NCBI GenBank assembly: GCA_017620655.1
Contig: JAGAUT010000034.1
Coordinates: forward strand, 2,334-66,333
Direction of reading: 5' to 3'
Source of the DNA: Clostridia bacterium
Lineage (GTDB): Bacteria; Bacillota; Clostridia; Oscillospirales; CAG-382
Length of the DNA: 64,000 nt
In this document: one piece after another, positions 1-64,000 of the stretch
How the letters are laid out: each line of letters opens with the position of its first letter
Position numbering within the stretch: the first letter of the stretch is position 1
Position numbers and translations under genes: made by a program
Notes under the pieces: model-generated
What the model saw: the letters and a program-made list of their open reading frames with translations, nothing else
What the model was told of the DNA's origin: nothing
Database searches by the model: none

Positions 1-16
1 ATTAAGAGGTGATATT

Positions 17-532
17 ATGACATTGGTAAATCCAAAGGATTTTGGTGAAAACCTATTCAAAATGTTCGACGACTCATGGTGTCTTATTGCATCGTACGAC
101 GAAAAGCATGAGGGTCTTCCCTACAATGCAATGACTGCAAGCTGGGGCGGCATGGGTGTTCTCTGGAACAAGAATGTATTTTTCTGCTTTGTAAGACCTC
201 AGAGATACACAAAGGAATTTATTGACAAGTCCGAGTACATTTCACTTTCGTTCTTTGACGAGGACAAGAAAAAGGCACTCACCTACTGCGGAAGAAATTC
301 GGGACGAGACGGTGACAAGTTATCCGAGGCAGGCTTGAATGTAACCGTTTCGGACAAAGGTATTGTAGAGTTTGAAGATGCAAAAGTAACTGTCATAGGC
401 AGAAAGCTTTTTGCCGCAGACATGAAAGAGGCTGACTTTATTGACAAGTCGGTGCTTGAAAAGAATTATCCGAACAAGGATTATCACACGGTTTATGTGT
501 GTGAGATTGAGGAATTAAAAGTAAGCGAATAA
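17..532 (+). CDS. Flavin reductase-like (flavoredoxin family) FMN-binding protein
   Basis: 171 aa; motifs NAMTASWGG, VRPQRYT, YCGRNSGR and a C-terminal YHTVYVCEI typical of the family; RBS gagg upstream. Confidence 0.85.
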   Translation: MTLVNPKDFGENLFKMFDDSWCLIASYDEKHEGLPYNAMTASWGGMGVLWNKNVFFCFVRPQRYTKEFIDKSEYISLSFFDEDKKKALTYCGRNSGRDGDKLSEAGLNVTVSDKGIVEFEDAKVTVIGRKLFAADMKEADFIDKSVLEKNYPNKDYHTVYVCEIEELKVSE

Positions 533-665
533 TACAAAAATCCCTTGCATCGGTGTTTGATGCAAGGGATTAGTTATTTACGCGGTTGATATAGTTTGTT
601 TACGATTTAATCTGCCCCGCGAACTGGTCAGCGCGGACTCCGCGCCTGCGAAATTTGCAGCGGTG
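533..665 (-). repeat. Post-stop-codon structured repeat, family A, copy 1
   Basis: After the mgsA stop: GC hairpins, then TTCGCGGGGCAG...CGCGTAAATAAC, then a 13-bp stem (539-551/559-571) with loop AAACACC; homologous to 19599-19703 and 25265-25375. Confidence 0.8.
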
Positions 666-667
666 CT

Positions 668-1078
668 TCACCGCTTAGCCTTGGGATTTACAAGATTTCT
701 CCAATCAAGTGTACCCTGGTCAAGGGCAAGGATAAGTGCTTCTGCCGTAGCAATATTTGTGGCAAAAGGTACGTTATATATGTCGCAGAGTCTCAAAATA
801 TTATGCTCTGCTTCCTTGTATTCGGGTGCTGCAATTGTATTTCTGAAGAAAAGAAGAAGGTCTATTTCATTAAAGGCAATTCTTGATGCTATCTGTTCAA
901 TACCGCCCTGCATACCTGTCATAAGACATTCAATCTTAAGACCCGTTGCTTCGGAAATATATTTACCCGTGGCATCTGTTGCACACAGTTCGTGTTTACA
1001 CAAAATACCCTGATATGCAATACAGAATTCCGCGATGAGTTCTTTTTTTGTGTCTGATGCTATGATTGCTATTTCCAT
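668..1078 (-). CDS. mgsA: Methylglyoxal synthase-like protein (active-site residues degenerate)
   Basis: MGS-type sequence (IAII...KKELIAEFCIAY, ATG, EIDLLLFFR, LLRLCD-like ILRLCDIYNVPFATNIATAE); start may be TTG at 1087. Confidence 0.85.
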   Translation of the reverse strand: MEIAIIASDTKKELIAEFCIAYQGILCKHELCATDATGKYISEATGLKIECLMTGMQGGIEQIASRIAFNEIDLLLFFRNTIAAPEYKEAEHNILRLCDIYNVPFATNIATAEALILALDQGTLDWRNLVNPKAKR

Positions 1079-1169
1079 ATAAACCAATCAATCCTTTCTC
1101 TTTTATTGTATTCGATTAACCACGGTAAAACACCGCCGCACTAATTCCTGATTTATAACGCACTCCGTT

Positions 1170-2006
1170 TTAAAAGACCTGTTTTTTCTTTACTCCCGTA
1201 TCTACGCCGTCAAACAGCGGAACCTTATATCCCTCACAACGAGTCGCAATATTTTCAACCGCCTTGCAGAAGGGAGTTGTACCTCGGTAAAGCTCATATG
1301 CAAGCTTGCCCATTTCCTGACCCTTAGACATGGAAATGCTGAAGGGAACTACGCCCCAGAGCTGCATTTTTGTTTTTGAAATGATGTCGTAAAGTCCGAC
1401 ATTGACTCCGTCCTTGGCGTCCTTTGGCTTAAAGCCATTGACAATCAGCCTTATATCAAGGCCGCCTGCCGTAAGATTATCCTTGCCGTAGCCCGTCAGT
1501 TCATTAAGGGCAATGGCTGTTTTTTCTGCCGCTCTTATGGAGGCCGCGGTATGAAGTGAAATAACAAGTGCCGCATCCACAAGCTGGGCAAGATTACGGT
1601 AAAGGTTGTCAGGTCTTGCCGGAAGGTCGAATATTACATAGTCAAAACGGTTGGTAAGCTCTTTTACAAGGGCGGTGATTGCCTCCTTTGAAAATGAATC
1701 AGCGGTCATGCCGATTTCATGCCTTTCGGGATAGAAGGCAGGTGCGGAAATAAAATACAGGTTTTCACAGCGGGTATCACGCACTATGGCGTTATCAATT
1801 GTACATGTTCCCTTGATACAGTCACACAGATTGAAAAGCGTTGCATTCTCAAGTCCGAGAACAATATCGAGGCAGCGCGATTCAAGGTCACAGTCAACAG
1901 CAACCACACGGTGTCCGCGTCTTGCAAGGCTCATGGCAAGATTTGCCGATAAAGTTGTCTTTCCAACTCCGCCTTTGAACGAAGTTACAATATAGCTCTT
2001 GCCCAT
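1170..2006 (-). CDS. minD: Septum site-determining ATPase MinD
   Basis: Deviant Walker A KGGVGKTT, VDCDLESRCLDIVLGLE, DYVIFDLPA; adjacent to mgsA as in other Clostridia. Confidence 0.8.
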   Translation of the reverse strand: MGKSYIVTSFKGGVGKTTLSANLAMSLARRGHRVVAVDCDLESRCLDIVLGLENATLFNLCDCIKGTCTIDNAIVRDTRCENLYFISAPAFYPERHEIGMTADSFSKEAITALVKELTNRFDYVIFDLPARPDNLYRNLAQLVDAALVISLHTAASIRAAEKTAIALNELTGYGKDNLTAGGLDIRLIVNGFKPKDAKDGVNVGLYDIISKTKMQLWGVVPFSISMSKGQEMGKLAYELYRGTTPFCKAVENIATRCEGYKVPLFDGVDTGVKKKQVF

Positions 2007-2324
2007 GCTTCCTCCCTGTTTTTAAATGGTTTCCGTCCTTAGTATTATACCAAATTTGACCACCTTTGTCAATCTTGCGAGGGGTATTTTTTCAATTTTG
2101 TCGTTTCGACGTAGTTATAAAAACATTTTTATGCAGCTTGCACAATTTGTAAAAGAAATTTATGTATTTTTTGATTCTTATGCACCAAAATATGCATTTT
2201 CGACCATCTTTGGCAAAAAAATTTTATAAATTATTGGTTGTATGTACTTGAAATGGTAAAAAAACTATTGTATAATATAATCAAACTATGCAGACGTATC
2301 TGCAATATTTATGAGGTGAAACTT

Positions 2325-3182
2325 ATGAACAAGAAGATTTTAGCAATCGTTTTATGTCTTGCAATGCTCATTTCAAGCCTTGCAGTAAGTGCATATGCTG
2401 CAACAATTGACGTTGAAATCGACCTTTCCGATCTTTTCGGTCCTTCGGAATCCGATCCCGAAACCGGTGATTCCGAAAACGAAGGTACAGGCACAGGTTC
2501 TACAACAAAGCCTTCTACAGGAAACAAACCCTCCACAGGCACAACAACAAGAGACGAAGAAGATGAAGATGAAGATGAAGATATCTTCACAGGCGAGGAA
2601 ACAAAGAAAGACGAAACAAAGGAATGGACAAATCCCTTCACAGACGTCAAGGAATCCGACTGGTATTATGAAACAGTCAAGTACGTTTCCGAAAACGGCA
2701 TCTTCAATGGTATGACAGAAGACACCTTCGTTCCCGGCTCGGAACTCACAAGAGCAATGCTCGTAACAGTTCTTTACAGAGCAGAAGGTTCTCCCAGAAT
2801 AGAATCCGACAGTAAATTCTCCGATATTGACCTTGAAGACTGGTTCGGCGCACCTGTAATCTGGGCTGCAGAAAACGGCATTGTAAACGGTATTTCCGAA
2901 ACAGAATTCGCTCCCAACAACGCAATAACCAGAGAGCAGATTGCTGCTATCATGTACAGATATGCGCAGGCAAAGAAATATGACACAACTCAGGGCGGCA
3001 TGGCTGTCAGAGAATACGAAGACTACGAAACAATTTCTTCCTGGGCAAAGGAAGCTATGCAGTGGGCAGTAAACACAAAGCTCATCAACGGTAAGACAGC
3101 AACCACAGTTAATCCTCAGGATAAGGCTACAAGAGCAGAAGCTGCTACAATTATCATGAGATTTATTGAAGCCAACAAGTAA
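2325..3182 (+). CDS. Secreted S-layer homology (SLH) domain protein
   Basis: ATG 2325 with RBS gaggtg; signal peptide MNKKILAIV...AYA, acidic/Thr linker, three SLH repeats (LTRAMLVTVLY, ITREQIAAIMY, ATRAEAATII). Confidence 0.9.
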   Translation: MNKKILAIVLCLAMLISSLAVSAYAATIDVEIDLSDLFGPSESDPETGDSENEGTGTGSTTKPSTGNKPSTGTTTRDEEDEDEDEDIFTGEETKKDETKEWTNPFTDVKESDWYYETVKYVSENGIFNGMTEDTFVPGSELTRAMLVTVLYRAEGSPRIESDSKFSDIDLEDWFGAPVIWAAENGIVNGISETEFAPNNAITREQIAAIMYRYAQAKKYDTTQGGMAVREYEDYETISSWAKEAMQWAVNTKLINGKTATTVNPQDKATRAEAATIIMRFIEANK

Positions 3183-3197
3183 TCATACAAACATTTT

Positions 3198-3227
3198 GGT
3201 GCAGGATTTATGTCCTGCACCTTTTTT
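3198..3227 (+). terminator. Intrinsic terminator of the SLH gene
   Basis: Stem ggtgcagga/tcctgcacc followed by a T6 tract. Confidence 0.8.
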
Positions 3228-3300
3228 GTTTTCTTTTCTATTGCTTTTTTTGACGCTTTGCTGTAAAATAGTGTTGATTATATCATAAGGAAAAGTGATT

Positions 3301-4449
3301 ATGAGCGAAATATATTTTGACAATGCGGCAACAACAAGAGTAAGCGATGAAGCGGCAAGGTCGGCACTTGATGTTATGACATCGTTTTACGGTAATCCGT
3401 CGTCTGCTCATGCAAAAGGTCTTGAAGCAGAGCATATACTGAAAAAGGCGAGAGTTCAGGTGATTTCGGGACTTGGATATACCACGAAGGACGGCAATCT
3501 TTTGTTTACTTCCTGCGGTACTGAGGCAAGCAACATGGTTTTCTTCGGTGCATATGAAGTGCTTGGCAAGAGAAAAAACAATATAGTGATTTCCGACTCA
3601 GAGCATCCGAGCGTCGAAAACTGTGCAAGAGAGCTTGAAAGAAACGGCGTTGAAATCAGAAGAATTCCCACAAAGGGTGGAAAGCTCGACCTTGACTTTG
3701 CAGAAAAAGCGATCGATGCAAAAACAATGCTCATCTCCTGTATGCTTGTAAACAACGAAACAGGTGCAGTCTACGACATAAAGGCTCTTGATGCAATACG
3801 CAAGAGAAACGCAAATGATGCGTATCTCCACACAGATGCGGTACAGGGCTTCTGCAAGCTGCCCTATTCCCTGTCGGCTCTCGGTACAGATTTGATTTCC
3901 GTCAGCGGACACAAAATTCATGCACCCAAAGGTGTGGGCGGACTATTTATAAAGAAGGGCGTCCGTTTACCCTCAAGAATGTTTGGCGGCGGGCAGGAAG
4001 CAGGTCTTCGTTCAGGAACGGAAAATCTTGCAGGCATTGCGGCATTCGGTAAAGCAGTCGATGAATACATGAATGAAAAGTCAGAACGTCTGAATACACT
4101 TAAAAATTTAAATACGGAACTTCGCAAAAATCTTTCTGAAATCTGCCCGTATGTTCTTATAAACTCACAAGAAGATTTTGCACCCCATATACTCAGCATA
4201 AGCGTTCCCGGTATCAGAAGCGAAATAATGTTAAGGTTTCTTTCCGAGAAAGGCATCTATGTTTCGGCAGGCTCGGCATGTTCATCAAAGAGTGCCGACA
4301 ACAGGGTGCTTTCCAACTTCGGTCTAAGTGACAAGACAGCCGATTCGACACTTCGTATCAGCTTTTCAAAATACAACACCAAAGAAGAAACCCTCATTCT
4401 TGCAAAAGCAATAAACGAGGGCAACTCAAGTCTTATTCATACTGTATAA
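3301..4449 (+). CDS. iscS: Cysteine desulfurase, IscS/NifS type
   Basis: YFDNAATT, SGHKIHAPKG (PLP lysine), SAGSACSS (catalytic Cys loop). Confidence 0.9.
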   Translation: MSEIYFDNAATTRVSDEAARSALDVMTSFYGNPSSAHAKGLEAEHILKKARVQVISGLGYTTKDGNLLFTSCGTEASNMVFFGAYEVLGKRKNNIVISDSEHPSVENCARELERNGVEIRRIPTKGGKLDLDFAEKAIDAKTMLISCMLVNNETGAVYDIKALDAIRKRNANDAYLHTDAVQGFCKLPYSLSALGTDLISVSGHKIHAPKGVGGLFIKKGVRLPSRMFGGGQEAGLRSGTENLAGIAAFGKAVDEYMNEKSERLNTLKNLNTELRKNLSEICPYVLINSQEDFAPHILSISVPGIRSEIMLRFLSEKGIYVSAGSACSSKSADNRVLSNFGLSDKTADSTLRISFSKYNTKEETLILAKAINEGNSSLIHTV

Positions 4450-4468
4450 AACCTTTTGGAGGTAAAGA

Positions 4469-6001
4469 ATGAAACTGCAGAATTTATGTGAAATATTAAA
4501 AGAAGAATTTGCCGAAAAAGTGCTGAACGAATCTGCAAATCTCAGCTGTGTATCCTGTGACGGTATATGCGGCGAATTTTCAGGGGTTACATTTGACTCC
4601 AGAGAAGTCAAAAAAGGTTACATTTTCGTTGCAATCACAGGTGTTGTGACAGACGGACACCTGTATATTCCCAAAGCCGTAGAGCTTGGTGCTGCGGCAA
4701 TCGTTTGCGAAAACGCCGAGATGTACAGAGAGTACAAGGAAGAATACAAAAACGTTCAGTTTTTCCTTGTAAAAAATGCAAGACGCGCTCTTGCCATTAT
4801 TTCAAAATGCTTCTACGGTAATGCCTGCGATAAGCTCACAATTATCGGTATCACAGGTACAAAGGGAAAGACAAGCACCTCCTTTATGATTTCAAAAATC
4901 TTAAACGAGGCTGGACAAAGGTGCGGTATCATAGGCACAACCGGTGCATATTTTGAAGACTATTTTGAGGAAATGAGCCACTCCACACCCGAAAGCCGTG
5001 ACCTTCACGCCCTCTTCGCAAAAATGCTCTCGCTCGGTGCTACCCACATTGTCATGGAGGTATCCTCGCAGGCACTCATGATGTACAGAGTCTACGGCAT
5101 TGAGTTTGAGGTCGGCATTTTTACAAACATCAGTCCTGACCATATCGGCGAAGGAGAACATTCGGACTTTAACGACTATCTCTACTGCAAGTCAAAGCTC
5201 TTCACTATGTGTAAAAAGGCGGTTATCAATGCAGACAGCGACAAGGCTCAGTACATTCTTGACGTGTGCAAGGTAAACGATGTAAAAAAAGTTGTTACAT
5301 ACGGCTGTGAAAGAGAGGATGTCGACTACAGAGCAGTAGGCGAAAAGTTCTTTATTGACGGCGGCATGAAGACCCACTTTGATGTTGTATCAAAGGATGA
5401 ACAGTACTCGGTTGAAGTAAGTGTTCCGGGAAAATTCTCTGTGTTCAATGCACTTTGTGCCATGAGCTGTGCTTTTACTCTCGGAATCAGTTTTGACAGT
5501 ATTGCAAAGGCACTCAAAAATGTAAAAGTAATAGGCAGAATAGAGCCTGTGGAAAATCCGAAATTAAAGGCTCCCGTCATCATTGACTATGCCCACAATG
5601 CCATGAGTCTTGAAAGTCTGTTTACGGCGGTTAAAGCATATAACCCCAAACGAATCATCTGCGTATTCGGCTGCGGTGGAAACCGTTCAAAGCTAAGACG
5701 ATATGAAATGGGCGAAATCAGCGGCAAATATGCCGACCTTTCAATCATCACAGCTGACAATTCACGCTTTGAAGAGCTTGACGATATCATTTCCGACATA
5801 CTTATCGGTATGCACAAAACAAGCGGAAAATATGAAATCGTAAAGGACAGAAAGGATGCCATTTACAGAGCCATTGACCTTTCCGAGGAAGGCGACATTG
5901 TACTTCTTGCAGGCAAGGGTCAGGAAACATATCTTGATGTCAAGGGCGTAAAAACCCATTTCGATGAAAGAGAAGTTGTTTGCTCCTATTTTGAAAGATA
6001 A
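4469..6001 (+). CDS. murE: UDP-N-acetylmuramoyl-L-alanyl-D-glutamate--diaminopimelate ligase
   Basis: GITGTKGKTS, MEVSSQAL, IDYAHN, FGCGGNR, DNSRFE, LAGKGQE. Confidence 0.93.
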   Translation: MKLQNLCEILKEEFAEKVLNESANLSCVSCDGICGEFSGVTFDSREVKKGYIFVAITGVVTDGHLYIPKAVELGAAAIVCENAEMYREYKEEYKNVQFFLVKNARRALAIISKCFYGNACDKLTIIGITGTKGKTSTSFMISKILNEAGQRCGIIGTTGAYFEDYFEEMSHSTPESRDLHALFAKMLSLGATHIVMEVSSQALMMYRVYGIEFEVGIFTNISPDHIGEGEHSDFNDYLYCKSKLFTMCKKAVINADSDKAQYILDVCKVNDVKKVVTYGCEREDVDYRAVGEKFFIDGGMKTHFDVVSKDEQYSVEVSVPGKFSVFNALCAMSCAFTLGISFDSIAKALKNVKVIGRIEPVENPKLKAPVIIDYAHNAMSLESLFTAVKAYNPKRIICVFGCGGNRSKLRRYEMGEISGKYADLSIITADNSRFEELDDIISDILIGMHKTSGKYEIVKDRKDAIYRAIDLSEEGDIVLLAGKGQETYLDVKGVKTHFDEREVVCSYFER

Positions 6002-6125
6002 ATTAACTCAATAATCAATTAAAGATCCCGTTTGTTATGTATGGATTTTATCAGTGGACGAACCGCGTTCATACAATAACAACGGGAGATTTTTTATTCT
6101 CCTACAACAGGAGGAGGTCTTATTT

Positions 6126-6350
6126 ATGGACACAAAATACTTGGTTTTCTCTTCTGTCACCTATGCACTCCGTGCCATGACCCTCTTAAAAAGACACGGA
6201 TTTTCTTCAAGACTTGAAAAAATAAAAAATATATCGGCTCTCGGCGGCTGCGGATATGTCCTTGCGGTAAATCTGGGAATTCTTGACGCCGCTGTTTCAA
6301 TAATTTCAGACGAAGGAATAAGGGTAATAGACATCCTTGATTACAAATGA
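6126..6350 (+). CDS. DUF3343-like small protein
   Basis: ATG 6126 after RBS ggagg; FSSVTYALRA...LGGCGY pattern; overlaps the next start codon (ATGA). Confidence 0.7.
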   Translation: MDTKYLVFSSVTYALRAMTLLKRHGFSSRLEKIKNISALGGCGYVLAVNLGILDAAVSIISDEGIRVIDILDYK

Positions 6351-7486
6351 GCCGTCTTATTTATCTCGACAATGCCGCTACAAGCTATCCAAAACCAAAG
6401 AACGTCATCCGTGCCGTAAATGACTGCCTTTTAAAGTGCGGTAACCCCGGCAGAAGCGGACACGAGCTGTCTTTGTATTCAGCAAGAGCAGTATACAACT
6501 GCCGTGAGGCAATATGCTCCTTTCTCAATTTCAACCATCCGGAAAATGTGGTATTCACCTACAACACCACCTATGCTCTCAACATGGCAATCAAAGGACT
6601 GATGGATGACGGCGGTGAAATAGTAATATCAAATCTTGAACACAACTCGGTTCTCCGCCCCGTCTCGGATTTGTCGCATAGCGGCAGAGACATAAGCTTT
6701 AAGGTGTTTGACGCTTTGGGGTGCGATGACGAAGTTATTACAAACTTTGAAAATACTCTGTCACCGGAGACAAAAATGTGTGTTGTCACCATGTGCTCGA
6801 ACGTAACAGGCAAAATTCTTCCGTACAAAAGGATAGGTGAAATATGCAAAAAAAGAGGAATAAAACTTATATTTGATGCGGCACAGTGTGCAGGGCTTAT
6901 ACCCATTGACCTGTCAGCCTTTTATTTTTCCGCAGTATGTTTTGCCGGTCACAAGTCGCTGTGTGGAATCATGGGGACGGGATTTTGTGTATTCTCGCCC
7001 GACACAGAACCTTTACCCATAATTCAGGGCGGCAACGGAGTTGAATCAATTTCTCAATTTCAATCCGGTCCTCTGCCCGAAAGGCTTGAGTCCGGAACCG
7101 TAGGTGTACCGGGAATAATTGCTCTGCACGAGGGCATAAAGCATATCACCTCTGCAGGCCTTGGGCATATAGGTGAAAAATGCTTATATCTTGAGTCAAG
7201 ACTGACGTCGGGGCTTTTGCAAACAGAAAACATCACCCTTTACGGCAGATGCCGTGACAAGGTTTCGACAGTGCTGTTCAGCATCGGCAAAGTCCCATCG
7301 GAGAAGGTGTCGGCTTACCTTTCCGAAAAAAGCATATGCGTAAGGGCAGGACTTCACTGTGCTCCCCTCGCCCACGAAGCACTCGGAACTACAGACACAG
7401 GTGCTGTAAGAGTTTCCATATCCCACTTCAATACAGGCGAGGACATTGATTTATTCTTAAAAGAAATCAGACTAATGACAAAATAA
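6347..7486 (+). CDS. Class V aminotransferase / cysteine desulfurase family protein (SufS/CsdA type)
   Basis: IYLDNAATSYPKP, FAGHKSL, RLESGT, RAGLHCAP. Confidence 0.88.
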   Translation: MSRLIYLDNAATSYPKPKNVIRAVNDCLLKCGNPGRSGHELSLYSARAVYNCREAICSFLNFNHPENVVFTYNTTYALNMAIKGLMDDGGEIVISNLEHNSVLRPVSDLSHSGRDISFKVFDALGCDDEVITNFENTLSPETKMCVVTMCSNVTGKILPYKRIGEICKKRGIKLIFDAAQCAGLIPIDLSAFYFSAVCFAGHKSLCGIMGTGFCVFSPDTEPLPIIQGGNGVESISQFQSGPLPERLESGTVGVPGIIALHEGIKHITSAGLGHIGEKCLYLESRLTSGLLQTENITLYGRCRDKVSTVLFSIGKVPSEKVSAYLSEKSICVRAGLHCAPLAHEALGTTDTGAVRVSISHFNTGEDIDLFLKEIRLMTK

Positions 7487-7509
7487 AAGGAGCCTTTCGG
7501 CTCCTTTTT
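7485..7509. terminator. Bidirectional terminator between convergent genes
   Basis: aaaaggagcc-tttc-ggctcctttt. Confidence 0.85.
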
Positions 7510-8260
7510 ACATGTTTTCTGTTATTCTGCAGAGTGCATCTGCTTCGGTTTTCAAGGATTCTATGCTGTTATCCGGCATAAATTCCAGCAGCAAAGTCTT
7601 TGACTTATCAAAGAAAGAAAGGTATTCTCTCCACGTTCCATATGCCTGCGAAAGAGGATACTTGTTCTGACCCTTCCAATTGAAGACGTGAATATTTCTT
7701 GTGTATGGCGAAATGTTCTTTGCATATTCTGTGTTTTGTGCAAAGCTTACATGCTGATTTGGCTGCCAATACATTCTGAAATTATTTGAAGATATCCTTT
7801 GCATAAGTTCAAGCGCACCGTCAAGTGTCTGGGTATACGAGTCATTATGGCACTCCATGCACAGTATCACATTAAGTTTTTTTGCAATCGCTGCGGCTTT
7901 TTGCGCTTCTTCAAAAAAGGCAAGCTTTTCATCGTGAGAATAGTCCGACGCCTTTTTATTTCCGCACCATATACGCAGAATGTTTGTACCGAGGATTTTT
8001 GCCGCTTCGGCATAGGTCTCAAGCTCATTTATGTTTGTTGTGCCGAGTCTGAAATAGGTGCCGTAGGAACAGCAGTCTATGCCATATTCTTTCTGAAGAT
8101 AACACAGGTCACGAAGTCTTGCGCTGTCGTGACACGGTGCATGTATATCACTTCCCCACTCGATGCATGAAAGCATTGTTTCTTTCATTGCTTCAAGGAT
8201 TTCCCCCGGCGAGTGCTGACGAAAGGATACAGACACAAGTCCAAGATTGTAATTTGCCAT
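7508..8260 (-). CDS. Sugar phosphate isomerase/epimerase (xylose isomerase-like TIM barrel)
   Basis: GLVSVSFR, IEWGSDIHAP, MECHNDS, IHVFNW, LLEF metal-binding pattern; start at MANY (8260). Confidence 0.8.
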   Translation of the reverse strand: MANYNLGLVSVSFRQHSPGEILEAMKETMLSCIEWGSDIHAPCHDSARLRDLCYLQKEYGIDCCSYGTYFRLGTTNINELETYAEAAKILGTNILRIWCGNKKASDYSHDEKLAFFEEAQKAAAIAKKLNVILCMECHNDSYTQTLDGALELMQRISSNNFRMYWQPNQHVSFAQNTEYAKNISPYTRNIHVFNWKGQNKYPLSQAYGTWREYLSFFDKSKTLLLEFMPDNSIESLKTEADALCRITENM

Positions 8261-8301
8261 ATACTCATCCCCTTCGGGACAAGTATACCACATTTCACCC
8301 T

Positions 8302-8712
8302 TTACTTCAAGTTTTTGTTGAGTTTTTTGCTTGTTGCTTTAATGGAAAAGTACACCGTCAGCCACACAGCAGCATAAACTATGACAAAAACAAGGGTAAA
8401 TATGCCCACCACTGCCATATCAAAGCTCAGCCATGAGTTGACAAGGTAACATACAAGATATGAAACATACAAGGTCAGAAGCTGAAAAAAAGCACTTTTT
8501 ACCGCCGACCAGCTTTCAACGCTGTGAAACACAGATGTTCCTGCGTGAATAAAAGCAAGAAAATACGTAGAAACAATCGCTGTCAGCACCGATTTTCCGT
8601 CATGCATAAGATTGGGTTCCGAGGATATAATTATTGCGGCAATTATGCATCCGAGTCCTGAAAACATAAGGCCTCGGTGCAAAAATTTCTTTACATACTT
8701 GTTCATTTTCAT
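8302..8712 (-). CDS. DUF3021-like membrane protein (LytTR regulatory system inhibitor partner)
   Basis: Four hydrophobic segments, ESWS motif, C-terminal KKLNKNLK; overlaps the stop of the LytTR gene. Confidence 0.78.
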   Translation of the reverse strand: MKMNKYVKKFLHRGLMFSGLGCIIAAIIISSEPNLMHDGKSVLTAIVSTYFLAFIHAGTSVFHSVESWSAVKSAFFQLLTLYVSYLVCYLVNSWLSFDMAVVGIFTLVFVIVYAAVWLTVYFSIKATSKKLNKNLK

Positions 8713-9140
8713 TTTTTCATTAACCTCTCTTTCACATACTTCAGTCTGCGTCTTGACACATAATCGCGGTAGCCGTTCTTGAAATTTACGGCAAGCGTTC
8801 CCGAAATAGTTGCATCAAAGGACCTGATTTTTTCAATATTGGCAATGCAGGATTTATTGATTTTCAAAAAATTATCGGGAAGGAATTCTTCGAGCTCATA
8901 GAGTTTTTCATCCACCTCTAAAATATCCTTTCCTGCATGGACAAAGACTTTATTATCATCCGAAGTAAAGCAGACGACCTCCGAAAGCTCAATGTTATAG
9001 GAAACCCTGTCACGTTTTGCTACAATACTTTCGTCGCCTTTTACAAGTCTTTCGATTTTGTCCACAAGCTCTGTTCTTTCTTTGGCGAAAATTAAAATTT
9101 CTTCGTCCCTGTCTTTGTCAATTACTATTTTAATCTTCAT
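8709..9140 (-). CDS. Stand-alone LytTR family transcriptional regulator
   Basis: Start 9140 with RBS aagggagg; LYELEEFLPDNFLKINKSCIANI and YVSRRRL; no receiver domain. Confidence 0.9.
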   Translation of the reverse strand: MKIKIVIDKDRDEEILIFAKERTELVDKIERLVKGDESIVAKRDRVSYNIELSEVVCFTSDDNKVFVHAGKDILEVDEKLYELEEFLPDNFLKINKSCIANIEKIRSFDATISGTLAVNFKNGYRDYVSRRRLKYVKERLMKK

Positions 9141-9162
9141 GGCATTTCCTCCCTTCGCAGAT

Positions 9163-9231
9163 ATGTTAGCATATAAAAAAGCTCGTTGCAATGTTTTTTG
9201 TGTAAGCGGTGGTTTTAAAAAGGTAAGCGGT
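9163..9231 (-). promoter_or_regulatory. sigma-A promoter with upstream LytTR direct-repeat boxes
   Basis: ACCGCTTAC-N12-ACCGCTTAC (9231-9223, 9210-9202), -35 TTGCAA (9191-9186), 17 bp, extended -10 TGcTAACAT (hexamer 9168-9163). Confidence 0.8.
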
Positions 9232-9273
9232 ACAAAAAAGCGGGAGGATATCATCCTCCCGACAATTCTGTAA

Positions 9274-10398
9274 TTAATTCAAGCAAAGCTCCATAATCTC
9301 ATTTACATACGCACCGTCTGCAAAAGAGGGTGACGGCGTTTTGCCTTCATATACGCACATGAAATAATTTCTCATGCTGTTGACATGTCCCTGGAGCCAG
9401 CCGATAGGCGCACGCATACCCGGAAGCACACTGTCGGGGATTATATCATTAAGTCTGTTGACACATTCGATTTTTGTATAACCCTTATATCCGCCGACAG
9501 GTGTGCCTTGTGCCTTGTTGTCGTAGAATTCAAGATAGTTTGGCTGCATGAGGTCAAACTTCAATGAACCGTCTGTACCGAAGATTTCAAGAGTGAAGTC
9601 GTCATTCGCACCGACACATATTTTTGTAGCTTCAAGTGTTCCGACAGCACCGCAATTCAAGGTGGCAATTACATAGATTGCTTCTTCTGCGTTGGTTTTC
9701 CACTCCTTGCCGTCAGCACCCTTTCGAGTTTCAAAGCCTATCTGGGGAACAGCCTTGACTTCTTTAATTCTATTTTCTTCTTTATCGCCGAGAACACAGG
9801 AAAGAAGGTCGATAACATGAGAGCCGAGATCAAAGAGAACACCTGCACCGCAGATATCTTTATTCTGCTTCCAGCCTGCGTTTTTCTCGGGGTCAGTACC
9901 CGACGAATGGCGGTAACAACTGCGGAAAGACAGGATTCTTCCGAGTTTTCCTTCTTCTACTATCTGTTTTGCACGCATAATGCAAGGCAAATGTCTGTTA
10001 TTGAACACCATACCGTAACACTTATCCTTGCCGTCAATGAGCGACATTATTTCATCCGCTTGTGCCTTGCTGATGCCGAGAGGCTTTTCACAAAGGATGT
10101 GCTTACCTGCTTCAACCGCCTTTCTTATTTCATCAAGGTGGAGATTGTTGGGTGTACAGATATCAACCACATCAATTTCGGGATTTTTTAGCATTTCCTC
10201 AAAGGAAGTAGCGTAGTTTTCAAAGCCGAGAGCATCTGCGTCGGCTCTTGCAGTTTCCTTATTTCTTGTTACAAGCGTATGGAGTTTTACTTCAAAGGGT
10301 AAATCTTCGAAGCTGTATTTGAGCATTGCAATGGAAGCAGAGTGTGTTCTTCCCATTGCACCTTTGCCGACAATTGCGACATTTATTGTTTTTTTCAT
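9274..10398 (-). CDS. Gfo/Idh/MocA family oxidoreductase
   Basis: VAIVGKGAMG Rossmann motif, ICTPNNLH, LCEKPLG, GVLFDLGSHVID. Confidence 0.92.
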   Translation of the reverse strand: MKKTINVAIVGKGAMGRTHSASIAMLKYSFEDLPFEVKLHTLVTRNKETARADADALGFENYATSFEEMLKNPEIDVVDICTPNNLHLDEIRKAVEAGKHILCEKPLGISKAQADEIMSLIDGKDKCYGMVFNNRHLPCIMRAKQIVEEGKLGRILSFRSCYRHSSGTDPEKNAGWKQNKDICGAGVLFDLGSHVIDLLSCVLGDKEENRIKEVKAVPQIGFETRKGADGKEWKTNAEEAIYVIATLNCGAVGTLEATKICVGANDDFTLEIFGTDGSLKFDLMQPNYLEFYDNKAQGTPVGGYKGYTKIECVNRLNDIIPDSVLPGMRAPIGWLQGHVNSMRNYFMCVYEGKTPSPSFADGAYVNEIMELCLN

Positions 10399-10415
10399 TG
10401 GTTTCTCCTTTTTAC

Positions 10416-10466
10416 AATCCCTCCGTCACGGCTAACCGTGACACCTCCCTTTACACAAGGGAGGCT
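10416..10466. repeat. Double-hairpin REP-like intergenic element, family C, copy 1
   Basis: gtcacgg-ctaa-ccgtgac plus cctccct-ttacaca-agggagg; near-identical architecture at 38370-38420. Confidence 0.75.
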
Positions 10467-10516
10467 TTTTGGTTTCTTTATCTGTTCAAAGTATCATTAA
10501 AAACAGTATACGATTT

Positions 10517-11188
10517 TCACCAAACGAAAGGCAAAAGTCTGTATTTTACTTTTTGTTTATATTCTTTATATCCCGAAAGTTCCTTTTCCAAAAGCCGTTC
10601 TTCATACTTTATACGTTTTGCAATCACAAAGGGATACACAAGAAAAACGGCAAATGAGTATAGCGAGCCTAAAATCAAGGGCATTGACAGGAACAAAAGA
10701 ATCGACGACAAATACATCGGATGCCTTACAATCGCATAAAGCCCCGTATCAATCACCTTTTGGTTTTCCTGTATTTCTACCGTTCTTGAAAGATAGGTGT
10801 TTTCTCGAAGCACCCGGGCATAAAGCAGATATGCCAGAAGAAATACCGCCGTTGCAATAACTGTAACAATATTCGGAAGTCTGAGCCAGCCGAATCTGAA
10901 ATCAAGTCCTGCAACAACAAATCCCAAAACAAACATCAAAGCACTTATTCCTATAACTGCCTTCTGTTCTTTTTGTTTTTCATCGGCTTTCAGGCGTTTT
11001 TCGAGAAGTGACGGGTTCTTTATCATCATGACAAAGCCTGCGATAAGCATAGGCAAAAACAGCACACCCATCAAAAGCCAGCCTTTCGGAAAGTGAAGTG
11101 TGCCGGCAGGCAGAAATATGAGAAGAAACACAAGTATTATACCCAAAGTACATCTTGTGAGTGCAGTGACAAGCAGTTTCTTTGTCAT
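10517..11188 (-). CDS. Isoprenylcysteine carboxylmethyltransferase family membrane protein
   Basis: Multi-TM; ENTYLSRTV, TGLYAIVRHPMY, EERLL. Confidence 0.88.
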   Translation of the reverse strand: MTKKLLVTALTRCTLGIILVFLLIFLPAGTLHFPKGWLLMGVLFLPMLIAGFVMMIKNPSLLEKRLKADEKQKEQKAVIGISALMFVLGFVVAGLDFRFGWLRLPNIVTVIATAVFLLAYLLYARVLRENTYLSRTVEIQENQKVIDTGLYAIVRHPMYLSSILLFLSMPLILGSLYSFAVFLVYPFVIAKRIKYEERLLEKELSGYKEYKQKVKYRLLPFVW

Positions 11189-11203
11189 GATTTCACCTCG
11201 CCT

Positions 11204-13003
11204 TTACTGTGCCCTCATCTTTTCCACCCTCTCGGCATCTGCCGTGACATAGCAGGTATAGTTTGTTTCATAAATTACAAAACCCGGTTTTGAGCCTGAG
11301 GGCTTCTTTACATTTCGTACTCTTGTATAGTCAACGGGTGCCTGAGGAAGCTCCTTTTGCGAGCTGTATAAGGCTGCAATCATCGCAGCTTCAGTAAAGT
11401 CTTCACTCGGCGGCTCGTCTTTACCGCATCTTAGAATTACGTGAGAGCCGGGTGCATTCTTTATATGGAACCAATAGTCGTCCTTGGAGGCAACCTCACA
11501 TGTTATATAGTCATTCTGAAGGTTGTTTTTACCGCAAAGGACTTCATATCCGCCCGAAGTCATAAAACGCATGGGTTTATAGTCCTTTTTAAGTGCGTTT
11601 TTATATTCCTTCTTTGTCCTTGTCATGCTTCGTCTTAGGTTGTCAAGAGTTTTGCCGTAGCCTGAAGCTGACAGTTCTGTTCTGATTTGTGCAAGGTCAG
11701 CCTCTGTATCGGCTTTTGTAAGGGAATCGAAAACGGTATCTATATACTGAAGTTCCGCTTCGGATTCGGCTATCTGCTTTGTGAGCATAACTTCTGCCGA
11801 CTTTGCCTTATTATACTTTTTATAATAATACTGGGCATTCTGGGCAGGTGTCATTCTTTCATCAAGTTTGACAGTGACGGTTGGTGTATTTTCGTCGTAG
11901 TAATCCACAAGTTCGGCACTTGTCTGTCCTTTTTTTAGAAGATAGATATTCGCCGTTATTATATCACCGAAGCGTTTAAATTCTTCTTTTTGTGCACTTT
12001 CGGCAAGGCTTTCACGCTGAAGTGCCGTTTTCTTTGTGATACGGGTTGAGGCATTTGTGAGAAGTCTAAGTATATCCTGACCTCTATGCTTTACCCTCTC
12101 CTGCTTATCTCTTTCAAAGTAAAAGGCATCAAGCAGTTCACTTATATCATCAAAACCCGTTACAACACTACCCGTACCATACTGGCGTATTTCACAGAAG
12201 GAAAAATCTATGACCTTGCCCTTTGTATCAGTAACAAGGCAGGGGTTGAATTCACCGTTCTTTACTCCGCCGTAGATGGAATCAAAATAGAACCACATCT
12301 TATCTGCATCGCAATCGCAAAGAGGTGTATTTGTAACCTTTGTTGCTCTATAGACAATTTCCCTTGCGGTAAGTGGCGAAAGACCTGCATAATTGGAAAT
12401 AAGGTACTTATCGGCAGCGCCCGTAAAACCGTTTGATACGTCATTTTGGATTTTGGCAAGGAATGTTTCCTTATCCACATCAAGGGCATCTGTTTTACCC
12501 TCCTGTTTTGGAGGATTTTCGTATTCAAAGCCAACAAGCACCTGGCGTTTATTGGTAGTCGAAAGGGAAATGGGATGAAGTACGCCGAGGATTCTTCTCT
12601 TTTCATCGAGGAAAATAACATTACTGTATGTTCCCATGATTTCGCAGACGAGATATTTAACCGAAGAATATCCCATTTCATCGGCACTGGTCAGCTTTAT
12701 TTCAACTGCTCTGTCAAAGCCGATTTGCTGTACGTCAAGTATATGTGCTCCCGACAGGTGTTTTCTCAGAAGCATACAGAACATAGGCGGCTGCATGGGG
12801 TTTTCTCTGTCGGCTTTACAGAAGCTGACTCTGGAATTTCCCGCACAGGCAGAAAGCAGGAGTTTTTTACTTTCCCCTGCTGTTCTTACCGACAGTATTA
12901 TTTCATCCCTTTCGGGCTGGTATATTTTATCTACTCTTGCGCCGATGACGGTGTCTTTCAGTTGTTTTACTACCGCCGCCATTACGCCTGCATCAAATGG
13001 CAT
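11204..13003 (-). CDS. rqcH: Ribosome quality control protein RqcH (NFACT/FbpA family)
   Basis: RVDKIYQP, MLLRKHL, EIMGTYSN, AQNAQYYYKKYNK, GKNNLQND, WFHIKNAPGSHV. Confidence 0.93.
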   Translation of the reverse strand: MPFDAGVMAAVVKQLKDTVIGARVDKIYQPERDEIILSVRTAGESKKLLLSACAGNSRVSFCKADRENPMQPPMFCMLLRKHLSGAHILDVQQIGFDRAVEIKLTSADEMGYSSVKYLVCEIMGTYSNVIFLDEKRRILGVLHPISLSTTNKRQVLVGFEYENPPKQEGKTDALDVDKETFLAKIQNDVSNGFTGAADKYLISNYAGLSPLTAREIVYRATKVTNTPLCDCDADKMWFYFDSIYGGVKNGEFNPCLVTDTKGKVIDFSFCEIRQYGTGSVVTGFDDISELLDAFYFERDKQERVKHRGQDILRLLTNASTRITKKTALQRESLAESAQKEEFKRFGDIITANIYLLKKGQTSAELVDYYDENTPTVTVKLDERMTPAQNAQYYYKKYNKAKSAEVMLTKQIAESEAELQYIDTVFDSLTKADTEADLAQIRTELSASGYGKTLDNLRRSMTRTKKEYKNALKKDYKPMRFMTSGGYEVLCGKNNLQNDYITCEVASKDDYWFHIKNAPGSHVILRCGKDEPPSEDFTEAAMIAALYSSQKELPQAPVDYTRVRNVKKPSGSKPGFVIYETNYTCYVTADAERVEKMRAQ

Positions 13004-13017
13004 ATAAATCTCCTGTT

Positions 13018-13905
13018 TTATTCCATTGTGGAAAAATCGTACTTCAGCATTTTTTTGTCAGAAATTGTTGCAGATACAAAGCCTGACGAATAGGGCCCTA
13101 CCTGATACTGCTGAAAATAAACTGTCACGCCGTCGGCATCCACATAATACTGTGCATTGGGAAGCTCTTTAGGTACAACTTCCGAAGGGTCATCAAAAAA
13201 AGCATCTTTGATTTTCATGAACTCATTTGTAAATGCCTCTGTTATTCTCTCCTGAGTACCGTAAAGCAAAGCTGAAAGCTCAAGCTCATTGCCGCCGACC
13301 ACATCAAAGGTATGCGATTCTCTGAATGTGTTGCCATGAACACCGCCTGAATAATAGTACCAGAATTCAGTCACAGAAATTATCCCCTTGGCATTTGCAT
13401 GAATTTCATAACCGTATCTGTAATCATACGGTCCGAACCAGTGCCCGTCGTCTTCTGTGACATACTCATATTCTTGAATCAAGGTTTCATATTCTTTCTC
13501 TGTATTGCTTTTAACATTCAGCGCATTTTTCTTGAACATTTGGTTTATTGTTGCAAGAAATTCTGCGTTATCATCCTCGTTAAGTTCAAAAACAGGATAA
13601 GAATAATCGTAAGTCGCGAGAACTGTTCCATCAGGAGCTGTAATTTCTCCTTCATAGGCTTCGGTAACATAATTATGAGAATCACTTACAGGCAAAACCG
13701 TCTCCTCCGAAGGCTCTTGGCTCTCATCATTGGCGGTTTTAACTTCATCTACAGATTGTTCATCCTCAATATATGTTTCTTATGTGTCAAAGACCTCTTT
13801 TACCTCTTTTATTTCATTGTTTTCATCCGTCAAAACAACTGTACAACCGTTAAAAGCAGTCAACACCGTCAAAAGAATTGTAATAGATATAATAGTTTTT
13901 TTCAT
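13018..13905 (-). pseudogene. DUF3298/DUF4163 (PdaC/RsiV-like) lipoprotein interrupted by one in-frame TAA
   Basis: ATG 13905 with RBS aagga encodes MKKTIISITILLTVLTAFNG-C (lipobox); codon 42 (13782-13780) is TAA, and the same frame continues to 13018 with YYYSGGVHG and YFQQYQVGPYSSG. Confidence 0.75.
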
Positions 13906-13977
13906 AATACTTCCTTTTTTATTATCTCATTAGGGAGGATAATATCCTACACCTGCAAAACCACATACCGTTTTGGC

Positions 13978-14472
13978 TTAACCTCTGTTCGGCATAGGTC
14001 TTTTCTTTGCGGTATATTCATCAACATCAATTCTGATAACCGTAACACCGCCGACCATTTTATCATTGAACTCAAAGTCCTTGCCTGTTTGTGTTTTCAT
14101 GAGCTTTTTAAGACCGTCGATTTTACCTTCAACATCTTCGATAATTTCAGCCTTGCCTTCGCCCATTACAGACGAATAGCAAATGCCGTGCTGGCAGGCA
14201 GATTCTCCCTCAAAGGGCACAATATCGGTATCTATTTCAACAAACACGTCGGGGTTTACTCTGAGAATATCGAGTTTTCTGCCCGTTGTCGCACCGTGAA
14301 GATAGAGGGACAGCTTTCCGTCTATCATGGTATAGCCGTAATTCATGGGAACAATATAAGGTTTTCCCTCATCCACCATGCCCACATGAACAATCTTTGC
14401 CCTGTCGAGTATGCCAATTATTTCATTTAAATCTGTTACTTCTCGCTCTCTGCGGGTGATTCCTCTTTTCAT
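13978..14472 (-). CDS. Pyridoxamine 5'-phosphate oxidase-like / Nim-family flavin-binding protein
   Basis: TRREREV, PYIVPMNYGY, YLHGATTGRK, YSSVMGEG. Confidence 0.85.
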   Translation of the reverse strand: MKRGITRREREVTDLNEIIGILDRAKIVHVGMVDEGKPYIVPMNYGYTMIDGKLSLYLHGATTGRKLDILRVNPDVFVEIDTDIVPFEGESACQHGICYSSVMGEGKAEIIEDVEGKIDGLKKLMKTQTGKDFEFNDKMVGGVTVIRIDVDEYTAKKRPMPNRG

Positions 14473-14490
14473 TCTTAATACCTCACAAAT

Positions 14491-15948
14491 TTAATCAACA
14501 TTAATAATTTTACCCGTCACAAGATTTACAAGTCTCTGTGTTCTTGCATAGTCAGTGCTACAATACACACCGCCGTTGGGTGTCATAAAGGTTTCACCGT
14601 GGATATACGGATAAATCTTTGACATTTCGCCACTCTGCAAATCTATTTCATAGAAACCGCTGTTTACGGCAGAAATCGGGAAATTTACAGTGCCGATTCT
14701 ATCTTTATTTGCATCAAACCACATAGACTTTACATAAAGTTTGCCGTTTGCCTTGCCGATAACCTCGACGGAGTTGATCTTCTCTGAATACTTTTCAGCA
14801 TAGCTCAAAAGCACACTACTTCCCGATTTGTAATAGTAAACATCCGAGAATGAGTTTGACCATCTTGACATATTATTCGGCGAATAACCGCTTGAACAGA
14901 CGTAGTATCCGCCGTTACCATCCGAGAAAACACCGCTGAAATTATTCTTGTTATCCCATTCGAGCCTTGTAAATTTATCGCCGTTTTTCTCGACAACATA
15001 TTCATTGTGGTGGGAATAGGGTGCAACAATCTGACCTGAGTAGACAATAAGCTGTATAAGCGAGCTGTTTTCTCCGGTTGCATATTCGAAAGCCTGAATA
15101 TCGGAAATGTTTTCTGTGTTACATTCCATTATGAGTTTTTCCCCGAGATAAAGTCCGTTTTCCTTTGCAACAACTTCAATCTCTTTTGCTTCTTCTCTAC
15201 CATAGCTTCTGTCAAATTCAAACTTTTCGTTCTCATTCTTACTTTCAATCTTTGTCAACATTTCACTTTCAAGGTCAAGCTCGTAGAAATCCCAGTAGGT
15301 ATAAAGCAAATGATAGCCAAAACTTCCGTTTTCGTTGATACGTTCTTCATAAACCGCCCTTTGATTCTCAAAAAAAGCTGTTTTTTCATCCGATTTATAA
15401 GCATATGCCATACCATAGTTATCGCCGCGTTCAAGGAAGAAGGAATAGTTTTCCTGCGAGAAGGTTATATCAAAATTAAGTTCCTCATAGGCAAAACGCC
15501 ATGTCATAGGAAAATATGTAACATTTCTGAAATTGAGAAGAGGATATTCTTCCTTTGTATTATCAATTCTTATGCCGTTAAGATACACGGGGTATTTAGG
15601 TATAACAGCATTATATTCATCCTTTTCGTTTATTACACCGTCATAACCAAAAAGTCTTGGAACATAATCGTATTCCATTTCATGATAGTGCTTTGTAATA
15701 AAAAGCCCCTGTTGCGAGTCAAAACCTACCGACAGACCAAGCATGGTACAAAGGTCATATGTCATGGGGAAATATGTTACATCTTTGTAGGTAATAAGGG
15801 GATATTCAACGTATCTGTTATCAACGCTGACATCTTCAATCTGAGTATAAAAGGGTGCAATTTTCACCTTTACATTCTGTGCGTGGCAAATGCCGCAGAG
15901 AAGAAGTGTGAGTGTTGCCGTAACCAATAATACACGTAGTTTTTTCAT
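14491..15948 (-). CDS. Secreted hypothetical protein with a duplicated N-terminal module
   Basis: Signal peptide ending CHA; two copies of EYPL..(YK/FR).VTYFPMT. Confidence 0.75.
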   Translation of the reverse strand: MKKLRVLLVTATLTLLLCGICHAQNVKVKIAPFYTQIEDVSVDNRYVEYPLITYKDVTYFPMTYDLCTMLGLSVGFDSQQGLFITKHYHEMEYDYVPRLFGYDGVINEKDEYNAVIPKYPVYLNGIRIDNTKEEYPLLNFRNVTYFPMTWRFAYEELNFDITFSQENYSFFLERGDNYGMAYAYKSDEKTAFFENQRAVYEERINENGSFGYHLLYTYWDFYELDLESEMLTKIESKNENEKFEFDRSYGREEAKEIEVVAKENGLYLGEKLIMECNTENISDIQAFEYATGENSSLIQLIVYSGQIVAPYSHHNEYVVEKNGDKFTRLEWDNKNNFSGVFSDGNGGYYVCSSGYSPNNMSRWSNSFSDVYYYKSGSSVLLSYAEKYSEKINSVEVIGKANGKLYVKSMWFDANKDRIGTVNFPISAVNSGFYEIDLQSGEMSKIYPYIHGETFMTPNGGVYCSTDYARTQRLVNLVTGKIINVD

Positions 15949-16031
15949 GACATTCTTTCCTTTCTTTTGTCATAATAAGTTGTTTCGGAGTTTATCCTTC
16001 GCACGAACCTGCCGCCACACGCATTTACTTC

Positions 16032-16234
16032 AAATAAAAAGTGCGACAAACGAAGCTGCCGCACGAAAAACGCCACTCCACTTGTCGCCAAACAAATTTA
16101 AATAGAATTAGAGAAACCCCTACAATCATTTAAAGGAGCACGCTTTTTTACCGTATTCACAAATGATTATAGGCAGAAAAGGGTACAATTATACCCATAA
16201 AAATACTCCAATTCCATTATTAAATCTGTTTGGC
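16032..16234 (-). ncRNA. Putative structured leader/attenuator RNA, copy A
   Basis: TTGACA (16269-16264)-17-TAAAAT (16246-16241); the 5' end pairs with 16099-16087; shared core and terminator with copy B. Confidence 0.65.
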
Positions 16235-16301
16235 ATAATTATTTTAACATATGGCAAAAAAACTGTCAAGTTGTTTTGCCGAAAAGCGGTTTCGGCTGAC
16301 A

Positions 16302-17069
16302 TTAATAAGTCACATACGGACTCTTTGTATCAAAAATTTCAACCTCAATATCCGAGAACTTTTCTTCAAGAAGTGTCTTTATTTTTTCGCAGACGGGGTT
16401 TTCGGTATAATAGTGACCGCAGTCATAGAGTGCAAAGTCACGAACCTTAGCATCAATGAAAAGGTTATGGGGTATCTCAGATGTGACATATGCATCGGCA
16501 CCTGTCATCATGGCTTCATAAACGAAATCCTTGCCCGAACCGCCGAGAACGGCAACCGTTTTTATCATTTTGCCGTCATTAAACGCACATCTCACGTCAC
16601 AGCCGAGCTTTTCTTTAAGATAGAGTGCAAATTCTTTTCCCGACATTTCCTCAGAAAGAATGCCGATTCTTCCAAAGTCTCCTCTATCACCGCCAAAGCC
16701 GTGAATATCGGAAAGTCCGAGAGTTTGTGCAAGCACATCGTTTACACCGCCCGCTGCCGAGTCGAGTCTTGTATGATATGAAAGCACGGAAACGTCATTT
16801 TTTATAAGTGTTTCGAGATTCTTATACTCAAAGCCTGTGATACGTGAAAGCTTCTTAAAAATAAAGGGGTGGTGTGTTACAATAAGGTCAAACTTATTCT
16901 TGCCTGCATAGTCGATAACATCTGACGTTGCATCGAGGGCAACAAGGATTTTACCGACGCTTTTATCGGGGCGTGAGCAAATCATAACCCCGTCGTTGTC
17001 CCAGCTCTCAGAAAGCTCCTTTGGGGATATTTCGGTCAAAGTTTTATCTATATCTCTTACTGTTGTCAT
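16302..17069 (-). CDS. Nif3-like dinuclear metal center protein (YqfO family)
   Basis: SWDNDG, IVTHHP, YHTRLD, VLGGSG, DCGHYYTE. Confidence 0.92.
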   Translation of the reverse strand: MTTVRDIDKTLTEISPKELSESWDNDGVMICSRPDKSVGKILVALDATSDVIDYAGKNKFDLIVTHHPFIFKKLSRITGFEYKNLETLIKNDVSVLSYHTRLDSAAGGVNDVLAQTLGLSDIHGFGGDRGDFGRIGILSEEMSGKEFALYLKEKLGCDVRCAFNDGKMIKTVAVLGGSGKDFVYEAMMTGADAYVTSEIPHNLFIDAKVRDFALYDCGHYYTENPVCEKIKTLLEEKFSDIEVEIFDTKSPYVTY

Positions 17070-17815
17070 GTTGTTTTCTCCTTCATTTCCTGCATCTCTC
17101 TGAGCAAATTTTCAAGCTCACTGCAATCAAGCTCTGCCTTTTTTCTATCGGCAATGGCTTTTTCGGTAATTCTGATTCTTCTGTCAAGCTGACGGCAGAA
17201 AAGCTCGCCGCCTTTTTCTATATTGCTTTTACCGAGAAGAAGCTGTGCAGGTGTATACTCTCTTTTTATACCGTCGAAGCACACCGACATCACGGCATAC
17301 ACCCTTTCCTTATCAAGCACCATTTCTTCATCAAGGATATTATAGCCGCTTTCGAGCAGGTACTCACGAAGTTTATCTTCGCTTGTCATAGGCTGGAGGA
17401 TAAATTTAATCTTACCTTTATTCACGTCGTTTCTTACAAAGTCTGCCCTGTCTAAGATTCCCGAAATGACTTCGCCACCCATACCGAGAATAAAAATTCT
17501 GTTTGCGTTTCTGTCTGAAAGTCCCGTAAGACCGTCTGTCAGAACAATGTCTATATAATCCGACAGAGGTGCTCCCATAAGTGTTCTGCGGCTGACATTT
17601 TCCCTTGCTTTACTGACAGGCCCTTCGTTTATATCCGATGCCGTAACCTTTTGGCAAATACCGCTTTGCACGAGGTAAATTGCAAGCTTTGCATGGTCAC
17701 AGCCGACATCTATGGCAACTAAATTGTCTGTGTCTTCGCCATCATACAAAGAAGCGGCGGCAATCCTTGCCGCCGCTACCAGCCTTGTCGATGGCGTTGT
17801 TATATCTCTTCCCAC
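17066..17815 (-). CDS. trmK: tRNA (adenine(22)-N1)-methyltransferase
   Basis: DVGCDHAKL, ASDINEGP, DGL, ILGMGGEVI, LQPM; adjacent to nif3. Confidence 0.88.
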   Translation of the reverse strand: MGRDITTPSTRLVAAARIAAASLYDGEDTDNLVAIDVGCDHAKLAIYLVQSGICQKVTASDINEGPVSKARENVSRRTLMGAPLSDYIDIVLTDGLTGLSDRNANRIFILGMGGEVISGILDRADFVRNDVNKGKIKFILQPMTSEDKLREYLLESGYNILDEEMVLDKERVYAVMSVCFDGIKREYTPAQLLLGKSNIEKGGELFCRQLDRRIRITEKAIADRKKAELDCSELENLLREMQEMKEKTT

Positions 17816-17818
17816 GAA

Positions 17819-18019
17819 TTATTCTCCGATAAGATCGTTAATCTTCTGAAGAAGCTCGTCTGCATCAACGCCGTGAACGGCACAAGCCATTTCAACAGTT
17901 TCACCTCTAGCTGAAGGACAGCCGAGGCAGTGCATACCGATTTCAAGGAAAAGGGGCGCAGCTTCGGGTGCAAGGTCGAGAATATCGCCGACAATTGTGT
18001 CTTTTGTAATCTTTGCCAT
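17819..18019 (-). CDS. DUF1858 domain protein
   Basis: 66 aa; GMHCLGCP...ETVEMACAVHG. Confidence 0.88.
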   Translation of the reverse strand: MAKITKDTIVGDILDLAPEAAPLFLEIGMHCLGCPSARGETVEMACAVHGVDADELLQKINDLIGE

Positions 18020-18193
18020 AGTTTATTACCTCCGTGTTTTGCTTTATGGGTTTATTATATACCATTTATGGGGAGATTTCAAGGGGTATTTGTTAAAATG
18101 AAAAGATTTGCCATTATTTACAATTTCATCTTGATAAAAGAAATTGCCGGTGCTATACTCATAATGTTCGAAAAAAGAAAGGAATGTCGTATT

Positions 18194-18895
18194 TTGAAAA
18201 AGATACTTTCATACTCCTTTAAACGTTCACAGCCTGTTATGTACGGATATCTGTTTCTCGGGATCACCTTCGGTATTATGCTGAGAGAAACAGGCAACGG
18301 TGTTTTTTGGGCGTTTATATCGAGTTTATTTATATATGCAGGCTCGGGGCAGTTTTTAATGTGCGAGTTCATTGCCGACAATGCACCCCTTATTACCTGC
18401 GGTGTCATGACAATATTACTTAATTCCCGCCACATATTCTACGGTCTCAGCTTCCTTACCCGTTTCAACGTACTCGGCAAGAAAAAATGGATAAGCATTT
18501 TAGAACTTACGGATGAAACATATTCGGTTCTCTGTTTTACAGAAAAGGACAATGCACATCCCTTGACAATGCTCTTTATTTCGCTGTTTGACCACTCCTA
18601 CTGGATTATCGGTTCTGTTATCGGCAACCTCATCGGTTCTATTCCCTTTGACTTTACGGGTGTTGACTTTTCAATGACGGCACTGTTTGTTGTGCTTTTC
18701 GTTGAGCAGTGGAAGTCAAGCGGATATAAGCTTCCCGCAATTACGGGATTTGTTTCCTCGGTTGTGTTCCTGCTTCTGCTTGGTCCAGACAACTTCATTT
18801 TCCCCTCTCTTGTTCTTTCGTCGGTGGTGCTTATCTTCACAAGAAGCCTGTATGAAAAGAACGAGGCAAAGAAAAAGGAGGTGCATAGGGCATGA
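18194..18895 (+). CDS. azlC: AzlC family branched-chain amino acid exporter permease
   Basis: TTG start after aaagga; YAGSGQF, NSRHIFYG, LTDETYS, DFSMTALF. Confidence 0.88.
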   Translation: MKKILSYSFKRSQPVMYGYLFLGITFGIMLRETGNGVFWAFISSLFIYAGSGQFLMCEFIADNAPLITCGVMTILLNSRHIFYGLSFLTRFNVLGKKKWISILELTDETYSVLCFTEKDNAHPLTMLFISLFDHSYWIIGSVIGNLIGSIPFDFTGVDFSMTALFVVLFVEQWKSSGYKLPAITGFVSSVVFLLLLGPDNFIFPSLVLSSVVLIFTRSLYEKNEAKKKEVHRA

Positions 18896-19215
18896 CAACA
18901 ACACGTCTTATTCTCATCATTGCCGTCTGTGCCGTATGCACAATGCTCACCCGTGCCATTCCCTTTCTTGTTTTCAGAGATGCAGAGAAGGTACCGAAAA
19001 TTGTTCTTTATCTCGGCAAGGTTCTTCCGCCTGCGGTCATTGCAACGCTTGTTATTTACGCACTGAGAAACACAGAGGTTCTGACAGGTGCTCACGGAAT
19101 TCCTGAGCTTATAGGTGTACTTTGTGCAGGTGTTTTACACTGGATTTGGAGGAACAGTTTTGTAAGTATCGGGGTTGCAACGGTGCTGTATATGGTGCTT
19201 TTAAGGATAATGTAA
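18892..19215 (+). CDS. azlD: AzlD family small membrane subunit
   Basis: TRAIPFLVF, LGKVLPPAVIATLV; overlaps the azlC stop. Confidence 0.88.
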   Translation: MTTTRLILIIAVCAVCTMLTRAIPFLVFRDAEKVPKIVLYLGKVLPPAVIATLVIYALRNTEVLTGAHGIPELIGVLCAGVLHWIWRNSFVSIGVATVLYMVLLRIM

Positions 19216-19263
19216 TTTCTTTGAAAAGAGTATGGATGAGAATCTATGCTCTTTTTTGTTTCT

Positions 19264-19489
19264 GTTCTTTTGTATCGACAAAAGTACCAAAAACGCCCAC
19301 TCAACAAGAGGGGATGGCTCATTCGGGAGAAACAAAATACAAATTTGCAAATTTTGACTTGAACAAGTGGAATACTATTACTCTACCCAGCCGTCAAAAT
19401 TTGGAGTATCAAAAATCCAAGCCGTTCTAATGCCCTCATTCCGCCGACTTCCCCTCTTTTGCCGTGGCGGCTTATCTCCCCTCATTTGG
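19264..19489. repeat. 226-bp structured dispersed repeat, family B, copy 1
   Basis: Collinear with 45532-45757; internal inverted repeat caaattttgac/gtcaaaatttg 45 bp apart in both copies. Confidence 0.8.
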
Positions 19490-19512
19490 CGGTATTACAG
19501 GTATAAACAATA

Positions 19513-19543
19513 ATCCCTTGCGCCGTCGTTTGGCGCAAGGGAT
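19513..19543. repeat. Isolated AAACNNC-loop hairpin of family A
   Basis: atcccttgcgcc-gtcgttt-ggcgcaagggat. Confidence 0.75.
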
Positions 19544-19598
19544 GGATAACCGAGAAATAAAAATATAGATTATCTCCGACAATTCGTCGGTGTAGCAA

Positions 19599-19703
19599 TT
19601 TTCCCGATGTCGTTGTTTGACATCGGGAAAAAGTTATTTATGCGATTAATAAAATTTGCTTATTGAAAGCACTGCCCGCGAAAATGCCGGCGGGTGCTAC
19701 CCG
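19599..19703 (-). repeat. Post-stop-codon structured repeat, family A, copy 2
   Basis: After the pheT stop: gcggg-tagca-cccgc, TTTTCGCGGGCAG, GCAAATT, CGCATAAATAAC, 13-bp stem with loop AAACAAC. Confidence 0.8.
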
Positions 19704-22094
19704 CTAACCTCTTAAAGTAATTCCAAGGTCAAATTCAAGACCCTTAAGAATCTTGGCAACTGCCTTATCGCATTCTTCAACGGAAAGTGTCTTTTCAGGG
19801 CTTCTGAGAACAAGGTTATAAGCCATGGACTTCTTGCCTACGCCTACCTTTTCTTCGTCCTCGAAGATATCAAATACTTCAACAGATTCGAGAAGCTTTC
19901 CGCCGTACTTCTTGATAGCCTTCTTGATTTCGCCGGATGTAAGTGCCTTATCGCATACAAATGCAAGGTCACGTTCAGATGAGGGGAACTTGGGAAGTGC
20001 CTTATAGTGCTTATCGAAGTTCTGCATTGTCATCATAAGCTCTGTATCGCATACGATAACATAGCTTTCAATATCAAGTCCGTAGTTTTCCTGAACTGTG
20101 GGATGAAGCTGACCGAATACGATAAGTCTCTGTCCGTCACGGCTGACAACACTTGCACATCTTCCGGGGTGGAATGCAGGAGCTTCTGTGTTGGGTACAA
20201 AATCGTAACCCTTGATACCGAGAAGGTCGAGAATGTTTTCGCAAACACCCTTCATGTCATAGAAGTCTACGTCGCCGTATGCCGCGATTACCGTTGACAT
20301 ACGTTCGTCGGGCTGATCTTCGCCTTCCTTTGTGATATAAACCTTTGCGTTTTCATAAATCCTAGCATTCTTGTTTCTGTATCTTCTGTTTGTTGCGAGC
20401 ACTTCAAGAACGCGGGGAACTGCGGTTGTTCTCATGATGCTGGTGTCTTCACCGAGGGGCTTTGAAATAACTACAGACTTACGAAGAGGAGAATCTGCCG
20501 GCATACAAATATTATCGTAGTACTTGGGGCTGATGAAGGAGAAGGTCTGCACTTCATAGTAGCCCTCGCCTGTAAGAAGCTCATCAATAAGCTTTAAGCT
20601 GTTCTGCTTTGCATTGCGTCTTCCGACAAGTGCCTCTGCCTTGAAGTTTGTTGTGGGAATGAGGTCATAGCCGTGGATACGGATAACTTCTTCTGCAATA
20701 TCCTGCATACATTCAAGGTCTGCTCTGTATGACGGAGGATAAAGAACACCGTCTACAAGTTCAATTTCAAGCTTCTTGAAAATTGCTTTCATTTCTTCTT
20801 CGGCAACATCTGTGCCAAGGAATGCGTTAATCTTGTCTGCATCAAAAGGAATTGCATTTTTTGCCGGCTTTTCGGGATATACATCGATGATTCCCTTTAC
20901 AACTTCACCGGCACCGAGAAGTTCGATAAGTTCGCAGGCTCTCTCAATTGCACCAAGTGTGTTTTCGGGGTCAAGTCCCTTTTCATATCTGCCGGATGCT
21001 TCTGTACGAAGACCGATTGCCTTTGCCGTAAGTCTTACGGAAGGACCGTTGAAGTTTGCACTTTCAAATACTATTGTCTTGGTATTATCATTGATTTCGC
21101 TGTTTTCGCCGCCCATTACACCTGCAACCGCAACTGCCTTATCAGCGTCTGCAATAACAAGCATTTCTTCTGAAAGCTGTCTTTCGATGCTGTCAAGAGT
21201 TGTAATCTTTTCGTCCTTTTCGGCGTGTCTTACAACAATCTTTGAGCCACCGAGGAAGGATGCATCAAATGCATGCATAGGCTGACCGTATTCGAGACAA
21301 ACGTAGTTTGTGATATCTACGATGTTATTGATGGGTCTTATGCCGCAAGCGCGAAGTCTTGAACGCAACCACTTGGGAGAGGGCTCAATCTTTACATTTT
21401 CAACAACTCTTGCTGTGTATCTAGGGCAGAGCTTTGAGTCGAGAACCTCAACGCTGATATAGTCATTAATCGTCTTGCCGTTATCAGTTTCTTTTACAAC
21501 AGGTGTGGGAATTGTAACATCTGTATCAAAAGATGCCGCAGTTTCTCTTGCAAGACCAATCATGGAAAGACAGTCGGGACGGTTGGATGTAATTTCAAAT
21601 TCAACAGTCACGTCATCAAGTCCGAGAACCTTACAAATATCGTCGCCGGGCTTGCAGTCTTCCTGAAGAAGGAAAATACCGTCTTCTTCTGCATAGGGGA
21701 AATCATGCTTATCGAGACCGAGTTCGCCGAGTGAACAGAGCATACCGTTGGAGGGAACTCCTCTGAGCTTACCTGCCTTGATATGAACACCGCCGGGAAG
21801 GTAAGAATCGTGAAGCGCCGCAGGAACAAGCTCGCCTGGCTTTACATTCTGTGCACCTGTAACAATCTGTACGGGTTCTTCCGCACCGATATCAACCATA
21901 CAGATGAGAAGATGGTCAGAATCGGGATGCTTTTCAACGGTAATAAGCTTACCTACTACTACATTTTTGATTTCATCGGCAGGACATTCGTAGCCTTCTA
22001 CCTTTGAGCCTGTCATTGTAAGCTTATCGGAGTAAGCCTTGGGGTCAAAGTCTTCTTTTACATAGTCCTTTAACCAGTTCATTGATAATTTCAT
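19704..22094 (-). CDS. pheT: Phenylalanine--tRNA ligase beta subunit
   Basis: 796 aa; EITSNRPDCLS, NNIVDITNY, RYEKG, C-terminal FDX-ACB domain. Confidence 0.97.
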   Translation of the reverse strand: MKLSMNWLKDYVKEDFDPKAYSDKLTMTGSKVEGYECPADEIKNVVVGKLITVEKHPDSDHLLICMVDIGAEEPVQIVTGAQNVKPGELVPAALHDSYLPGGVHIKAGKLRGVPSNGMLCSLGELGLDKHDFPYAEEDGIFLLQEDCKPGDDICKVLGLDDVTVEFEITSNRPDCLSMIGLARETAASFDTDVTIPTPVVKETDNGKTINDYISVEVLDSKLCPRYTARVVENVKIEPSPKWLRSRLRACGIRPINNIVDITNYVCLEYGQPMHAFDASFLGGSKIVVRHAEKDEKITTLDSIERQLSEEMLVIADADKAVAVAGVMGGENSEINDNTKTIVFESANFNGPSVRLTAKAIGLRTEASGRYEKGLDPENTLGAIERACELIELLGAGEVVKGIIDVYPEKPAKNAIPFDADKINAFLGTDVAEEEMKAIFKKLEIELVDGVLYPPSYRADLECMQDIAEEVIRIHGYDLIPTTNFKAEALVGRRNAKQNSLKLIDELLTGEGYYEVQTFSFISPKYYDNICMPADSPLRKSVVISKPLGEDTSIMRTTAVPRVLEVLATNRRYRNKNARIYENAKVYITKEGEDQPDERMSTVIAAYGDVDFYDMKGVCENILDLLGIKGYDFVPNTEAPAFHPGRCASVVSRDGQRLIVFGQLHPTVQENYGLDIESYVIVCDTELMMTMQNFDKHYKALPKFPSSERDLAFVCDKALTSGEIKKAIKKYGGKLLESVEVFDIFEDEEKVGVGKKSMAYNLVLRSPEKTLSVEECDKAVAKILKGLEFDLGITLRG

Positions 22095-22113
22095 TTTTGA
22101 CTTCCTCCTTTAC

Positions 22114-23133
22114 TTAAAACTGTGACAGGAAGCGAACATCGTTTTCATAGAGAAGACGCATATCGCTGATGCCGAACTTTGTCATAACTATTCTTTCAAT
22201 ACCCATACCGAAGGCAAAACCGGAATATACTTCAGGGTCAATGCCGCTCATTCTGAGAACGTTGGGGTGTACCATGCCGGCACCGAGAATTTCTATCCAG
22301 CCTTCGCCCTTACATACGCTGCAGCCGCTTCCGCCGCATACGAAGCAAGAAACGTCAACCTCGCAGGAGGGTTCTGTGAAGGGGAAATGGTGGGGACGGA
22401 ATCTGATTTCTGTCTTTTCGCCGAACATCTGCTTAGCAAAGAGAAGAAGTGTTCCCTTGAGGTCGGACATTGTGATGCCCTTATCGATAACAAGACCTTC
22501 GCACTGGTGGAACATAGGAGAATGTGTTGCGTCAACGGCATCACTTCTGTAAACACGTCCGGGAGAAATAACTCTTATCGGAGGCTTATTCTCTTCCATG
22601 GCATGAACCTGTGTGGTACTTGTCTGGCTTCTGAGAAGCACCTTGTCTGTGATATAGAATGTATCCTGAACGTCACGCGCAGGGTGGAATTCGGGAGTAT
22701 TGAGGGCTGTGAAGTTGTAGTAATCTGTTTCAACTTCGGGGCCTTCTGCAATGGAGAAGCCCATGCCGAGGAAAATTTCTTCCATTTCTCTCTGAATGGA
22801 TGTAAGAGGATGAAGCTTTCCGCAGGAGCACTTCTTTGCAGGAAGTGTTACGTCAATAGTTTCCTTCTCAAGTTTCTTTGCAAGTTCTTTCTTGCCGATC
22901 TCTTTCTTTGCTTCTTCGAGAGCATTGGTGATTGCTTCTCTTACGCTGTTACCGAGAGCACCCATAACAGGTCTTTCTTCGGGGGTAAGCGAACCCATAT
23001 TTTTGAGAACCGCAGTAAGCGGACTCTTTTTGCCGAGGTAGGATACTCTTACATTTTCGAGATCCTGTGCGCTTTCAGCCTTTGCGATGGCTTCAAGTGC
23101 CTCAGCCTTAACCTTTTCAAGTTGTGCCTTCAT
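22114..23133 (-). CDS. pheS: Phenylalanine--tRNA ligase alpha subunit
   Basis: [27 protein letters not shown]. Confidence 0.97.
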
Positions 23134-23164
23134 TTATTTCAATCCTTTCTGATTATATACATAT

Positions 23165-23414
23165 AAAAAATCCCCTACGGCTTTCACCGTAAGGGACGTT
23201 ATATTACGCGGTACCACCCTTGTTTCCGACAAATATCGGACACCTCTTTGCATACACTTCATATGCTCTGTCTGTAACGGGACACACCGTCATATCCTTT
23301 AAGATATGCCGCTCCAAAGCGAAACGCAATTTCCACAACCTTTAGGACTTTCCAGCTTACGTCCCTCTCTGCCAAAGGTTTACATGGAAACGCACTCTTT
23401 TTCAACGCGTTTAC
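23165..23414 (-). promoter_or_regulatory. T-box riboswitch (Phe) upstream of pheST
   Basis: T-box AAGGGTGGTACCGCG (23221-23207); terminator 23196-23165; AGAGA and GCTGGAAA stem I motifs; probable UUC specifier at 23323-23321; promoter TTGCAA-17-TATACT. Confidence 0.92.
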
Positions 23415-23482
23415 TGGGTTAGTATAACATTTTGTTTTTATTTTTGCAAGCGTCGTAACAGATAATTTACAATTATAATGTA

Positions 23483-23932
23483 TTAATTATCCAATTTATC
23501 GCAAAAAGCATCAAAGTTGCCGACTATTACGCCGAGGGCTTTATAGAATGCCTTTCTTTCGGCTGCAGTAAGTCCTTTGCCGAATTTATTTACAGCATCT
23601 CCGATAATTATTTCAAGACGGGAATATACCTCCTGTCCCTTATCCGTAAGAACATTCTTCAGTTTATACTTCTTATCCTTATCTCCGGCAACAGTGACAT
23701 AGCCCTTTTCCTGAAGGAATTTAAGATTTCTCGAAATGGCAGCCTTATCCTCCCTGCACTTTTCACAAAGCTCGCCCGAGGTAAGTCCGCCCTCGTTCTG
23801 ACCGAGATAAAACAGACACATAACATGGTTTCCCTTGAGTCCGAGTTCTTCAACTTCATACGACTTTATCTTCTGAAGTCCCTTATACGCCGTATTGATC
23901 AGGCTAACAAAATCGTCAAATCTCTGTATCAT
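23483..23932 (-). CDS. MarR family transcriptional regulator
   Basis: DKAAISRNLKFLQEKGYV winged helix, LTDKG. Confidence 0.9.
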   Translation of the reverse strand: MIQRFDDFVSLINTAYKGLQKIKSYEVEELGLKGNHVMCLFYLGQNEGGLTSGELCEKCREDKAAISRNLKFLQEKGYVTVAGDKDKKYKLKNVLTDKGQEVYSRLEIIIGDAVNKFGKGLTAAERKAFYKALGVIVGNFDAFCDKLDN

Positions 23933-23951
23933 TTAAATGACCTCCGCTTTT

Positions 23952-24010
23952 TGTTGACACATCAACATTTTTGTTATATATATTTTACCACATTTTTGTT
24001 ATGTAGTCAA
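23952..24010 (-). promoter_or_regulatory. marR promoter with palindromic operator
   Basis: TTGACT-17-TAAAAT; palindrome TGTTGA-N4-TCAACA at 23952-23967 between promoter and RBS. Confidence 0.65.
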
Positions 24011-24056
24011 CAGAAATATAAAAAGTTTAAAAATTGGTAAAAAAGAAAAAAAGGTA

Positions 24057-24085
24057 TTGACAAAACAATTAATATACGTTATAAT
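24057..24085 (+). promoter_or_regulatory. Consensus sigma-A promoter of rpsF-ssb-rpsR
   Basis: TTGACA-17-TATAAT, exact consensus. Confidence 0.9.
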
Positions 24086-24122
24086 GTTTGTTCGTGGAAA
24101 GGTGTAATTTTTTACGTACCTT

Positions 24123-24170
24123 TCTCCTTGCCGGGTGCTGAGACATTCGGCCATATGACCATAAGGAGGT
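24123..24170 (+). promoter_or_regulatory. Probable S6:S18 autoregulatory leader
   Basis: ctccttgCCG...aaggag: the anti-SD CTCCTT pairs with the RBS and a CCG follows, as in the known rpsF leader. Confidence 0.6.
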
Positions 24171-24177
24171 GCAGATA

Positions 24178-24477
24178 ATGGAACAGCTTACATCCAAGTA
24201 TGAAAATGTTTTCATCGTTAGCCCTGATCTTACAGAAGAAGCAGCAAAGGCTCTTCTTGAAAAGTTCACAGGTATTATCACTGCAAACGGTGGAATCATT
24301 GACAATGTCAGCGAATGGGGTAAGAAGAAGCTTGCTTACCTTATTGACGACTACGCTGAAGGTTACTACTATGTAGTTAACTTCACATCCGTAGCAACTC
24401 TTCCTGCTGAGCTTGAAAGAGTATTCAATATCACTGACGGTATTCTTCGTTCACTTATCGTTAAGCTCGACAAGTAA
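24178..24477 (+). CDS. rpsF: 30S ribosomal protein S6
   Basis: KYENVFIV, WGKKKLAYLI, ILRSLIVK; RBS aggagg. Confidence 0.96.
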   Translation: MEQLTSKYENVFIVSPDLTEEAAKALLEKFTGIITANGGIIDNVSEWGKKKLAYLIDDYAEGYYYVVNFTSVATLPAELERVFNITDGILRSLIVKLDK

Positions 24478-24525
24478 TTCACGGGCTTTCGGTAACAAAT
24501 TTGCCATGTAAAGGAGATGCAGACA

Positions 24526-24978
24526 ATGGCAGGACTTAACAAGGTTATACTCATGGGTAATCTCGTAGCAGATCCCGAATACAAGACAACTCCCTCGGGC
24601 GTTGGTGTTACAACTTTCAGAATCGCCGTTGGACGCAGATTCGCAAAGCAGGGCGACGAAGTAACAGCAGATTTCTTCAGCATCGTTGCTTGGAGAAACA
24701 CAGCTGAGTTCGTTTCCAAGTATTTCACAAAGGGCAGAGCAATCGTTGTTGTAGGTTCTCTCCAGAACAGAAACTGGACTGATCAGAACGGTCAGAAGCA
24801 CTACATCACAGAGGTTGTTGCTGACGAGTGCTACTTCGCAGGCAATTCCGGAAGTGGAAACGGACAGAACGACGGCGGCACTTTCTACGGTGCAGAGCCT
24901 GCAGCTCAGAATATGGGTGCAAAACCCGCAGCTGCAACATTTGAAGAGCTTTCCACGGAAGACGATCTTCCCTTCTAA
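24526..24978 (+). CDS. ssb: Single-stranded DNA-binding protein
   Basis: LNKVILMGNL, C-terminal DDLPF. Confidence 0.97.
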   Translation: MAGLNKVILMGNLVADPEYKTTPSGVGVTTFRIAVGRRFAKQGDEVTADFFSIVAWRNTAEFVSKYFTKGRAIVVVGSLQNRNWTDQNGQKHYITEVVADECYFAGNSGSGNGQNDGGTFYGAEPAAQNMGAKPAAATFEELSTEDDLPF

Positions 24979-25021
24979 GCTTTTCACAAAAGTTCCAATC
25001 TAATTAAGGAGGTATTTTAAA

Positions 25022-25264
25022 ATGGATAAAGAAATGCAGAAGCCTTTCCGCGCTAAGAGAAAGAAGAAGATTTGTAATTTCTGCGCAGAAAAGTCTGAAT
25101 TCATCGATTACAAGGATGTTCTCAAGCTTCGCAAGTATGTTTCTGAAAGAAGCAAGATTCTTCCCAGAAGAATTACAGGTACTTGCGCTAAGCACCAGAG
25201 AGAACTCACAATCGCTATAAAGAGAGCTAGACACATTGCTCTTATGCCCTACATCAGCGACTAG
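25022..25264 (+). CDS. rpsR: 30S ribosomal protein S18
   Basis: CNFC...IDYKD...[16 protein letters not shown] (Zn-binding form). Confidence 0.97.
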
Positions 25265-25375
25265 TCGGGAAAGCCCGACAGCAGTACGCCGGGCAGTATT
25301 TGCGATTAGCAAATCTTGATTTTCGCATAAATAACCAATCCCTTGCACCAAACACCGGCGCAAGGGATTTTTGTA
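25265..25375 (+). repeat. Post-stop-codon structured repeat, family A, copy 3
   Basis: gtcggg-aaag-cccgac, CGCCGGGCAG, GCAAATC, CGCATAAATAAC, stem 25337-25349/25357-25369 with loop AAACACC. Confidence 0.8.
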
Positions 25376-25523
25376 GCGAGTCGCGGTTGGCAAACTAATC
25401 GCCAGCGGCATATTGGTGATTTTCTATTGCCATTTTCGCGGGAATTATCTTTTTTTACAAGCGGTCAGACTCCATGACAAAAATTACTCCCTCATACCGC
25501 AATTGGTATGAGGGATATTTGCT

Positions 25524-25745
25524 TTATATTTTAGCTCCCAAAAACAAATCAAAGGTGATTCCAAGATACTTTATGATGACCGCAAAAGTGTCAAGCGAAG
25601 GTATACGCTGACCGTTTTCCACCTTGCTGATATAGCTTTCAGCTTTGCCGATATCAAGGCTCATCTGCTTTGCCGACACCCCTTTGAGCTTTCTGAAAAA
25701 TCTCATTCTTTTTGCAACATCCGCTTTCAGTTCTTCACGCTTCAT
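25524..25745 (-). CDS. XRE family helix-turn-helix protein
   Basis: 73 aa from ATG 25745 (RBS aaagggtgg); RKLKGVSAKQMS...SYISKVENGQRIPSLDT. Confidence 0.85.
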   Translation of the reverse strand: MKREELKADVAKRMRFFRKLKGVSAKQMSLDIGKAESYISKVENGQRIPSLDTFAVIIKYLGITFDLFLGAKI

Positions 25746-25763
25746 ACAACCACCCTTTCGGTA

Positions 25764-25930
25764 AAATAAAAAGTGCGCAGCCGAAGCCACGCACGAAAAA
25801 CACATGACTCCTTTTGCTGCGACACAATTATCGAACCACACCGAAGTGCATACGAAACAGAGCATGTATTTTTACCAAAGGATATAAAAATACACACTTC
25901 AAAGTTGTGGTTCATATTAAATTGTGTCGC
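25764..25930 (-). ncRNA. Putative structured leader/attenuator RNA, copy B
   Basis: TTGACA (25965-25960)-17-TATTAT (25942-25937); 5' GCGACACAATT pairs with 25829-25819; terminator 25794-25764. Confidence 0.65.
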
Positions 25931-25973
25931 AGGATTATAATAGCACATTTTTTATATTGTGTCAAGATAAGAA

Positions 25974-26006
25974 ATTCGCCCATGTCGTAGTTTGACATGG
26001 GCGAAT
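25974..26006. repeat. AAACNNC-loop hairpin (probable terminator of the MBOAT operon)
   Basis: attcgcccatgtc-gtagttt-gacatgggcgaat. Confidence 0.7.
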
Positions 26007-26070
26007 CATAATAATTGTGAATATAACAATAGTTTCGCAACATAGAAAATGGCTGTGCGAAATTATTTTC

Positions 26071-26109
26071 TCTTTGCTTACTTTCTCTTTTTATCAAAGA
26101 GAAAGTAAG
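26071..26109. repeat. REP-like TACTTTCT/AGAAAGTA hairpin, family D
   Basis: tctttg-cttactttctcttt-ttatc-aaagagaaagtaag; related copy at 49052-49082. Confidence 0.65.
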
Positions 26110-27231
26110 TCAGCGGGTGCTGCCTGCAAAATCCTTAAGCGCTCTGCCACCGTTGATGATACCTGTTGAATAAAGGAAAAGAACATCGGCATCGTCTCCA
26201 AAGCCGGAAATCTGCTTGATAAAATCGGGGACAATATAGCGAAGGTCAACAAATGTTACCTTCTTATATCCCATAGCAAGAAGCGGTGCGATGCTGGAGC
26301 CAAAGGAGTCTCTGAACACAACGAGCTCTTTGCCGTTTGTCGCATTCGGGTTTTCGATTATGACAAGATGCTGTGCACCTGCCGCAAACATATCATAGGG
26401 GTCATTGTTCTTAAACATATCGGTAACATACACGGGGTATTCGTGTCTCTTTCCCATGTCATCAATCACCGTCATGACCATATTATCCGTCACATCATTT
26501 GAAAGGTACTTTATCTCATCGGGGCTGAGGCTGAGTGCCGACTGACCGTAGTACACACCGTAAAAAGGAGAAAGGGTGTTTGTCTTCCACTCTGTATCAA
26601 AAACATGTGCACTCGGATTCATCGACGAAACAAGCTTATCAGCAACGCCGAGGATTTTATCCTGACTCCAATGAGAGTCGGTTTTATAATAGTCGGAAAG
26701 GCTGAGCTTATCTGTTATATCGATATATTCCATGCCCGAAAGTCCGTCATGCACCAAAGTGAAAAGCTTGTCGTAATCCATGGCGGGATATCCGTTTTCC
26801 TTTGAAGCATAATAATGCTTATCGGGGACAATGGAGTAATAAACCTTATCGTCTGAAAAATACTTATCCACAACCTTGTTTACAAGGTCAACGGTATACT
26901 GTACCTGAGCTTCGTCCAGCTTTTCTTCAATCTTTATAACGGTTCCGTCCTGAACATAAATGTCATTGTTATCGTTCTTCTTAAGAACATCCATAAAAGC
27001 AAACGCCTTGAGACTTCTGAAAGAATCACGAAGCGGAAACTGGTCGAGAAAATATCCTTCGATTTCATCGAATATATGTGTATCGTTCTCTTTAAGCGAC
27101 TGCATTGTCGCAAGTGGACGGCGTTCGGATTTGGATATCGTCTTTTCAGGTGACAGGAAAAGCATGAGAGAAAGAGTAAGAATAACAAGGCAGAAAACAA
27201 CTGCATTTGAAATAAGTCTTATTTTTTTCAT
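26110..27231 (-). CDS. DHHW family (AlgJ/AlgX-like) extracellular protein
   Basis: N-terminal TM, SERRPLA, DQFPLRD, YKTDSHW, FRDSFGSS, DLRY. Confidence 0.85.
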   Translation of the reverse strand: MKKIRLISNAVVFCLVILTLSLMLFLSPEKTISKSERRPLATMQSLKENDTHIFDEIEGYFLDQFPLRDSFRSLKAFAFMDVLKKNDNNDIYVQDGTVIKIEEKLDEAQVQYTVDLVNKVVDKYFSDDKVYYSIVPDKHYYASKENGYPAMDYDKLFTLVHDGLSGMEYIDITDKLSLSDYYKTDSHWSQDKILGVADKLVSSMNPSAHVFDTEWKTNTLSPFYGVYYGQSALSLSPDEIKYLSNDVTDNMVMTVIDDMGKRHEYPVYVTDMFKNNDPYDMFAAGAQHLVIIENPNATNGKELVVFRDSFGSSIAPLLAMGYKKVTFVDLRYIVPDFIKQISGFGDDADVLFLYSTGIINGGRALKDFAGSTR

Positions 27232-27243
27232 TTTCTCCCCTCC

Positions 27244-28656
27244 TTAAAACCTGAAATAAAGAAACGGATTGAACGAGCCGTCAACAAGAAGTGCAGTACT
27301 GAATATCAAAAGAAGTGCAACACTTGCAGGCTCTGCGAAGGTAAGAACCACGTTTCCCGCCTTTGTTTCGGAAAACTTCTTCCAAAGCATTTTGGGAAGA
27401 GGTGTAGAGCCGAGAATACAAAGTGCAAGAAGCACAATATAGCTGTCGGCAAAATAAAGAGTTTTTGCTCCGGCAAGGGCATCTGTACCTATACCGAAAA
27501 GTCCGCCGACAAAAATAGGCAACTTATCCATCGACTCAACGCTGAATATAACAAAGCTTATGAGAGTTGTAAACAGCACATACAAATGCTGAATGAGGCT
27601 GCCGCACTTTTTGAGAATATCAGCAAGGAAGAACTTTTCAATTACAAGAAGCACTCCGAAATAGAGTCCCCACAGTATAAAGTTCCATGCCGCACCGTGC
27701 CAGAAGCCTGTTACAAACCATACAACAAGAATGTTTCTCAGCCACTTGAGTGTGGTTGTTCTGCTTCCGCCAAGGGGAAAATAAATATAGTCCCTGAACC
27801 ATGTACCGAGGGTCATGTGCCATCTTCGCCAGAACTCAGTTATGGATTTCGATATAAATGGATAATCAAAGTTTTCGGGGAAATTGAAGCCGAAAATTCT
27901 GCCAAGACCTATTGCCATATCGGAATATGCCGAAAAGTCAAGGTATATCTGAAGGGCAAAGCCAATTGCATAAAGCCAGTAGAGAAGCACGTTGCTCTCA
28001 CCTGTTGCAAGAAGGTCTTTGCAAAGCTCACCCATACCGTTGGCAAGAATTACCTTCTTGCCGAGACCCATGGCGAATCTTCTGATACCGATTGAAAAGC
28101 CCTCGAGAGAATGACGTCTTTCGTCAAGCTCTGCCGCAACATCCGTATATCTTACGATAGGACCTGCTATAAGCTGCGGGAAAAGGCAGACAAAGGTTGC
28201 AAAACTGACAAAGTTTCTCTGTGCCTTTGCCCTTCCTCTGTATACATCGATTGTGTAGGACAGAGTCTGGAAGGTATAAAAGCTGATGCCGATGGGAAGA
28301 TGCACATTGGTAAGAGGAATTGCAATACCGAAAAGTGCATTTATGTTTCCGATGAAGAAATCGGCATACTTGAAGAATCCGAGAAGCCCCAGATTAACAA
28401 CCAGCGAGGCGACAAGAAACCATTTTGTGATTTTTTCTTTGCCTTTTGCTCTGAAATGCTCAATAAGCAGACTCCATATCCAGTCGGTTACGGAGGAAAT
28501 GAGCATTATTGCAATATATGTTCTTTCGCCAAAGTAATAAAAAAACAGGCTTGCAATAAGAAGCACAAAATTTTTCAATTTTTTTGGTGCTGCAAAATAC
28601 AGCACCAAAACTACAGGTAAAAAGGCGTATAAAAATGTTACACTAGAAAATAGCAT
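27244..28656 (-). CDS. MBOAT family O-acyltransferase (AlgI/DltB-like)
   Basis: LPIGISFYTFQ, FPQLIAGPIVRY, EFWRRWHMTL, TGFWHGA. Confidence 0.95.
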   Translation of the reverse strand: MLFSSVTFLYAFLPVVLVLYFAAPKKLKNFVLLIASLFFYYFGERTYIAIMLISSVTDWIWSLLIEHFRAKGKEKITKWFLVASLVVNLGLLGFFKYADFFIGNINALFGIAIPLTNVHLPIGISFYTFQTLSYTIDVYRGRAKAQRNFVSFATFVCLFPQLIAGPIVRYTDVAAELDERRHSLEGFSIGIRRFAMGLGKKVILANGMGELCKDLLATGESNVLLYWLYAIGFALQIYLDFSAYSDMAIGLGRIFGFNFPENFDYPFISKSITEFWRRWHMTLGTWFRDYIYFPLGGSRTTTLKWLRNILVVWFVTGFWHGAAWNFILWGLYFGVLLVIEKFFLADILKKCGSLIQHLYVLFTTLISFVIFSVESMDKLPIFVGGLFGIGTDALAGAKTLYFADSYIVLLALCILGSTPLPKMLWKKFSETKAGNVVLTFAEPASVALLLIFSTALLVDGSFNPFLYFRF

Positions 28657-28674
28657 TTTACGTCTCCGTTATTT

Positions 28675-29535
28675 TTATTTTACAGCCGCAAGAAAGTTCT
28701 TGATGATAATGTCTGCTCTTTCTTCGGACTTTTCGTAGGACATTTCTTCTGCCTTAGCTTCGTCGATATCGTCAGAGGGCATTACATCAACGCTTGTCAT
28801 AACAAGAATTGCATAGTTACCCTTGGATGCACTCTTGACGCTCTTTGCGGATACGCAGATCCACTTTCTGGGGTTTGCGTTTTCTTCCATTGCAGATGCA
28901 AGGGCAGCTGCTTCTGCTTCGCTGTCAGCTCTTACGATAACAACCGAGTGGGGCTGTGAACCCATCATGGGCATGTTTTCAACTGCAAGATAGGAATCCT
29001 TATAAGGAACGAATGCGGAGTATTCAAAGCTTTCGGAATCAAGCTCCATTGTGCCTACCATGGGCATATCTTCGGGATTGATGCCTTCGTAAAGCTTGTC
29101 TGCAATTTCGTAAAGTGCATCGATTGTAACATCGGAAGCAGGTGCATTGGCTTCGGGTGCTTCAGCCTCGGGTGTTTCAACCTCGGGGGTTTCCTCAACT
29201 TCGGGGGTAACTTCAGGCATAACAGAGGGAACATCTTCAGTCTCGGGGTCAACCTCGGGCATAACAGCAGGAACATTTTCTTCCTCTGTGCCCATAGCAG
29301 GTTCGTTGCCGGCATCAACTTCGGGAAGTTCTAACACAACGTCTTCGCCTTCGGGAGTTTCTTCGTTTTCTGTTTCGTTTTCTGTTTCGTTTTCTTTTTC
29401 GTTTTCGGGTGCACCTGCGATTTCGCCGCCTTCGGCAATGTCATTTTCAGTGCCGTCATCTACGGGTGTGTTTGTACAAGCGATAAGTGTAGCTGCTACG
29501 ATTACAGCCATCAAGAGAGTAAGTAATTTTTTCAT
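28675..29535 (-). CDS. Lipoprotein with a long acidic Glu/Pro-rich linker
   Basis: Lipobox LIA-C; PEV/PEA repeats; globular C-terminus with NANPRKWICV. Confidence 0.8.
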   Translation of the reverse strand: MKKLLTLLMAVIVAATLIACTNTPVDDGTENDIAEGGEIAGAPENEKENETENETENEETPEGEDVVLELPEVDAGNEPAMGTEEENVPAVMPEVDPETEDVPSVMPEVTPEVEETPEVETPEAEAPEANAPASDVTIDALYEIADKLYEGINPEDMPMVGTMELDSESFEYSAFVPYKDSYLAVENMPMMGSQPHSVVIVRADSEAEAAALASAMEENANPRKWICVSAKSVKSASKGNYAILVMTSVDVMPSDDIDEAKAEEMSYEKSEERADIIIKNFLAAVK

Positions 29536-29634
29536 TTTGTTTTTTCCTTTCGTGCTTTGTTTTAAATTTAATTTTTGTCACACAAGTCCTTAGACGGAAC
29601 CTTTTCTATTTTGTTCCGCATTTTTTTAAAAAAA

Positions 29635-30147
29635 TTATTTTTTTATATTTTCTTCAATTTTGTCAATGAATTCCGAGGTAATTCCCGTGAAATTATTCTG
29701 CCTTAGCAGTTCTTTTACTTGGTCAATGCCGAAGCAATCGATTTTTTCCACTTCACCCTCCTGAGGTGTAAGTAACGCCGTATCAAATTCGCTTTCAAAC
29801 AGCCATACATCATAGAACCAGTTACTGCCGGGCCAGTACTTTGTATTTGTTGCAACCACCCTGCCCTCGCAGCCTCTCACGTCAAGACCCGTCTCCTCAA
29901 GCAGTTCCCTTTCGGCTGCCTGTCTGGAAGTTTCTCCCGTAATCGCCGAGCCGCCGCAGAACTCCCATGTTCCACCGAACATTTTGTTTCTGTCCCGCAT
30001 CGAGCAAAGAAGCTTTCCGTCGGAATTGCATACCACGGCAAAAACCACAATATGAAATTCATCGTCCTTCATATCGTCGCTTCCTCTTACCGAGGTACGT
30101 CCATCTATTCTGTTTCTATTTATATCATATATGTCCCAGACTTCCAT
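29635..30147 (-). CDS. NUDIX hydrolase
   Basis: Nudix box GGSAITGETSRQAAERELLEETGL. Confidence 0.92.
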   Translation of the reverse strand: MEVWDIYDINRNRIDGRTSVRGSDDMKDDEFHIVVFAVVCNSDGKLLCSMRDRNKMFGGTWEFCGGSAITGETSRQAAERELLEETGLDVRGCEGRVVATNTKYWPGSNWFYDVWLFESEFDTALLTPQEGEVEKIDCFGIDQVKELLRQNNFTGITSEFIDKIEENIKK

Positions 30148-30287
30148 GTCTACTCCTTTTTTGTTAACAACACTGATAATCTATACTTTTTTAGTAAACA
30201 GGTATACTTTTTTTGCAAAATCTATTGATATTTTCCGGCGTTTGCTGTAAAATATATACGTAATATGAATTTATCGGAGGTTTTATT

Positions 30288-30632
30288 ATGCCTTATATTG
30301 AAGCAAAACTTTCCTGCAAACTCACACCAGAAAAAGCCGAAGCATTGAAATGCGGCTTTGGCAAGGCAATCGAATGCATCCCCGGCAAAAATGAAGGTTG
30401 GCTCATGGTAAACATAGAAGATGAAAAGAACCTTTATTTCAAAGGCAACAAAGACGGAGAAACGGCCTTTATTTCGGTATCCATTTTCGGCAAGTCCGAT
30501 GCCGATTCATACTCTGCACTGACAGGCGAAATCTGCTCGCTCATTTCAAAGGTTACAGGCATAAGTCCGGACCGCACCTATGTCACCTACAGCGAATATG
30601 ACAAATGGGGCTGGAACGGCTTCAATTTCTGA
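30288..30632 (+). CDS. MIF / phenylpyruvate tautomerase-like protein
   Basis: N-terminal MP (Pro1 after Met removal), IPGKNEGWLMV, ends WGWNGFNF. Confidence 0.85.
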   Translation: MPYIEAKLSCKLTPEKAEALKCGFGKAIECIPGKNEGWLMVNIEDEKNLYFKGNKDGETAFISVSIFGKSDADSYSALTGEICSLISKVTGISPDRTYVTYSEYDKWGWNGFNF

Positions 30633-30649
30633 TAGCGAGGTAAAAACAA

Positions 30650-31690
30650 ATGTCTGAAAAGAAAAAATCCGTTTATTCAAATATTGCCGACGACATTCTT
30701 GACAAAATCAGAAACAACGTCTACCCCGTCGGCTCACTTCTCCCTCCTGAAAGAGAGCTCATGTCCGTTTACGGTGTTCAGAGAACAACAGTAAGACGAG
30801 GTCTCGATTTACTGAGTGCAGACGGCTATATAAAAAAGGTTGCAGGTCTCGGCTCAGTTGTAAAATCAGCTTCGCCCGCCCCCTCAGACAAAGCGTCCTC
30901 AAAGGTTTCGGACAAAACGGAAATGTTACAGAGCTGTTCCATTCTTCTTCCCGCAAAAAAGAGTCTTGACAGCATGCCATCATTTGTGCTTAATCTTATC
31001 TCAGGTCTCGGCAAAGCAGGGGTCGGCTTTATGACAGACAAGCTTTCCGACATCGACAAAGGCTCGGGAATAATTGCCCTTGATACAACTCCCCAAACTG
31101 ACACTCCCGTTTGCCTTGCCCTCTGCCAGTCTGATGAAAGACGAAGCGTTATTCCCGACAACGACAAAGGTGCATACATAGCCCTCAGTTACCTTGAGGA
31201 ACTTGGCCATACAAAAATCGCCTTCATAGGAACGGATAACGGCTATTCATTTGAAAATGCCGCATACGATTCCTTCAACGCCGTAAATTCCTATCCCGAT
31301 GATGAGCTTATCATGCTTTCGGGAAGCAGCGAGAAAAGCGGTTTTGACGGCTTCTCGGAGTTATTCCGCCGTCACGGCAAAAAGTTCACTGCCGTATGTG
31401 CTGTCAACGACGAAGTCGCAATGGGAATTCTCAAGGCGGCAAAATACTACAAAATAAGCATACCCGAAGAACTTTCTGTAATTTCACTCTGCAGTAGCAA
31501 TGCCTCATCCGGCTTTGACTGCATCTATTACAATCCTGACGAGCTGGCACAGGAAATAATCCACTCTGCAGGTGTCTCTTCCAGGGTCAGCACGGTACTT
31601 TTTGGCGGAAATCTGTTGAAAAAGGGAAGCTGTGCCGCAGCATTGAATTCAGGAGAAAACGACAAAAATATATCAAACTTCCTGTTATAG
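30650..31690 (+). CDS. GntR-HTH / LacI-type ligand-domain hybrid regulator
   Basis: LPPERELMSVYGVQRTTVRRGL plus KIAFIG...VCAVNDEVAMG...IPEELSV. Confidence 0.85.
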   Translation: MSEKKKSVYSNIADDILDKIRNNVYPVGSLLPPERELMSVYGVQRTTVRRGLDLLSADGYIKKVAGLGSVVKSASPAPSDKASSKVSDKTEMLQSCSILLPAKKSLDSMPSFVLNLISGLGKAGVGFMTDKLSDIDKGSGIIALDTTPQTDTPVCLALCQSDERRSVIPDNDKGAYIALSYLEELGHTKIAFIGTDNGYSFENAAYDSFNAVNSYPDDELIMLSGSSEKSGFDGFSELFRRHGKKFTAVCAVNDEVAMGILKAAKYYKISIPEELSVISLCSSNASSGFDCIYYNPDELAQEIIHSAGVSSRVSTVLFGGNLLKKGSCAAALNSGENDKNISNFLL

Positions 31691-31717
31691 AAGAACATCA
31701 TCAAAAGCCTCTTACAT

Positions 31718-33367
31718 TCAGTGAGAGGCTTTTTTCTTTGAAATACCGACAAGGAGTGCCGTCACAATTCCCACTGCGCACAAAAGCACAAACACATCAC
31801 CAGTTTTAGTATAAAGCGTGCTGCTGTCCGGCAGGAAAACACTTGCACTTATCGCCGTTCTTTCATTGACCTTGGTTTCTTCACGCACTCTGCCGAAGTT
31901 GTCTATAATTCTTGAAATACCTGTATTTGCGCGTCTTATTACAGGCACATTGTTTTCAATTGCACGCATGACGGCATGGTCTGCATGCTGATAAATGGCC
32001 GAGGAGGTTTTATACCATGAGTCATTGGTGGAAATAACGATAAACTCTCCGCCGTTTTTTATCTGGCGTCTTGCGGTTTCGGGAAAAATTGAGTCAAAGC
32101 ACACAAGGCACGCCGCACTGCCCGCCGGCGTCTCGGTGGGAGTAAAGGTGTTTCCTCTTGCAAGGTCGGAGGAAAGCATATTGATTTCGGCAAGGGAAGG
32201 CACAACTTTTTCAAGTATGCTTCTGTACGGCAGAAACTCGCCGAAAGGTACAATGTTATATTTGTTATAGGGTTCTGATATACTGCCACCCGAATCATAT
32301 ACAAAAATCGAGTTATAGCTGTTGCCGTCCTGCTTATTGAAAGCACCTGCAAAAAGAACGGCGTCAAGCTTCTTTGAAATTTGCATCAAAGCTTCTTCGG
32401 AGGGTGAATCATATCCGTCGTAAGGATAAATCGTTGTCGGAAATGCAGTTTCGGGCATGACGGCTATATCTGCATCAAAGTCCTTTGCCATGCGGTATGA
32501 TTTTGCCCAATCCGCAAGATTAAGGTAGACCTCTTTTTCGTCAACCTCACCCGACCACTTTTGACCTGAAGGAATGTTTCCCTGAAGCACCACGGCATTT
32601 AACGATTTACATTTTGTGCAGTCAAATGTATTTACACGCACAACACCGAAAAGGGCATTGAGTGCAAAAACTCCTGCTGCCACAAATGCATACATTCTTC
32701 TTTTTTCTCTCGATTTCCGGGGACTCATCAAAGAAAAAGCCGCAAGTGCATTGACAAGCACCATGACAAATGTAATGAAATACGAGCCAAACAGAGATGC
32801 CGACTGAAGAAGATACACATTTTCTGTTTGTCCCACAAAGAGTCTTGCCCAAGGAAAAGCAAATGTCCCAAGTGACTGCACATACTCTCCGAGAACATAT
32901 CCGAAGCTGACAAGAACAGCCCTCAAATAATTGTTTTTAACCCCTCTTGCCGCAACATATCCGATAAAGACGCAAAACGTCATAAGAAAACCGTGAAGTA
33001 ACGGTATTACCGTTTCTGCAATTACAATAACACCCACACTCTCAAGATTTCCAAGTCCGGCAAAGTCAAGGGGATACAGATTTATAAACCAGCTGTATAC
33101 AAAAAAGTAAAACAACCAGAAGAAACAAAAAAGAGAGCATAATACTCTCTTTAATGTTTTTTCAAAATCGAATACATTCAAAAACAGCGGTACGAGTCCT
33201 ATCCATCCGAAAACGCCAAGTCCCATGTTTTCAACAAACGAGTCAGAAAACAAGTTTTTGGTCACAAAGGGAAGCGAAAACAACAAAGCTGCCGCAAAAA
33301 GAAGAAGAAACTTCTTTACACCTCTGGCATCGGACAAACAGCAAACAAACCTTTTAATTGTATTCAT
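31718..33367 (-). CDS. lnt: Apolipoprotein N-acyltransferase
   Basis: Multi-TM N-terminus, FPWARL, QGNIP, nitrilase triad E (MPETAF), K (YNKYNIVPFGEFLP), C (VCFDSIFP), STNDSWY, RRANTGIS. Confidence 0.9.
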   Translation of the reverse strand: MNTIKRFVCCLSDARGVKKFLLLFAAALLFSLPFVTKNLFSDSFVENMGLGVFGWIGLVPLFLNVFDFEKTLKRVLCSLFCFFWLFYFFVYSWFINLYPLDFAGLGNLESVGVIVIAETVIPLLHGFLMTFCVFIGYVAARGVKNNYLRAVLVSFGYVLGEYVQSLGTFAFPWARLFVGQTENVYLLQSASLFGSYFITFVMVLVNALAAFSLMSPRKSREKRRMYAFVAAGVFALNALFGVVRVNTFDCTKCKSLNAVVLQGNIPSGQKWSGEVDEKEVYLNLADWAKSYRMAKDFDADIAVMPETAFPTTIYPYDGYDSPSEEALMQISKKLDAVLFAGAFNKQDGNSYNSIFVYDSGGSISEPYNKYNIVPFGEFLPYRSILEKVVPSLAEINMLSSDLARGNTFTPTETPAGSAACLVCFDSIFPETARRQIKNGGEFIVISTNDSWYKTSSAIYQHADHAVMRAIENNVPVIRRANTGISRIIDNFGRVREETKVNERTAISASVFLPDSSTLYTKTGDVFVLLCAVGIVTALLVGISKKKASH

Positions 33368-33376
33368 ATGAAGCTT

Positions 33377-33604
33377 TTAGCCCACAAGGCTTTCAAGATA
33401 CTTGATAAAATCTCCGACTGTTACGATTTCGCGGATTTTATCTTCTTCGAGGTCAACATCATACTTCTCTTCGCAGAGAGAAACAAGGTCAGCAAGCTCA
33501 AGTGAATTAAAGCCGAGGTCGTTTATAAATTCGGCATCTTCCTTGATTTCAGACTCATCAATTGACATTTCTTCAACGAGCATTGTCTTGATTTCTTCAA
33601 ACAT
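33377..33604 (-). CDS. acpP: Acyl carrier protein
   Basis: 75 aa acidic; DLGFNSLELADL (Ser attachment site), TVGDFIKY. Confidence 0.88.
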   Translation of the reverse strand: MFEEIKTMLVEEMSIDESEIKEDAEFINDLGFNSLELADLVSLCEEKYDVDLEEDKIREIVTVGDFIKYLESLVG

Positions 33605-33626
33605 AATAAATCTCCTTAGGTTGTTA

Positions 33627-35342
33627 TTATTTTACAAGGAAGCGTTTAATCTTTCTTGTTGTAGTCTTTTCAAATTCGTTCTTTCTGATTTCGATATTTC
33701 TTATCTGCTTGAAGGAAGGAAGCTTTTTATTTATAGCCATGACCTTACCCTTGATATCAGCAGCAATATCGGAAATCTCTGTGCCCTTTTCATATGCATT
33801 GAAATCGGGATATACAACGGCTGTAAGTACGACCTCTTCGCCGCCCTCTTTCTTTCTGCCCACAACAACGCATTCAGCAATTTCATTGACATCCTCAAGG
33901 TATTCTTCAATTTCCTCGGGGAATACGTTCTTGCCGTTTTCAAGTACGATTACGCTCTTGCATCTGCCTGTGATGTAGATGTAGCCGTCCTTATCCATAT
34001 GTCCGACGTCGCCTGTTCTGAACCAGCCGTCTTCGGTGAAAACTTCGGTATTTGCTTCTTCATTCTTATAGTAACCGAGCATTACGTTTTCGCCTCTGAC
34101 CTGAATTTCTCCCGTGAGGTTTCCGTTTTCGTCAACCTCCTCGGCGTCGATTCTTGCCTCACAGCAATCACACGCAGGACCTACGGAGCCTTTTTTTCTT
34201 GCATAGTAAGGGTTAACTGCGATAAGGGGTGAGCATTCCGTGATACCGTATCCCTCGCAGAGGGTAATACCGAGATTGTCAAAGAACTTCATAAGTTCAG
34301 GGTTCATCGCCGCACCGCCGCAAATGATCTTCTGAAGATTTCCGCCGAAAGCAGCAAGGATTTCAGAGAAGAGCTTTCTTCTCATATCAAGACCTACAGT
34401 TCTCATGGCACCCGATGCAAGCATACCAAGCTTTAACTGGTTTTCCTTGCCTTTCTTCTTTACGCTGTCAACAATTTTCTTGTGGAAGGTTGTTGCAAAA
34501 AGAGGAACGATAACAATACCCGTAGGCTTGAATATTCCAAGGTTCTTAACCACATTCTTGAGATTATCATTTATACAGCATGTAGCACCCAGCGACTGTA
34601 TGGCAACATTGATGGTAAGCTCGTATGTGTGATGAATGGGAAGCACCGAAAGCATTACATCGTGTTCATAAAAGTCCGTTGCATGAACGGCACTCTTTGC
34701 ACAAGAAATCTGGTTTCTTTCGGAAAGCATTACGCACTTGCTTGTGCCTGTTGTGCCGGAGGTAAAGAGCATGATGCTCATGTCCCCTCTTGCTCCTCTT
34801 CTCATGATATCGGCGTCGGAATCTCTTTCGAGTCCCTCGCCCTTCTTCACAAAGTCGCTGAACTTTATAAGCTTTTCATCTTCAACAGTCCATTCGGTTC
34901 CGTCATCTACCCTGATAACAAGCTCAAGGTTATCGAAAACGCCTGCCGCCTTCAATTCCTCATACTTCTGGGAGTATTTAGGACTCATGATAATGCCGTG
35001 TGCTTCTGCAATATCAAGAAAGCCGCGGATCTGCTCGTATGCAAGCTCCTTGTCAAAGGGAATTGCCACAGCACCTGCACTGATAATTGCAAAATACGAC
35101 TGGAGCCATTCGGGGCAGGTTTCGCCGATGAGAGCAATTCTTTTACCTTCAAATCCGCCGCTCTTGAGAGCGCAGATCATATTCTCTATATTTTCGCCGT
35201 TCTGATAATAACTGACTTCAACAATTTCTTTATTCGCGCCGAGATACTTGTAAGCAACCTTGTCGGGGCGCTTGAGGGCATTATATCTCGCAATGGCACG
35301 AAGACTTCTTGCGTGGGGTACGTCTTTTTCAATTTTTTTCAT
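33627..35342 (-). CDS. AMP-dependent long-chain fatty acid ligase (acyl-CoA/acyl-ACP synthetase)
   Basis: FTSGTTGTSK, LPIHHTYE, CGGAA, EGYGITECSP, WFRTGD, GKNVFPEEIE. Confidence 0.92.
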   Translation of the reverse strand: MKKIEKDVPHARSLRAIARYNALKRPDKVAYKYLGANKEIVEVSYYQNGENIENMICALKSGGFEGKRIALIGETCPEWLQSYFAIISAGAVAIPFDKELAYEQIRGFLDIAEAHGIIMSPKYSQKYEELKAAGVFDNLELVIRVDDGTEWTVEDEKLIKFSDFVKKGEGLERDSDADIMRRGARGDMSIMLFTSGTTGTSKCVMLSERNQISCAKSAVHATDFYEHDVMLSVLPIHHTYELTINVAIQSLGATCCINDNLKNVVKNLGIFKPTGIVIVPLFATTFHKKIVDSVKKKGKENQLKLGMLASGAMRTVGLDMRRKLFSEILAAFGGNLQKIICGGAAMNPELMKFFDNLGITLCEGYGITECSPLIAVNPYYARKKGSVGPACDCCEARIDAEEVDENGNLTGEIQVRGENVMLGYYKNEEANTEVFTEDGWFRTGDVGHMDKDGYIYITGRCKSVIVLENGKNVFPEEIEEYLEDVNEIAECVVVGRKKEGGEEVVLTAVVYPDFNAYEKGTEISDIAADIKGKVMAINKKLPSFKQIRNIEIRKNEFEKTTTRKIKRFLVK

Positions 35343-35549
35343 TGTAAAAATTCACTCCTAATTCTGTGATACGCAATGTATCATTATAATTATACTTACT
35401 TTTCTTATATTGTCAATAAACAAACTATTAAATATTCCTCTTTGTTTCTTGACAGAGCCTCAAACTGAGTATATAATATATTCAGACAATTGTGCCTTTG
35501 CGGCACCGTTTACGTTAATACCTATTTTTCATCGAAAGGATACATAATA

Positions 35550-35981
35550 ATGAACAGACGCGAAGCAAGAGAAGCAGCCCTTTGCATGATATTCGATTAC
35601 AGCTTTCACTCAGAAGACGACGGAAATGAACAGCTCGAACTTTATCTTGACAACTTTCAGGACAAGGACCAAAAGAACATCAGCGAAGAGCTGAGAAGCG
35701 ATGAATACTTCACAAAGGTATACTTTGGTGTTATTTCCAACCTTGCGGAGCTTGACGAAATAATCGAAGCCAACTCAAAAAAATGGAGTTCAAAGAGAAT
35801 TTCACGCGTTTCAAGAAGCATTATGCGTCTTGCTCTTTATGAAATCAAATATATGGACGATATTCCTTCCGAGGTTTCCATAAACGAAGCGGTTGAGCTC
35901 GCAAAGAAGTTTGATGCAGACGAAAGCTACAGCTTTGTAAACGGAATACTAGGTGCATATGTACGCGGAGAAAACAAATAA
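35550..35981 (+). CDS. nusB: Transcription antitermination factor NusB
   Basis: MNRREAREAA, VSINEAVELAKKF, FVNGILG. Confidence 0.95.
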   Translation: MNRREAREAALCMIFDYSFHSEDDGNEQLELYLDNFQDKDQKNISEELRSDEYFTKVYFGVISNLAELDEIIEANSKKWSSKRISRVSRSIMRLALYEIKYMDDIPSEVSINEAVELAKKFDADESYSFVNGILGAYVRGENK

Positions 35982-36935
35982 ATGAAGAATTTATTTCTCG
36001 GCGTTGACACAAGCAACTATACCACAAGCCTTTCCCTTGTATCCGAGGGAAAGGTTATTTCAAGTGTCAGGCGTCTTCTTCCCGTTAAAGAGGGGGAAAA
36101 GGGACTTCGCCAGAGCGATGCCGTTTTTCTTCACACAAAGGCACTTCCCGAGCTGTCGTGTGAGCTGTTTTCATCGGTCAGCATGGAAGAATATAAGCTT
36201 TCTGCCGTCGGCGTTTCTTCAAAGCCGAGGGATGCCGAAGGTTCTTATATGCCCTGCTTTCTCGCGGGATACTCCTATGCCTCGGCAGTAGCCCATTCCC
36301 ACAATATCCCAATGCACGCCTTTTCCCATCAGAGCGGGCACATTGCCGCTGCCATTTACTCTTCGGGCAAGGAGTTTTCTTTTTTTGACGGACTTCCCTT
36401 TATTGCCTTTCACGTTTCGGGCGGCACAACCGAGGCCCTCTATACAGCCTTTAACGGTGAAACATACCTTTGCAAGATCATCGGCGGTACAAATGACGCT
36501 TCCTGCGGTCAGATTATAGACAGAGCAGGCGTGGAAATGGGGCTCTCCTTCCCCTGCGGAAAAGAGCTTGATGTGTTGTCGGAAAACAGTGCAAAACAAC
36601 TCCCCGTCACGGTAAGTGCAAAGGAAGGATATTTCTCAATGTCAGGACTTCAGAACAAGGTGCAGAAATTCCTCGCTGACGGAGAAAAACATGAAGACAT
36701 TGCAATGTTCCTTTTTAACAGCATTGCATCGGCACTCGGAAAATCGAGTGAGCATTTAAGAAAAGTATATGGTAATCTACCCATAATATATGCAGGCGGC
36801 GTAATGTCCAACAGCGTAATAAGAGGCGAGCTTTCAAAGCTTGAAAATGTACACTTTGCCTCCCCTGAATTATCAAGCGACAACGCCTGCGGTACAGCAA
36901 TACTGGCATACAGAAAACATATGAAAGGCAGGTAA
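35982..36935 (+). CDS. TsaD/peptidase M22 family paralog
   Basis: LGVDTSNYTTS, LRQSDAVFLH, HQSGH in place of HxEGH, HVSGGTTE, DNACG. Confidence 0.8.
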   Translation: MKNLFLGVDTSNYTTSLSLVSEGKVISSVRRLLPVKEGEKGLRQSDAVFLHTKALPELSCELFSSVSMEEYKLSAVGVSSKPRDAEGSYMPCFLAGYSYASAVAHSHNIPMHAFSHQSGHIAAAIYSSGKEFSFFDGLPFIAFHVSGGTTEALYTAFNGETYLCKIIGGTNDASCGQIIDRAGVEMGLSFPCGKELDVLSENSAKQLPVTVSAKEGYFSMSGLQNKVQKFLADGEKHEDIAMFLFNSIASALGKSSEHLRKVYGNLPIIYAGGVMSNSVIRGELSKLENVHFASPELSSDNACGTAILAYRKHMKGR

Positions 36936-36938
36936 GAA

Positions 36939-38159
36939 ATGGACAAGCCTTTTGCAATGACAGTCTCGCAGCTCAATGATTACGTCAAGGCACTTATTGA
37001 TTCATCCGAAGTGCTTTCAAACGTATGCATTGTAGGCGAGATTTCTAATTTTACAAACCACTATAAGACGGGACATCTGTACTTTACCCTTAAAGACGAA
37101 GGTGCACTTGTAAAGGCAGTAATGTTCAGGACATATGCAGGCAGACTCAGATTTGTTCCAAAGGAAAACATGAAGGTGCTGGTATACGGCAGAATATCGG
37201 TGTTTCCAAGAGACGGTGTGTACCAGCTATATGCCGAGGATATGGAGCAGTTCGGTGTAGGCGACCTGTATCTTAAATTTGAGGAACTTAAAAAGAAGCT
37301 CTCAAGTCTAGGAATGTTTGACGAGGCACACAAAAAAGATTTGCCGAAATTCCCACGTCGTATCGGCATAATAACCAGCCCCGAAGCAGCAGCCGTTGCC
37401 GACATGAAAAACATTCTTACCCGCCGTTATCCGCTTTGTGAAATCCACATCTACCCTGCCCTTGTGCAAGGTCCGGGTGCACCAAAAGAGCTTTGCGACG
37501 GCATAGTCCACTTTGACAACGACCCCGACTGCGACTGCATCATAATAGGCAGAGGCGGCGGTTCGATTGAAGACCTGTGGGCATTCAACGACGAAATACT
37601 GGCAAGGACAATATTTGCCTGCAAAACGCCCGTAATATCGGCGGTAGGACACGAAACCGACTTTACAATTTGCGATTTTGTGGCAGACAGACGTGCGCCG
37701 ACTCCTTCTGCCGCAGCGGAAATAGCTGTTCCCGATATGCAGGATTTAAAGAGACAGCTTTCAATGATTTCATCGTCATTAAAGACACGAATGGGAGAAA
37801 TCATCGGCTTCAAGAAGCAGTATTTACAAAGTCTTGCCGAAAGGCGTTCGCTTAAGTCTCCCATGTACTATGTAGACTCAAAGCAGGAGCTTTTACTATC
37901 CTATGAAAAGCAGATAAACGCCTTATTTGAAAATCTGTACAATGCAAAAGCAAACAGATTATCTGTCACCGCATCAAAGCTGACAGCACTAAATCCCATG
38001 GCGGTACTCAGCCGTGGATATGCCGCTGTTTTTGACGGTGACGGCAAGGTTATAAACTCTGTCGGAAAGCTGAAGAAGGATGACGATATCACATTCAAGG
38101 TTTCAGACGGTGAGGCAAAAGCGAAAATTTACGAAATTAATCCAAAAGGAGAAGAATAA
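36939..38159 (+). CDS. xseA: Exodeoxyribonuclease VII large subunit
   Basis: GHLYFTLKD, GRGGGSIEDLWAFN, SAVGHETD, APTPSAAAE. Confidence 0.96.
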   Translation: MDKPFAMTVSQLNDYVKALIDSSEVLSNVCIVGEISNFTNHYKTGHLYFTLKDEGALVKAVMFRTYAGRLRFVPKENMKVLVYGRISVFPRDGVYQLYAEDMEQFGVGDLYLKFEELKKKLSSLGMFDEAHKKDLPKFPRRIGIITSPEAAAVADMKNILTRRYPLCEIHIYPALVQGPGAPKELCDGIVHFDNDPDCDCIIIGRGGGSIEDLWAFNDEILARTIFACKTPVISAVGHETDFTICDFVADRRAPTPSAAAEIAVPDMQDLKRQLSMISSSLKTRMGEIIGFKKQYLQSLAERRSLKSPMYYVDSKQELLLSYEKQINALFENLYNAKANRLSVTASKLTALNPMAVLSRGYAAVFDGDGKVINSVGKLKKDDDITFKVSDGEAKAKIYEINPKGEE

Positions 38160-38161
38160 AT

Positions 38162-38368
38162 ATGGCAACAGCAAAAAAAGAAAAAGAGCTTTCCTTTGAA
38201 GAAGCTCTCACACGCTTAGAAGAAATAGCAAACGTACTGGAAAACGAATCTCCTGATTTATCCAAGGCACTGGAAATGTATGAAGAAAGTGCAAAGCTCT
38301 TAAAGGGTTGCTTAGAAATGCTGGATGAGGCACAGAAGAAGATTACGGTGTTATCTAAGGGTGAATAA
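38162..38368 (+). CDS. xseB: Exodeoxyribonuclease VII small subunit
   Basis: SFEEALTRLEEI...L..AQKKI; directly follows xseA. Confidence 0.93.
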   Translation: MATAKKEKELSFEEALTRLEEIANVLENESPDLSKALEMYEESAKLLKGCLEMLDEAQKKITVLSKGE

Positions 38369-38369
38369 C

Positions 38370-38420
38370 AATCCTCCCGTCAGCCCTTGGCTGACACCCT
38401 CCTTTACACAAGGAGGGCTT
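38370..38420. repeat. Double-hairpin REP-like element, family C, copy 2
   Basis: gtcagcc...ggctgac plus ccctcct-ttacaca-aggaggg. Confidence 0.75.
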
Positions 38421-38488
38421 TGCAAAATGAGGCATCGGTTCAAAACTGAATCCATGATAAAACCGCAGGTTGTAATAACACCTGCGGT

Positions 38489-38692
38489 CTATTTTTTTAT
38501 AAATTCTTTTCCGTTTATTAGATAATCTATTGAAACATTGAAATACTCGGACATTTTATTGAGCAATGAAAGGCTCGGCTCGCGTTTGCCGTTTTCATAG
38601 TGCGAAAGTGCTTCACGCGAAATATTCAAGTCAAGGGCGACTTTGAGCTGATTTAAGTTTCGTTCTTTTCTGACGGTTTTCAGTCCTTTCAT
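38489..38692 (-). CDS. XRE family repressor
   Basis: LKTVRKERNLNQ...ISREALSHYENGKREPS...FNVSIDYL. Confidence 0.92.
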   Translation of the reverse strand: MKGLKTVRKERNLNQLKVALDLNISREALSHYENGKREPSLSLLNKMSEYFNVSIDYLINGKEFIKK

Positions 38693-38703
38693 TAAATCAC
38701 CCC

Positions 38704-38757
38704 TTGACAATAGTGTAACATTTTGTTACACTAATTATGTTACATTATGTAACATAA
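38704..38757 (+). promoter_or_regulatory. Promoter overlapped by two palindromic operators
   Basis: TTGACA (38704-38709)-17-TACACT; palindromes tagtgtaaca-ttt-tgttacacta (38711-38733) and ttatgttaca-tta-tgtaacataa (38735-38757). Confidence 0.75.
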
Positions 38758-38779
38758 TAGGTCTGAAAGGAGAATAGGT

Positions 38780-39043
38780 ATGAAAAAGCTTTACTCAAAC
38801 ATTGGCAAAAAGCTTATGACATTTGCCGTAGTTATTGCAGTTATTGTTGCAGCGATCGGCATTTTTGCAGGTCTCGCAATGATGACACAAAGTATTGTGG
38901 GCGGATTGATTTTTATAATTCTATATCCGATTATCGGTTACGTTTCCAGCCTTACACTTTATGCATTCGGAAAGCTTGTTCAGTCTGCTGAAAATATCGA
39001 GCAACACTTGTTAAACAAATCCAACGAAAACAACGCTGAATAA
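38780..39043 (+). CDS. Small two-TM membrane protein of unknown function
   Basis: 87 aa, RBS aaggag, two hydrophobic segments, followed by terminator 39058-39082. Confidence 0.8.
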   Translation: MKKLYSNIGKKLMTFAVVIAVIVAAIGIFAGLAMMTQSIVGGLIFIILYPIIGYVSSLTLYAFGKLVQSAENIEQHLLNKSNENNAE

Positions 39044-39096
39044 CGCAAAGCATCGAGAAAGGCACGGTCACCCGTGCCTTTTCATTTATTCCATTC

Positions 39097-39231
39097 AACC
39101 TCATCCGACAAAATCAAAGATTTTGCCACCTTCCCCAATTTATTTTTGGGAAGGCTTTTGTGTTAGTTTATGTCTATTTAGGGCTTCCCCTCACAGGGGA
39201 AGCTGTCGAGTATAGCGAGACTGATGAGGTT
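39097..39231. repeat. Inverted doublet of REP-like double-hairpin units
   Basis: Ends aacctcatc/gatgaggtt; internal ccttccc...gggaagg and gcttcccc-tcaca-ggggaagc. Confidence 0.7.
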
Positions 39232-39232
39232 A

Positions 39233-41227
<1,995 letters not shown>

Positions 41228-41426
41228 TTATTCCTCGCTTATTCTCAGTATATAATTATTATATCACTTTCAATCATTTCCGTCAATTATATATATTATT
41301 AATGAGAATAAATTTTATACATTTTAATAAAAATTGTAAAAAGTGGTTGTAATTTTCGTAAAGTGGTGTTATAATACATGAGACGGCTGGAAAAGCCAAA
41401 AGGACAATTTAATTTTGGAGGACATT

Positions 41427-42335
41427 ATGGCAAATTTAACAGGTACTCAGAAGAAAAAGCGCAACCAGTTTGCAGCACTCCTCGTTGCAATCGTTGTTGT
41501 GTTGGCAGCGATATTTTATGTAGTATTTTCCGCATTCATGGCAAAGAGCGCATTCCTTGAAAAACAGGATTTTGCATCTGCTCTTTCCGAAGCATACGGA
41601 AAAGCGGCAAGAAACGTTTCCAAGGAAGACCTTGCAGCAGTTAAGTATCTCGAAGTTTTCAATGACGGACAGATGGGTGTTGTAGGTTTTGGCGACAGCG
41701 AATTTGCAAAGGATTACGAAAGATATCTTACCGAGCTTGATGCTGCGGAAATCGCAAAGGAAGCAGGCGTCGAGGACGTTCCCGAAGTAACTCCCGTTGA
41801 CACAAGCAAGCTTATGCATGCACAGTTTGATGTAGACGACGAAGGACTTGTGTTTGACGACATCGAATACTTCACAGGTGTTGAAAATGTAGCTTTCTCA
41901 AGCATCACATTCGATGCAGAAAGCTTCAAGGGTGAAAACATCAAGAGGGCAAACTTCTCAGACTGTGGTCTTACAAACGAAGACCTTGCGACAATCGCAA
42001 AGTCTCTCAACCTTGAAAATGTTGCAGAGCTCACCTTCATGGGCAACTCCATTGACGACTGGACACCCGTCGAAAGCATTTCCGACAAGGTTACAATCCA
42101 GAGCTACGGTCTGCAGATGACAGAAGACGGTCAGTACACAGTAGTTCCTCAGGAACAGACTCTTACAGAATACCTCGAAGCCAAGGCAGAAGCTGAAGCA
42201 AAGGCTGCTGAAGAAGAAGCAAAGGCCGAAGCGGAAACCACTCCCGAGGCAGAAGCAGAAACAGCCCCCGAAGAAGCGGGCGAAGCAACAACCGAAGCTG
42301 AAACAACAGAAGAAACAGCAGAAGTAACCGAATAA
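41427..42335 (+). CDS. Membrane-anchored hypothetical protein with LRR-like segment and acidic tail
   Basis: One N-terminal TM, LTFMGNSIDDWTP LRR-like unit, E/A/T-rich C-terminus. Confidence 0.7.
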   Translation: MANLTGTQKKKRNQFAALLVAIVVVLAAIFYVVFSAFMAKSAFLEKQDFASALSEAYGKAARNVSKEDLAAVKYLEVFNDGQMGVVGFGDSEFAKDYERYLTELDAAEIAKEAGVEDVPEVTPVDTSKLMHAQFDVDDEGLVFDDIEYFTGVENVAFSSITFDAESFKGENIKRANFSDCGLTNEDLATIAKSLNLENVAELTFMGNSIDDWTPVESISDKVTIQSYGLQMTEDGQYTVVPQEQTLTEYLEAKAEAEAKAAEEEAKAEAETTPEAEAETAPEEAGEATTEAETTEETAEVTE

Positions 42336-42444
42336 TTCAAATTTGCCGACAGATTCAGCAAACGAATTCTGTCGGCTCTTTTTATAGCCGTAAACAACCG
42401 AAACACATACATTTTAAGGAAACAATTTGTCGGAGGTAGAGATT

Positions 42445-43923
42445 ATGACGACAAATAGTAAGGGACTCATTCCCCGTATCCGAGACTTTTTCACCTTTGA
42501 AAAGGGCAGTATAAAAATCATATTCGCTCTCGTACTTCCCATTCTCTGCGAGACGCTTTTGTCGTCATTGTTCGGCATGGTAGACCACATGATGGCAGGA
42601 CAGCATTCTACCCACGCTCTCAATGCGATAGGTCTTTTCAACAGCCCTCAGGCTCTTCTTGTTGTTCTGTTCACCGCCATCAACACAGGCACTACCACCC
42701 GCGTTGCATGGAACATAGGTGCAGGCAGAATTGATTCTGCACGAAGAGTAATGAGAACAAGTATAATTCTCAACATACTTGTCGGCATTATAGTTACTGT
42801 TATCGGTGTGTTTTTTGCTGAGCCGATTATCGACTACATGGCAGGCGGCAAATACGGAAGCGTTTACGAAAAAGGCACTATCGCTTACGACGGTGTGCAG
42901 GTTTTCCAGATATGCTCCTTGGGCTTTATTTTTACCGGTGTGACTTCCGCTATAACCTCGACGCTTCGAGGTGCCGGAGAAAACCGAATTCCGCTGTTTT
43001 ACAATATGCTTGCCAATTTTCTCAACGTTATCGGCAACTATGTTTTCATTTATGGCGTCGACTTTCTCGGAATTCCCGAAATGGCAGCACAGGGTGCGGC
43101 ACTTTCCACCTCCATAAGCCGTTTTCTTGCGATGGCTTTTGCTATTATCTTTTTATGCTGTTCGAAAAGATCGAAATTCGCTTTACGCAACAAGGTCTAT
43201 GCCACGAACTTTTCGGAAAACGGCAGAAGCAGAAAGAAGCTTCCTTTCTTTGTTCCCGACATATCAATTTCAAAGAAGATTCTTGCAATAGGCGTGCCGT
43301 CAATGCTTGAAAGCGTTATAATGCAAGCAGGCATGCTCCTGTTTACAAAGCTTGTTATTTCAACCGGCAACGACAGCTATGCAGCCCACCAGATTTCAAA
43401 CAGTATAAACAACATGTTTCTTATGATATGCGTTTCCTTTTCGTCTGCGGCGGGAACGCTTGTGGGACAGAATCTGGGTGCAAAAAACATTGACGGTGCA
43501 AAATACTATACACGCACCATTGTAAAGCTTACCGTTTCAATCTGCTGTGTTGCAGCCGTTTTTATAGCACTGCTTGCCAAAAAACTGCTGGGACTTTACA
43601 CCGACGACGAAAACGTAATCCGGATTGCGACGCAGATCATGTACGTCTGCAGTTTTATCCTTGTAACCACAGCATTCCAAAACTGTTATTCCGGTGCATT
43701 AAAAGGTGCAGGAGACACAAAGTTTCCGCTATATTCGGCAATTGTATGTACCCTCCTTGTAAGAGTAGTGCTTGCCTATATAGTAGTCAACATACTTAAT
43801 CTGGGAATATTCTTTGTATGGCTGGCAACACTTACCGACATTATCCTCAGAGCAATCATAATATACATACGGTACAGAAGCGGACGCTGGGAAAAATACG
43901 CCAAGAAAGCTTCAGAAGAATAA
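42445..43923 (+). CDS. MATE family efflux transporter
   Basis: About 12 TM; LRGAGEN, GQNLGAKN, LKGAGDTK. Confidence 0.93.
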   Translation: MTTNSKGLIPRIRDFFTFEKGSIKIIFALVLPILCETLLSSLFGMVDHMMAGQHSTHALNAIGLFNSPQALLVVLFTAINTGTTTRVAWNIGAGRIDSARRVMRTSIILNILVGIIVTVIGVFFAEPIIDYMAGGKYGSVYEKGTIAYDGVQVFQICSLGFIFTGVTSAITSTLRGAGENRIPLFYNMLANFLNVIGNYVFIYGVDFLGIPEMAAQGAALSTSISRFLAMAFAIIFLCCSKRSKFALRNKVYATNFSENGRSRKKLPFFVPDISISKKILAIGVPSMLESVIMQAGMLLFTKLVISTGNDSYAAHQISNSINNMFLMICVSFSSAAGTLVGQNLGAKNIDGAKYYTRTIVKLTVSICCVAAVFIALLAKKLLGLYTDDENVIRIATQIMYVCSFILVTTAFQNCYSGALKGAGDTKFPLYSAIVCTLLVRVVLAYIVVNILNLGIFFVWLATLTDIILRAIIIYIRYRSGRWEKYAKKASEE

Positions 43924-43959
43924 AACAAATCCCACAGGAAAACCTGTGGGATGTTTCTT

Positions 43960-44814
43960 TTAGAAGCCTATTTTCGGTCTTGGGAATATTCTTACAAGAG
44001 CCTTGCCGATAATCATTCTCTCATCTATGTCACCAAGAAATCTTGAGTCAAGGGAGCCGTTTCTGTTATCGCCCATAACAAACACATGCCCGTCCTCAAC
44101 TGTATGAGGATATGCCGATGGCGGAATTGCGTTCTGGTAGTAATACATTTCGCCAACCGACGGAAGTCTCATTCTTACAAGATTAATCTTGACCTTATCG
44201 CTGTCAACCTCATACTCATTTCCGAGTCCGTCCGTAGACGTCGCCTTCAGGGTTTCTGTGTTGACCTTTACGGTTTTACCGTTGATGCCGACCTCGAGAT
44301 TCTTCTCATCCACGGCAATCACCTCTACAGGTCCGCTAACAAGCACGCCGTCGTTGTCTCTGACAACAGCCGAAAGGCTTTCGGGATCAATTTCAAGAAT
44401 CTCACCCCACGATATCGGAAGGGTTATTGTGTATATTTTCTTAGCGTAATCTTCCTCAAGAACCCTTACATTTCCGTCCTTATCCGTTACGGTAACAGTC
44501 CATGTTTCTGGGTCAATGTCAACCGTTTCGCCCTCTGTTGCAATCACCCTCTTGATAATGGGTGCAGACATTTCAACAGACGTGGAATCCTGAAGTACTA
44601 CCACATCACCTGTTTTGGGCGTATAGAACAATCCCGAAATTACAACCCTGTCCCCGTGGACAAAGGTATTATTCATGGAAGATCCGTCAACAGTAATGAG
44701 TCTGCAGACAAATGTGAAGAGCAATACAACCACAAAAAGGGCAAAGCAGAATACCTCAACCCATTCGTACAGAGATGCTATAAGTCCCATCTTTTCGTTT
44801 TTTGTTTCAGACAA
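43960..44814 (-). CDS. lepB: Signal peptidase I with an enlarged repeat insert
   Basis: TTG start; VDGSSM (Ser), IIKRVIA (Lys), FVMGDNRNGSLDSR. Confidence 0.92.
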   Translation of the reverse strand: MSETKNEKMGLIASLYEWVEVFCFALFVVVLLFTFVCRLITVDGSSMNNTFVHGDRVVISGLFYTPKTGDVVVLQDSTSVEMSAPIIKRVIATEGETVDIDPETWTVTVTDKDGNVRVLEEDYAKKIYTITLPISWGEILEIDPESLSAVVRDNDGVLVSGPVEVIAVDEKNLEVGINGKTVKVNTETLKATSTDGLGNEYEVDSDKVKINLVRMRLPSVGEMYYYQNAIPPSAYPHTVEDGHVFVMGDNRNGSLDSRFLGDIDERMIIGKALVRIFPRPKIGF

Positions 44815-44954
44815 TTGTTTTCCTCTTTTCAAAAAATAAATAAAGGATTTTAATCTTATATTCACATCAAAATAAGCAAAAAAGCCGTGATTACTCACGG
44901 CTTCTTACGTCTTATTAAGACAAAGCCGCTTTTGCGGCCATCGGCAAAAAGGTC

Positions 44955-45305
44955 TTAGATGCTTTCCTTAACCTTAGCTGCCTTACCAACTCTGTCACGG
45001 AGATAGAAGAGCTTAGCACGTCTAACCTTACCGCGTCTGATAACGTCGATCTTTGCAACGTTAGGAGAGTGGAGAGGGAATGTCTTTTCGACACCGCAGC
45101 CATAAGCTACTCTTCTTACTGTGAATGTTTCGGAGATACCGCCGTTACGCTTTGCGATAACTGTACCTTCGAAAAGCTGGATTCTTTCTCTGTTACCTTC
45201 CTTGATTCTGTTGTGTACTCTGATTGTGTCACCAACATTGAAGGAAGTAACTTCAGTTTTAAGCTGTTCGTTTGTAAAAGCCTCAAGGACAAGATTCTTG
45301 CTCAT
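44955..45305 (-). CDS. rplS: 50S ribosomal protein L19
   Basis: [31 protein letters not shown]. Confidence 0.97.
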
Positions 45306-45309
45306 TGGG

Positions 45310-45375
45310 TTTTCCTCCTTATTTTTCGGACATTCATGCCAGCTATTTAACAGAGGACTGTCCGTGATAATGTAT
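45310..45375 (-). promoter_or_regulatory. Possible L19 leader
   Basis: ggac...gtcc pairing and an ATGAATGTCC segment just before the RBS resemble the Firmicute L19 leader as I recall it; not verified. Confidence 0.4.
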
Positions 45376-45531
45376 GTTAAGGGCAAATGCCCATAACGCA
45401 ACGAATGTATTATACCATAGGGTTCGGGGGAGTTTGTTAAGGAATTGTAAATTGTTGAGGGAGTTTTTCTTTGTGTTTTACGGTGCGAATCTTTATGTTA
45501 TAGGGATTTCGCACGTTGCGACGTGCGAGCC

Positions 45532-45757
45532 GTTCTTTTGTCCCGAAACAAAAGAACCAAAAATTCTCCGCTCAACAGGAGAGATGGCTCGGTCGTGAGA
45601 AGTGTTTTCCCACGAGGCAAATTTTGACATAAACAATTTCGGCAAAATTCTTCTACGAAATCGTCAAAATTTGGGCAACTGCAAGTCTACACGATACAGC
45701 CGCACGCCCTGCGCTGACTTCTCTCCTTCGGCACGGAGCCTTACCTCTCACATTTGG
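45532..45757. repeat. 226-bp structured dispersed repeat, family B, copy 2
   Basis: Collinear with 19264-19489. Confidence 0.8.
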
Positions 45758-45767
45758 TGTCAATGAC

Positions 45768-45807
45768 AACTCCTAACTCCTAACTCCTAACTCCTAACTT
45801 CTAACTT
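45768..45807. repeat. Heptamer tandem repeat (AACTCCT)n
   Basis: Four exact units plus degenerate units abutting the prfB stop. Confidence 0.9.
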
Positions 45808-46920
45808 TTACTTAATAAAGTTTCCCTTTGCTTTAAGGAATGCTGTGATAAATTCATCGATATCGCCGTCCATAACAGCCGAGATATTACCGTCTTCACA
45901 GCCTGTACGGGTATCTTTAACGAGAGTATAAGGCATGAAAACATAGGAACGAATCTGGCTACCCCATTCAATATTGAGCTTTTCGCCCTTGATATCTTCA
46001 ATCTTATCGAGTTTTTCCCTCTGCTTTATTTCCATGAGTTTGGATTTCAGCATCTTCATACAGGTTTCTCTGTTCTGAAGCTGGCTTCTTTCGGTCTGAC
46101 AGCCGACAACAATACCAGTAGGCTTATGGGTAATACGTACAGCAGAGTCGGTCTTATTGACGTGCTGACCGCCTGCACCGCTGGCTCTATGGGTTTCGAT
46201 TTCGATATCTTCATCTCTGATTTCAATGGCAATTTCATCGTTAAACTCAGGCATTACTTCAACAGAAGCAAAGGATGTGTGTCTGCGTCCCGACGAGTCA
46301 AAGGGTGAAACACGCACAAGTCTGTGAACACCGACTTCACTTCTGAGGTAACCGTAGGCATAGTCGCCTGTGATGAGGATTGTTGCACTCTTAATGCCCG
46401 CTTCTTCACCGTCGAGGTAGTCGAGCAGTTTCACCTTAAAACCTCTCTTTTCAGCCCAGCGGCAGTACATTCTATAAAGCATGAGTGCCCAGTCCTGTGC
46501 CTCTGTTCCGCCTGCACCGGGATGGATTGCAAGAATTGCGTTATTCTTATCAAATTCGCCCGACAGAAGTGCCATAATTCTCTGATTATCATAGCTCTTT
46601 GAAAGTCTTGAAAGCTCTGTGAGAATTTCCTCTGTAAAGCTTTCGTCATCCATTTCAATTGCCATTTCAATCATTTCATAAAGGGCATCTATTCCGTCGG
46701 CAAGGTCGTTATATGTGTTTACGATATTTCTTGCATTGTTAAGTTCAGCCATAACGCTCTGCGTGTCATCCCTGCCCCAGAAGTCCTCTGCACAGGTCGC
46801 TTCTTCAAGCTCCTTAACCTTTGCCGAAAGCTCATCAACGTTAAGAGCCCCTTTAAGTTCTGCGGCATCATTCTTCAAGACACCGAGCTGCTGTTTTGCT
46901 TCTTCAAGTTGTACTATCAT
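45808..46920 (-). CDS. prfB: Peptide chain release factor 2 (single uninterrupted ORF)
   Basis: SPF tripeptide (RVSPFD), [24 protein letters not shown]. Confidence 0.97.
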
Positions 46921-46936
46921 ATATGTCTCCTAAAAA

Positions 46937-47656
46937 TTAATTATCTCTATCTTGTTTTTGTGCTTCAATTTCGTTCATGTACCCCGCAGTAATAATACCG
47001 GTTGGTAATGCCACAATTGCGATTCCCATAAAAGACGAAAACATGCTGACAATTCTGCCAATGTCGCTTACAGGATAAATGTCTCCGTATCCCACCGTGG
47101 TAAGAGTTACCACTGCCCAATATACTGCATCAAAAAACGTATCAAAACTGTCTGGCTCAACCTGAAACATAACAAGAGCCGATATCAATATGTATCCTCC
47201 TGCAAGAAAACAAACCGCAGATAACGCTTTCTTTTCTTTTTTAATCACCGAAATAATAGCCGTAAAGCTTTTGGAATACCTCAAAAGCTTGAAAATTTTG
47301 AATGCCTTTGTCATTCTTATAAGCCTAAGCAGCTTAAACCCGCTGTTAAGTGCTGTAAGTGCGGGAAGAATAGACAAAAGGTCAATAATAGCAAAAAACG
47401 TAAACGGGTAAAGTACAAACGATACTTTCTTGAATTTTGTAAATTTATAATCAGCCGTTATCCATCGCAACAAGTAGTCAATTATAAAAACTACAACTAC
47501 AAACTTATCAATATAAGAGAAAGCAATATAATTCTGCTTAAAAAACAGCGGTATTATGCTTACAACAATGCAAACAATCATAAAGCAGTCATACAGCTTG
47601 CTGATTATATTTTGATGGTTTGAAATTTCTATAATATCATAAATTTTTCTTCTCAT
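46937..47656 (-). CDS. Potassium channel / ion transporter
   Basis: S4-like RLIRMTKAFKIFKLLRY and selectivity filter TTVGYGD. Confidence 0.92.
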   Translation of the reverse strand: MRRKIYDIIEISNHQNIISKLYDCFMIVCIVVSIIPLFFKQNYIAFSYIDKFVVVVFIIDYLLRWITADYKFTKFKKVSFVLYPFTFFAIIDLLSILPALTALNSGFKLLRLIRMTKAFKIFKLLRYSKSFTAIISVIKKEKKALSAVCFLAGGYILISALVMFQVEPDSFDTFFDAVYWAVVTLTTVGYGDIYPVSDIGRIVSMFSSFMGIAIVALPTGIITAGYMNEIEAQKQDRDN

Positions 47657-47660
47657 ACTT

Positions 47661-49037
47661 CTATTTACCTACACAGAAATGTGCAAATATATTATTTACT
47701 ATTTCCTCAGACACCTGTCTGCCGTCGGCTTCGAGAAGCTCTCCGAGTGCCGATTCCATATCAAGGCAAGCTGTGTCGGGTGTGAGCGCTTCAAGTGCTA
47801 CGAGCGCCTTATCAATGTCAGATACCGCTTTTGTAAGTGCAGAGTGCTGACGGGCATTTGCAAGAATTTCGCCCCCCATGGCTGAATCAACATCGGGATA
47901 GAATGCTTTTACGGCATCCTCTATTCTTTCCATGCCGTCACCGCTTTTTGCACTGACAGAAACGATTTTGTCAAAGCCGAGGTTTTTGAAATACTCCTCG
48001 TGATTTTGCGATGTATTCTTATCGCACTTATTGAGTACGACAATGACGTTTTTATCTTCTTTTGCATCGACAAGAAGCTTTGCTATTTCTTCTTCATCTT
48101 TTCCCACGTTCTCGCTGACATCAAACACACCGAAAACAAGGCTTGAATCATCAAGTGCAGCTTTTGAGCGTTCAACACCGATTTTTTCGACTGTATCATC
48201 CGTTTCGTGAAGTCCTGCCGTATCAGAAAGGCACAGCTTTATTCCGCCGACAATTACGCTTTCGGTTACAACATCTCGTGTCGTGCCTGCAATATCGGTA
48301 ACTATCGCCCTGTCAAAGCCGAGAAGTGCATTGAGAAGCGAACTTTTGCCTGTATTGGGAAGTCCGACTATTGCACTCTTGACACCCTCTGTAATTGCGA
48401 GACCCGTCGAGTAGCTGTTTGTCAGCTTTTGAAGCTTCTTTTTTATTGTAAGTAATCTTTCTTTCAGTTGGTCTTCGGGAATATCCGTCATATCCTCATC
48501 GGGATAATCTATATAAGCATAGAGTGAGGCAAGAAGGTGTGTTATTTCATCGGCTTGCTCTCTGACAAGTTTTCCTACGCTTCCCGAAAGCTGTGCCGAG
48601 AACAGCTTATGTGCCGTGGTACTTTCGGCATCAATAAGCTCGCCCACCGCCTCTGCCTGAGTTAAATCAAGCTTGCCGTTGACAAAGGCACGTTTTGTAT
48701 ATTCGCCGGGTAAGGCGTGCTCTGCACCGCTTTCAAAAAGTGCCGTGAGTATAAGGCTTACACCGACAGGACTGCCGTGACAGCTTATTTCAACCGTATT
48801 CTCACCTGTATAGGAATGAGGTGCACGGAAAACCGTAGCAAGTCCCGTATCAATCCGCACTCCGTCGCTGCCGACGATTTCACCGTAGATTTGCATATTG
48901 CTTTGTGCATCACAAAGCTTTGTCTTGAAAGGCTTGAAAACCTTTGATGCAATTTCGATGCAGTCGTCACCCGACAGTCTTATTACGGCGATACCGCCTT
49001 TTCCGCCTGCAGTTGCCAGCGCTGCTATTGTGTGCAT
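47661..49037 (-). CDS. mnmE: tRNA modification GTPase MnmE
   Basis: GLPNTGKSS, GTTRD, DTAG, NKCD, C-terminal FCVGK. Confidence 0.97.
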   Translation of the reverse strand: MHTIAALATAGGKGGIAVIRLSGDDCIEIASKVFKPFKTKLCDAQSNMQIYGEIVGSDGVRIDTGLATVFRAPHSYTGENTVEISCHGSPVGVSLILTALFESGAEHALPGEYTKRAFVNGKLDLTQAEAVGELIDAESTTAHKLFSAQLSGSVGKLVREQADEITHLLASLYAYIDYPDEDMTDIPEDQLKERLLTIKKKLQKLTNSYSTGLAITEGVKSAIVGLPNTGKSSLLNALLGFDRAIVTDIAGTTRDVVTESVIVGGIKLCLSDTAGLHETDDTVEKIGVERSKAALDDSSLVFGVFDVSENVGKDEEEIAKLLVDAKEDKNVIVVLNKCDKNTSQNHEEYFKNLGFDKIVSVSAKSGDGMERIEDAVKAFYPDVDSAMGGEILANARQHSALTKAVSDIDKALVALEALTPDTACLDMESALGELLEADGRQVSEEIVNNIFAHFCVGK

Positions 49038-49185
49038 AAGGTTTTCTTCCCCCTACTTTCTTAAGGAGAAAGTAGGCAAAGACCTTTCAAATCCGTCTAC
49101 TTTCTGCCATAGTTTTAAATCATTTCTTTTGTGCTCGATTGTAGTTTCATTTTGATGCCACAAGGCAGGCATCAAAATGAGTTCA

Positions 49186-51270
49186 TCAGATATCTGCTAA
49201 ATCAATATAATCTGCGCCGTATCTTGCAATATAGTCTTTTCTTGCCGCAAGGTCATCACCGAGAAGTGTATTGAACATGATATATGTTGCCTGTTCATCA
49301 TCGGGTGTAACTCTGATAAGTCTTCGGCTTGCAGGATTCATGGTGGTTTTATTCATCATATCAGGTTCATTTTCACCAAGACCCTTTGAACGCTGGATTG
49401 TATACTTTTCGCCTTCGATTTCTTTGAGAATTTGTGCCTTTTCGGCTTCATTATAGGCAAATCTGATACCCGACTTTGATGTAATTTCATAAAGGGGTGA
49501 TTCTGCAATATAGACCTTGCCCATCTTTATAAGTGTGGGAAGAAGTCTATAGAATATTGTAAGAATCAGAGTTCTTATCTGATAACCGTCCTCATCCGCA
49601 TCGGTACAGATAATGATTTTACTCCACTTTAAGGAATCGGGGTCAAAGTCATTAAGCTTTCCTGCCTTACTCTTACCCATTTCAACGCCGCAGCCGATAA
49701 CCTTAAGAAGGTCTACGATAATATCGCTCTTGAAAATTCTGTCATATCCCGACTTTAAGCAGTTAAGAGTCTTACCTCTTACAGGCATGATAGCCTGAAA
49801 ATCAGGGTCACGTGCAAGCATACAGGACGATTTTGCCGAGTCGCCTTCCACGATGAAAAGCTCACGCTTATCTGCGTTTTTGCTTCTGCAGTCGGCAAAT
49901 TTTTCAACTCTGTTTACAATATCAATTTTAGCCGACAGCTTCTTTTTAATATTTACTCTTGTGCTTTCGGCATTCTCACGGCTTCTCTTATTGACAAGCA
50001 CCTGCTGCGCGCACTTTTCTGCCTGCTTGGGATTTTCGGCAAAGAAAACCTCAAGGGAATGCAGGAAGAACTGTGTCATTGCCTCGGTTATAAATGTATT
50101 GGTAATCGCCTTCTTGGTCTGGTTTTCGTAGCTTGTTCTTGTGGAGTGTGAGTTTACAACAAGCACAAGGCAGTCTTCAACGTCGCCGAAGGTGATTTTG
50201 CTTTCGTTTTTATTATATTTATTATTATTTTTAAGATAGGTATCAAACGCCTTTACAAAGGCACTCTTTGCCGCTTTATCGGGCGAGCCGCCGTGTTCAA
50301 GGTAGGATGAGTTATGATAGTATTCAATCTTATTTACTGCATTTGAGAAGCAGAATACCGCTTCAACCTTGAGTTTATACTCAGGCTTATCCTCTCTGTC
50401 TCTACCCTGACGTTCTGTCTGGAAATATGCAGGGGTTGAAAGGGCAAGTGTTCTTGATGTGTCGCCGTCTTTTTCCTCTGCAGCTTCTTCTGTATTTTCT
50501 TCGCCGTCTGTTTCTTCATCCTTTTCTTCGGAGGAAGGAACAATATCTCCAACGCTGATAAGCTCGTTTACATAGTCAACAATACCGTTTTTGTAAAGGT
50601 ATTCTTTCTTTGTATGCTTGCCGTCCTCATGTTCATAGTCAAGGCTGAGGGTAAGACCTGCGTTAACGATAGCCTGCTTTTTAAGCACTTCCTCGAAATA
50701 TTCAAGGGGAATGTTAATGTCGGTAAATACGTCAAGGTCAGGCTTCCACTCAACAACAGTACCCGTTCTTCGGCGGACAGGGTCTTCTTTTATTAGTTCA
50801 CTTGTAGGCAGACCTTTTGCAAAGGAAATGGAGTTTTTGCCCTGCTTGGTGTAGCTTGTTACGTTCATAAACTCCGAGCTGCACTGGGTAGCACAGGCAC
50901 CGAGACCGTTAAGACCGAGGGAGTATTCGTATGCTTCACCCTCGTCATTATCGTACTTACCTCCGGCGTAAAGCTCGCAGTAAACAAGGTCCCAGTTATA
51001 TCTCTGTTCCTTTTCGTTCCAGTCAAGGGGTACACCTCGTCCGAAGTCCTCGACAATAAGCGTTTTATCCTTTTTACATGTGATATTTATGAGATTTCCG
51101 TAGCCTTCTCTTGCTTCGTCAATCGCATTTGAAAGTATTTCAAAAAAGGAATGCTCACAGCCCTCAAGACCGTCCGAGCCGAATATTACCGCAGGTCTTT
51201 TTCTGACCTTATCCGGACCTTTAAGTGATGAAATACTCTGATTGCCGTACTCTCCTGCTTTTTTAGCCAT
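49186..51270 (-). CDS. Type IIA topoisomerase subunit B (GyrB/ParE-like)
   Basis: EILSNAIDE, GRGVP, LNGLGAC, Toprim FIVEGDSA, IICTDADEDG, QRSKGLGE. Confidence 0.92.
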   Translation of the reverse strand: MAKKAGEYGNQSISSLKGPDKVRKRPAVIFGSDGLEGCEHSFFEILSNAIDEAREGYGNLINITCKKDKTLIVEDFGRGVPLDWNEKEQRYNWDLVYCELYAGGKYDNDEGEAYEYSLGLNGLGACATQCSSEFMNVTSYTKQGKNSISFAKGLPTSELIKEDPVRRRTGTVVEWKPDLDVFTDINIPLEYFEEVLKKQAIVNAGLTLSLDYEHEDGKHTKKEYLYKNGIVDYVNELISVGDIVPSSEEKDEETDGEENTEEAAEEKDGDTSRTLALSTPAYFQTERQGRDREDKPEYKLKVEAVFCFSNAVNKIEYYHNSSYLEHGGSPDKAAKSAFVKAFDTYLKNNNKYNKNESKITFGDVEDCLVLVVNSHSTRTSYENQTKKAITNTFITEAMTQFFLHSLEVFFAENPKQAEKCAQQVLVNKRSRENAESTRVNIKKKLSAKIDIVNRVEKFADCRSKNADKRELFIVEGDSAKSSCMLARDPDFQAIMPVRGKTLNCLKSGYDRIFKSDIIVDLLKVIGCGVEMGKSKAGKLNDFDPDSLKWSKIIICTDADEDGYQIRTLILTIFYRLLPTLIKMGKVYIAESPLYEITSKSGIRFAYNEAEKAQILKEIEGEKYTIQRSKGLGENEPDMMNKTTMNPASRRLIRVTPDDEQATYIMFNTLLGDDLAARKDYIARYGADYIDLADI

Positions 51271-51313
51271 TATTAGATGTCTCCTGATGTTAGATTTATT
51301 TGCGGACCTCCGC

Positions 51314-51337
51314 AATTCCTAATTCCTAATTCCTAAT
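51314..51337. repeat. Heptamer tandem repeat (AATTCCT)3
   Basis: Abuts the rsgA stop; one substitution away from the 45768 unit. Confidence 0.85.
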
Positions 51338-52243
51338 TCAATTGTCCCAAGGCTTTACATCCTTGAGTTCATTAAAGAGTGTTTTATAGCTTTGGTGTCT
51401 TGACGGTGAAATTTTCCCGTCTTCGAGTGCCGCCATTACATTACAGCCGTCCTCACACACATGGGTACATTTTTTATACTTACAATCGAAGGCAAATTTT
51501 TCAATATCCGGGAACGCCGACAGAAGCGACTCCGAATCCAGCATATTGAAACCCACAACGTCGAAGCTGCTGAAGCCGGGGGTGTCGCCTACATATGTAT
51601 TTTCGCCCATTTTGAAGAGGGTTGTCACTCTCGTTGTGTGCTTGCCTCGCAAAATCTTTTTGCTTATCTCCCCTGTTTCAAGGCTAAGTTCGGGGTACAC
51701 CGCATTAAGTACGCTGGATTTTCCAACTCCCGATGCTCCCGTAAAAAAGCAGATTTTGTTTTTGGCTTCATTTCGGATTTGCTCTATACCGTTTTCGTAT
51801 CCGTCTGTACTTGTGGCACACATGGGCACAACCTTGAAGCCTGCCTTTGTGTAGATTCTGCTTATCTCATCACTGTCACCGATATCGTCTTTGTTGACTA
51901 TAAGCAGAACTTCAATTCCATTATGTTTTGCAACTGCGCACAGTTTATCGAGGATAAACAAATCGGGGTCAGGGTTCTTTGCCGCAATTACAACGCAGAG
52001 CAAGTCCACATTTGCAACAGCAGGGCGTATAAGGCTGTTTTTGCGTTCATGTATCTTTGTAATAAAGCCTTCCTTGCCTGAATAGGCTTCAAATGTCACC
52101 CTGTCACCTGCAAGAGGCGTAATTTTACTGTGTCTGAATGCACCCTTGGCACGGCAATCTTCGGTAGTGCCGTCTTTTTTTTCAACGGTATAAAGACCGC
52201 CTGTACTTTTGATGATTATTCCTTCAAAAGAAGTGTTTTCCAA
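51338..52243 (-). CDS. rsgA: Ribosome small subunit-dependent GTPase A
   Basis: NKDD, GASGVGKSS, GKHTT, DTPGF, Zn knuckle CKYKKCTHVCEDGC. Confidence 0.96.
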   Translation of the reverse strand: MENTSFEGIIIKSTGGLYTVEKKDGTTEDCRAKGAFRHSKITPLAGDRVTFEAYSGKEGFITKIHERKNSLIRPAVANVDLLCVVIAAKNPDPDLFILDKLCAVAKHNGIEVLLIVNKDDIGDSDEISRIYTKAGFKVVPMCATSTDGYENGIEQIRNEAKNKICFFTGASGVGKSSVLNAVYPELSLETGEISKKILRGKHTTRVTTLFKMGENTYVGDTPGFSSFDVVGFNMLDSESLLSAFPDIEKFAFDCKYKKCTHVCEDGCNVMAALEDGKISPSRHQSYKTLFNELKDVKPWDN

Positions 52244-52267
52244 AGCTTTTCTCCGTTTTCATTTAGT

Positions 52268-54559
52268 TTACTGTCTGCCTGCCATGTCGAGAAGCTCATC
52301 CATGTTGGATGTATCCTCGGAATCCTCCGAGGCGTCATTATTTCCGCCCTCATCATCGGCAAGAGAGCCGTTACTTACCATAAGTACAATTTCTGTATCT
52401 TGGCTGATTATTGCACCAACCGAATAATTGGCATACAGAACGGTGTTTCTCTTGGCACTGCTGTCAACATAATCTGTTGAGATGTTGCCAAAGCCTGCAT
52501 TGTCAAGGAGTATTCCCGCTTCGCTGAGGGGCTTTCCTTCAACATAGGGCATTTCCGCATCCTTCGGCTGTCTTCCGCGGCTGACATAAACAACAAAGCT
52601 TGTTTCTGCAGGGTTAAGTACCATGGTTTCTGCCGCAGGTTCTGTGGCAAAAACCTTATCCTTGGCAACGTTATCGTTATATTCTTCGACAACAGCGATT
52701 CTGTCCTCTGATATTCTGAAGCGTGAAGCAATCTTCACAATGGCACTGTTCTTGTTTGTGCCGATACAGTCGGGCATTATAAAGGACTCGCTTCTGTTCT
52801 TTTCGCTGACATAGACTATTACCTCTACATCGTTCATGAACTTTTCGCCCTCTTCAACGCTTGTTCTGAGAACCGTATTTGAGGGAGCATCGCTGTACTC
52901 GCGAGTTTCTGTATAAGTTATCTTGTTTTCTTTGAGAATGGAATATGCTTCGTCTTTGGGAAGTCCAACAACCGACGGCATTACCACTTCTTCCGGTTCG
53001 ACACCGTTACATATATAAAGCTTGATTGCAGGAATATTTTCAAGGTCAATTGGAGTTCCCGGTGAGGGCTGACATTCAAAAACATTTCCCTTTGTGCCTT
53101 CTCTGAAAACTTCCGTTTCCTTAATATCTGCTGCAGCAACTGCACCGCCGAAAGCATCGACGATCATTGCCTTGGCATCCTCTATGCTCATGTCAAGACA
53201 GTCCGGCATTTTGATGTAGGAGCCGGGAATTCTGTTGACGTAAAGAGTAAGAGTTCTTCTCGAGCCGAGAAGGGGGTTCTTGATTTCGGGTGTGGTCTCG
53301 GGGTCGGGATCCTGACGGATAATCATATTGTTAGGCTTGCTTCTGTCCTCGTCATCCTTTATTACAACCCTGTAGCCCTTTTCCTCAAGACCGCTTTTCA
53401 GTTCTTCCGTATACATCTCGCCAATGCAGTTTGCAAGGGGAACATTGTTTTTATCGCTGTTGTTTTCTTCTACATTGAATATCTTGTCAAGGGCACCTGC
53501 AAAGCCGTCGTCAAAGCTGACGCCCGACGAAACAAGAAGAACAATCCCCACAATGATACATACAACTATGAATGCCGCAGTAACGCCGAGAATTATTGGG
53601 AACATGGACTTTCTTTCATTTTCCTCGTCCTCGTCGTCCTTAGGATGTCTTCCTACAAGCGTTCCTGCGGAGTTTCCTCCGACAGATGTAGGAACCCCCG
53701 TAAACACAACTGCAGGATTCTTTGTAAAATATTCAAGTGCCTTTTCCATGGACGAAGCACAGCCGAATCTTTCCTCGGGTGATTTATTCATGGATTTAAG
53801 AACTATCTGTTCAAGACCTACAGGTATCTGGGGATTGATTTCCCTCGGACTTACCGGCTCTTCAGAGACCTGCATCATCGCAACAGCAACAGGGCTGTCC
53901 GCCTTGAAGGGAAGCGTGCCTGTCAGCATTTCATAAAGCATGACACCAACAGAATACAGGTCGCTCTTTTCGTCAACCTTGCCGCCGCTTGCCTGCTCGG
54001 GGCTTATATAGTTGACCGTACCGATAGCCTTATCCGTCATGGTAAGAGGCTCGGATGTAGGAGTCTTGGCAATACCGAAATCCGTAACCTTAACCTTACC
54101 GTCACGAAGCAGCATTATGTTCTGCGGCTTGATGTCACGGTGGATTATTCCCTTTTCGTGGGCATGGGACAAAGCCTTGAGTATCTGGCGTACATAGTGT
54201 ACAGCCTCTTTCCAACCGAGTGCTCCAACCTTGTCGATATAGTCTTTAAGGGTTATACCGTCAATAAATTCCATGACGATATAGTTGAGATTATCGGAAA
54301 TTGCAATGTCGAAAATCTTGACAATATAAGGCGAATCCACCATTTTTACTGCTTCCGATTCATTGACAAAACGCTTTACCGCATTCTCGTCACCGTTATA
54401 TTCTTCGTTAAGTATCTTAATGGCAACGGTTTTGTTGTCATCCTTTAAATCTGTAGCTTTAAGAACATACGCCATGCCGCCTATGCCGACAACGTTTTCT
54501 ATTTTATATCTTCCGTCAAGTACTCTGTTTATAAGCTTTTCAAAAGAATTGTCCATCAT
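52268..54559 (-). CDS. pknB: Ser/Thr protein kinase with PASTA repeats
   Basis: VAIKIL, HRDIKPQN, DFGIA, TM, about five PASTA units. Confidence 0.95.
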   Translation of the reverse strand: MMDNSFEKLINRVLDGRYKIENVVGIGGMAYVLKATDLKDDNKTVAIKILNEEYNGDENAVKRFVNESEAVKMVDSPYIVKIFDIAISDNLNYIVMEFIDGITLKDYIDKVGALGWKEAVHYVRQILKALSHAHEKGIIHRDIKPQNIMLLRDGKVKVTDFGIAKTPTSEPLTMTDKAIGTVNYISPEQASGGKVDEKSDLYSVGVMLYEMLTGTLPFKADSPVAVAMMQVSEEPVSPREINPQIPVGLEQIVLKSMNKSPEERFGCASSMEKALEYFTKNPAVVFTGVPTSVGGNSAGTLVGRHPKDDEDEENERKSMFPIILGVTAAFIVVCIIVGIVLLVSSGVSFDDGFAGALDKIFNVEENNSDKNNVPLANCIGEMYTEELKSGLEEKGYRVVIKDDEDRSKPNNMIIRQDPDPETTPEIKNPLLGSRRTLTLYVNRIPGSYIKMPDCLDMSIEDAKAMIVDAFGGAVAAADIKETEVFREGTKGNVFECQPSPGTPIDLENIPAIKLYICNGVEPEEVVMPSVVGLPKDEAYSILKENKITYTETREYSDAPSNTVLRTSVEEGEKFMNDVEVIVYVSEKNRSESFIMPDCIGTNKNSAIVKIASRFRISEDRIAVVEEYNDNVAKDKVFATEPAAETMVLNPAETSFVVYVSRGRQPKDAEMPYVEGKPLSEAGILLDNAGFGNISTDYVDSSAKRNTVLYANYSVGAIISQDTEIVLMVSNGSLADDEGGNNDASEDSEDTSNMDELLDMAGRQ

Positions 54560-54578
54560 TCTAATCCTTTCAGAACTA

Positions 54579-55316
54579 TTACTGTTTCTTATGAATTACT
54601 ACCGTTATGTTATCCGGTCCGCCTGACTCGTTTGCAAGTTTTATGAGCTTTTCGCAGACTTCTTCGGTGTTATCATCGCCAAAGACTGTGTTTGCGATTA
54701 CGTCTTCTTCAACATATCCGCAAAGACCGTCTGAGCAAAGAAGGATTCCGTCAAGAGATGCATCTGAAAGCCTGCAAACATCGCCTGCAATGCCCTTTTC
54801 TATGCCAACAGCTCTTGTGATAATATTGCGGTTGGGATGTACCCTTGCCTCGTCCTTTGTTATGCTTCCACCGTCAACCAGCGTCTGCACAAAGGAATGG
54901 TCATGAGAAATCTGCCTGAGTTTGCCTGCCGACAGAGCGTAAATTCTGCTGTCTCCCACCCATATGCAATAGTAACTTTCGCCATCATATAAGGCAGAAA
55001 CAAGTGTTGTTCCCATGCCCTCAAGCTCTCTTGAGGAGCAAGCCTTTGCACACACCGCCTTGTTCGCCTCGTCGAGGGCGTTTTCAAGGACAGCGAGATA
55101 TTCGTCTTTATTCTTAGCAATCAGGTGCGACTTCACATATTCGGAGAAAGTTCCCGTCGCAATGCTGCTTGCTTCGCTTCCGCCTGCAGCACCGCCCATA
55201 CCATCGCAAACTACCATAAGCAAAAGTCCATTATCAAGCTCGCTTACGGTAAAATAATCCTGATTTGTATTTCGCTTCAAACCTATGTCAGTTTTTCCGC
55301 AATAATTGATTCCCAT
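54579..55316 (-). CDS. stp: PP2C-type Ser/Thr phosphatase (Stp1/PrpC)
   Basis: NQDY, VCDGMGG, GMGTT, VGDSR, LCSDGL, GGPDNIT. Confidence 0.95.
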   Translation of the reverse strand: MGINYCGKTDIGLKRNTNQDYFTVSELDNGLLLMVVCDGMGGAAGGSEASSIATGTFSEYVKSHLIAKNKDEYLAVLENALDEANKAVCAKACSSRELEGMGTTLVSALYDGESYYCIWVGDSRIYALSAGKLRQISHDHSFVQTLVDGGSITKDEARVHPNRNIITRAVGIEKGIAGDVCRLSDASLDGILLCSDGLCGYVEEDVIANTVFGDDNTEEVCEKLIKLANESGGPDNITVVIHKKQ

Positions 55317-55352
55317 TTCTATCACTCCCATACAGGGAAAATTCCAATGTCT

Positions 55353-56414
55353 TTATTTCTTTTCGTTTTCGGCTCTCAGCTGTCCGCAGGAAGCGTTGAT
55401 ATCGCTTCCGAGCCTGCGTCTTACCGTTGCCGTTATATGCTTCTTTTCAAGGATTTTTACAAAGTCATCAATTGCCTTTTTACTGCTCTTTGTGTAGTTT
55501 CTTTCCTTAACATCATTAAGTGGAATGAGATTTACATGGCAAATCATTCCCGAAAGGAGATTTCCCAGCCTTTCCGCATGGGCATGAGTATCATTTTCCC
55601 CTGCTATCATGGCATATTCAAAGGAAATCCTGCGTCCCGTCTTTTCTATGTAGTATCTACAGGACGAAATCAACTCGTCAAGGTCATACTTTCTCGCCAC
55701 GGGCATAAGCTTTCTTCGTGTTTCTGCGTCGCTTGCATGAAGCGAAAGCGAGAGGGTTATCTGCTTCTTCTCATCTGCAAGCTGTCTTATTTTATCACAA
55801 AGACCGCAGGTTGAAAGGCTGATATGTCTGTGACCTATATTCAGCCCCTTTTCATCGTTGACAAGCTCTAAGAATTTCATTACGTTATCGTAATTGTCAA
55901 GAGGCTCGCCTATGCCCATCATAACAATGTTGGACACCTTTTCGCCCATATCCTTCTGCGCCGCAACCACCTGTCCGAGAATTTCGGAAGGAGTAAGGTT
56001 TCGGGTAAGTCCCGTAAGGGTTGATGCACAAAATGAGCATCCCATACGGCAGCCGACCTGAGTTGAAACGCAAAGGGTATTGCCGTGTTCGTATCTCATG
56101 AATACGCTCTCGATAAACTCACCGTCATGAAGTCTGAAAAGATACTTTACCGTACCGTCAATCTTTGACACGAGCTTCTTTTCAACTCTCGGCAGAGTTA
56201 TAAAGCAGTATTCGTCGAGAACAGCCTTTATATTCTTTGGAACATTTAGCATCTCCTCAAAGCTATACACGCCGCGAGTCAACCAGCCGTAAATCTGTGC
56301 ACTTCTGAATTTTTCAATTTTCACGCCCGATTTTTCGGAAATCTCACGAAGTTTCTCCGTCAGTTCCTCCAAATTAAGGCTTGCCAAATCAATTCTTTCC
56401 AATATTATACTCAC
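55353..56414 (-). CDS. rlmN: Dual-specificity RNA methyltransferase RlmN
   Basis: Radical SAM CRMGCSFC, MGIGEP, ASCGQL. Confidence 0.96.
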   Translation of the reverse strand: MSIILERIDLASLNLEELTEKLREISEKSGVKIEKFRSAQIYGWLTRGVYSFEEMLNVPKNIKAVLDEYCFITLPRVEKKLVSKIDGTVKYLFRLHDGEFIESVFMRYEHGNTLCVSTQVGCRMGCSFCASTLTGLTRNLTPSEILGQVVAAQKDMGEKVSNIVMMGIGEPLDNYDNVMKFLELVNDEKGLNIGHRHISLSTCGLCDKIRQLADEKKQITLSLSLHASDAETRRKLMPVARKYDLDELISSCRYYIEKTGRRISFEYAMIAGENDTHAHAERLGNLLSGMICHVNLIPLNDVKERNYTKSSKKAIDDFVKILEKKHITATVRRRLGSDINASCGQLRAENEKK

Positions 56415-57736
56415 TTTTTCTTTCTGAGCTTTGCCGCAAAAAAGCCGTCTGTCCCCGTCTTATGCGGAAGGAATGTCACCATTCCGACATCGTCCCCGAA
56501 AATTCCCGTGGGACAAAGCTCAAAATCATCATTATTCTTTAAAAACTTTTCTATTACATCCTGATTTTCTGCTTTTCTCAAGGTACAGGTGGAGTAAACA
56601 ATAAATCCGCCGTCCTTTAAGTAATTCTTTGAAGCCTCAAGGATATCGTACTGCACCTCGGGAAGCTTCTCAATCTCTGCATATGTTTTATATCTTATGT
56701 CGGGCTTTTTGGCTATAACACCTAGTCCCGAACAAGGCACGTCACAAACAACCGCATCCGCCTTGCCGAAGAATTCTTCGATAGGCTTTCTGCCGTCACA
56801 CTCATGTGTTTCAATGCAGGTAATGCCAAGTCTTTCGGCACCGCTTCTTACGAGCCTCAGCCGGTTTTCATGCAAATCCATGGAGTGCATTTCCGCTTCG
56901 TTTCCGAGATTTATCGCCATGGAAAAGCTCTTTCCCCCGGGGCATGAGCAGGTATCGACTATAAAGGGTTTATCCGCCTTAACGCTCTGCTTGTTTACAA
57001 GTGACGAAACAATGGTAGAGGCAGGGTCCTGAACAAAGAACAATCCTTCGTTATAGCCATAAAGCTCTGTCACAACACATGACTTCGGAATCACAATACT
57101 TGTATTTCCGACGCACTTTGCATCAAGCTCCTCCGGAAGGTGCGAAAGAAGCTCCTCGGCACTTATCTTGAGAGTGTTTACTCTGAGGGCAACGCCCACC
57201 TTTACTCGGCTGAGTGCTTTTACAATCTTAGCACTCTCTCCGTAGTCCCTCTCCCACATTTTGCACAGCCATTCGGGAACGCTGTACTTGATACTGAGAC
57301 CGAATGAGCCTGTGAGATGCGAAATTTCATCAAGAATTGCCTTTTTTTCTCTTACTGCGCTTCTCATTATGCCGTTGACATAGCCTGCATAAGACTTCGG
57401 GCATGTTGTCTTGACAAGCTCCGTCGACTCATTGCACGCCGCAGAGTCAGGCACCTTATCCATAAAGAACACCTGATAAAGCCCTGTTTCGAGAATACAC
57501 AACACCAAAGGCTCTATTTTTTCAAACTTTACGCTCGACAGTCTTTTGATGACATAGTCAAGGGTTATTTTTCTCTCAACCGTTCCGTAGAAAAGTCTTG
57601 TAAAAAATGCCTTATCTTTATCCTCAAAGCCGTACTTTTTAATTGCTGCATCAAGCTCAAGATTTGAATATTTTCCGTTTTTTATACTTGAGTTAAGCGA
57701 CAGAACCGCCACTTTTCTCGGTGTCATTTCCTGCAT
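56411..57736 (-). CDS. rsmB: 16S rRNA m5C967 methyltransferase
   Basis: NusB-like N-domain, FVQD, DTCSCPGGK, DVPCSGLG, VYSTCT. Confidence 0.93.
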   Translation of the reverse strand: MQEMTPRKVAVLSLNSSIKNGKYSNLELDAAIKKYGFEDKDKAFFTRLFYGTVERKITLDYVIKRLSSVKFEKIEPLVLCILETGLYQVFFMDKVPDSAACNESTELVKTTCPKSYAGYVNGIMRSAVREKKAILDEISHLTGSFGLSIKYSVPEWLCKMWERDYGESAKIVKALSRVKVGVALRVNTLKISAEELLSHLPEELDAKCVGNTSIVIPKSCVVTELYGYNEGLFFVQDPASTIVSSLVNKQSVKADKPFIVDTCSCPGGKSFSMAINLGNEAEMHSMDLHENRLRLVRSGAERLGITCIETHECDGRKPIEEFFGKADAVVCDVPCSGLGVIAKKPDIRYKTYAEIEKLPEVQYDILEASKNYLKDGGFIVYSTCTLRKAENQDVIEKFLKNNDDFELCPTGIFGDDVGMVTFLPHKTGTDGFFAAKLRKKK

Positions 57737-57737
57737 A

Positions 57738-58436
57738 TCAGTCTCTTCTTCTTCCGTTCACTATAACAATGAGACGAAGCAGGTTTGCAAGGGCTGTGGC
57801 AAGAGCCGCAACATAGGTAAGAGCTGCCGCTGTCAGCACCTTCCTTGCCGCCTTTACATCTTCATCGGGCAAGCTTGCGTTTCTGAGAATCTTCAGTGCT
57901 CTGGAGGAGGCATTGAATTCCACCGGAAGCGTCACAAGCTGGAAAATCGTAGCCGTAGCAAAAGCAAGTATTCCGATATAGCAAAGAGGATAAAAGCTGA
58001 AAACAAGTCCTAAAAGAACGAGGGGCATTGCAAGGTTAGAGCCAAGATTGCATATGGGAATTATCGCCATTCTTATTTTTATGGGAAGATACCCTGTCGC
58101 ATGCTGAACCGCATGTCCCGCCTCATGTGCCGCAACCCCTATTGCCGCAGCGCTTCTCTGTCCGTCAACCGTATCCGAAAGTCTTATAACGTTTGCCTTG
58201 GGATCATAGTGGTCGGTAAGGTCGCCGTTTATGTGTTCGATTCTTATGTGATGGAGTCCGTATGCATTAAGGATATTTCTTACAACGTCATTTGCGGTGT
58301 AGCCCGACTTTGACATAACCTTTGCATACTTTTTATAGGTGGAGCTTACGTTTGCCGATGCCCACATTGCGAAAATCGCGCAGGGAATAACAAAAACGAT
58401 ATATGTCCACATTGCATCTGCACTATACCAGAACAT
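57738..58436 (-). CDS. Membrane zinc metallopeptidase (YugP-like)
   Basis: LTDHYDP, AAHEAGH, TLPVEFNASSRA. Confidence 0.92.
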   Translation of the reverse strand: MFWYSADAMWTYIVFVIPCAIFAMWASANVSSTYKKYAKVMSKSGYTANDVVRNILNAYGLHHIRIEHINGDLTDHYDPKANVIRLSDTVDGQRSAAAIGVAAHEAGHAVQHATGYLPIKIRMAIIPICNLGSNLAMPLVLLGLVFSFYPLCYIGILAFATATIFQLVTLPVEFNASSRALKILRNASLPDEDVKAARKVLTAAALTYVAALATALANLLRLIVIVNGRRRD

Positions 58437-58449
58437 CTATTTTCTCCTT

Positions 58450-59394
58450 TCAGATTTCGGGAGAAAGCATATCTCCCAAAGCTATTTTTCTGCCGTTGAT
58501 AAGGTCTACCGCATTCATAACGCCCTTGCCCTCGGGCTTCACTTTTGTAAGAAGCACTGCACCGTCGCGGCACTTTACAAGTATTCCGTCTTTGGAAAGA
58601 GCTATTACCTCACCGTTCTTTCCGTCTTTTGCTTCATCTTTATAAAGGCTTGACTCGCAAAGCTTTAGCATTTTTCTGTCATGGTAACAGAATGCTCCCG
58701 GAAAGGGATAAAGACCTCTTATCTTATTATGCACAATCCAAGCGTTATCATCAAAGGAAACAGCACACTCTTCCTTGAAAATCTTTTCGGCGTAGGTGGC
58801 TTTGCTGTCATCCTGTTTTACCGGCGTGATTGTACCCTTTTCAAGTCCGTCGAGGGTTTCGAGAAGGAGTTCTGCTCCGATTTTTGCCAAATCGTCAAAA
58901 GCCTCTCCCGTATTTGTATTTTCACCGATTTCATATTCTCTTGTGAGAAGCATATCTCCCGTATCAAGACCCTTATCCATGTACATGGTGGTAACGCCTG
59001 TTACCTTTTTGCCGTCGATTACGGCTCTCTGTATGGGAGATGCACCCCTGTATTCGGGAAGAAGCGAACCGTGTACGTTTATACAACCGTATTTCGGGAA
59101 CCTCAGCACATATTCAGGAAGAATCTTGCCGTATGCAACAACCACGATAATATCGGGATTCAGTTCTTCAAGAAGTCCTTTGATTGCCTCATCTTTAAGG
59201 GTTTCCGGCTGATATACCGGAAGTTCCTTTTCGAGTGCATATCTTTTAACATCACAATACTGCACCTTCATGCCTCTGCCCTTCTGTTTGTCGGGCTGGC
59301 TGATTACACCCACAACATTCTGTCCGTTTTCAACAAGGGCTTTCAGACAAGCCTCGGCAAAATCTGGTGTACCCATAAATAAAATCTTAAGCAT
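58450..59394 (-). CDS. fmt: Methionyl-tRNA formyltransferase
   Basis: FMGTPDFA, NVHGSLLP.YRGASPI, GLDTGD. Confidence 0.97.
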   Translation of the reverse strand: MLKILFMGTPDFAEACLKALVENGQNVVGVISQPDKQKGRGMKVQYCDVKRYALEKELPVYQPETLKDEAIKGLLEELNPDIIVVVAYGKILPEYVLRFPKYGCINVHGSLLPEYRGASPIQRAVIDGKKVTGVTTMYMDKGLDTGDMLLTREYEIGENTNTGEAFDDLAKIGAELLLETLDGLEKGTITPVKQDDSKATYAEKIFKEECAVSFDDNAWIVHNKIRGLYPFPGAFCYHDRKMLKLCESSLYKDEAKDGKNGEVIALSKDGILVKCRDGAVLLTKVKPEGKGVMNAVDLINGRKIALGDMLSPEI

Positions 59395-59406
59395 TATTTA
59401 CCTCAT

Positions 59407-59880
59407 TTATTCGTCGTCGCTGGTCATTTCATACGCCTTATCAACATAGAGAATACCGTCAAGGTGGTCATATTCATGGCAGAGGCATCTCGCCATAAGC
59501 TCGGTGCCGGTATATGTGAAGCGATTGCCGTTTCTGTCGGTAGCTTCTACTGTTACCTTATTCGGTCTCTTGACGTTGCCCTGTCTGCCGGGAACAGAAA
59601 GACATCCCTCTGCTCCGTCCTGCTCTCCGCTTGTTTCAAGGATAACGGGGTCGATAAATTCAACAAATTCTTCTCTGCCCTCTTCAATACCTACATTTAT
59701 GATGAAAATTCGTCTGAGAATTCCTACCTGAGGTGCGGCAAGGCCAACGCCCTCGGCATCGCGGAGGGTATCCTGCATATCATCAAGAAGTGCTTTTGTT
59801 CTGTCGTTGGGAGTGCCGACTTCTCTTGATACCTTTCTGAGAAGCGGATCCTCGTCTGTTACTATCTTTCTGAGTGCCAT
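59407..59880 (-). CDS. def: Peptide deformylase
   Basis: GVGLAAPQ, EGCLS, HEYDH. Confidence 0.97.
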   Translation of the reverse strand: MALRKIVTDEDPLLRKVSREVGTPNDRTKALLDDMQDTLRDAEGVGLAAPQVGILRRIFIINVGIEEGREEFVEFIDPVILETSGEQDGAEGCLSVPGRQGNVKRPNKVTVEATDRNGNRFTYTGTELMARCLCHEYDHLDGILYVDKAYEMTSDDE

Positions 59881-59898
59881 TTTATATAGCCTCCTGTT

Positions 59899-62424
59899 TT
59901 ACAAATTCTGCGGATTCACGTCAGCTGATATGCTGACATTTTTAAGTCCGCCCATATATTTCATCAAAAGACTTGAAATCATATTTCTCATCTCTTTATT
60001 GTTTACGCATTTGATTAAATATCTCATTCTGTATCGGCCTGCAATTTTATACACATCGTTTCTGAAAGGGCCGTAGAGAATGAACTTTGTGCCTTCAAAC
60101 TGAGTTTTCGCCGCCTCATCAAGACCCAAGCCGAACTGCTTTGCGGCATTTATGACATCGTTTTCGATTTCACCCGAGAAGGTGATTGTCACAATGTCGC
60201 AGAAGGGAGGAAATACAGAGGCTTTTCTGAAAAGTATTTCCCTCTCGTAAAACTGTTCGTAGTCCTGCTTTGAGCAAAGTCCAAGCACATCGTTGTCAGG
60301 GTTATAGGTCTGGATTACGGCTCTTCCCCGCTTTTCGCTTCTTCCGCTTCTGCCGAGAACCTGTGTAAGAAGCGAGAATGTTTTCTCGTTTGCACGGAAG
60401 TCATTCATATAAAGCGAAGTGTCGGCGTTGATTACACCCACAAGAGACACATCGGGAAAGTCGTGTCCCTTAGCCACCATCTGAGTGCCGACAAGCACAT
60501 CCGCCTCTTTATTTCTGAACTTATCCAAGATTTCTTCATGAGAGAATTTTCCGCCGGTTGTGTCGGCATCCATTCTGAGTATTCTCATGTTGGGAAACAT
60601 TTTTGAAAGCTGATTTTCAAGCAGCTGTGTGCCTGCACCCATATACACAATGCTGTCGCTCTTTTTACATACGGGACACGCTTCGGGCATTGGTTCGGAG
60701 TGACCGCAGTAATGGCAGGTCATGGTATCTCTGCCGTAGCGTTTATTCCTGTGGTGAGTAAGAGTTACGGAGCATGACGGACACTGGAAAGTATGTCCGC
60801 AGGAATGGCACTGGGCAAAGGAGCGGAAACCGCGTCGGTTGATAAAGAGTATGGACTGTTCTCCGTTTACCAAGTTTTCTGCAAGCTCTGCCTCGAGGGT
60901 GGAACCCACCGTTGTAGGAATACCGCCTGCGATTCTTTCGTCCTCGTTTTCGTCAAAGCCGCCCTTGACTTCAAAGTAGGGTTCATTCCTCATGTCATGG
61001 AAAACAACCTCGGGAAGCTTTATTCCACCGTACCTTTCGGTAAGGCTGACAAGGGTATATTTTCCCATTTTTGCCTTATAGTAGCTGTCAATGCCGGGGG
61101 TTGCCGATGCAAGAAGCAAAAGTGCTTTATTATATGCACAGCGGAACCTCGCAATGTCCCTTGCATGATATTTCGGAGATTTGTCAGACTTGAACGAGCC
61201 TTCCTGCTCCTCGTCAATAACAATAAGTCCCAGATTTTTAACAGGTGCAAATACCGCCGACCTTGTTCCTATAACTATTTTTGCCTTACCCTCGTTAATA
61301 GACTTATATGCATCAAGTCTTTCGCCTGCCGAGAGTCCCGAATGTATAAGCGCTATTCTGTCACCGAAAACGGACGTGAATCTACCGACGGTCTGACCCG
61401 TGAGGGCAATTTCCGGCACGAGTACAATTACGTTCTTTCCGTCGTCTATTACTCTTTCGATAAGCTTCAGCATGACATTCGTCTTGCCGGAGCCGGTAAC
61501 GCCGTGAAGCAGCGCCGCCGCAGCCTCATCCTTTTTATATAGGGACAACAGCACATCGAGGGCGTCTTTCTGCATTTCCGAAAGTTCAAAATTCTTTGAA
61601 TAGCCTTTATCTGAAAAGCCTTCGAGAAGCTCTTTGTTTCTGTCGGAATCAACCTTTACAAAGGTAATTACGCCTTTTTTTGAAAGCTCATTTATAACAG
61701 AAATTCCCGCACCCGAGATTTCGCAAAGCTCGGTTACGGGGCATGGCGATTCATATCGGAGAAGTGCTTCAAACACATTCATCTGCTTAGGTGACATCTT
61801 GAGGCTTCCGTCGGATATATCGGAAATGACACCTTCATCCTCGGAAAGCACTACATACTTTTCGCTCTTGGAGCCGACCTTGCACTCAAAGTCGTCATGG
61901 GACGAAAGAAGCTCCATTTTTTCAAGTGCTCTGACGCACGCCACAGCACCCGAGCCGAAGGTTGCTTTCAGCTGAGTTTCGCTCATCTCGCCGTTCTTCT
62001 CGATTTCGTTGAGAATGGACATCGAGGAATGATTGAGACTGAAGGAGGATACCGGCTTATCGTTTCGTGTGTACATTCTGACGTTCTTTACGCCGAGACC
62101 CGACGGAAGTACACAGCTTGCCGCATCTCCGAGGGAGCAGAAAAGATGCTCCTTCATGTATTTGCAAAGCTCCAGAAGCTCCCCGTCAACAAACATATAT
62201 TTTCCGGGAACTCCGAGAACCGGCTTTGTGGTATTGCAGTCGCATTTGTCCGATATTTCCGTCACAAGACCCAGTTTCTGCTTATTTGCTCCGCCGAAGG
62301 GCACAACGACAATACTGCCTATTTTCACTTTCTTTTCAAGCTCTATCGGCAGATGATAGCTATATGCCTTGTCAATGTGGTAGGGTGCATTGAGAATATG
62401 CACTTTGGCAAAAATCACGGACAA
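59899..62424 (-). CDS. priA: Primosomal protein N' (replication restart helicase)
   Basis: HGVTGSGKT, DEEQE, ASATP, Cys clusters, GTQMVAKG. Confidence 0.96.
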   Translation of the reverse strand: MSVIFAKVHILNAPYHIDKAYSYHLPIELEKKVKIGSIVVVPFGGANKQKLGLVTEISDKCDCNTTKPVLGVPGKYMFVDGELLELCKYMKEHLFCSLGDAASCVLPSGLGVKNVRMYTRNDKPVSSFSLNHSSMSILNEIEKNGEMSETQLKATFGSGAVACVRALEKMELLSSHDDFECKVGSKSEKYVVLSEDEGVISDISDGSLKMSPKQMNVFEALLRYESPCPVTELCEISGAGISVINELSKKGVITFVKVDSDRNKELLEGFSDKGYSKNFELSEMQKDALDVLLSLYKKDEAAAALLHGVTGSGKTNVMLKLIERVIDDGKNVIVLVPEIALTGQTVGRFTSVFGDRIALIHSGLSAGERLDAYKSINEGKAKIVIGTRSAVFAPVKNLGLIVIDEEQEGSFKSDKSPKYHARDIARFRCAYNKALLLLASATPGIDSYYKAKMGKYTLVSLTERYGGIKLPEVVFHDMRNEPYFEVKGGFDENEDERIAGGIPTTVGSTLEAELAENLVNGEQSILFINRRGFRSFAQCHSCGHTFQCPSCSVTLTHHRNKRYGRDTMTCHYCGHSEPMPEACPVCKKSDSIVYMGAGTQLLENQLSKMFPNMRILRMDADTTGGKFSHEEILDKFRNKEADVLVGTQMVAKGHDFPDVSLVGVINADTSLYMNDFRANEKTFSLLTQVLGRSGRSEKRGRAVIQTYNPDNDVLGLCSKQDYEQFYEREILFRKASVFPPFCDIVTITFSGEIENDVINAAKQFGLGLDEAAKTQFEGTKFILYGPFRNDVYKIAGRYRMRYLIKCVNNKEMRNMISSLLMKYMGGLKNVSISADVNPQNL

Positions 62425-62448
62425 ATACTCCTTTAACCTTTACTTTGA

Positions 62449-62757
62449 TTATTCTGCTTCAACCTCATTAAGAGTTGTCTTATCGTGTGCTTCCATAGCT
62501 TTGATTGTTTCTTCGGGAAGCTTTATCTGCATCTTGCCTTCGTGGAAAAGCTTAATGGCATTCTTTACGGGCTTGTTGTTGAAATCAAGCTCGATTTCGT
62601 TGTTCATGCTGTAAAGCATATCTGCATCATCTGCATGTTCTTTTGCAAAGTTTTCTCTGTCAGTTACATACTTTGCACCCTTTGCCGCCATCATAACAAG
62701 CATATATCTGTTGTAAGTGTTTCCTTTGGAAAGTTCTGCGATTGAAGGTTTTACCAT
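62449..62757 (-). CDS. rpoZ: RNA polymerase omega subunit
   Basis: KPSIAEL...NRYMLVMMAAKGA, KPVKNAI; position after gmk. Confidence 0.85.
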   Translation of the reverse strand: MVKPSIAELSKGNTYNRYMLVMMAAKGAKYVTDRENFAKEHADDADMLYSMNNEIELDFNNKPVKNAIKLFHEGKMQIKLPEETIKAMEAHDKTTLNEVEAE

Positions 62758-62797
62758 TTTAAATTTCTCCTTTTGTTGTTATGTAATAATGTTTTTA

Positions 62798-63412
62798 TCA
62801 GTTAAAAAATTCTTCTACGCTGCCGTACATGTTAACGGGTCTGAAATTCTCAGCCCTGACGGCAGAAACGATATCTTCAGCACAGTTTTCTGCACCGCCC
62901 TGTCTGTTTATGACAATGTAGTCATACATAAGACAGCATTTGATTTCCCTTTCGGCAATGGCAAGACGGTTTGCGATTACACTTTCCTCCTCTGTGCCTC
63001 TGCCTCTGAGTCTGTCCTCAAGCACCTTTCTGCTTTCAGGTGCGATAAATACAAAGACTGCATCGGGAACAAGCTTCTTTATCTGCATTGCACCCTTGAC
63101 TTCGATTTCAAGAATTACATTTTTGCCCTCGGAAAGCATTTTTTCCACGAAGAACTTGGGTGTTCCGTAGTAGTTGCCGTTGTACTCGGCATATTCGATA
63201 AGCTCGCCGCCGGCAATCATTGCTTCAAATTCTTCTCTTTGCTTGAAGAAGTATGTAACGCCGTCTTCGTCAATGTCTCTGGGTTTTCTTGTGGTAGCCG
63301 AAACAGAATATACAAAATCGTCTCTTTTCAGAACGTATTCAAGCACCGTTCCTTTTCCGACCCCCGAAGGGCCGGACACTACAACAAGACGTCCTTTTGT
63401 GTTGTTACTCAT
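62798..63412 (-). CDS. gmk: Guanylate kinase
   Basis: SGPSGVGKGT, SATTRKPR, YYGTP, LEIEVKGA. Confidence 0.97.
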   Translation of the reverse strand: MSNNTKGRLVVVSGPSGVGKGTVLEYVLKRDDFVYSVSATTRKPRDIDEDGVTYFFKQREEFEAMIAGGELIEYAEYNGNYYGTPKFFVEKMLSEGKNVILEIEVKGAMQIKKLVPDAVFVFIAPESRKVLEDRLRGRGTEEESVIANRLAIAEREIKCCLMYDYIVINRQGGAENCAEDIVSAVRAENFRPVNMYGSVEEFFN

Positions 63413-63671
63413 CTGCCTCATCCTCCGCATTGTCGGCACCGCCTGCAATTCTCGACTGAATTGTCTCACTGGTAAGCGCCGACAGAATTATGTGACCGCT
63501 GTCGGATACAATAACACTTCTTGTCTTTTTGCCGCCTGTTGCATCAACAAGCTTGCCTGTGCCTCTTGTGTCCTGAACGAGTCTCTTTATGGGTGCGGCA
63601 TCGGGGCTTACAACCGAGACAATCCTCGATGTGTTTACCATGTTGCCGTAGCCTATGTTTACAAGTTTCAT
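63405..63671 (-). CDS. remA: RemA / DUF370 family regulator
   Basis: NIGYGNMV...DATGGKKTRSVI...ILSA. Confidence 0.92.
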   Translation of the reverse strand: MKLVNIGYGNMVNTSRIVSVVSPDAAPIKRLVQDTRGTGKLVDATGGKKTRSVIVSDSGHIILSALTSETIQSRIAGGADNAEDEADE

Positions 63672-63802
63672 TCTGTTTTCTCCTTTTTTAATCACTTTGC
63701 AGCTTACCTTAATGGCAGCAAAGTGACGCCGTCACCTCGTGGCATATCACTTCGGTTAGCAGTTACATACTCCGAAGTTGTCAGTGCGGACTCCGCACCC
63801 GC

Positions 63803-64000
63803 TTACTCTATATTTTGTACCTGTTCGCGGATTTTTTCAACCTCGCTCTTGGCGTCAACAACAACCTTGGCAATATCTGCATCGTTGCACTTGGAGCCTG
63901 TGGTATTAATCTCACGATTGATTTCCTGAAGTAAAAAGTCGAGCTTTCTTCCGCAAGGCTCATTGCCTGTTTCTTTGATAATCCTTGTAAACTGGTCAAT
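63803..64000 (-). CDS. yicC: YicC/YloC family endoribonuclease, 3' end only
   Basis: Translated by hand: ...GRKLDFLLQEINREINTTGSKC...EKIREQVQNIE*; truncated by the window edge and absent from the ORF track. Confidence 0.93.
   Translation of the reverse strand: MDQFTRIIKETGNEPCGRKLDFLLQEINREINTTGSKCNDADIAKVVVDAKSEVEKIREQVQNIE

Follow-up and report, generated by a model that had tools for sequence, protein, structure and literature searches.

The three similar stretches behind the MGS-like gene, pheT and rpsR in the window (the whole 64,000-nt stretch analysed, C63:2334-66333 of the source genome) are probably subfamily-A members of a BIME/BOX-like mosaic repeat whose orientation has been filtered by terminator polarity. 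The family itself is a previously undescribed, lineage-restricted and non-coding mosaic interspersed repeat. Its high copy number (145-162), extragenic and non-coding character and recombining modules are those of the BIME/BOX-like class, and its one truly odd feature is its stop-codon register.

The source genome is a 2.2-Mb draft in 95 contigs (42.7% GC). An HMM trained on 41 full copies gave 162 nhmmer matches in this genome, 76 of them full length, and a covariance model (CM; R1) gave 145 matches at E<=0.01, with a best score of 109 bits. About 150 copies correspond to roughly 0.7% of the genome. Copies are often found on short contigs or at contig ends, and the units break assemblies. A preliminary description of the window had placed three copies in sense orientation after the three genes named above; all three are confirmed by their sequence and by the CM scores given with each copy below.

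The window sites share, in sense order, a GC mini-hairpin (P1), a linker xGRCAx, the block (T)CGC(G/C)GGGCAG, about 30 AT-rich bases with a small hairpin (P2), CGC(A/G)TAAATAAC and a 13-bp hairpin (P3). The window contains three exact occurrences of the sequence CGCRTAAATAAC and a fourth with a single mismatch, where 0.6 are expected, and the hairpin ATCCCTTGC..GCAAGGGAT is found three times against an expectation of 0. Pfam places the neighbouring genes as MGS-like (PF02142), PheT C-terminus, S18 (PF01084) and YicC-like.

Copy 1 (535..645, minus strand; subfamily A; CM R1 88.5 bits) follows the MGS-like gene. It runs from P1 GCGCGGAGTCCGCGC (631-645) through the linker TGACCAG (624-630), block B1 TTCGCGGGGCAG (612-623), the AT-rich P2 region (585-611) and block B2 CGCGTAAATAAC (573-584) to P3 (539-571), which is followed by a T-run at 533-538 on the minus strand. 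A partial extra 5' module stands ahead of it (646..674, minus strand), consisting of the hairpin GCGGTGAAGCACCGC (660-674) and TGCAAATTTCGCAG. The MGS-like ORF (668..1087, minus strand) ends inside this hairpin; its in-frame stop is the TGA at 668-670, at the junction of stem and loop, and not the TAA, which is out of frame.

Copy 2 (19595..19704, minus strand; subfamily A; CM 107.2 bits) follows pheT, and the first G of its P1, GCGGGTAGCACCCGC (19690-19704), is also the G of the TAG stop (19704-19706). The copy continues with CGCGGGCAG (19672-19680), B2 (19633-19644) and P3 (19599-19631). Behind it lies a degenerate second unit (19508..19590, minus strand; CM 36 bits), reading ACACCGACG...CGGTTATCC, a hairpin ATCCCTTGCGCC..GGCGCAAGGGAT (19513-19543) and TATTGTTTAT. 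It is this second hairpin, 60 nt beyond copy 2, that the terminator scan predicts as the sense terminator of pheT; in the ortholog comparison the same hairpin is also present in the related genome G005, there behind a different element.

Copy 3 (25264..25373, plus strand; subfamily A; CM 84.9 bits over 25265-25373) follows rpsR. Here too the first G of P1, GTCGGGAAAGCCCGAC (25264-25279), is the G of the TAG stop (25262-25264), and the unit continues with CGCCGGGCAG (25287-25296), a P2 in which ATTTGC is paired with GCAAAT (25298-25314), B2 (25324-25335) and P3 (25337-25369), then TTTTTG. A T-run after the final hairpin had been ascribed to all three copies; it is present at the MGS-like and rpsR copies, while the pheT copy reads AAAATTGC and is without a proper sense T-run.

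Two further sites in the window carry parts of the same system. After the yicC-like gene, GTGCGGAGTCCGCAC followed by TGACAA occurs at 63778-63798 (minus strand), 4 nt past the TAA (63803-63805). The first module is therefore present there, as had been described, but it is the only one: the remainder of the unit is absent and the CM gives no match. A related mosaic at 25970..26127 (minus strand; CM 35.8 bits) has a T-type 5' module, CTTACTTTCTCTTTGATAAAAAGAGAAAGTAAG+CAAAGAGAAAA, followed by a TTTCGC..GCGAAA hairpin, and ends in a type-i P3, ATTCGCCCATGTCAAACTACGACATGGGCGAAT.

Across the genome, the unit is about 110 nt long and is ordered P1, TGRCAA, CGCGGG or CACGGGG, P2, GTCGCnnAAnnAAC and P3, where P1 is a GC mini-hairpin of 5-6 bp, P2 a weak and variable hairpin and P3 a nearly perfect 13-bp palindrome whose loop is conserved. 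A few P1 sequence types recur dozens of times, each then followed by TGRCAA (for example GCGGCGAGTCGCCGC, GTCGGGAAAGCCCGAC, GCGGGTAGCACCCGC and GCGGAGTGCCTCCGC). Subfamily A (TCGCGGGCAG ... ATCGCrTAAATAAC) accounts for 22/76 full copies, including all three window copies, and subfamily B (CACGGGG ... GGTGTCGCTTAAATAAC) for 45/76. Type i P3 has the loop (T)CAAACrCCGA and type ii is GACCGCCATAAATCCAAGCGGTC; both types are common to different families, and extra P1 modules also occur.

The 162 matches form 130 same-strand clusters in which neighbouring units are mainly direct tandem repeats. Direct tandem arrays are frequent, with four units at C60:3066-3497 and five at C89:2706-3312, and head-to-head pairs amount to a handful only (C19:2542/2655, C7:1856/1956 and C50:27143/27237). 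Median pairwise identity between copies is 62% and median nearest-neighbour identity 80%; pairs with at least 90% identity are mainly tandem neighbours, and no near-identical dispersed copies were found among the genome copies. Judging from their sequences, the copies are old.

We compared the repeat with known families and with mobile DNA. When Rfam 15 was searched with the window at the gathering threshold, a T-box alone passed and the repeat had no match; in E-value mode, the best match of the pheT copy scored 19 bits against a cutoff of 46, which is noise. Blastn against phage GenBank records returned no repeat copy, none of the pattern matches in viral contigs was upheld by the CM, and literature searches on stop-codon-adjacent repeats in Clostridia and on REP and trans-translation returned nothing about the family.

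Searching the relatives with the same CM showed the family in part of one genus. Within the genus, the highest counts of matches per genome, which are minima because up to 63 candidates were scored in each genome, were at least 63 (G005), at least 62 (G008) and at least 59 (G010), followed by 26 (G009), 8 (G004), 3 (G012), 2 (G013) and 1 (G006); G001, G002, G003, G007 and G011 had 0. Outside the genus, 2/47 genomes had any match: one genome of another genus of the same family with 8 matches, and one genome of another family with a single weak match. The other genomes sampled from the order had no CM match. In a pattern scan of public genome contigs, 8 loci were upheld by the CM, all in Clostridia MAGs, and most of the others were chance matches in unrelated phyla. 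Public carriers include Oscillospiraceae bacterium SIG639 and Clostridia bacterium RGIG3854 (from roe deer caecum), with further carriers among MAGs labelled Feifaniaceae, Eubacteriales and Oscillospiraceae. Apart from the two outside genomes, carriers are limited to certain species within a single genus of uncultured Clostridia MAGs, of which several come from animal guts.

The earlier observation that the stems vary yet stay paired is upheld across the family. Pairing was scored in an alignment of 35 copies and in a model-guided one of 57, to which four other species contributed. In P1, which is 93.5% paired, 6/6 pairs covary, and in P3, at 96% pairing, 13/13 do so; over the whole structure, 81.9% of cells are paired, compared with 58.8% after shuffling and 37-42% with the partner columns slid. 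The single-stranded blocks between the covarying hairpins are conserved. P2 is 60% paired, with a variable register and many G.U pairs. Its region folds better on the sense strand in 49 copies and on the antisense strand in 26 (p=1.4e-4), with z-scores against shuffles of -0.42 (sense) and -0.02 (antisense), and this preference hints at some constraint on a sense RNA. Among the 890 pairs of P3, 855 are Watson-Crick, 9 G.T and 21 A.C, and in P1 418 of 420 pairs are Watson-Crick with zero G.T. Such nearly pure Watson-Crick pairing is expected of DNA palindromes, or of hairpins that fold on both strands. Two further pairings were considered. A pseudoknot between the P3 loop and GGTGT is at odds with subfamily A, which lacks GGTGT yet keeps the loop; a pairing of B1 (GCGGG) with the 3' arm of P1, which might have formed a ribosome-sensing switch, involves 4 constant bp only, shows no covariation with the variable part of P1, and is speculation.

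The units are oriented relative to genes. By crude longest-ORF gene calls, on which all positional and context counts here rest, 111 matches share the strand of their upstream gene and 46 lie opposite to it. Between tandem genes there are 70 sense and 22 antisense copies, and 31 matches lie between convergent genes. Co-orientation with the upstream gene is found in 47/58 cases (81%) on the leading strand, as assigned by GC skew, and in 21/27 (78%) on the lagging strand. As these proportions are alike, the orientation tracks transcription and not replication.

A polarity of the terminal hairpin may explain this bias. P3 is terminator-like mainly on the opposite strand, which the preliminary description had missed: the A-rich block reads GTTATTTA when reverse-complemented, which places a U-rich tract after P3 on that strand. 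The terminator scan flagged P3 in antisense in all three window copies (for the pheT copy, this is the plus strand) and in sense only at the MGS-like copy. Scored over the 76 full copies, a T-tract of at least 5 T in 8 is present on the antisense side in 49/76 and on the sense side in 12/76, with 11/22 in subfamily A and 0/45 in subfamily B. Convergent genes flank 6/11 of the copies that have a sense T-run, compared with 9/56 of the remaining copies.

We propose that, on the opposite strand, P3 and the A-rich block would act as a hairpin followed by GUUAUUUA, so that most units would terminate transcription in the antisense direction only, while subfamily A, with its added T-run, would do so in both directions. 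Inside a transcription unit, a reversed copy would have polar effects and be purged. Such purging of polar insertions would produce a sense bias, and would leave bidirectional copies between convergent genes or at operon ends. In the window, the MGS-like copy would terminate the MGS-like gene and also the flavin-reductase gene that converges on it, and the rpsR copy the terminator of the rpsR transcript. The data support terminator polarity as the explanation for the orientation bias, with termination activity in either direction predicted from the sequence. The 13 matches between divergent genes have no obvious terminator role. We also considered whether the conserved blocks could form a promoter (TGRCAA as -35 and CATAAAT as -10), but the spacing is unfit and a scan flagged no conserved promoter in the units.

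The polarity filter accounts for the orientation and for the placement of subfamily A, but not for the exact register with stop codons or for its preservation after a module swap. We examined the register at 97 loci with an intact 5' end, using ORFs of at least 60 codons. At 29/97 loci (30%), the start of the first hairpin coincides with the last base of the stop or with the one after it (0/+1), compared with only 3/97 loci where stop and hairpin are separated by 1-2 nt and 14/97 where the stop is 4-40 nt upstream. At the +1 loci, the first base of the hairpin is the third base of the stop, either as TA+G (n=15) or as TG+A (n=1), and in sister-species orthologs the stop is completed as TA+A. 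Genome-wide, the position of the first perfect hairpin after stops is bimodal, with a spike at -1/0 (63 genes) set apart from the mode of ordinary terminators, which lies at +4 to +10.

This sharp spike, its separation from ordinary terminators and the contribution of the element's first base to the stop all favour a different explanation, which we regard as possible but doubtful: that the unit is a domesticated 3'-UTR RNA cassette coupled to translation termination, in which the hairpin in stop register is melted by the terminating ribosome. Possible effects would be on mRNA 3'-end stability, on ribosome release or rescue, or on Rho access, much like what E. coli REPs situated within 15 nt of a stop reportedly do. 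Such a cassette would also fit the orientation of the units with transcription and not replication, and the sense-strand bias of P2. However, at 51/97 loci no ORF ends within 40 nt, units also occur in tandem or head to head, and the nearly pure Watson-Crick pairing of P1 and P3 is more like that of DNA palindromes or bidirectional hairpins than of an RNA folding from one strand.

Orthologous sites bear on the same question. We compared 22 stop-abutting sites in four relatives, and did the same for the pheT site throughout the genus. G000 shares many orthologous copies with G005, G008 or G010. Clean empty sites exist, as at seg 7, where G010 reads TAG and then TTGAAAGGAAG, and G000 reads TAA, 117 nt and then TTGAAAGGAAG; no target duplication is seen between the filled (TAA, 117 nt, TTGAAAGG) and empty (TAG, TTGAAAGG) versions. 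In G009, the orthologs of the 22 sites are mostly empty and mostly end in TAA, where G000 has TAG, which again is in keeping with a termination-coupled cassette. At the groEL site (seg 15), G009 has no R1 match, and its terminator shares its lower stem with the P3 of G005; P3 may sometimes have been derived from, or fused with, a native terminator. At seg 6, G005 and G010 have the unit in the opposite orientation to that in G000 and G008, flanked by inverted copies of the P3 arm.

Modules have also been exchanged at fixed sites. A T-type hairpin (CTTACTTTyTCTTT..AAAGArAAAGTAAG) with CAAAGAGAAAA is an alternative 5' module, often present at the same stops in sister species. At segs 4 and 5, it stands in place of P1 and TGRCAA, with the rest of the unit and P3 kept, and the stop register is preserved wherever the T-type replaces P1 (segs 2, 4 and 5). 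As the register is kept despite an unrelated module, it would point either to a ribosome-coupled function or to an insertion process that homes to stops, and its survival through the swap counts in favour of the termination-coupled cassette.

Sequence conservation gives a mixed answer. Orthologous units of G000 and G005 are 88% identical, above the 74% of third codon positions, and this excess suggests constraint, or gene conversion, beyond what a neutral repeat would show; it counts in favour of the termination-coupled cassette. Against this, the more distant orthologs diverge faster than third positions (76% vs 80% for G008 and 67% vs 76% for G010). The result on selection is therefore mixed, and any constraint on the sequence would be short-range at best, or else reflect conversion or replacement.

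It is conceivable, though we would not bet on it, that this genus carries gene-end cassettes selected for a hairpin in exact stop register, with either a ribosome-coupled function or an insertion process that homes to stops in sense orientation. Such a cassette could control how ribosomes are released or rescued, protect the stop codon, or keep Rho away. Equally tentative is the suggestion that hairpins lying within the terminating ribosome's footprint are selected for a real function; the other reading is an insertion or replacement process that homes to this position. We know of no precedent for homing in stop register, or for a ribosome-coupled hairpin placed with 0/+1 precision.

The polarity-filtered mosaic repeat thus remains our preferred reading, and other origins fare worse. 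It is unlikely that the units are remnants of a single-stranded DNA transposon of the REP/REPIN-RAYT or IS200/IS605 (PATE) type, in which the hairpins would be transposase sites and insertion would favour one replication strand. The small GC-rich palindromes with fixed flanking bases, the free variation of their stems with few wobble pairs, the high copy number and a REPIN-like arrangement in which inverted P1 caps flank an unrelated long palindrome would all suit such an origin. However, G005, G008 and G010, all rich in copies, lack the Y1_Tnp domain (PF01797), which does occur in the copy-poor G013, G003 and G001, and the single Y1_Tnp of G000 (C12:48022-48378) has no adjoining unit. The orientation follows the upstream gene equally on both replication strands, neighbouring units are mostly direct tandem repeats and not inverted doublets, bases 5' of P1 are not conserved at loci away from stop codons, and near-identical dispersed copies are missing. 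A REP/RAYT or IS200-like identity was rejected on the distribution of Y1_Tnp, the replication-strand-blind orientation and the direct repeats. The units are not MITEs either: their 5' end (a GCGG hairpin) does not recur in inverted form at the 3' end (P3 and tail), and there is no target duplication.

We consider it improbable that the copies are independent sRNA genes, or processed 3'-UTR-derived sRNAs, acting in trans. Conserved single-stranded blocks between covarying hairpins, and the predicted terminator at the end of subfamily A, are features that sRNAs might have, but the units have no conserved promoter ahead of them, subfamily B (the majority) lacks a sense terminator, and about 150 diverged copies with tandem arrays and no Rfam match are a poor fit to a trans-acting sRNA. 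A 3'-UTR-derived sRNA, or a protein-binding stability element on highly expressed mRNAs, both proposed in the preliminary description, is not favoured as the primary explanation, because copies follow genes of every sort, occur in tandem arrays, and give way to unrelated modules in sister species. The broader suggestion made there of something more than a terminator, perhaps a BIME-like mosaic, agrees well with the modular copies, tandem arrays, swappable 5' modules, covariation, orientation and stop bias and lack of an Rfam match reported here. The outcomes named there as refuting it, copies free of orientation or position bias and of covariation or a match to a described family, did not arise. 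That these are ordinary intrinsic terminators, alike by chance or convergence, is scarcely credible: P3 with a T-run would end two of the three window genes, but some 75 nt of ordered, conserved sequence precede the hairpin, and convergence is refuted by motif counts far above the shuffled expectation and by CM matches that abound here and are lacking in most relatives.

Research on small interspersed repeats has covered Proteobacteria and pneumococci well, but has hardly touched uncultured gut Clostridia. This family provides an example that can be searched for with a model in the uncultured Clostridia that dominate animal guts, and combines an orientation apparently set by terminator polarity, module exchange at fixed sites and a hairpin locked to the stop. 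If the stop register is functional, it would tie the biology of repeats to the termination of translation and to control at mRNA 3' ends; if it stems from the mechanism of insertion, it would imply an unknown way of finding stop codons. Annotation pipelines will mistake the units for sRNAs or plain terminators.

Among known repeats, the closest parallels are mosaic elements. BIMEs, built from REP units in E. coli and other Enterobacteria, likewise have many extragenic copies, a mosaic of GC palindromes with fixed linkers, arrays, and a position in 3' UTRs or between cistrons, often near stops. In E. coli, BIMEs number hundreds of copies and are transcribed with the upstream gene. The repeat described here differs in having no sequence similarity to them, in its direct tandem arrangement where BIMEs alternate in orientation, and in lacking a link to RAYT. 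Its unit has three hairpins in 110 nt, with a terminator-like last hairpin and an exact 0/+1 stop register, and its host is of a Gram-positive-type uncultured Clostridia lineage. BOX elements of S. pneumoniae (boxA-boxB(n)-boxC) are similar as modular, non-coding repeats of a Firmicute in which an internal or 5' module is repeated, with around 100 or more copies, no known transposase, stable predicted RNA folds and gene-adjacent positions. As described, they are set apart by different sequence and modules, and the 5' module here can be swapped for an unrelated T-type. To our knowledge, no BOX element has been reported as beginning at a stop codon or as a polar terminator.

The stop-adjacent hairpin has its nearest counterpart in the E. 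coli REPs found within 15 nt of stops, which also place a stable GC hairpin directly after the stops of many unrelated genes. These REPs reportedly stall ribosomes and trigger trans-translation. In the present family the spacing is far tighter, overlapping the last base of the stop, and the hairpin only opens a larger unit. Correia elements of Neisseria (CREE/NEMIS) and other MITEs are comparable as structured repeats of about 100-150 nt at gene ends. They are co-transcribed with their neighbours and can carry terminators or promoters, but their terminal inverted repeats and TA target duplication are both missing here. Finally, bidirectional intrinsic terminators resemble P3 with its upstream TAAATAAC, the downstream T-run of subfamily A and the near-perfect Watson-Crick stems. 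The repeat departs from them in that subfamily B is U-rich on the antisense side only, the loop is conserved, and the hairpin sits inside a repeated 110-nt unit.

Units of the R1 family, the mosaic repeat of about 110 nt that often abuts stop codons, are not all built on a single plan. At 25970-26127 of the window, on the minus strand, the sequence contains a mosaic unit with an alternative 5' module, the T-type, in place of a complete GC mini-hairpin P1. In this module a mirror purine tail (CAAAGAGAAAA) comes after the pyrimidine/purine hairpin CTTACTTTCTCTTT..AAAGAGAAAGTAAG, and the core and type-i P3 hairpin beneath it resemble their R1-family counterparts; a partial P1 lies ahead of the unit. 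Immediately 3' of the copy after rpsR, P1- and B1-like fragments (GCGAGTCGCGGTTGGCAAA ... CCATTTTCGCGGGAAT) occur at 25376-25450 on the plus strand, and are probably a decayed second unit. A T-box leader (RF00230; 23189-23414, minus strand, 100.9 bits), an ordinary feature, is found upstream of the pheS-pheT region.

An extension module lies behind some units, at 19508-19590 (minus strand) in the window and at C67:19790, C22:74773 and C70:5557 elsewhere in the genome. In order, it comprises ACACCGACG..., variable sequence, C(A/T)CGGTTATCC and a P3-like hairpin that has a T-run and would supply the sense terminator. Of the genome's 76 full copies, 13 have CACCGAC-like motifs on their 3' side and four the complete extension.

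The groEL 3' end (C21:32143 in the source genome; L030 and L085 in the relatives G005 and G009) bears on the origin of P3. No R1 match was found at this end in G009, and a terminator (AAATCCGACCGCC..GGCTGTCGGATTT) is present there, its lower stem matching the P3 stem of the G005 R1 unit. At some sites, native terminators may thus have been the source of P3, or have merged with it.

Unrelated repeat types, such as GGAATGCGGAGTGCGGAATGAGGAAT-type repeats and GCGGGGCGATACCTCCTCAGTCACC.. units, begin right at the same stop codons at orthologous gene ends in the sister species G005, G008 and G010 (L024, at G005:C13:22135-22614, L029, L047 and others). The stop-proximal position is therefore a hot spot common to several repeat families.

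P1-type modules also occur as inverted caps, GTCGGGAAAGCCCGAC+AGCAG and GCGGCAAGTTGCCGC+TGACAA, bordering a long palindrome (TTTGTCATTTTGACGG...CCGTCAAAATGACAAA) on C19 (near 26470 and near the contig end), C40 (near 5817), C70 (near 13760) and C89 (near 17774). Built with the same cap modules, this is a repeat distinct from the R1 family and is REPIN/MITE-like.

Follow-up and report, generated by a model that had tools for sequence, protein, structure and literature searches.

A multi-copy leader RNA family of gut Clostridia with a conserved chain of competing helices and the probable function of a transcription attenuator

Structured RNAs lying directly ahead of small regulator genes have been described in Bartonella, where nine Brt RNAs of ~194-203 nt are each located directly upstream of a small XRE helix-turn-helix (HTH) gene and where, under laboratory conditions, transcription stops before that gene (Tu et al. 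2016, PMC5387305). For these highly structured RNAs the authors proposed both a terminator that works like a riboswitch and a function as trans-acting sRNAs; the RNAs are described as genus-specific, and BLAST returned no similar sequence outside Bartonella (PMC5387305). In human microbiomes, HTH_XRE was the commonest domain directly behind candidate structured RNAs, and candidates adjoining LRR_5 genes were reported in Clostridia (Fremin & Bhatt 2021, PMC8040213).

Two elements (copies A and B) are carried on the minus strand of the sequence analysed here, a 64,000-nt stretch (the window) of contig JAGAUT010000034.1 from Clostridia bacterium GCA_017620655.1. The family to which they belong shares with Brt a multi-copy structured RNA of ~200 nt, a terminator and, behind B and copy C54, a small XRE gene. 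However, it is found in another phylum and its cargo comprises many gene kinds rather than XRE genes only; the two are likened by description. The comparison with the candidates of Fremin and Bhatt is likewise by description; neither a mechanism nor this family appears in that paper (PMC8040213).

Structure and setting of copies A and B

An earlier note, made from the sequence of the window, had assigned to each copy a TTGACA-17-(-10) promoter followed by a G 7 nt past the -10 box. Both promoters are present, each scoring 11/12, and the G is at 16234 (A) and 25930 (B). These 5′ ends stood as limits of the elements, whereas the 3′ ends, placed at 16032 and 25764, were corrected to ~16031 and ~25763 (Table 1). 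The start codons lie 84 nt (A) and 19 nt (B) past the terminator, as stated earlier, and a minus-strand promoter scan of both terminator-to-gene gaps found no second promoter, again in agreement with the note. Of the sequencing runs in which the locus occurs, some are DNA metagenomes and the others are contigs of unknown kind, which show a flat depth of ~5.

The minimum free energy (MFE) folds of A (−76.5 kcal/mol, z −7.5) and B (−60.7 kcal/mol, z −6.6) were in neither case equalled by any of 200 shuffles; pseudoknot helices lie outside what RNAfold models. Every interior stem proposed earlier was recovered in these folds. The closing stem from the first nucleotide was likewise found, pairing GCCAAACAGATTT with AAATTTGTTTGGC in A (RNA nt 1-13 and 136-148) and GCGACACAATT with AATTGTGTCGC in B (RNA nt 1-11 and 102-112). 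The words held to be common (ATTTAATA, GTATTTTTAT, GGTAAAAA, GGAGT and GTTTTTCGTGCG...CGCACTTTTTATTT) all occur in both copies, and the terminators with a U tract are 9-bp stems. One reading was overturned: GGAGT, taken for an unpaired core, is instead the 5′ end of a pairing segment. This segment (segment 3) pairs either with an internal segment (segment 2) or, alternatively, with the 5′ strand of the terminator.

The two copies differ in their interior. In the subtype represented by A, two additional hairpins (16181-16196; 16161-16173 with 16119-16131) are inserted between segments 1 and 2; helix 1:2 is of −9.6 kcal/mol across a 44-nt loop and 2:3 of −13.0 kcal/mol. In B, segment 1 takes part in two helices: its 5′ half in P3, with segment 2b (25843-25853) as partner, and its U-rich 3′ half in P3a, with the segment-2 A tract as partner. 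This A tract is common to P3a and the long-range helix, and CATGCTCT stays single-stranded as a toehold. In B, 2:3 and 3:4 are of −15.1 and −11.9 kcal/mol, respectively.

Table 1. Features of copies A and B, in window coordinates.
Feature	Coordinates	Strand	Remarks
A, promoter	16241-16269	-	TTGACA-17 nt-TAAAAT, TG ahead of -10; sigma-70 match 11/12
A, predicted transcript	16031-16234	-	204 nt, +1 G to end of U tract; covariance model (CM) 108.1 bits
A, P1 5′ strand	16222-16234	-	from +1; partner 16087-16099; fold
A, P1 3′ strand	16087-16099	-	then 7-nt spacer GACAAGT (16080-16086); fold
A, segment 1	16197-16206	-	GTATTTTTAT; U-rich, competes for segment-2 A tract
A, segment 2 core	16135-16152	-	GGTAAAAAAGCGTGCTCC; inside loop of 13-bp hairpin
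A, segment 3	16065-16079	-	GGAGTGGCGTTTTTC; partner segment 2 (anti-antiterminator) or segment 4 (antiterminator)
A, terminator hairpin	16041-16064	-	segment 4 16056-16064, segment 5 16041-16049; 4:5 −12.8 kcal/mol
A, U tract	16031-16040	-	after terminator hairpin
A, downstream gene	14491-15948	-	485-aa secreted protein, signal peptide; no Pfam match
B, promoter	25937-25965	-	TTGACA-17 nt-TATTAT, TG ahead of -10; sigma-70 match 11/12
B, predicted transcript	25763-25930	-	168 nt; CM 117.3 bits
B, P1 5′ strand	25920-25930	-	from +1; partner 25819-25829; fold
B, conserved bulge	25915-25919	-	TAATA, directly after P1 5′ strand
B, P2	25906-25914 with 25832-25840	-	
B, segment 1	25884-25900	-	GAAGTGTGTATTTTTAT
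B, segment 2 core	25859-25876	-	GGTAAAAATACATGCTCT
B, segment 3	25795-25811	-	GGAGTCATGTGTTTTTC; after spacer AGCAAAA (25812-25818)
B, terminator hairpin	25773-25794	-	segment 4 25786-25794, UUCG loop, segment 5 25773-25781; 4:5 −15.3 kcal/mol
B, U tract	25763-25772	-	after terminator hairpin
B, downstream gene	25524-25745	-	73-aa XRE-type HTH protein, monocistronic

No family in Rfam 15 (4227 models, among them T-box RF00230, PyrR RF00515, c-di-GMP-I/II and further riboswitches) was found at A or B at gathering thresholds, in line with the earlier note's view of an undescribed element; the single match in the whole window at these thresholds was a T-box at 23189-23414. At E≤10, the only matches of A and B were chance-level ones (E>0.5) with models of eukaryotic snoRNAs, miRNAs and lncRNAs. 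A literature search for a described Clostridia family of such leaders found nothing specific. The elements belong to a family of multi-copy leaders of gut Clostridia that is uncatalogued in Rfam.

A family with a conserved and covarying chain of helices

The earlier note had counted two paralogues. Both are real, yet the total is not two, since the covariance model gives 8 copies in this genome; the claim of an RNA family holds, with hundreds of copies across Clostridia in the covariance-model search. Matches were found in 73 of 121 genomes of the same taxonomic family, 108 of 301 of the order and 121 of 399 of the class Clostridia, with up to 16 or more copies per genome. The core 18-mer occurs in at least 120 stretches, mainly from Oscillospiraceae, Ruminococcaceae, Acutalibacteraceae and Clostridia MAGs, from human and ruminant guts. 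Among phage sequences, matches at ~75% identity came from just two faecal contigs, recorded as 'Bacteriophage sp.' and lacking annotation, and neither of two family 18/19-mers had an exact match in IMG/VR, so that a link to phages is weak; no plasmid matches to the family were found.

The layout is shared across the family, whose traits comprise a promoter-anchored P1 (GCNACAYAA...), a terminator of the form GUGCG...CGCAC, an A5 core that pairs with a U5 tail and accessory cargo of many kinds, and whose sequence words include GCGACACAA... and AAAAATGCA/TGCATTTTT. The promoter consensus among homologues is TTGaca..TGnTAtaaT, then 6 nt, then GC, and the promoter layout of A recurs at ~80 of 93 homologous loci, with the first base of P1 at +1 in 78 of 93 homologues. 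At position 3 of P1 the changes are compensatory (GC 43, CG 24, UA 8 and AU 3), and the terminator folds in all 98 aligned homologues (mean −15.8 kcal/mol).

This anatomy is conserved, and its helices covary among homologues both by double changes and by cognate versus chimera energies, a check that the earlier note had proposed. Five segments pair in a chain (1:2, 2:3, 3:4 and 4:5), with each helix 92-99% paired (slid controls 21-82% across helices) and each segment fitting its own partner better than the partners of other copies (z about −9 to −19). All four helices are carried by 8 of the genome's 8 copies. Helix 2:3 was chosen unprompted by RNAalifold; 98.1% of its cells are paired (slid controls 33-82%), the same fraction as on a MAFFT-only alignment, with 116 double-change cells versus 13.3 in shuffles and a mean duplex energy of −15.2 kcal/mol for cognates versus −12.4 kcal/mol for chimeras (z −14). 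Helix 3:4, the antiterminator, is 94.1% paired on an alignment made without fitting to it (slid controls 21-54%) and holds 35 double-change cells versus 13.3. Its mean energy of −11.4 kcal/mol compares with −4.65 kcal/mol for shuffled linkers (96 of 96 better) and −9.55 kcal/mol for chimeras (z −8.7). For 1:2 the means are −13.0 (cognate) and −10.6 kcal/mol (chimera; z −10), and for P3 (1a:2b) −12.2 and −7.25 kcal/mol (z −18.6), with P1, P3 and P3a being 99.4, 92.2 and 95.7% paired, respectively. When each state was scored as a whole, with 30 full-length leaders aligned by MAFFT from sequence only, ON (1:2 with 3:4) is 95.4% and OFF (2:3 with 4:5) 96.7% paired (slid controls 29-59%).

G-U pairs are plentiful (for example, GU in 87 of 98 at one antiterminator position) and make sense only as RNA of the element's own strand. 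Part of the conserved sequence (for example, GUGCG/CGCAC and A5/U5) is invariant and therefore uninformative about structure. Other pairings were considered and rejected. The long-range helix cannot itself be the antiterminator, as its 3′ strand stops one base short of the terminator stem without overlap; the actual competitor of the terminator is segment 3 paired with segment 4. Pairing of the core A tract with the terminator 3′ strand and U tract fits, by eye, copy C51 only and is not general, and a K-turn at the conserved bulge does not fit the consensus by eye, the loop having 5-9 nt in its 5′ strand against 0-2 nt in the other.

The genes behind the leaders are diverse. Across the family they encode small XRE regulators, surface or secreted proteins (including BspA-type LRR proteins, secreted proteins and lipoproteins), small ORFs and defence-like genes. 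XRE genes stand behind B (73 aa) and C54 (64 aa), and most of the remaining copies precede other gene kinds. The gene behind A is found behind the same leader subtype in relatives (L049 and L052), and the XRE gene of B is convergent with rpsF-ssb-(rpsR) on the plus strand. Leader and downstream gene are always in the same orientation, at a median distance of 16 nt past the terminator (within 30 nt at 59 of the 81 ORF-bearing loci). The ~8% of loci with no downstream gene are either orphan leaders facing convergent genes (L119 and L122) or tandem cassettes with nothing between them (three in a row at L056), so the terminated RNA may also act by itself.

A proposed attenuation switch and its alternatives

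In this family the terminator lies just upstream of the gene, a conserved antiterminator excludes it, and an anti-antiterminator captures the 5′ strand of that antiterminator. It is probable, in our view, that A and B are two of the genome's eight copies of a promoter-anchored leader RNA that acts as a multi-hairpin transcription attenuator. The earlier note had already proposed attenuator leaders or a multi-copy sRNA, and the attenuator reading gains support from the covarying antiterminator 3:4 and anti-antiterminator 2:3, neither of which it had seen.

From this arrangement we infer in which direction the leader regulates, which state is its default and that some trigger exists. The predicted start G is the first base of closing stem P1, and 1:2 is hairpin P3a within the P1-P2-P3 rod. 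Helix 2:3 joins the core G(U)AAAAAURCAUGCUCU over a long range, with ~15 bp, to the tail GGAGY(N)RUGYGUUUUUC; as it crosses P1 and P2, it would be a pseudoknot. The segment-3 tail sits 7 nt past P1, with 2:3 abutting the terminator stem. Helix 3:4, a G-U-rich hairpin of ~12 bp closed by a UUUUUC loop, captures the terminator 5′ strand as antiterminator, and 4:5 is the intrinsic terminator. In the OFF state transcription would terminate to leave a ~160-200-nt RNA, and in the ON state it would read through to the gene, with the RBS immediately after. In the common subtype, helix P3 keeps the 3′ half of the core (CAUGCUCU) single-stranded, so that segment 3 can dock there and displace segment 1; by virtue of such toehold docking, the modelled leader is probably OFF by default. 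ON would need the toehold to be masked or P3a to be locked, for which a ligand, protein or trans RNA, or else RNA polymerase kinetics, could be responsible. Since the terminator is stabler than the antiterminator (−15.8 versus −11.4 kcal/mol), read-through would depend on kinetics.

A leader peptide was also considered and rejected, as other copies, A and C76 among them, either have no counterpart of the apparent SD-AUG of B (GGAGTCATG) or have it in a different frame; this AUG belongs to a stretch that pairs with the core.

A broader reading, put forward tentatively and on the unlikely side, would make the family the cis half of a regulon-wide switch sensing one global signal in gut/rumen Oscillospirales-type Clostridia, either as a riboswitch class or through an RNA-binding regulator. 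Masking of the CAUGCUCU toehold would then co-ordinately turn ON dozens of surface, small XRE and defence-like genes per genome, and the abundant terminated leaders might double as trans RNAs. A second messenger and a host-derived or phage-derived cue are candidates for such a signal.

Regulons under c-di-GMP riboswitches place many copies per genome ahead of unrelated surface, regulator and accessory genes. The same many-copy arrangement before unrelated surface, regulator and accessory genes in the present family, together with a conserved 5′ bulge (UUAAUAU), an apical loop and a pseudoknot adjoining the expression platform, speaks for a true riboswitch, in which P1, bulge, P2, P3 and P3a would form an aptamer and a small molecule or nucleotide second messenger would lock segment 2 off segment 3 and thereby turn ON a surface/accessory regulon. 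Yet the conserved unpaired positions are few and all A/U-rich, the length of P2 is free, subtype A holds two extra hairpins within the presumed aptamer, the 15-bp switching helix far exceeds a typical ligand-gated P1, and no Rfam aptamer matches. The sparse A/U-rich unpaired nucleotides and the variable P2 and inserts are unlike most metabolite aptamers, and we regard a true riboswitch as unlikely. It would be a special case of the main explanation, one in which the type of trigger is specified. An RNA lacking any dedicated trigger is a less probable alternative still: the leader would combine a portable promoter with a terminator that is kinetic and leaky, giving low, noisy or growth-rate-, NTP- or temperature-dependent expression of accessory genes, with the outcome set solely by RNA polymerase speed versus displacement of 1:2 by segment 3. 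Consistent with this, ON would be favoured only kinetically (OFF ~ −31 versus ON ~ −24 kcal/mol, summed means), the U runs of the terminator and those immediately ahead of segment 4 are candidate pause sites, cargo is highly heterogeneous and tandem cassettes occur; however, a five-segment design with a dedicated toehold, conserved across dozens of genera, would seem to exceed the needs of a leaky terminator.

The terminated RNA of ~160-200 nt might instead be the product itself, a multi-copy trans-acting sRNA (like Brt, Qrr, LhrC or csRNAs) or one of dual function. The promoters are strong and look constitutive; with P1 enclosing the 5′ end and the terminator hairpin the 3′ end, the RNA should be stable. 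Orphan or tandem loci with no ORF behind make up ~8%, and non-cognate duplexes of segments 2 and 3 are still of about −12 kcal/mol, so that copies could cross-talk in trans. Bartonella Brt1, for which the roles of sRNA and of riboswitch-like leader have both been proposed, is a precedent (PMC5387305). Against this, a covarying antiterminator in competition with the RNA's own terminator is needless for a pure sRNA, the leader is always oriented with the gene, and a search for a conserved single-stranded seed complementary to a common target found none. Moreover, with the start codon ≤30 nt past the U tract in 59 of 81 loci there is no space for a promoter of the gene's own, and we consider the sRNA reading improbable. 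A DNA-level repeat (MITE, REP-like or recombination site) would be multi-copy and intergenic with long inverted repeats, as these elements are. It deserves next to no credence, as the helices are kept through G-U pairs that are C-A mismatches on the opposite strand, the elements always start 7 nt past the -10 box and end in a terminator, they share the orientation of the following gene, they have neither target-site duplications nor a transposase, and their stems covary between a fixed promoter and a fixed terminator. Retron msr/msd, integron attC and MITE identities were rejected, as there is no reverse transcriptase and the R′/R″ boxes do not fit; G-U pairs and promoter anchoring also argue for RNA.

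Implications and likeness to described leaders

If the attenuation switch operates as proposed, few unstudied riboregulators in the gut microbiota of mammals would be as widespread, the element being present in about one-third of the sampled Clostridia genomes, where it precedes genes with a part in shaping the cell surface as well as small XRE regulator genes and defence-like genes. The identity of the trigger would show how uncultured Oscillospirales co-ordinate accessory-gene expression. With its rod anchored at the promoter, its toehold, its anti-antiterminator in the form of a 15-bp pseudoknot and its G-U-rich antiterminator, the leader would also represent natural toehold-mediated strand displacement in the control of transcription, and the design may prove transferable as a tool. 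In genome annotation, hundreds of 'empty' 200-nt intergenic regions would be accounted for by a covariance model of the family.

Among known regulatory RNAs, SAM-I, ZTP and c-di-GMP-II riboswitches resemble the Clostridia family in that an internal loop pairs with the tail just after P1 and in having a terminator platform, and second-messenger riboswitch regulons resemble it in placing many copies ahead of surface-protein genes. The family differs from these riboswitches in its much longer switching helix, its few conserved unpaired nucleotides and its lack of an Rfam aptamer match. The PyrR-controlled pyr leaders of B. subtilis (RF00515) share with it the succession of mutually exclusive anti-antiterminator, antiterminator and terminator hairpins, the principle that the most upstream hairpin decides whether the antiterminator pre-empts the terminator near the gene, and the presence of several copies per genome. 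Unlike the PyrR leaders, the family has no PyrR-binding loop, no match to an Rfam model and no pyrimidine genes as cargo. The anti-antiterminator of PyrR leaders is a local hairpin, whereas that predicted for the Clostridia leaders is a 15-bp long-range pseudoknot helix opposed by 1:2. The comparison of sequences supports the view that these leaders follow the anti-antiterminator/antiterminator/terminator logic.

Two leader copies and their relatives in the same genome

Copies A and B genuinely belong to a large family of transcription-attenuator leaders that no public catalogue lists and whose switching design is unusually elaborate. The earlier note had described two paralogous elements; both copies are real, but the set extends beyond a pair: BLAST, nhmmer and R1, a covariance model built from the core-to-terminator region, found eight copies in the 2.2-Mb genome, of which three have diverged considerably (R1 scores of 61.9, 46.9 and 30.1 bits).

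In the window, pattern scans recovered for both copies the promoter (TTGACA, 17-nt spacer, −10 box) and the terminator hairpin with U tract that the note had described; a G lies 7 nt past each −10. The next start codon is, as stated there, 84 nt past the terminator in A and 19 nt past it in B, and the scan of both gaps between leader and start codon detected no second promoter on the minus strand. The predicted folds of A (−76.5 kcal/mol, z −7.5) and B (−60.7 kcal/mol, z −6.6), each unequalled in 200 shuffles, contain the closing stem and all interior stems listed previously, and the A/B alignment (76% column identity) contains the shared words. Copy A represents a subtype with a distinct P1 (GCCAAAC.../...GUUUGGC), two extra hairpins and a core enclosed in a hairpin loop of 29 nt; where relatives carry the subtype, the gene that follows it is again the secreted-protein gene. 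One extra hairpin inside copy A, GGGTATAATTGTACCC followed by TTTTCT, scored as terminator-like and might be a weak early stop in the subtype. Immediately 5′ of the copy B −35 box is a 14-bp GC-rich hairpin (GATTCGCCCATGTC...GACATGGGCGAATT), which probably terminates the preceding DHHW-family gene, with cassette B beginning just after.

Predicted features in the window
Feature	Position	Strand	Remark
Copy A	16234 to ~16031	minus	predicted leader
Copy B	25930 to ~25763	minus	predicted leader
Promoter A	16269-16241	minus	TTGACA-17-TAAAAT; pattern scan 11/12, TG preceding −10
Promoter B	25965-25937	minus	TTGACA-17-TATTAT; pattern scan 11/12, TG preceding −10
Terminator A	16064-16041	minus	9-bp + U tract; pattern scan
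Terminator B	25794-25773	minus	9-bp + U tract; pattern scan
Extra hairpin in A	16181-16196	minus	terminator-like score
Hairpin 5′ of promoter B	25973-26007	minus	14 bp, GC-rich
DHHW-family gene	26110-27231		precedes cassette B
T-box leader	23189-23414	minus	100.9 bits; gathering score 93
339-aa ORF	22114-23133		pheS / pheT look-alikes (with 796-aa ORF)
796-aa ORF	19704-22094

In line with the earlier note, which recognised no riboswitch consensus in the leaders, Rfam 15 at gathering thresholds matched only a T-box across the whole window, and permissive scans of A and B gave chance-level matches only. The T-box is bona fide and lies upstream of the two ORFs tabulated with it.

Copy A is followed by a gene encoding a 485-aa secreted protein, and copies B and C54 by genes of small XRE HTH proteins, that of B being monocistronic and convergent with rpsF-ssb. 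Other cargo in the genome includes a YpsA/SLOG protein, membrane and small proteins lacking a Pfam match and, after copy C15 (G000 contig C15, ~5180-6470, minus), a coiled-coil protein of 430 aa that combines DUF4041 with a T5orf172 (GIY-YIG-like) domain, an architecture typical of phage-related or defence-island genes.

Conserved anatomy and competing helices

The anatomy was worked out on 96 non-identical homologues. Most loci carry TTGaca, an extended −10 (TGnTAtaaT), six bases and 'GC'. In 78 of 93 loci, helix P1 (at least 12 bp) begins at the first predicted transcribed base, with compensatory changes at positions 3 (GC 43, CG 24, UA 8, AU 3) and 5 (CG 61, AU 16). Past P1, the 5′ strand has a conserved 5-9-nt A/U bulge (UUAAUAU) and then the variable P2; a 7-nt spacer, mostly AGCAAUC, follows P1. 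Segment 1 (AAGUGUGUAUUUUUAY) pairs through its 5′ half with GCAUACUU, downstream of the core, forming P3 (mean −12.2 kcal/mol versus −7.25 in chimeras, that is, strands paired with partners from other copies; z −18.6), and through its U run with the core A tract, forming P3a. In this arrangement, CAUGCUCU(AUUUUC) is left single-stranded.

Segment 2, the core (G(U)AAAAAURCAUGCUCU), is complementary over ~15 bp to segment 3 (GGAGY(N)RUGYGUUUUUC), which comes directly after the 7-nt spacer. This 2:3 complementarity, seen by eye in five close copies and kept in the three divergent copies although their sequences differ considerably, was picked unprompted by RNAalifold. Among 98 sequences, 98.1% of 2:3 cells were paired (33-82% in slid controls), and cognate duplexes averaged −15.2 kcal/mol against −12.4 in chimeras (z −14). 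The terminator stem begins right next to the last 2:3 pair (G-C 79, A-U 13). Segment 3 can also form a ~12-bp G-U-rich hairpin (UUUUUC loop) with segment 4, the terminator 5′ strand and loop; in an alignment not fitted to this 3:4 helix, 94.1% of cells were paired (slid, 21-54%), and its mean of −11.4 kcal/mol was better than that of the shuffled linker (−4.65; 96 of 96) and of chimeras (−9.55; z −8.7). As to covariation among homologues, there were 116 double-change cells for 2:3 (13.3 in shuffles) and 35 for 3:4 (13.3 ± 3), shuffle statistics that ignore phylogeny, for which the slid controls and cognate-versus-chimera tests partly allow. The terminator, 4:5, averages −15.8 kcal/mol. All four competing helices occur in each of the eight genome copies with similar energies. 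When 30 full-length leaders were aligned with MAFFT alone, 95.4% of cells were paired for the putative ON state (P1, P3, P3a and 3:4; slid, 33-59%) and 96.7% for the OFF state (P1, P3, 2:3 and 4:5; slid, 29-59%).

A proposed switch and orphan cassettes

These comparisons show four pairings in a chain (1:2, 2:3, 3:4 and 4:5), in which neighbours exclude each other, with an intrinsic terminator directly before the gene, and such conserved competing helices support the attenuator family suggested in the earlier note. We infer an anti-antiterminator/antiterminator/terminator logic plus one extra layer, in which 2:3 and 4:5 would constitute OFF, and 1:2 and 3:4 ON. Because it crosses P1 and P2, 2:3 would be a pseudoknot; judged by geometry alone, the 7-nt spacer and the ~15-20 unpaired bases past the core seem to give it the reach to run next to the P1-P2 rod and stack on the terminator. 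P3 would leave CAUGCUCU exposed as a toehold, so that segment 3, once made, could dock and take over the A tract from segment 1; the default state would therefore be OFF. Sums of mean helix energies (OFF ~−31 kcal/mol, ON ~−24) point the same way. ON would require a factor masking the toehold or locking P3a, or a kinetic edge of the local 3:4 hairpin.

By filter, 12 of the 96 loci have no co-directional ORF, and ~8 of these are truly orphan, with a convergent gene opposite or tandem promoter-leader-terminator cassettes, so the terminated RNA may itself be functional. Locus L056, in the same GTDB family, has three tandem cassettes ~300 nt apart (matches 1793-1925, 1501-1622 and 1152-1285, minus), with no ORF between them and a gene only after the last (77-aa MNIKLELL family); comparable tandem arrays are present at G024:C7:140422/140738, L090, L099 and L127. 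Past the leader terminator at three unrelated loci (L104, L051, L087), all without an ORF there, lies the conserved word AAAGGTTGCT(A/G)CACAC(A/T)TTT, followed in L104 by a second terminator; it may represent either a further small element or the degenerate end of a cassette.

Distribution, cargo and known systems

The proposed covariance-model search of Clostridia genomes found the family widely: R1, the discovery model and biased toward close relatives, matched 73 of 121 genomes in the GTDB family (13/15 genera), 108 of 301 in the order (59/152) and 121 of 399 in the class (59/217). Copies per genome reach at least 16 in R1 searches, with class-search counts limited to 8 scored candidates per genome. 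An 18-mer of the core has exact matches in at least 120 stretches across the GTDB representative genomes, almost all of them from Oscillospiraceae, Ruminococcaceae, Acutalibacteraceae and 'Clostridia bacterium' MAGs (gut hosts: human, ruminant, rabbit); the few matches in unrelated taxa fit the ~17 chance matches estimated for an 18-mer in 596 Gb. Any phage association is weak: two faecal 'Bacteriophage sp.' contigs match at ~75% identity, exact family 18/19-mers were absent from IMG/VR, and no plasmid matched the leader.

The catalogue of downstream genes bore out the description of unrelated accessory genes; in relatives, the products include BspA-type LRR_5 surface proteins, SPFH and WG-repeat proteins, and Cys-rich peptides. 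The commonest single cargo in relatives is a 77-aa protein without Pfam match (MNIKLELLRNYISDF...EIDASQIADTTAI...YSDFEAIEEIVCIFEKY.ID.G.RHDF; nine loci: L101, L074, L103, L107, L080, L109, L082, L128 and L056), followed by a 43-65-aa MPDYxxMYF protein (motif MPDYKxMYFELFN.VTD; five loci). Among 81 downstream ORFs, 38 are ≤100 aa and 24 have a signal-like or transmembrane-like N-terminus; the start codon lies a median of 16 nt from the model-match end (≤30 nt in 59).

Literature searches did not find the family described. Fremin & Bhatt (PMC8040213) list candidates without names that lie ahead of HTH_XRE and LRR_5 genes and may overlap with it. The mechanism class is already known, unlike the leader family and its pseudoknot/toehold architecture. 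Functionally, the closest parallel is the Brt/Trp system of Bartonella, in which nine ~200-nt RNAs, each preceding an XRE gene, are terminated in laboratory conditions and were proposed as both sRNA and riboswitch-like (PMC5387305).

Follow-up and report, generated by a model that had tools for sequence, protein, structure and literature searches.

An apolipoprotein N-acyltransferase homologue in a predicted operon with a fatty-acid ligase and an acyl carrier protein in apparently monoderm Clostridia

A 64,000-nucleotide stretch of the genome of an uncultured gut Clostridia bacterium (hereafter, the window) encodes a homologue of the apolipoprotein N-acyltransferase Lnt immediately downstream of the genes for an AMP-dependent fatty-acid ligase and a small acyl carrier protein (ACP). 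Profile searches and alignments confirm that this full-length, 549-aa protein is a true Lnt homologue. Its presence in monoderm Clostridia runs against review statements on Firmicutes, according to which the Gram-positive members have no sequence homologue of Lnt (PMC8689077), and in such a host Lnt is as unexpected as the original prediction had it. We consider it on balance probable that the ligase and the ACP feed phospholipid synthesis and that Lnt then triacylates lipoproteins with chains taken from phospholipid. The original prediction, in which exogenous fatty acids loaded onto the ACP end up on lipoprotein N termini, stands with respect to the apparently monoderm host, the unexpected Lnt, and the scavenging of fatty acids, but not with respect to a dedicated ACP route or an obligate partnership of the ligase-ACP pair with Lnt.

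The three genes (Table 1) are codirectional, with gaps of 22 bp between the ligase and ACP genes and 9 bp between the ACP and Lnt genes, and no fab genes adjoin the locus; the ORF coordinates reproduce the predicted layout exactly. The ligase ATG at position 35342 is preceded by the Shine-Dalgarno sequence GGAG and the ACP gene by a strong one, AAGGAGA. The Lnt start, 9 bp past the ACP stop codon, has no clear Shine-Dalgarno sequence, an arrangement consistent with translational coupling to the ACP gene. A second promoter-like site, assigned to nusB (positions 35449-35477, plus strand), diverges from the one upstream of the ligase gene and likewise matches 12 of the 12 consensus positions; both promoter calls are consensus matches only. 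At the other end, the hairpin overlaps the final Lnt codons, lies where the Lnt and GntR-type genes converge, and is likely a two-way terminator. The single consensus promoter, the tight gaps, and the terminal hairpin, all of them predicted, suggest that the ligase, ACP, and Lnt genes are cotranscribed. The operon is flanked by nusB, tsaD, and xseA on one side and by genes for a GntR/LacI-type regulator, a MIF-like protein, and a NUDIX protein on the other.

Table 1. Features of the ligase-ACP-Lnt locus, in window coordinates
Feature	Position	Strand	Size	Basis
AMP-dependent (ANL-family) fatty-acid ligase gene	33627..35342	-	571 aa	Pfam AMP-binding
Acyl carrier protein (ACP) gene	33377..33604	-	75 aa	Pfam PP-binding
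Lnt (apolipoprotein N-acyltransferase) homologue gene	31718..33367	-	549 aa	TIGR00546
Promoter-like site, TTGACA-16-TATAAT, 5' of ligase gene	35389..35416	-		12/12 consensus positions
Putative two-way terminator, 13-bp-stem hairpin with T-runs	31703..31733	.		Terminator scan

The NCBIfam model TIGR00546 (lnt) matches the Lnt homologue with 246.8 bits, at a cut-off of 132.9, and gives 243.7 bits in a six-frame search of the genome. Pfam searches assign residues 47 to 208 to the LNT_N domain (PF20154) and residues 283 to 510 to the CN_hydrolase domain (PF00795). The alignment with Escherichia coli Lnt (5vrg; E=2e-28, about 25% identity) covers residues 82 to 543 and bears out the predicted integrity of the E-K-C triad, in that E306, K369, and C423 align with E267, K335, and C387 of the E. 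coli enzyme. Two other essential residues, W271 and E377, align with W237 and E343, and all five are invariant across 15 relatives. At the positions of Y388 and E389 in the E. coli enzyme, the homologue has the conservative substitutions F424 and D425.

Hydropathy analysis shows seven or eight hydrophobic segments. In combination with the positive-inside rule, it places a cytoplasmic loop with 6 K/R residues (216 to 224) and a helix (225 to 243) before the 281-aa catalytic domain (residues 244 to 524), which is followed by the last transmembrane helix (525 to 543) and a C-terminal KKK. The topology predicted in this way puts the catalytic domain on the outer face, as in E. coli. Since this domain would lie outside the membrane and the ACP is cytoplasmic, acyl-ACP is unlikely to be the direct donor, which speaks against the predicted dedicated route from the operon ACP to lipoprotein N termini. 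Characterized Lnt takes the sn-1 chain of a phospholipid and releases a lysophospholipid (PMC11416262; PMC7387801). From the sequence, we infer that phospholipid is also the acyl donor of the Clostridia enzyme and that lipoproteins are its acyl acceptors.

The arrangement of a ligase, a carrier, and a membrane acyltransferase mirrors that of DltA-DltC-DltB, and the gene junctions are 1 to 9 bp long in all relatives that carry the operon. Both features would fit a direct relay, in which acyl-ACP made by the ligase is the immediate donor for Lnt and the chain crosses via or along the membrane domain in the way that DltC passes D-alanine to DltB. Such a relay is nevertheless extremely improbable, given the separate predicted compartments of the ACP and the Lnt catalytic domain and the retention of all residues of the phospholipid ping-pong mechanism of E. 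coli Lnt. In addition, within the same clade most Lnts of Clostridia are encoded on their own, and neither a fusion nor an independent re-creation of the linkage is seen.

The host genome is an Oscillospiraceae-like metagenome-assembled genome (MAG), 93.6% complete, with Oscillospiraceae and Eubacteriales MAGs as its closest named relatives. The outer-membrane machinery that would contradict the predicted single membrane was looked for and is absent: there is no match to Omp85/BamA or to LpxC in this 93.6%-complete genome, and, as positive controls, 7 diderm genomes match the former and 4 the latter. A diderm envelope was accordingly rejected, and the host looks monoderm. The genome encodes Lgt (242.7 bits) and LspA (134.3 bits), along with 73 ORFs with a lipobox pattern, of which some 55 to 70 are convincing. 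This complement of lipoprotein-processing enzymes and substrates argues against acylation by the Lnt homologue of a nonlipoprotein target, such as an amine-containing lipid or a wall polymer, as do the whole-protein score well above the lnt equivalog cut-off and the full set of essential residues. That reading, which we regard as very improbable, draws on the observation that an Lnt function is not obviously required in a monoderm without Lol, on the replacement of Y388 and E389 by F and D, and on the fast evolution of Lnt, the identity of which falls from 69% to 32% across the operon-bearing relatives, compared with 89% to 51% for the ligase. Against it also count the monoderm Streptomyces, whose Lnt enzymes are functional and modify lipoproteins.

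The operon ACP matches the Pfam PP-binding domain (7.5e-11, 42.6 bits; cut-off 20.8) but falls below the cut-offs of the housekeeping AcpP models (TIGR00517 and PRK00982; 58.3 versus 70.45 bits and 63.7 versus 71). Its attachment serine is located in DLGFNSLE, with an FNSLE motif in place of the canonical DSLD, and its identification as the housekeeping AcpP was rejected on the basis of these scores and this motif. A search for another acpP, suggested along with the original prediction, detected a canonical AcpP elsewhere in the genome (contig C23, positions 9172-9375), which contains DLGADSLD and is matched by E. coli AcpP. We classify the operon ACP as a dedicated carrier, distinct from the housekeeping AcpP.

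In the ligase, Pfam recognizes the AMP-binding domain (PF00501; 3e-57) and a C-terminal AMP-binding_C domain, and the sequence contains the motifs TSGTTG, GYGITE, TGD, and, as the C-terminal lysine motif, RKIKR. Its best NCBIfam matches are long-chain fatty-acid ligases, all below the equivalog cut-offs. Two paralogues in the same genome are 34 to 38% identical to it, one with no flanking ACP gene and the other truncated by the contig end. We propose that the ligase acts as an acyl-ACP synthetase. Among curated and structurally solved proteins, those closest to it are CoA ligases, so the case for ACP, not CoA, as the likely acceptor is built on gene adjacency and on precedent: a "putative acyl-CoA synthetase" encoded beside a small ACP turned out to be a specific acyl-ACP synthetase in the AasR/AcpR system (PMC9386255).

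Searches for type II fatty-acid synthesis (FASII) show no match to the ketoacyl synthase domain (PF00109) either in the host genome or in the same-genus genome G103, and tblastn finds no FabH, FabD, or FabF in the host genome, a 93.6%-complete MAG from which a fab cluster could be missing. PlsX, PlsY, PlsC, and the separate AcpP are present. This combination suggests that the host likely has no FASII and scavenges fatty acids, in agreement with the scavenging part of the original prediction. Neither FakA-like nor DegV-like ORFs were detected in the host genome, both being weak negatives obtained with no positive control. Ketoacyl synthase is absent from 129 of the 251 genomes of the order, an unexpectedly wide absence. 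Where FASII, and apparently Fak as well, is lacking, the ligase-ACP module stands out as the best candidate for activating fatty acids. The need of such a cell for an activator that would supply PlsX, PlsY, and PlsC weighs against a decidedly unlikely alternative, namely, that the ligase and the ACP make a specialized acyl product (a membrane lipid or a lipidated metabolite), or that the ligase is a plain acyl-CoA ligase, with Lnt as an unrelated passenger. In support of that alternative, one can cite the CoA ligases among the top curated and structural matches, the AasR/AcpR pair, which feeds a serine palmitoyltransferase (PMC9386255), and the occurrence of the ligase-ACP pair in four genomes that also encode FabF. 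The last observation indicates that the pair does more than stand in for missing FASII. Nonetheless, among 19 loci in other genomes, the pair has no conserved neighbors, whether specialized acyltransferase, polyketide synthase (PKS), or nonribosomal peptide synthetase (NRPS) genes.

In the favored reading, the two lipid functions of the operon would meet in the phospholipid pool. The ligase would adenylate free environmental fatty acids and load them onto the adjacent dedicated ACP, in the manner of AasS or AasR/AcpR, and the resulting acyl-ACP would supply PlsX, PlsY, and PlsC, so that in a host without FASII phospholipids would be built from scavenged chains. The membrane-embedded Lnt, with its nitrilase-like domain outside, would then take an acyl chain from phospholipid and N-acylate the diacylglyceryl-cysteine of the approximately 55 to 70 lipoproteins made by Lgt and LspA. 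A member of the Clostridia with a single membrane would thus carry triacylated lipoproteins. Placement of Lnt behind the ligase-ACP pair would coexpress the acyl supply with a consumer of phospholipid chains that leaves lysophospholipid behind.

The ligase-ACP-Lnt order is found again in seven or more further genomes or contigs, six of them found as such and one, G103, by coordinates, so the linkage is not unique to this genome and the three-gene arrangement reflects more than chance. The ligase and ACP genes are adjacent in 20 of the 21 genomes checked, at ligase identities down to 41%. In most relatives, this pair has no neighboring Lnt, and it is also found in two genomes that have no Lnt at all. 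Lnt itself is encoded in 39 of the 251 species representatives and 21 of the 138 genera of the order. Across the 251 species, 27 have both Lnt and a ligase orthologue, 12 have only Lnt, 12 have only the ligase, and 200 have neither (odds ratio, 37.5). The co-occurrence across Clostridia that the original prediction pointed to as a check is thus strong, although it is phylogenetically clustered in three families. The fusion into one operon had a single origin, in one subclade, and is a derived arrangement, with the ligase-ACP pair as an older, independent module. Clustered co-occurrence and a single fusion event mean that the linkage could be inherited gene order without functional coupling. 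The pairs without Lnt, the 12 of 39 Lnt-bearing genomes without the ligase, and the single fusion speak against an obligate partnership.

The co-occurrence and the shared operon with its 9- to 22-bp gaps would also suit a split Aas-like repair system, in which the ligase and the ACP mainly reacylate the lysophospholipid left by Lnt and an unlinked acyltransferase completes the cycle. In E. coli, Lnt constitutively yields lyso-PE, which Aas reacylates with acyl-ACP that it forms in situ (PMC11416262). We view this system as possible but rather unlikely, as there is no homologue of the Aas acyltransferase domain or of LplT, nothing conserved adjoins the ligase-ACP pairs in other genomes, and each of the two partners is kept without the other. 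Membership in the Aas/LplT system was rejected, with E. coli Aas matching the ligase half only (residues 233-701) and LplT giving nothing in the host genome at E<=1e-3 in tblastn searches.

The predicted outward orientation of the Lnt domain, the separable modules, and the single fusion make it most likely that any flow of scavenged fatty acids to lipoprotein N termini is indirect, via phospholipid. It is very unlikely that the ligase and the ACP form a dedicated acyl-delivery arm for Lnt, be it a Dlt-like relay or a self-contained cycle of scavenging, N-acylation, and repair, that would put host or dietary fatty acids selectively onto lipoprotein N termini and tune TLR2/1 versus TLR2/6 recognition. 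Were it so, abundant gut commensals would write the fatty acids of their host and its diet selectively onto lipoprotein N termini.

Reviews describe N-acylation of lipoproteins in Firmicutes by Lit or LnsAB; a bona fide Lnt is now found in a monoderm, largely gut-dwelling order of Clostridia. If active, this enzyme would give Firmicutes a third way of N-acylating lipoproteins, one of the classical type. The triacylated lipoproteins exposed by these commensals would then be assembled from fatty acids scavenged from the host or its diet, and a different TLR2 heterodimer would sense them.

Compared with known systems, the Lnt homologue shares its two-domain architecture and above-cut-off score with Lnt of E. 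coli and other diderms (TIGR00546; PDB 5N6H, 5VRG, and 5XHQ) and of Actinobacteria, as well as the E-K-C triad, the equivalents of W237 and E343, the predicted outward nitrilase-like domain, and Lgt and LspA upstream in the pathway. It differs in its monoderm Clostridia host, in its low identity to the E. coli enzyme, and in the F/D replacement of Y388/E389, and, in contrast to characterized Lnts, it shares an operon with a ligase and an ACP. The latter two resemble the acyl-ACP synthetase systems AasR/AcpR of Caulobacter and other Rhodobacteria (PMC9386255) and the soluble AasS of Vibrio harveyi. As in AasR/AcpR, an ANL ligase annotated as acyl-CoA synthetase has as its neighbor a small, dedicated ACP other than the housekeeping AcpP, with a proposed role in channeling free fatty acids into lipid synthesis, whereas a linked serine palmitoyltransferase or other specialized acyltransferase is absent and the host appears to have no FASII. 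With Aas/LplT of E. coli, the locus has in common a ligase that forms acyl-ACP, as proposed here, and is tied to Lnt, functionally through the Lnt-made lysophospholipid in E. coli and genetically here; unlike Aas, the ligase is neither fused to nor encoded next to a PlsC-type acyltransferase domain, and the locus has a separate dedicated ACP gene in place of the housekeeping ACP. An adenylating ligase, a small carrier, and a polytopic membrane acyltransferase follow the same logic as DltA-DltC-DltB in D-alanylation of teichoic acids, but the membrane enzyme is Lnt instead of an MBOAT protein, and the ligase resembles fatty-acid ligases, not DltA. An MBOAT-DHHW gene pair lies 3 kb from the operon, in a separate transcription unit past two opposite-strand genes, and is absent from the 19 other ligase-ACP loci; a Dlt-like carrier/MBOAT system was rejected, with this pair outside the operon. 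Finally, Lit and LnsAB of Firmicutes presumably lead to the same product in a monoderm, a lipoprotein with an N-acylated cysteine, and likewise affect recognition by TLR2, but they belong to unrelated protein families, and the host described here would use the diderm/actinobacterial type of enzyme.

Three ORFs on the minus strand fill the flagged interval exactly (see the table below), with intergenic gaps of 22 bp and 9 bp; their coordinates, domains, and catalytic residues all agree with the original prediction of a co-directional ligase-ACP-Lnt operon. A predicted promoter with a 12/12 consensus match lies immediately upstream of the ligase gene, the ACP gene has a strong Shine-Dalgarno sequence, the Lnt gene starts 9 bp past the ACP stop without such a sequence, and the unit ends with a hairpin that has a 13-bp stem. 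One flank carries nusB, tsaD, and xseA and the other carries genes for a GntR/LacI-type regulator, a MIF-like protein, and a NUDIX protein, all of them housekeeping or unrelated; fab genes are absent beside the operon, as had been claimed. The ligase gene and nusB are 147 bp apart, and this stretch holds two back-to-back perfect (12/12) matches to the sigma-70 promoter consensus.

Features of the operon, its surroundings, and related genomes (bare coordinates refer to the window; C, contig; G000, the window's own genome; other G and L numbers, compared genomes and loci)
Feature	Location	Strand	Assignment	Identity to window copy in operon-bearing loci (%)
Ligase ORF, 571 aa	33627-35342	minus	AMP-binding adenylation enzyme (Pfam)	89 down to 51
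ACP ORF, 75 aa	33377-33604	minus	phosphopantetheine-binding carrier protein (Pfam)	92 down to 59
Lnt ORF, 549 aa	31718-33367	minus	LNT_N + CN_hydrolase (Pfam)	69, 69, 51, 45, 41, 32
Back-to-back promoters	35389-35477			
MBOAT (470 aa) and DHHW-family (373 aa) gene pair	26110-28656	minus		
Canonical acpP	C23:9172-9375			
plsX and rnc	G000:C54:7142-8866			
Lnt-GNAT fusion	L132:4225-6387 (G210)			
Lnt-GNAT fusion	L007:5848-8022			
Lnt with two in-frame TAG stops	G186:C20:24049-25059			
Ligase orthologue with one in-frame TAA	G206:C63:18579-20216			
Ligase orthologue with one in-frame TAA	G016:C3:58019-59635			

All parts of the operon fall in known families. The ligase matches long-chain fatty-acid ligases in NCBIfam at the subfamily level only, and comparison with PDB sequences returns only generic ANL enzymes, which is uninformative on the acceptor. 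The ACP scores slightly under the NCBIfam cut-offs for the housekeeping ACP (AcpP) and fails that membership test. The third protein passes every sequence-level test for apolipoprotein N-acyltransferase (Lnt), with 246.8 bits in the NCBIfam lnt equivalog (cut-off, 132.9). Its alignment to Escherichia coli Lnt (5vrg; E = 2e-28) pairs E306, K369, and C423 with E267, K335, and C387, which confirms the intact E-K-C triad, and W271 and E377 with W237 and E343; these five residues are invariant in the 15 homologues compared. Given this strong family score and the complete set of essential residues, it is very improbable that the acceptor is something other than a lipoprotein.

Hydropathy and charge distribution predict that the 281-aa catalytic domain of Lnt lies outside the membrane, with a K/R-rich cytoplasmic loop before it and the last helix after it, as in the E. 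coli enzyme. The ACP is cytoplasmic, so acyl-ACP is unlikely to be the direct donor, and the residues that serve the phospholipid ping-pong mechanism are all kept. A Dlt-like relay, in which the ACP would pass its acyl chain directly to Lnt, is at odds with this predicted topology and is the least probable of the readings considered.

An Lnt was unexpected in this phylum: a review describes the Firmicutes as having no Lnt homologue (PMC8689077), LnsAB was discovered through the textbook example, Staphylococcus aureus (PMC7387801), and among Firmicutes a report of Lnt was found only for the diderm Halanaerobiales (PMC5007114). The host genome is a 2.2-Mb MAG, 93.6% complete; among named organisms, it is closest to uncultured Oscillospiraceae and Eubacteriales. 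Neither Omp85/BamA nor LpxC was found in it, with control genomes responding, and judged by these two markers the envelope is that of a monoderm, in line with the original prediction. The genome encodes both Lgt and LspA, and the lipobox pattern selects 73 ORFs as possible lipoprotein precursors, of which some 55-70 are convincing. In the literature searched, neither an Lnt from monoderm Clostridia nor a ligase-ACP-Lnt operon is described. New here are a true Lnt in monoderm Clostridia and an operon that unites Lnt with a fatty-acid ligase-ACP module in a host without type II fatty-acid synthesis (FASII).

Searches of the host genome by tblastn with E. coli queries detected PlsX, PlsY, PlsC, and a second, canonical AcpP, and no FabH, FabD, or FabF; no ketoacyl-ACP synthase was found in this genome. 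It is likewise missing from a 98% complete genome of the same genus (G103), so an assembly gap is an unlikely cause. The membrane thus appears to be built from scavenged fatty acids, in which case PlsX, PlsY, and PlsC need some fatty-acid-activating enzyme. A regex for the DegV N terminus and probes for DhaL (from E. coli) and DegV (a hand-written sequence) found no FakA-like or DegV-like ORF of the fatty-acid kinase system, a weak search without a positive control. In Firmicutes, acpP usually sits between plsX and rnc. In the host, rnc directly follows plsX after a gap of only 55 bp, with no acpP between them, and the canonical acpP is relocated to an unrelated site, alone on another contig and without adjoining fab genes.

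On balance, it seems that the ligase-ACP pair feeds phospholipid synthesis and that Lnt then draws its acyl chain from phospholipid. The ligase would charge its dedicated ACP with a scavenged fatty acid, PlsX, PlsY, and PlsC would receive the acyl-ACP, and Lnt would transfer an acyl chain from phospholipid to lipoprotein N termini; the lysophospholipid that would remain is the known by-product of such transfer (PMC11416262). Within one sub-clade, co-expression would then adjust the acyl supply to the demand of Lnt. The genes might instead form a split version of an Aas-like repair cycle, which is rather unlikely, as the Aas acyltransferase domain and LplT have no homologue in the genome.

The ligase-ACP pair is an older unit than the three-gene operon. 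In 20 of the 21 genomes inspected (families f1, f6, and f16; two genomes without Lnt), the gene right after the ligase orthologue encodes an ACP. The pair is also carried by some FabF-bearing genomes; its ACP is therefore a dedicated carrier rather than a substitute for AcpP. The rest of the pair's surroundings is not conserved. No conserved third gene was found downstream of the pairs in genomes with Lnt elsewhere, the neighbors being unrelated (sigma factors, two-component systems, SpoVA, and a TrmL-like gene). The ligase could be a CoA ligase, or the pair could serve another product, and Lnt would then be a passenger; however, no specialized acyltransferase is linked to the pair, and this explanation is distinctly unlikely. 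Of two ligase paralogues in the host genome, the one on contig C32 has no adjacent ACP, and the one on C40 is cut by the contig end.

Further loci with the ligase-ACP-Lnt order beside nusB-tsaD-xseAB are L003 (in an Oscillospiraceae MAG), L083-L086 (on four metagenomic contigs), and L093 (in the genome G217), and the three-gene arrangement, judged by coordinates, recurs in G103. ACP-Lnt gaps in the operon-bearing loci are 1-9 bp. This recurrence over falling identity shows that the linkage is neither due to chance nor unique to the window genome, a possibility that had been raised against it. Lnt occurs in 39 of the species representatives sampled from the order, and among these the ligase adjoins it only in the host, G103, and G217. 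In quick trees, six Lnts of the operon type group in one clade (SH-aLRT, 94), with that of G217 unresolved beside it, and the seven ligases of the operon type fall in a clade (support, 99) with those of G170, which keeps the ligase-ACP pair and lacks Lnt, and G195, whose Lnt is located elsewhere in the genome. These sequence relationships are consistent with a single origin of the fusion into one operon. Adjacency of the G195 ligase and Lnt across a contig break was ruled out: the ligase gene has no ACP gene after it, and a gene on the other strand lies between.

In the order-level sample (251 species representatives, 138 genera), Lnt is found in 39 genomes (21 genera) and the ligase orthologue also in 39. 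Co-occurrence holds as an association (both in 27 genomes, neither in 200; odds ratio 37.5, ignoring phylogeny), but each component is also found alone, Lnt in 12 genomes and the ligase in 12. Three families account for most of the overlap, which may therefore go back to only a few evolutionary events. Ketoacyl synthase is missing in 129 of the 251 genomes, and fatty-acid auxotrophy seems widespread in the order; many of the genomes without this enzyme are 97-100% complete. FASII loss was rejected as an explanation of the distribution, the enrichment being weak: FabF is absent from 27 of the 39 genomes with Lnt or with the ligase versus 102 of 212 others (p = 0.02, ignoring phylogeny).

Lnts from three loci of families f5 and f8 (L127, L131, and L128) branch outside the main Clostridia Lnt group in a quick tree, which hints at separate acquisition; these genomes also have no ligase orthologue. 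Two Lnt homologues of 720-724 aa carry a C-terminal GNAT acetyltransferase domain of ~180 aa (PF00583, 25.3 bits; cut-off, 20.7), which lies past the last transmembrane helix and is predicted to be cytoplasmic. Both come from one Clostridia lineage. The fusion is intriguing in view of the N-acetylated lipoproteins of some Firmicutes, for which no responsible enzyme is known to us. The stop-bearing Lnt and ligase copies of three other genomes could be pseudogenes or assembly errors.

At a distance of 3 kb from the operon is an MBOAT-DHHW gene pair, probably an AlgI/AlgJ-like surface-polymer O-acyltransferase; the ORF before it (286 aa) has no match in Pfam. The pair is kept in L083 and L084, and in G035 (L125) an MBOAT gene lies 3 kb from a stand-alone Lnt. 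In other genomes, the MBOAT-DHHW pair showed no link with ligase-ACP pairs, and a Dlt-like reading via this pair was rejected on the operon structure and the missing co-occurrence.

Compared with known systems, the operon fails on the defining components of both Aas/LplT and Dlt. Precedents for a ligase that loads fatty acid on ACP are AasS and AasR/AcpR, the latter with a "putative acyl-CoA synthetase" that is specific for its neighboring ACP (PMC9386255).
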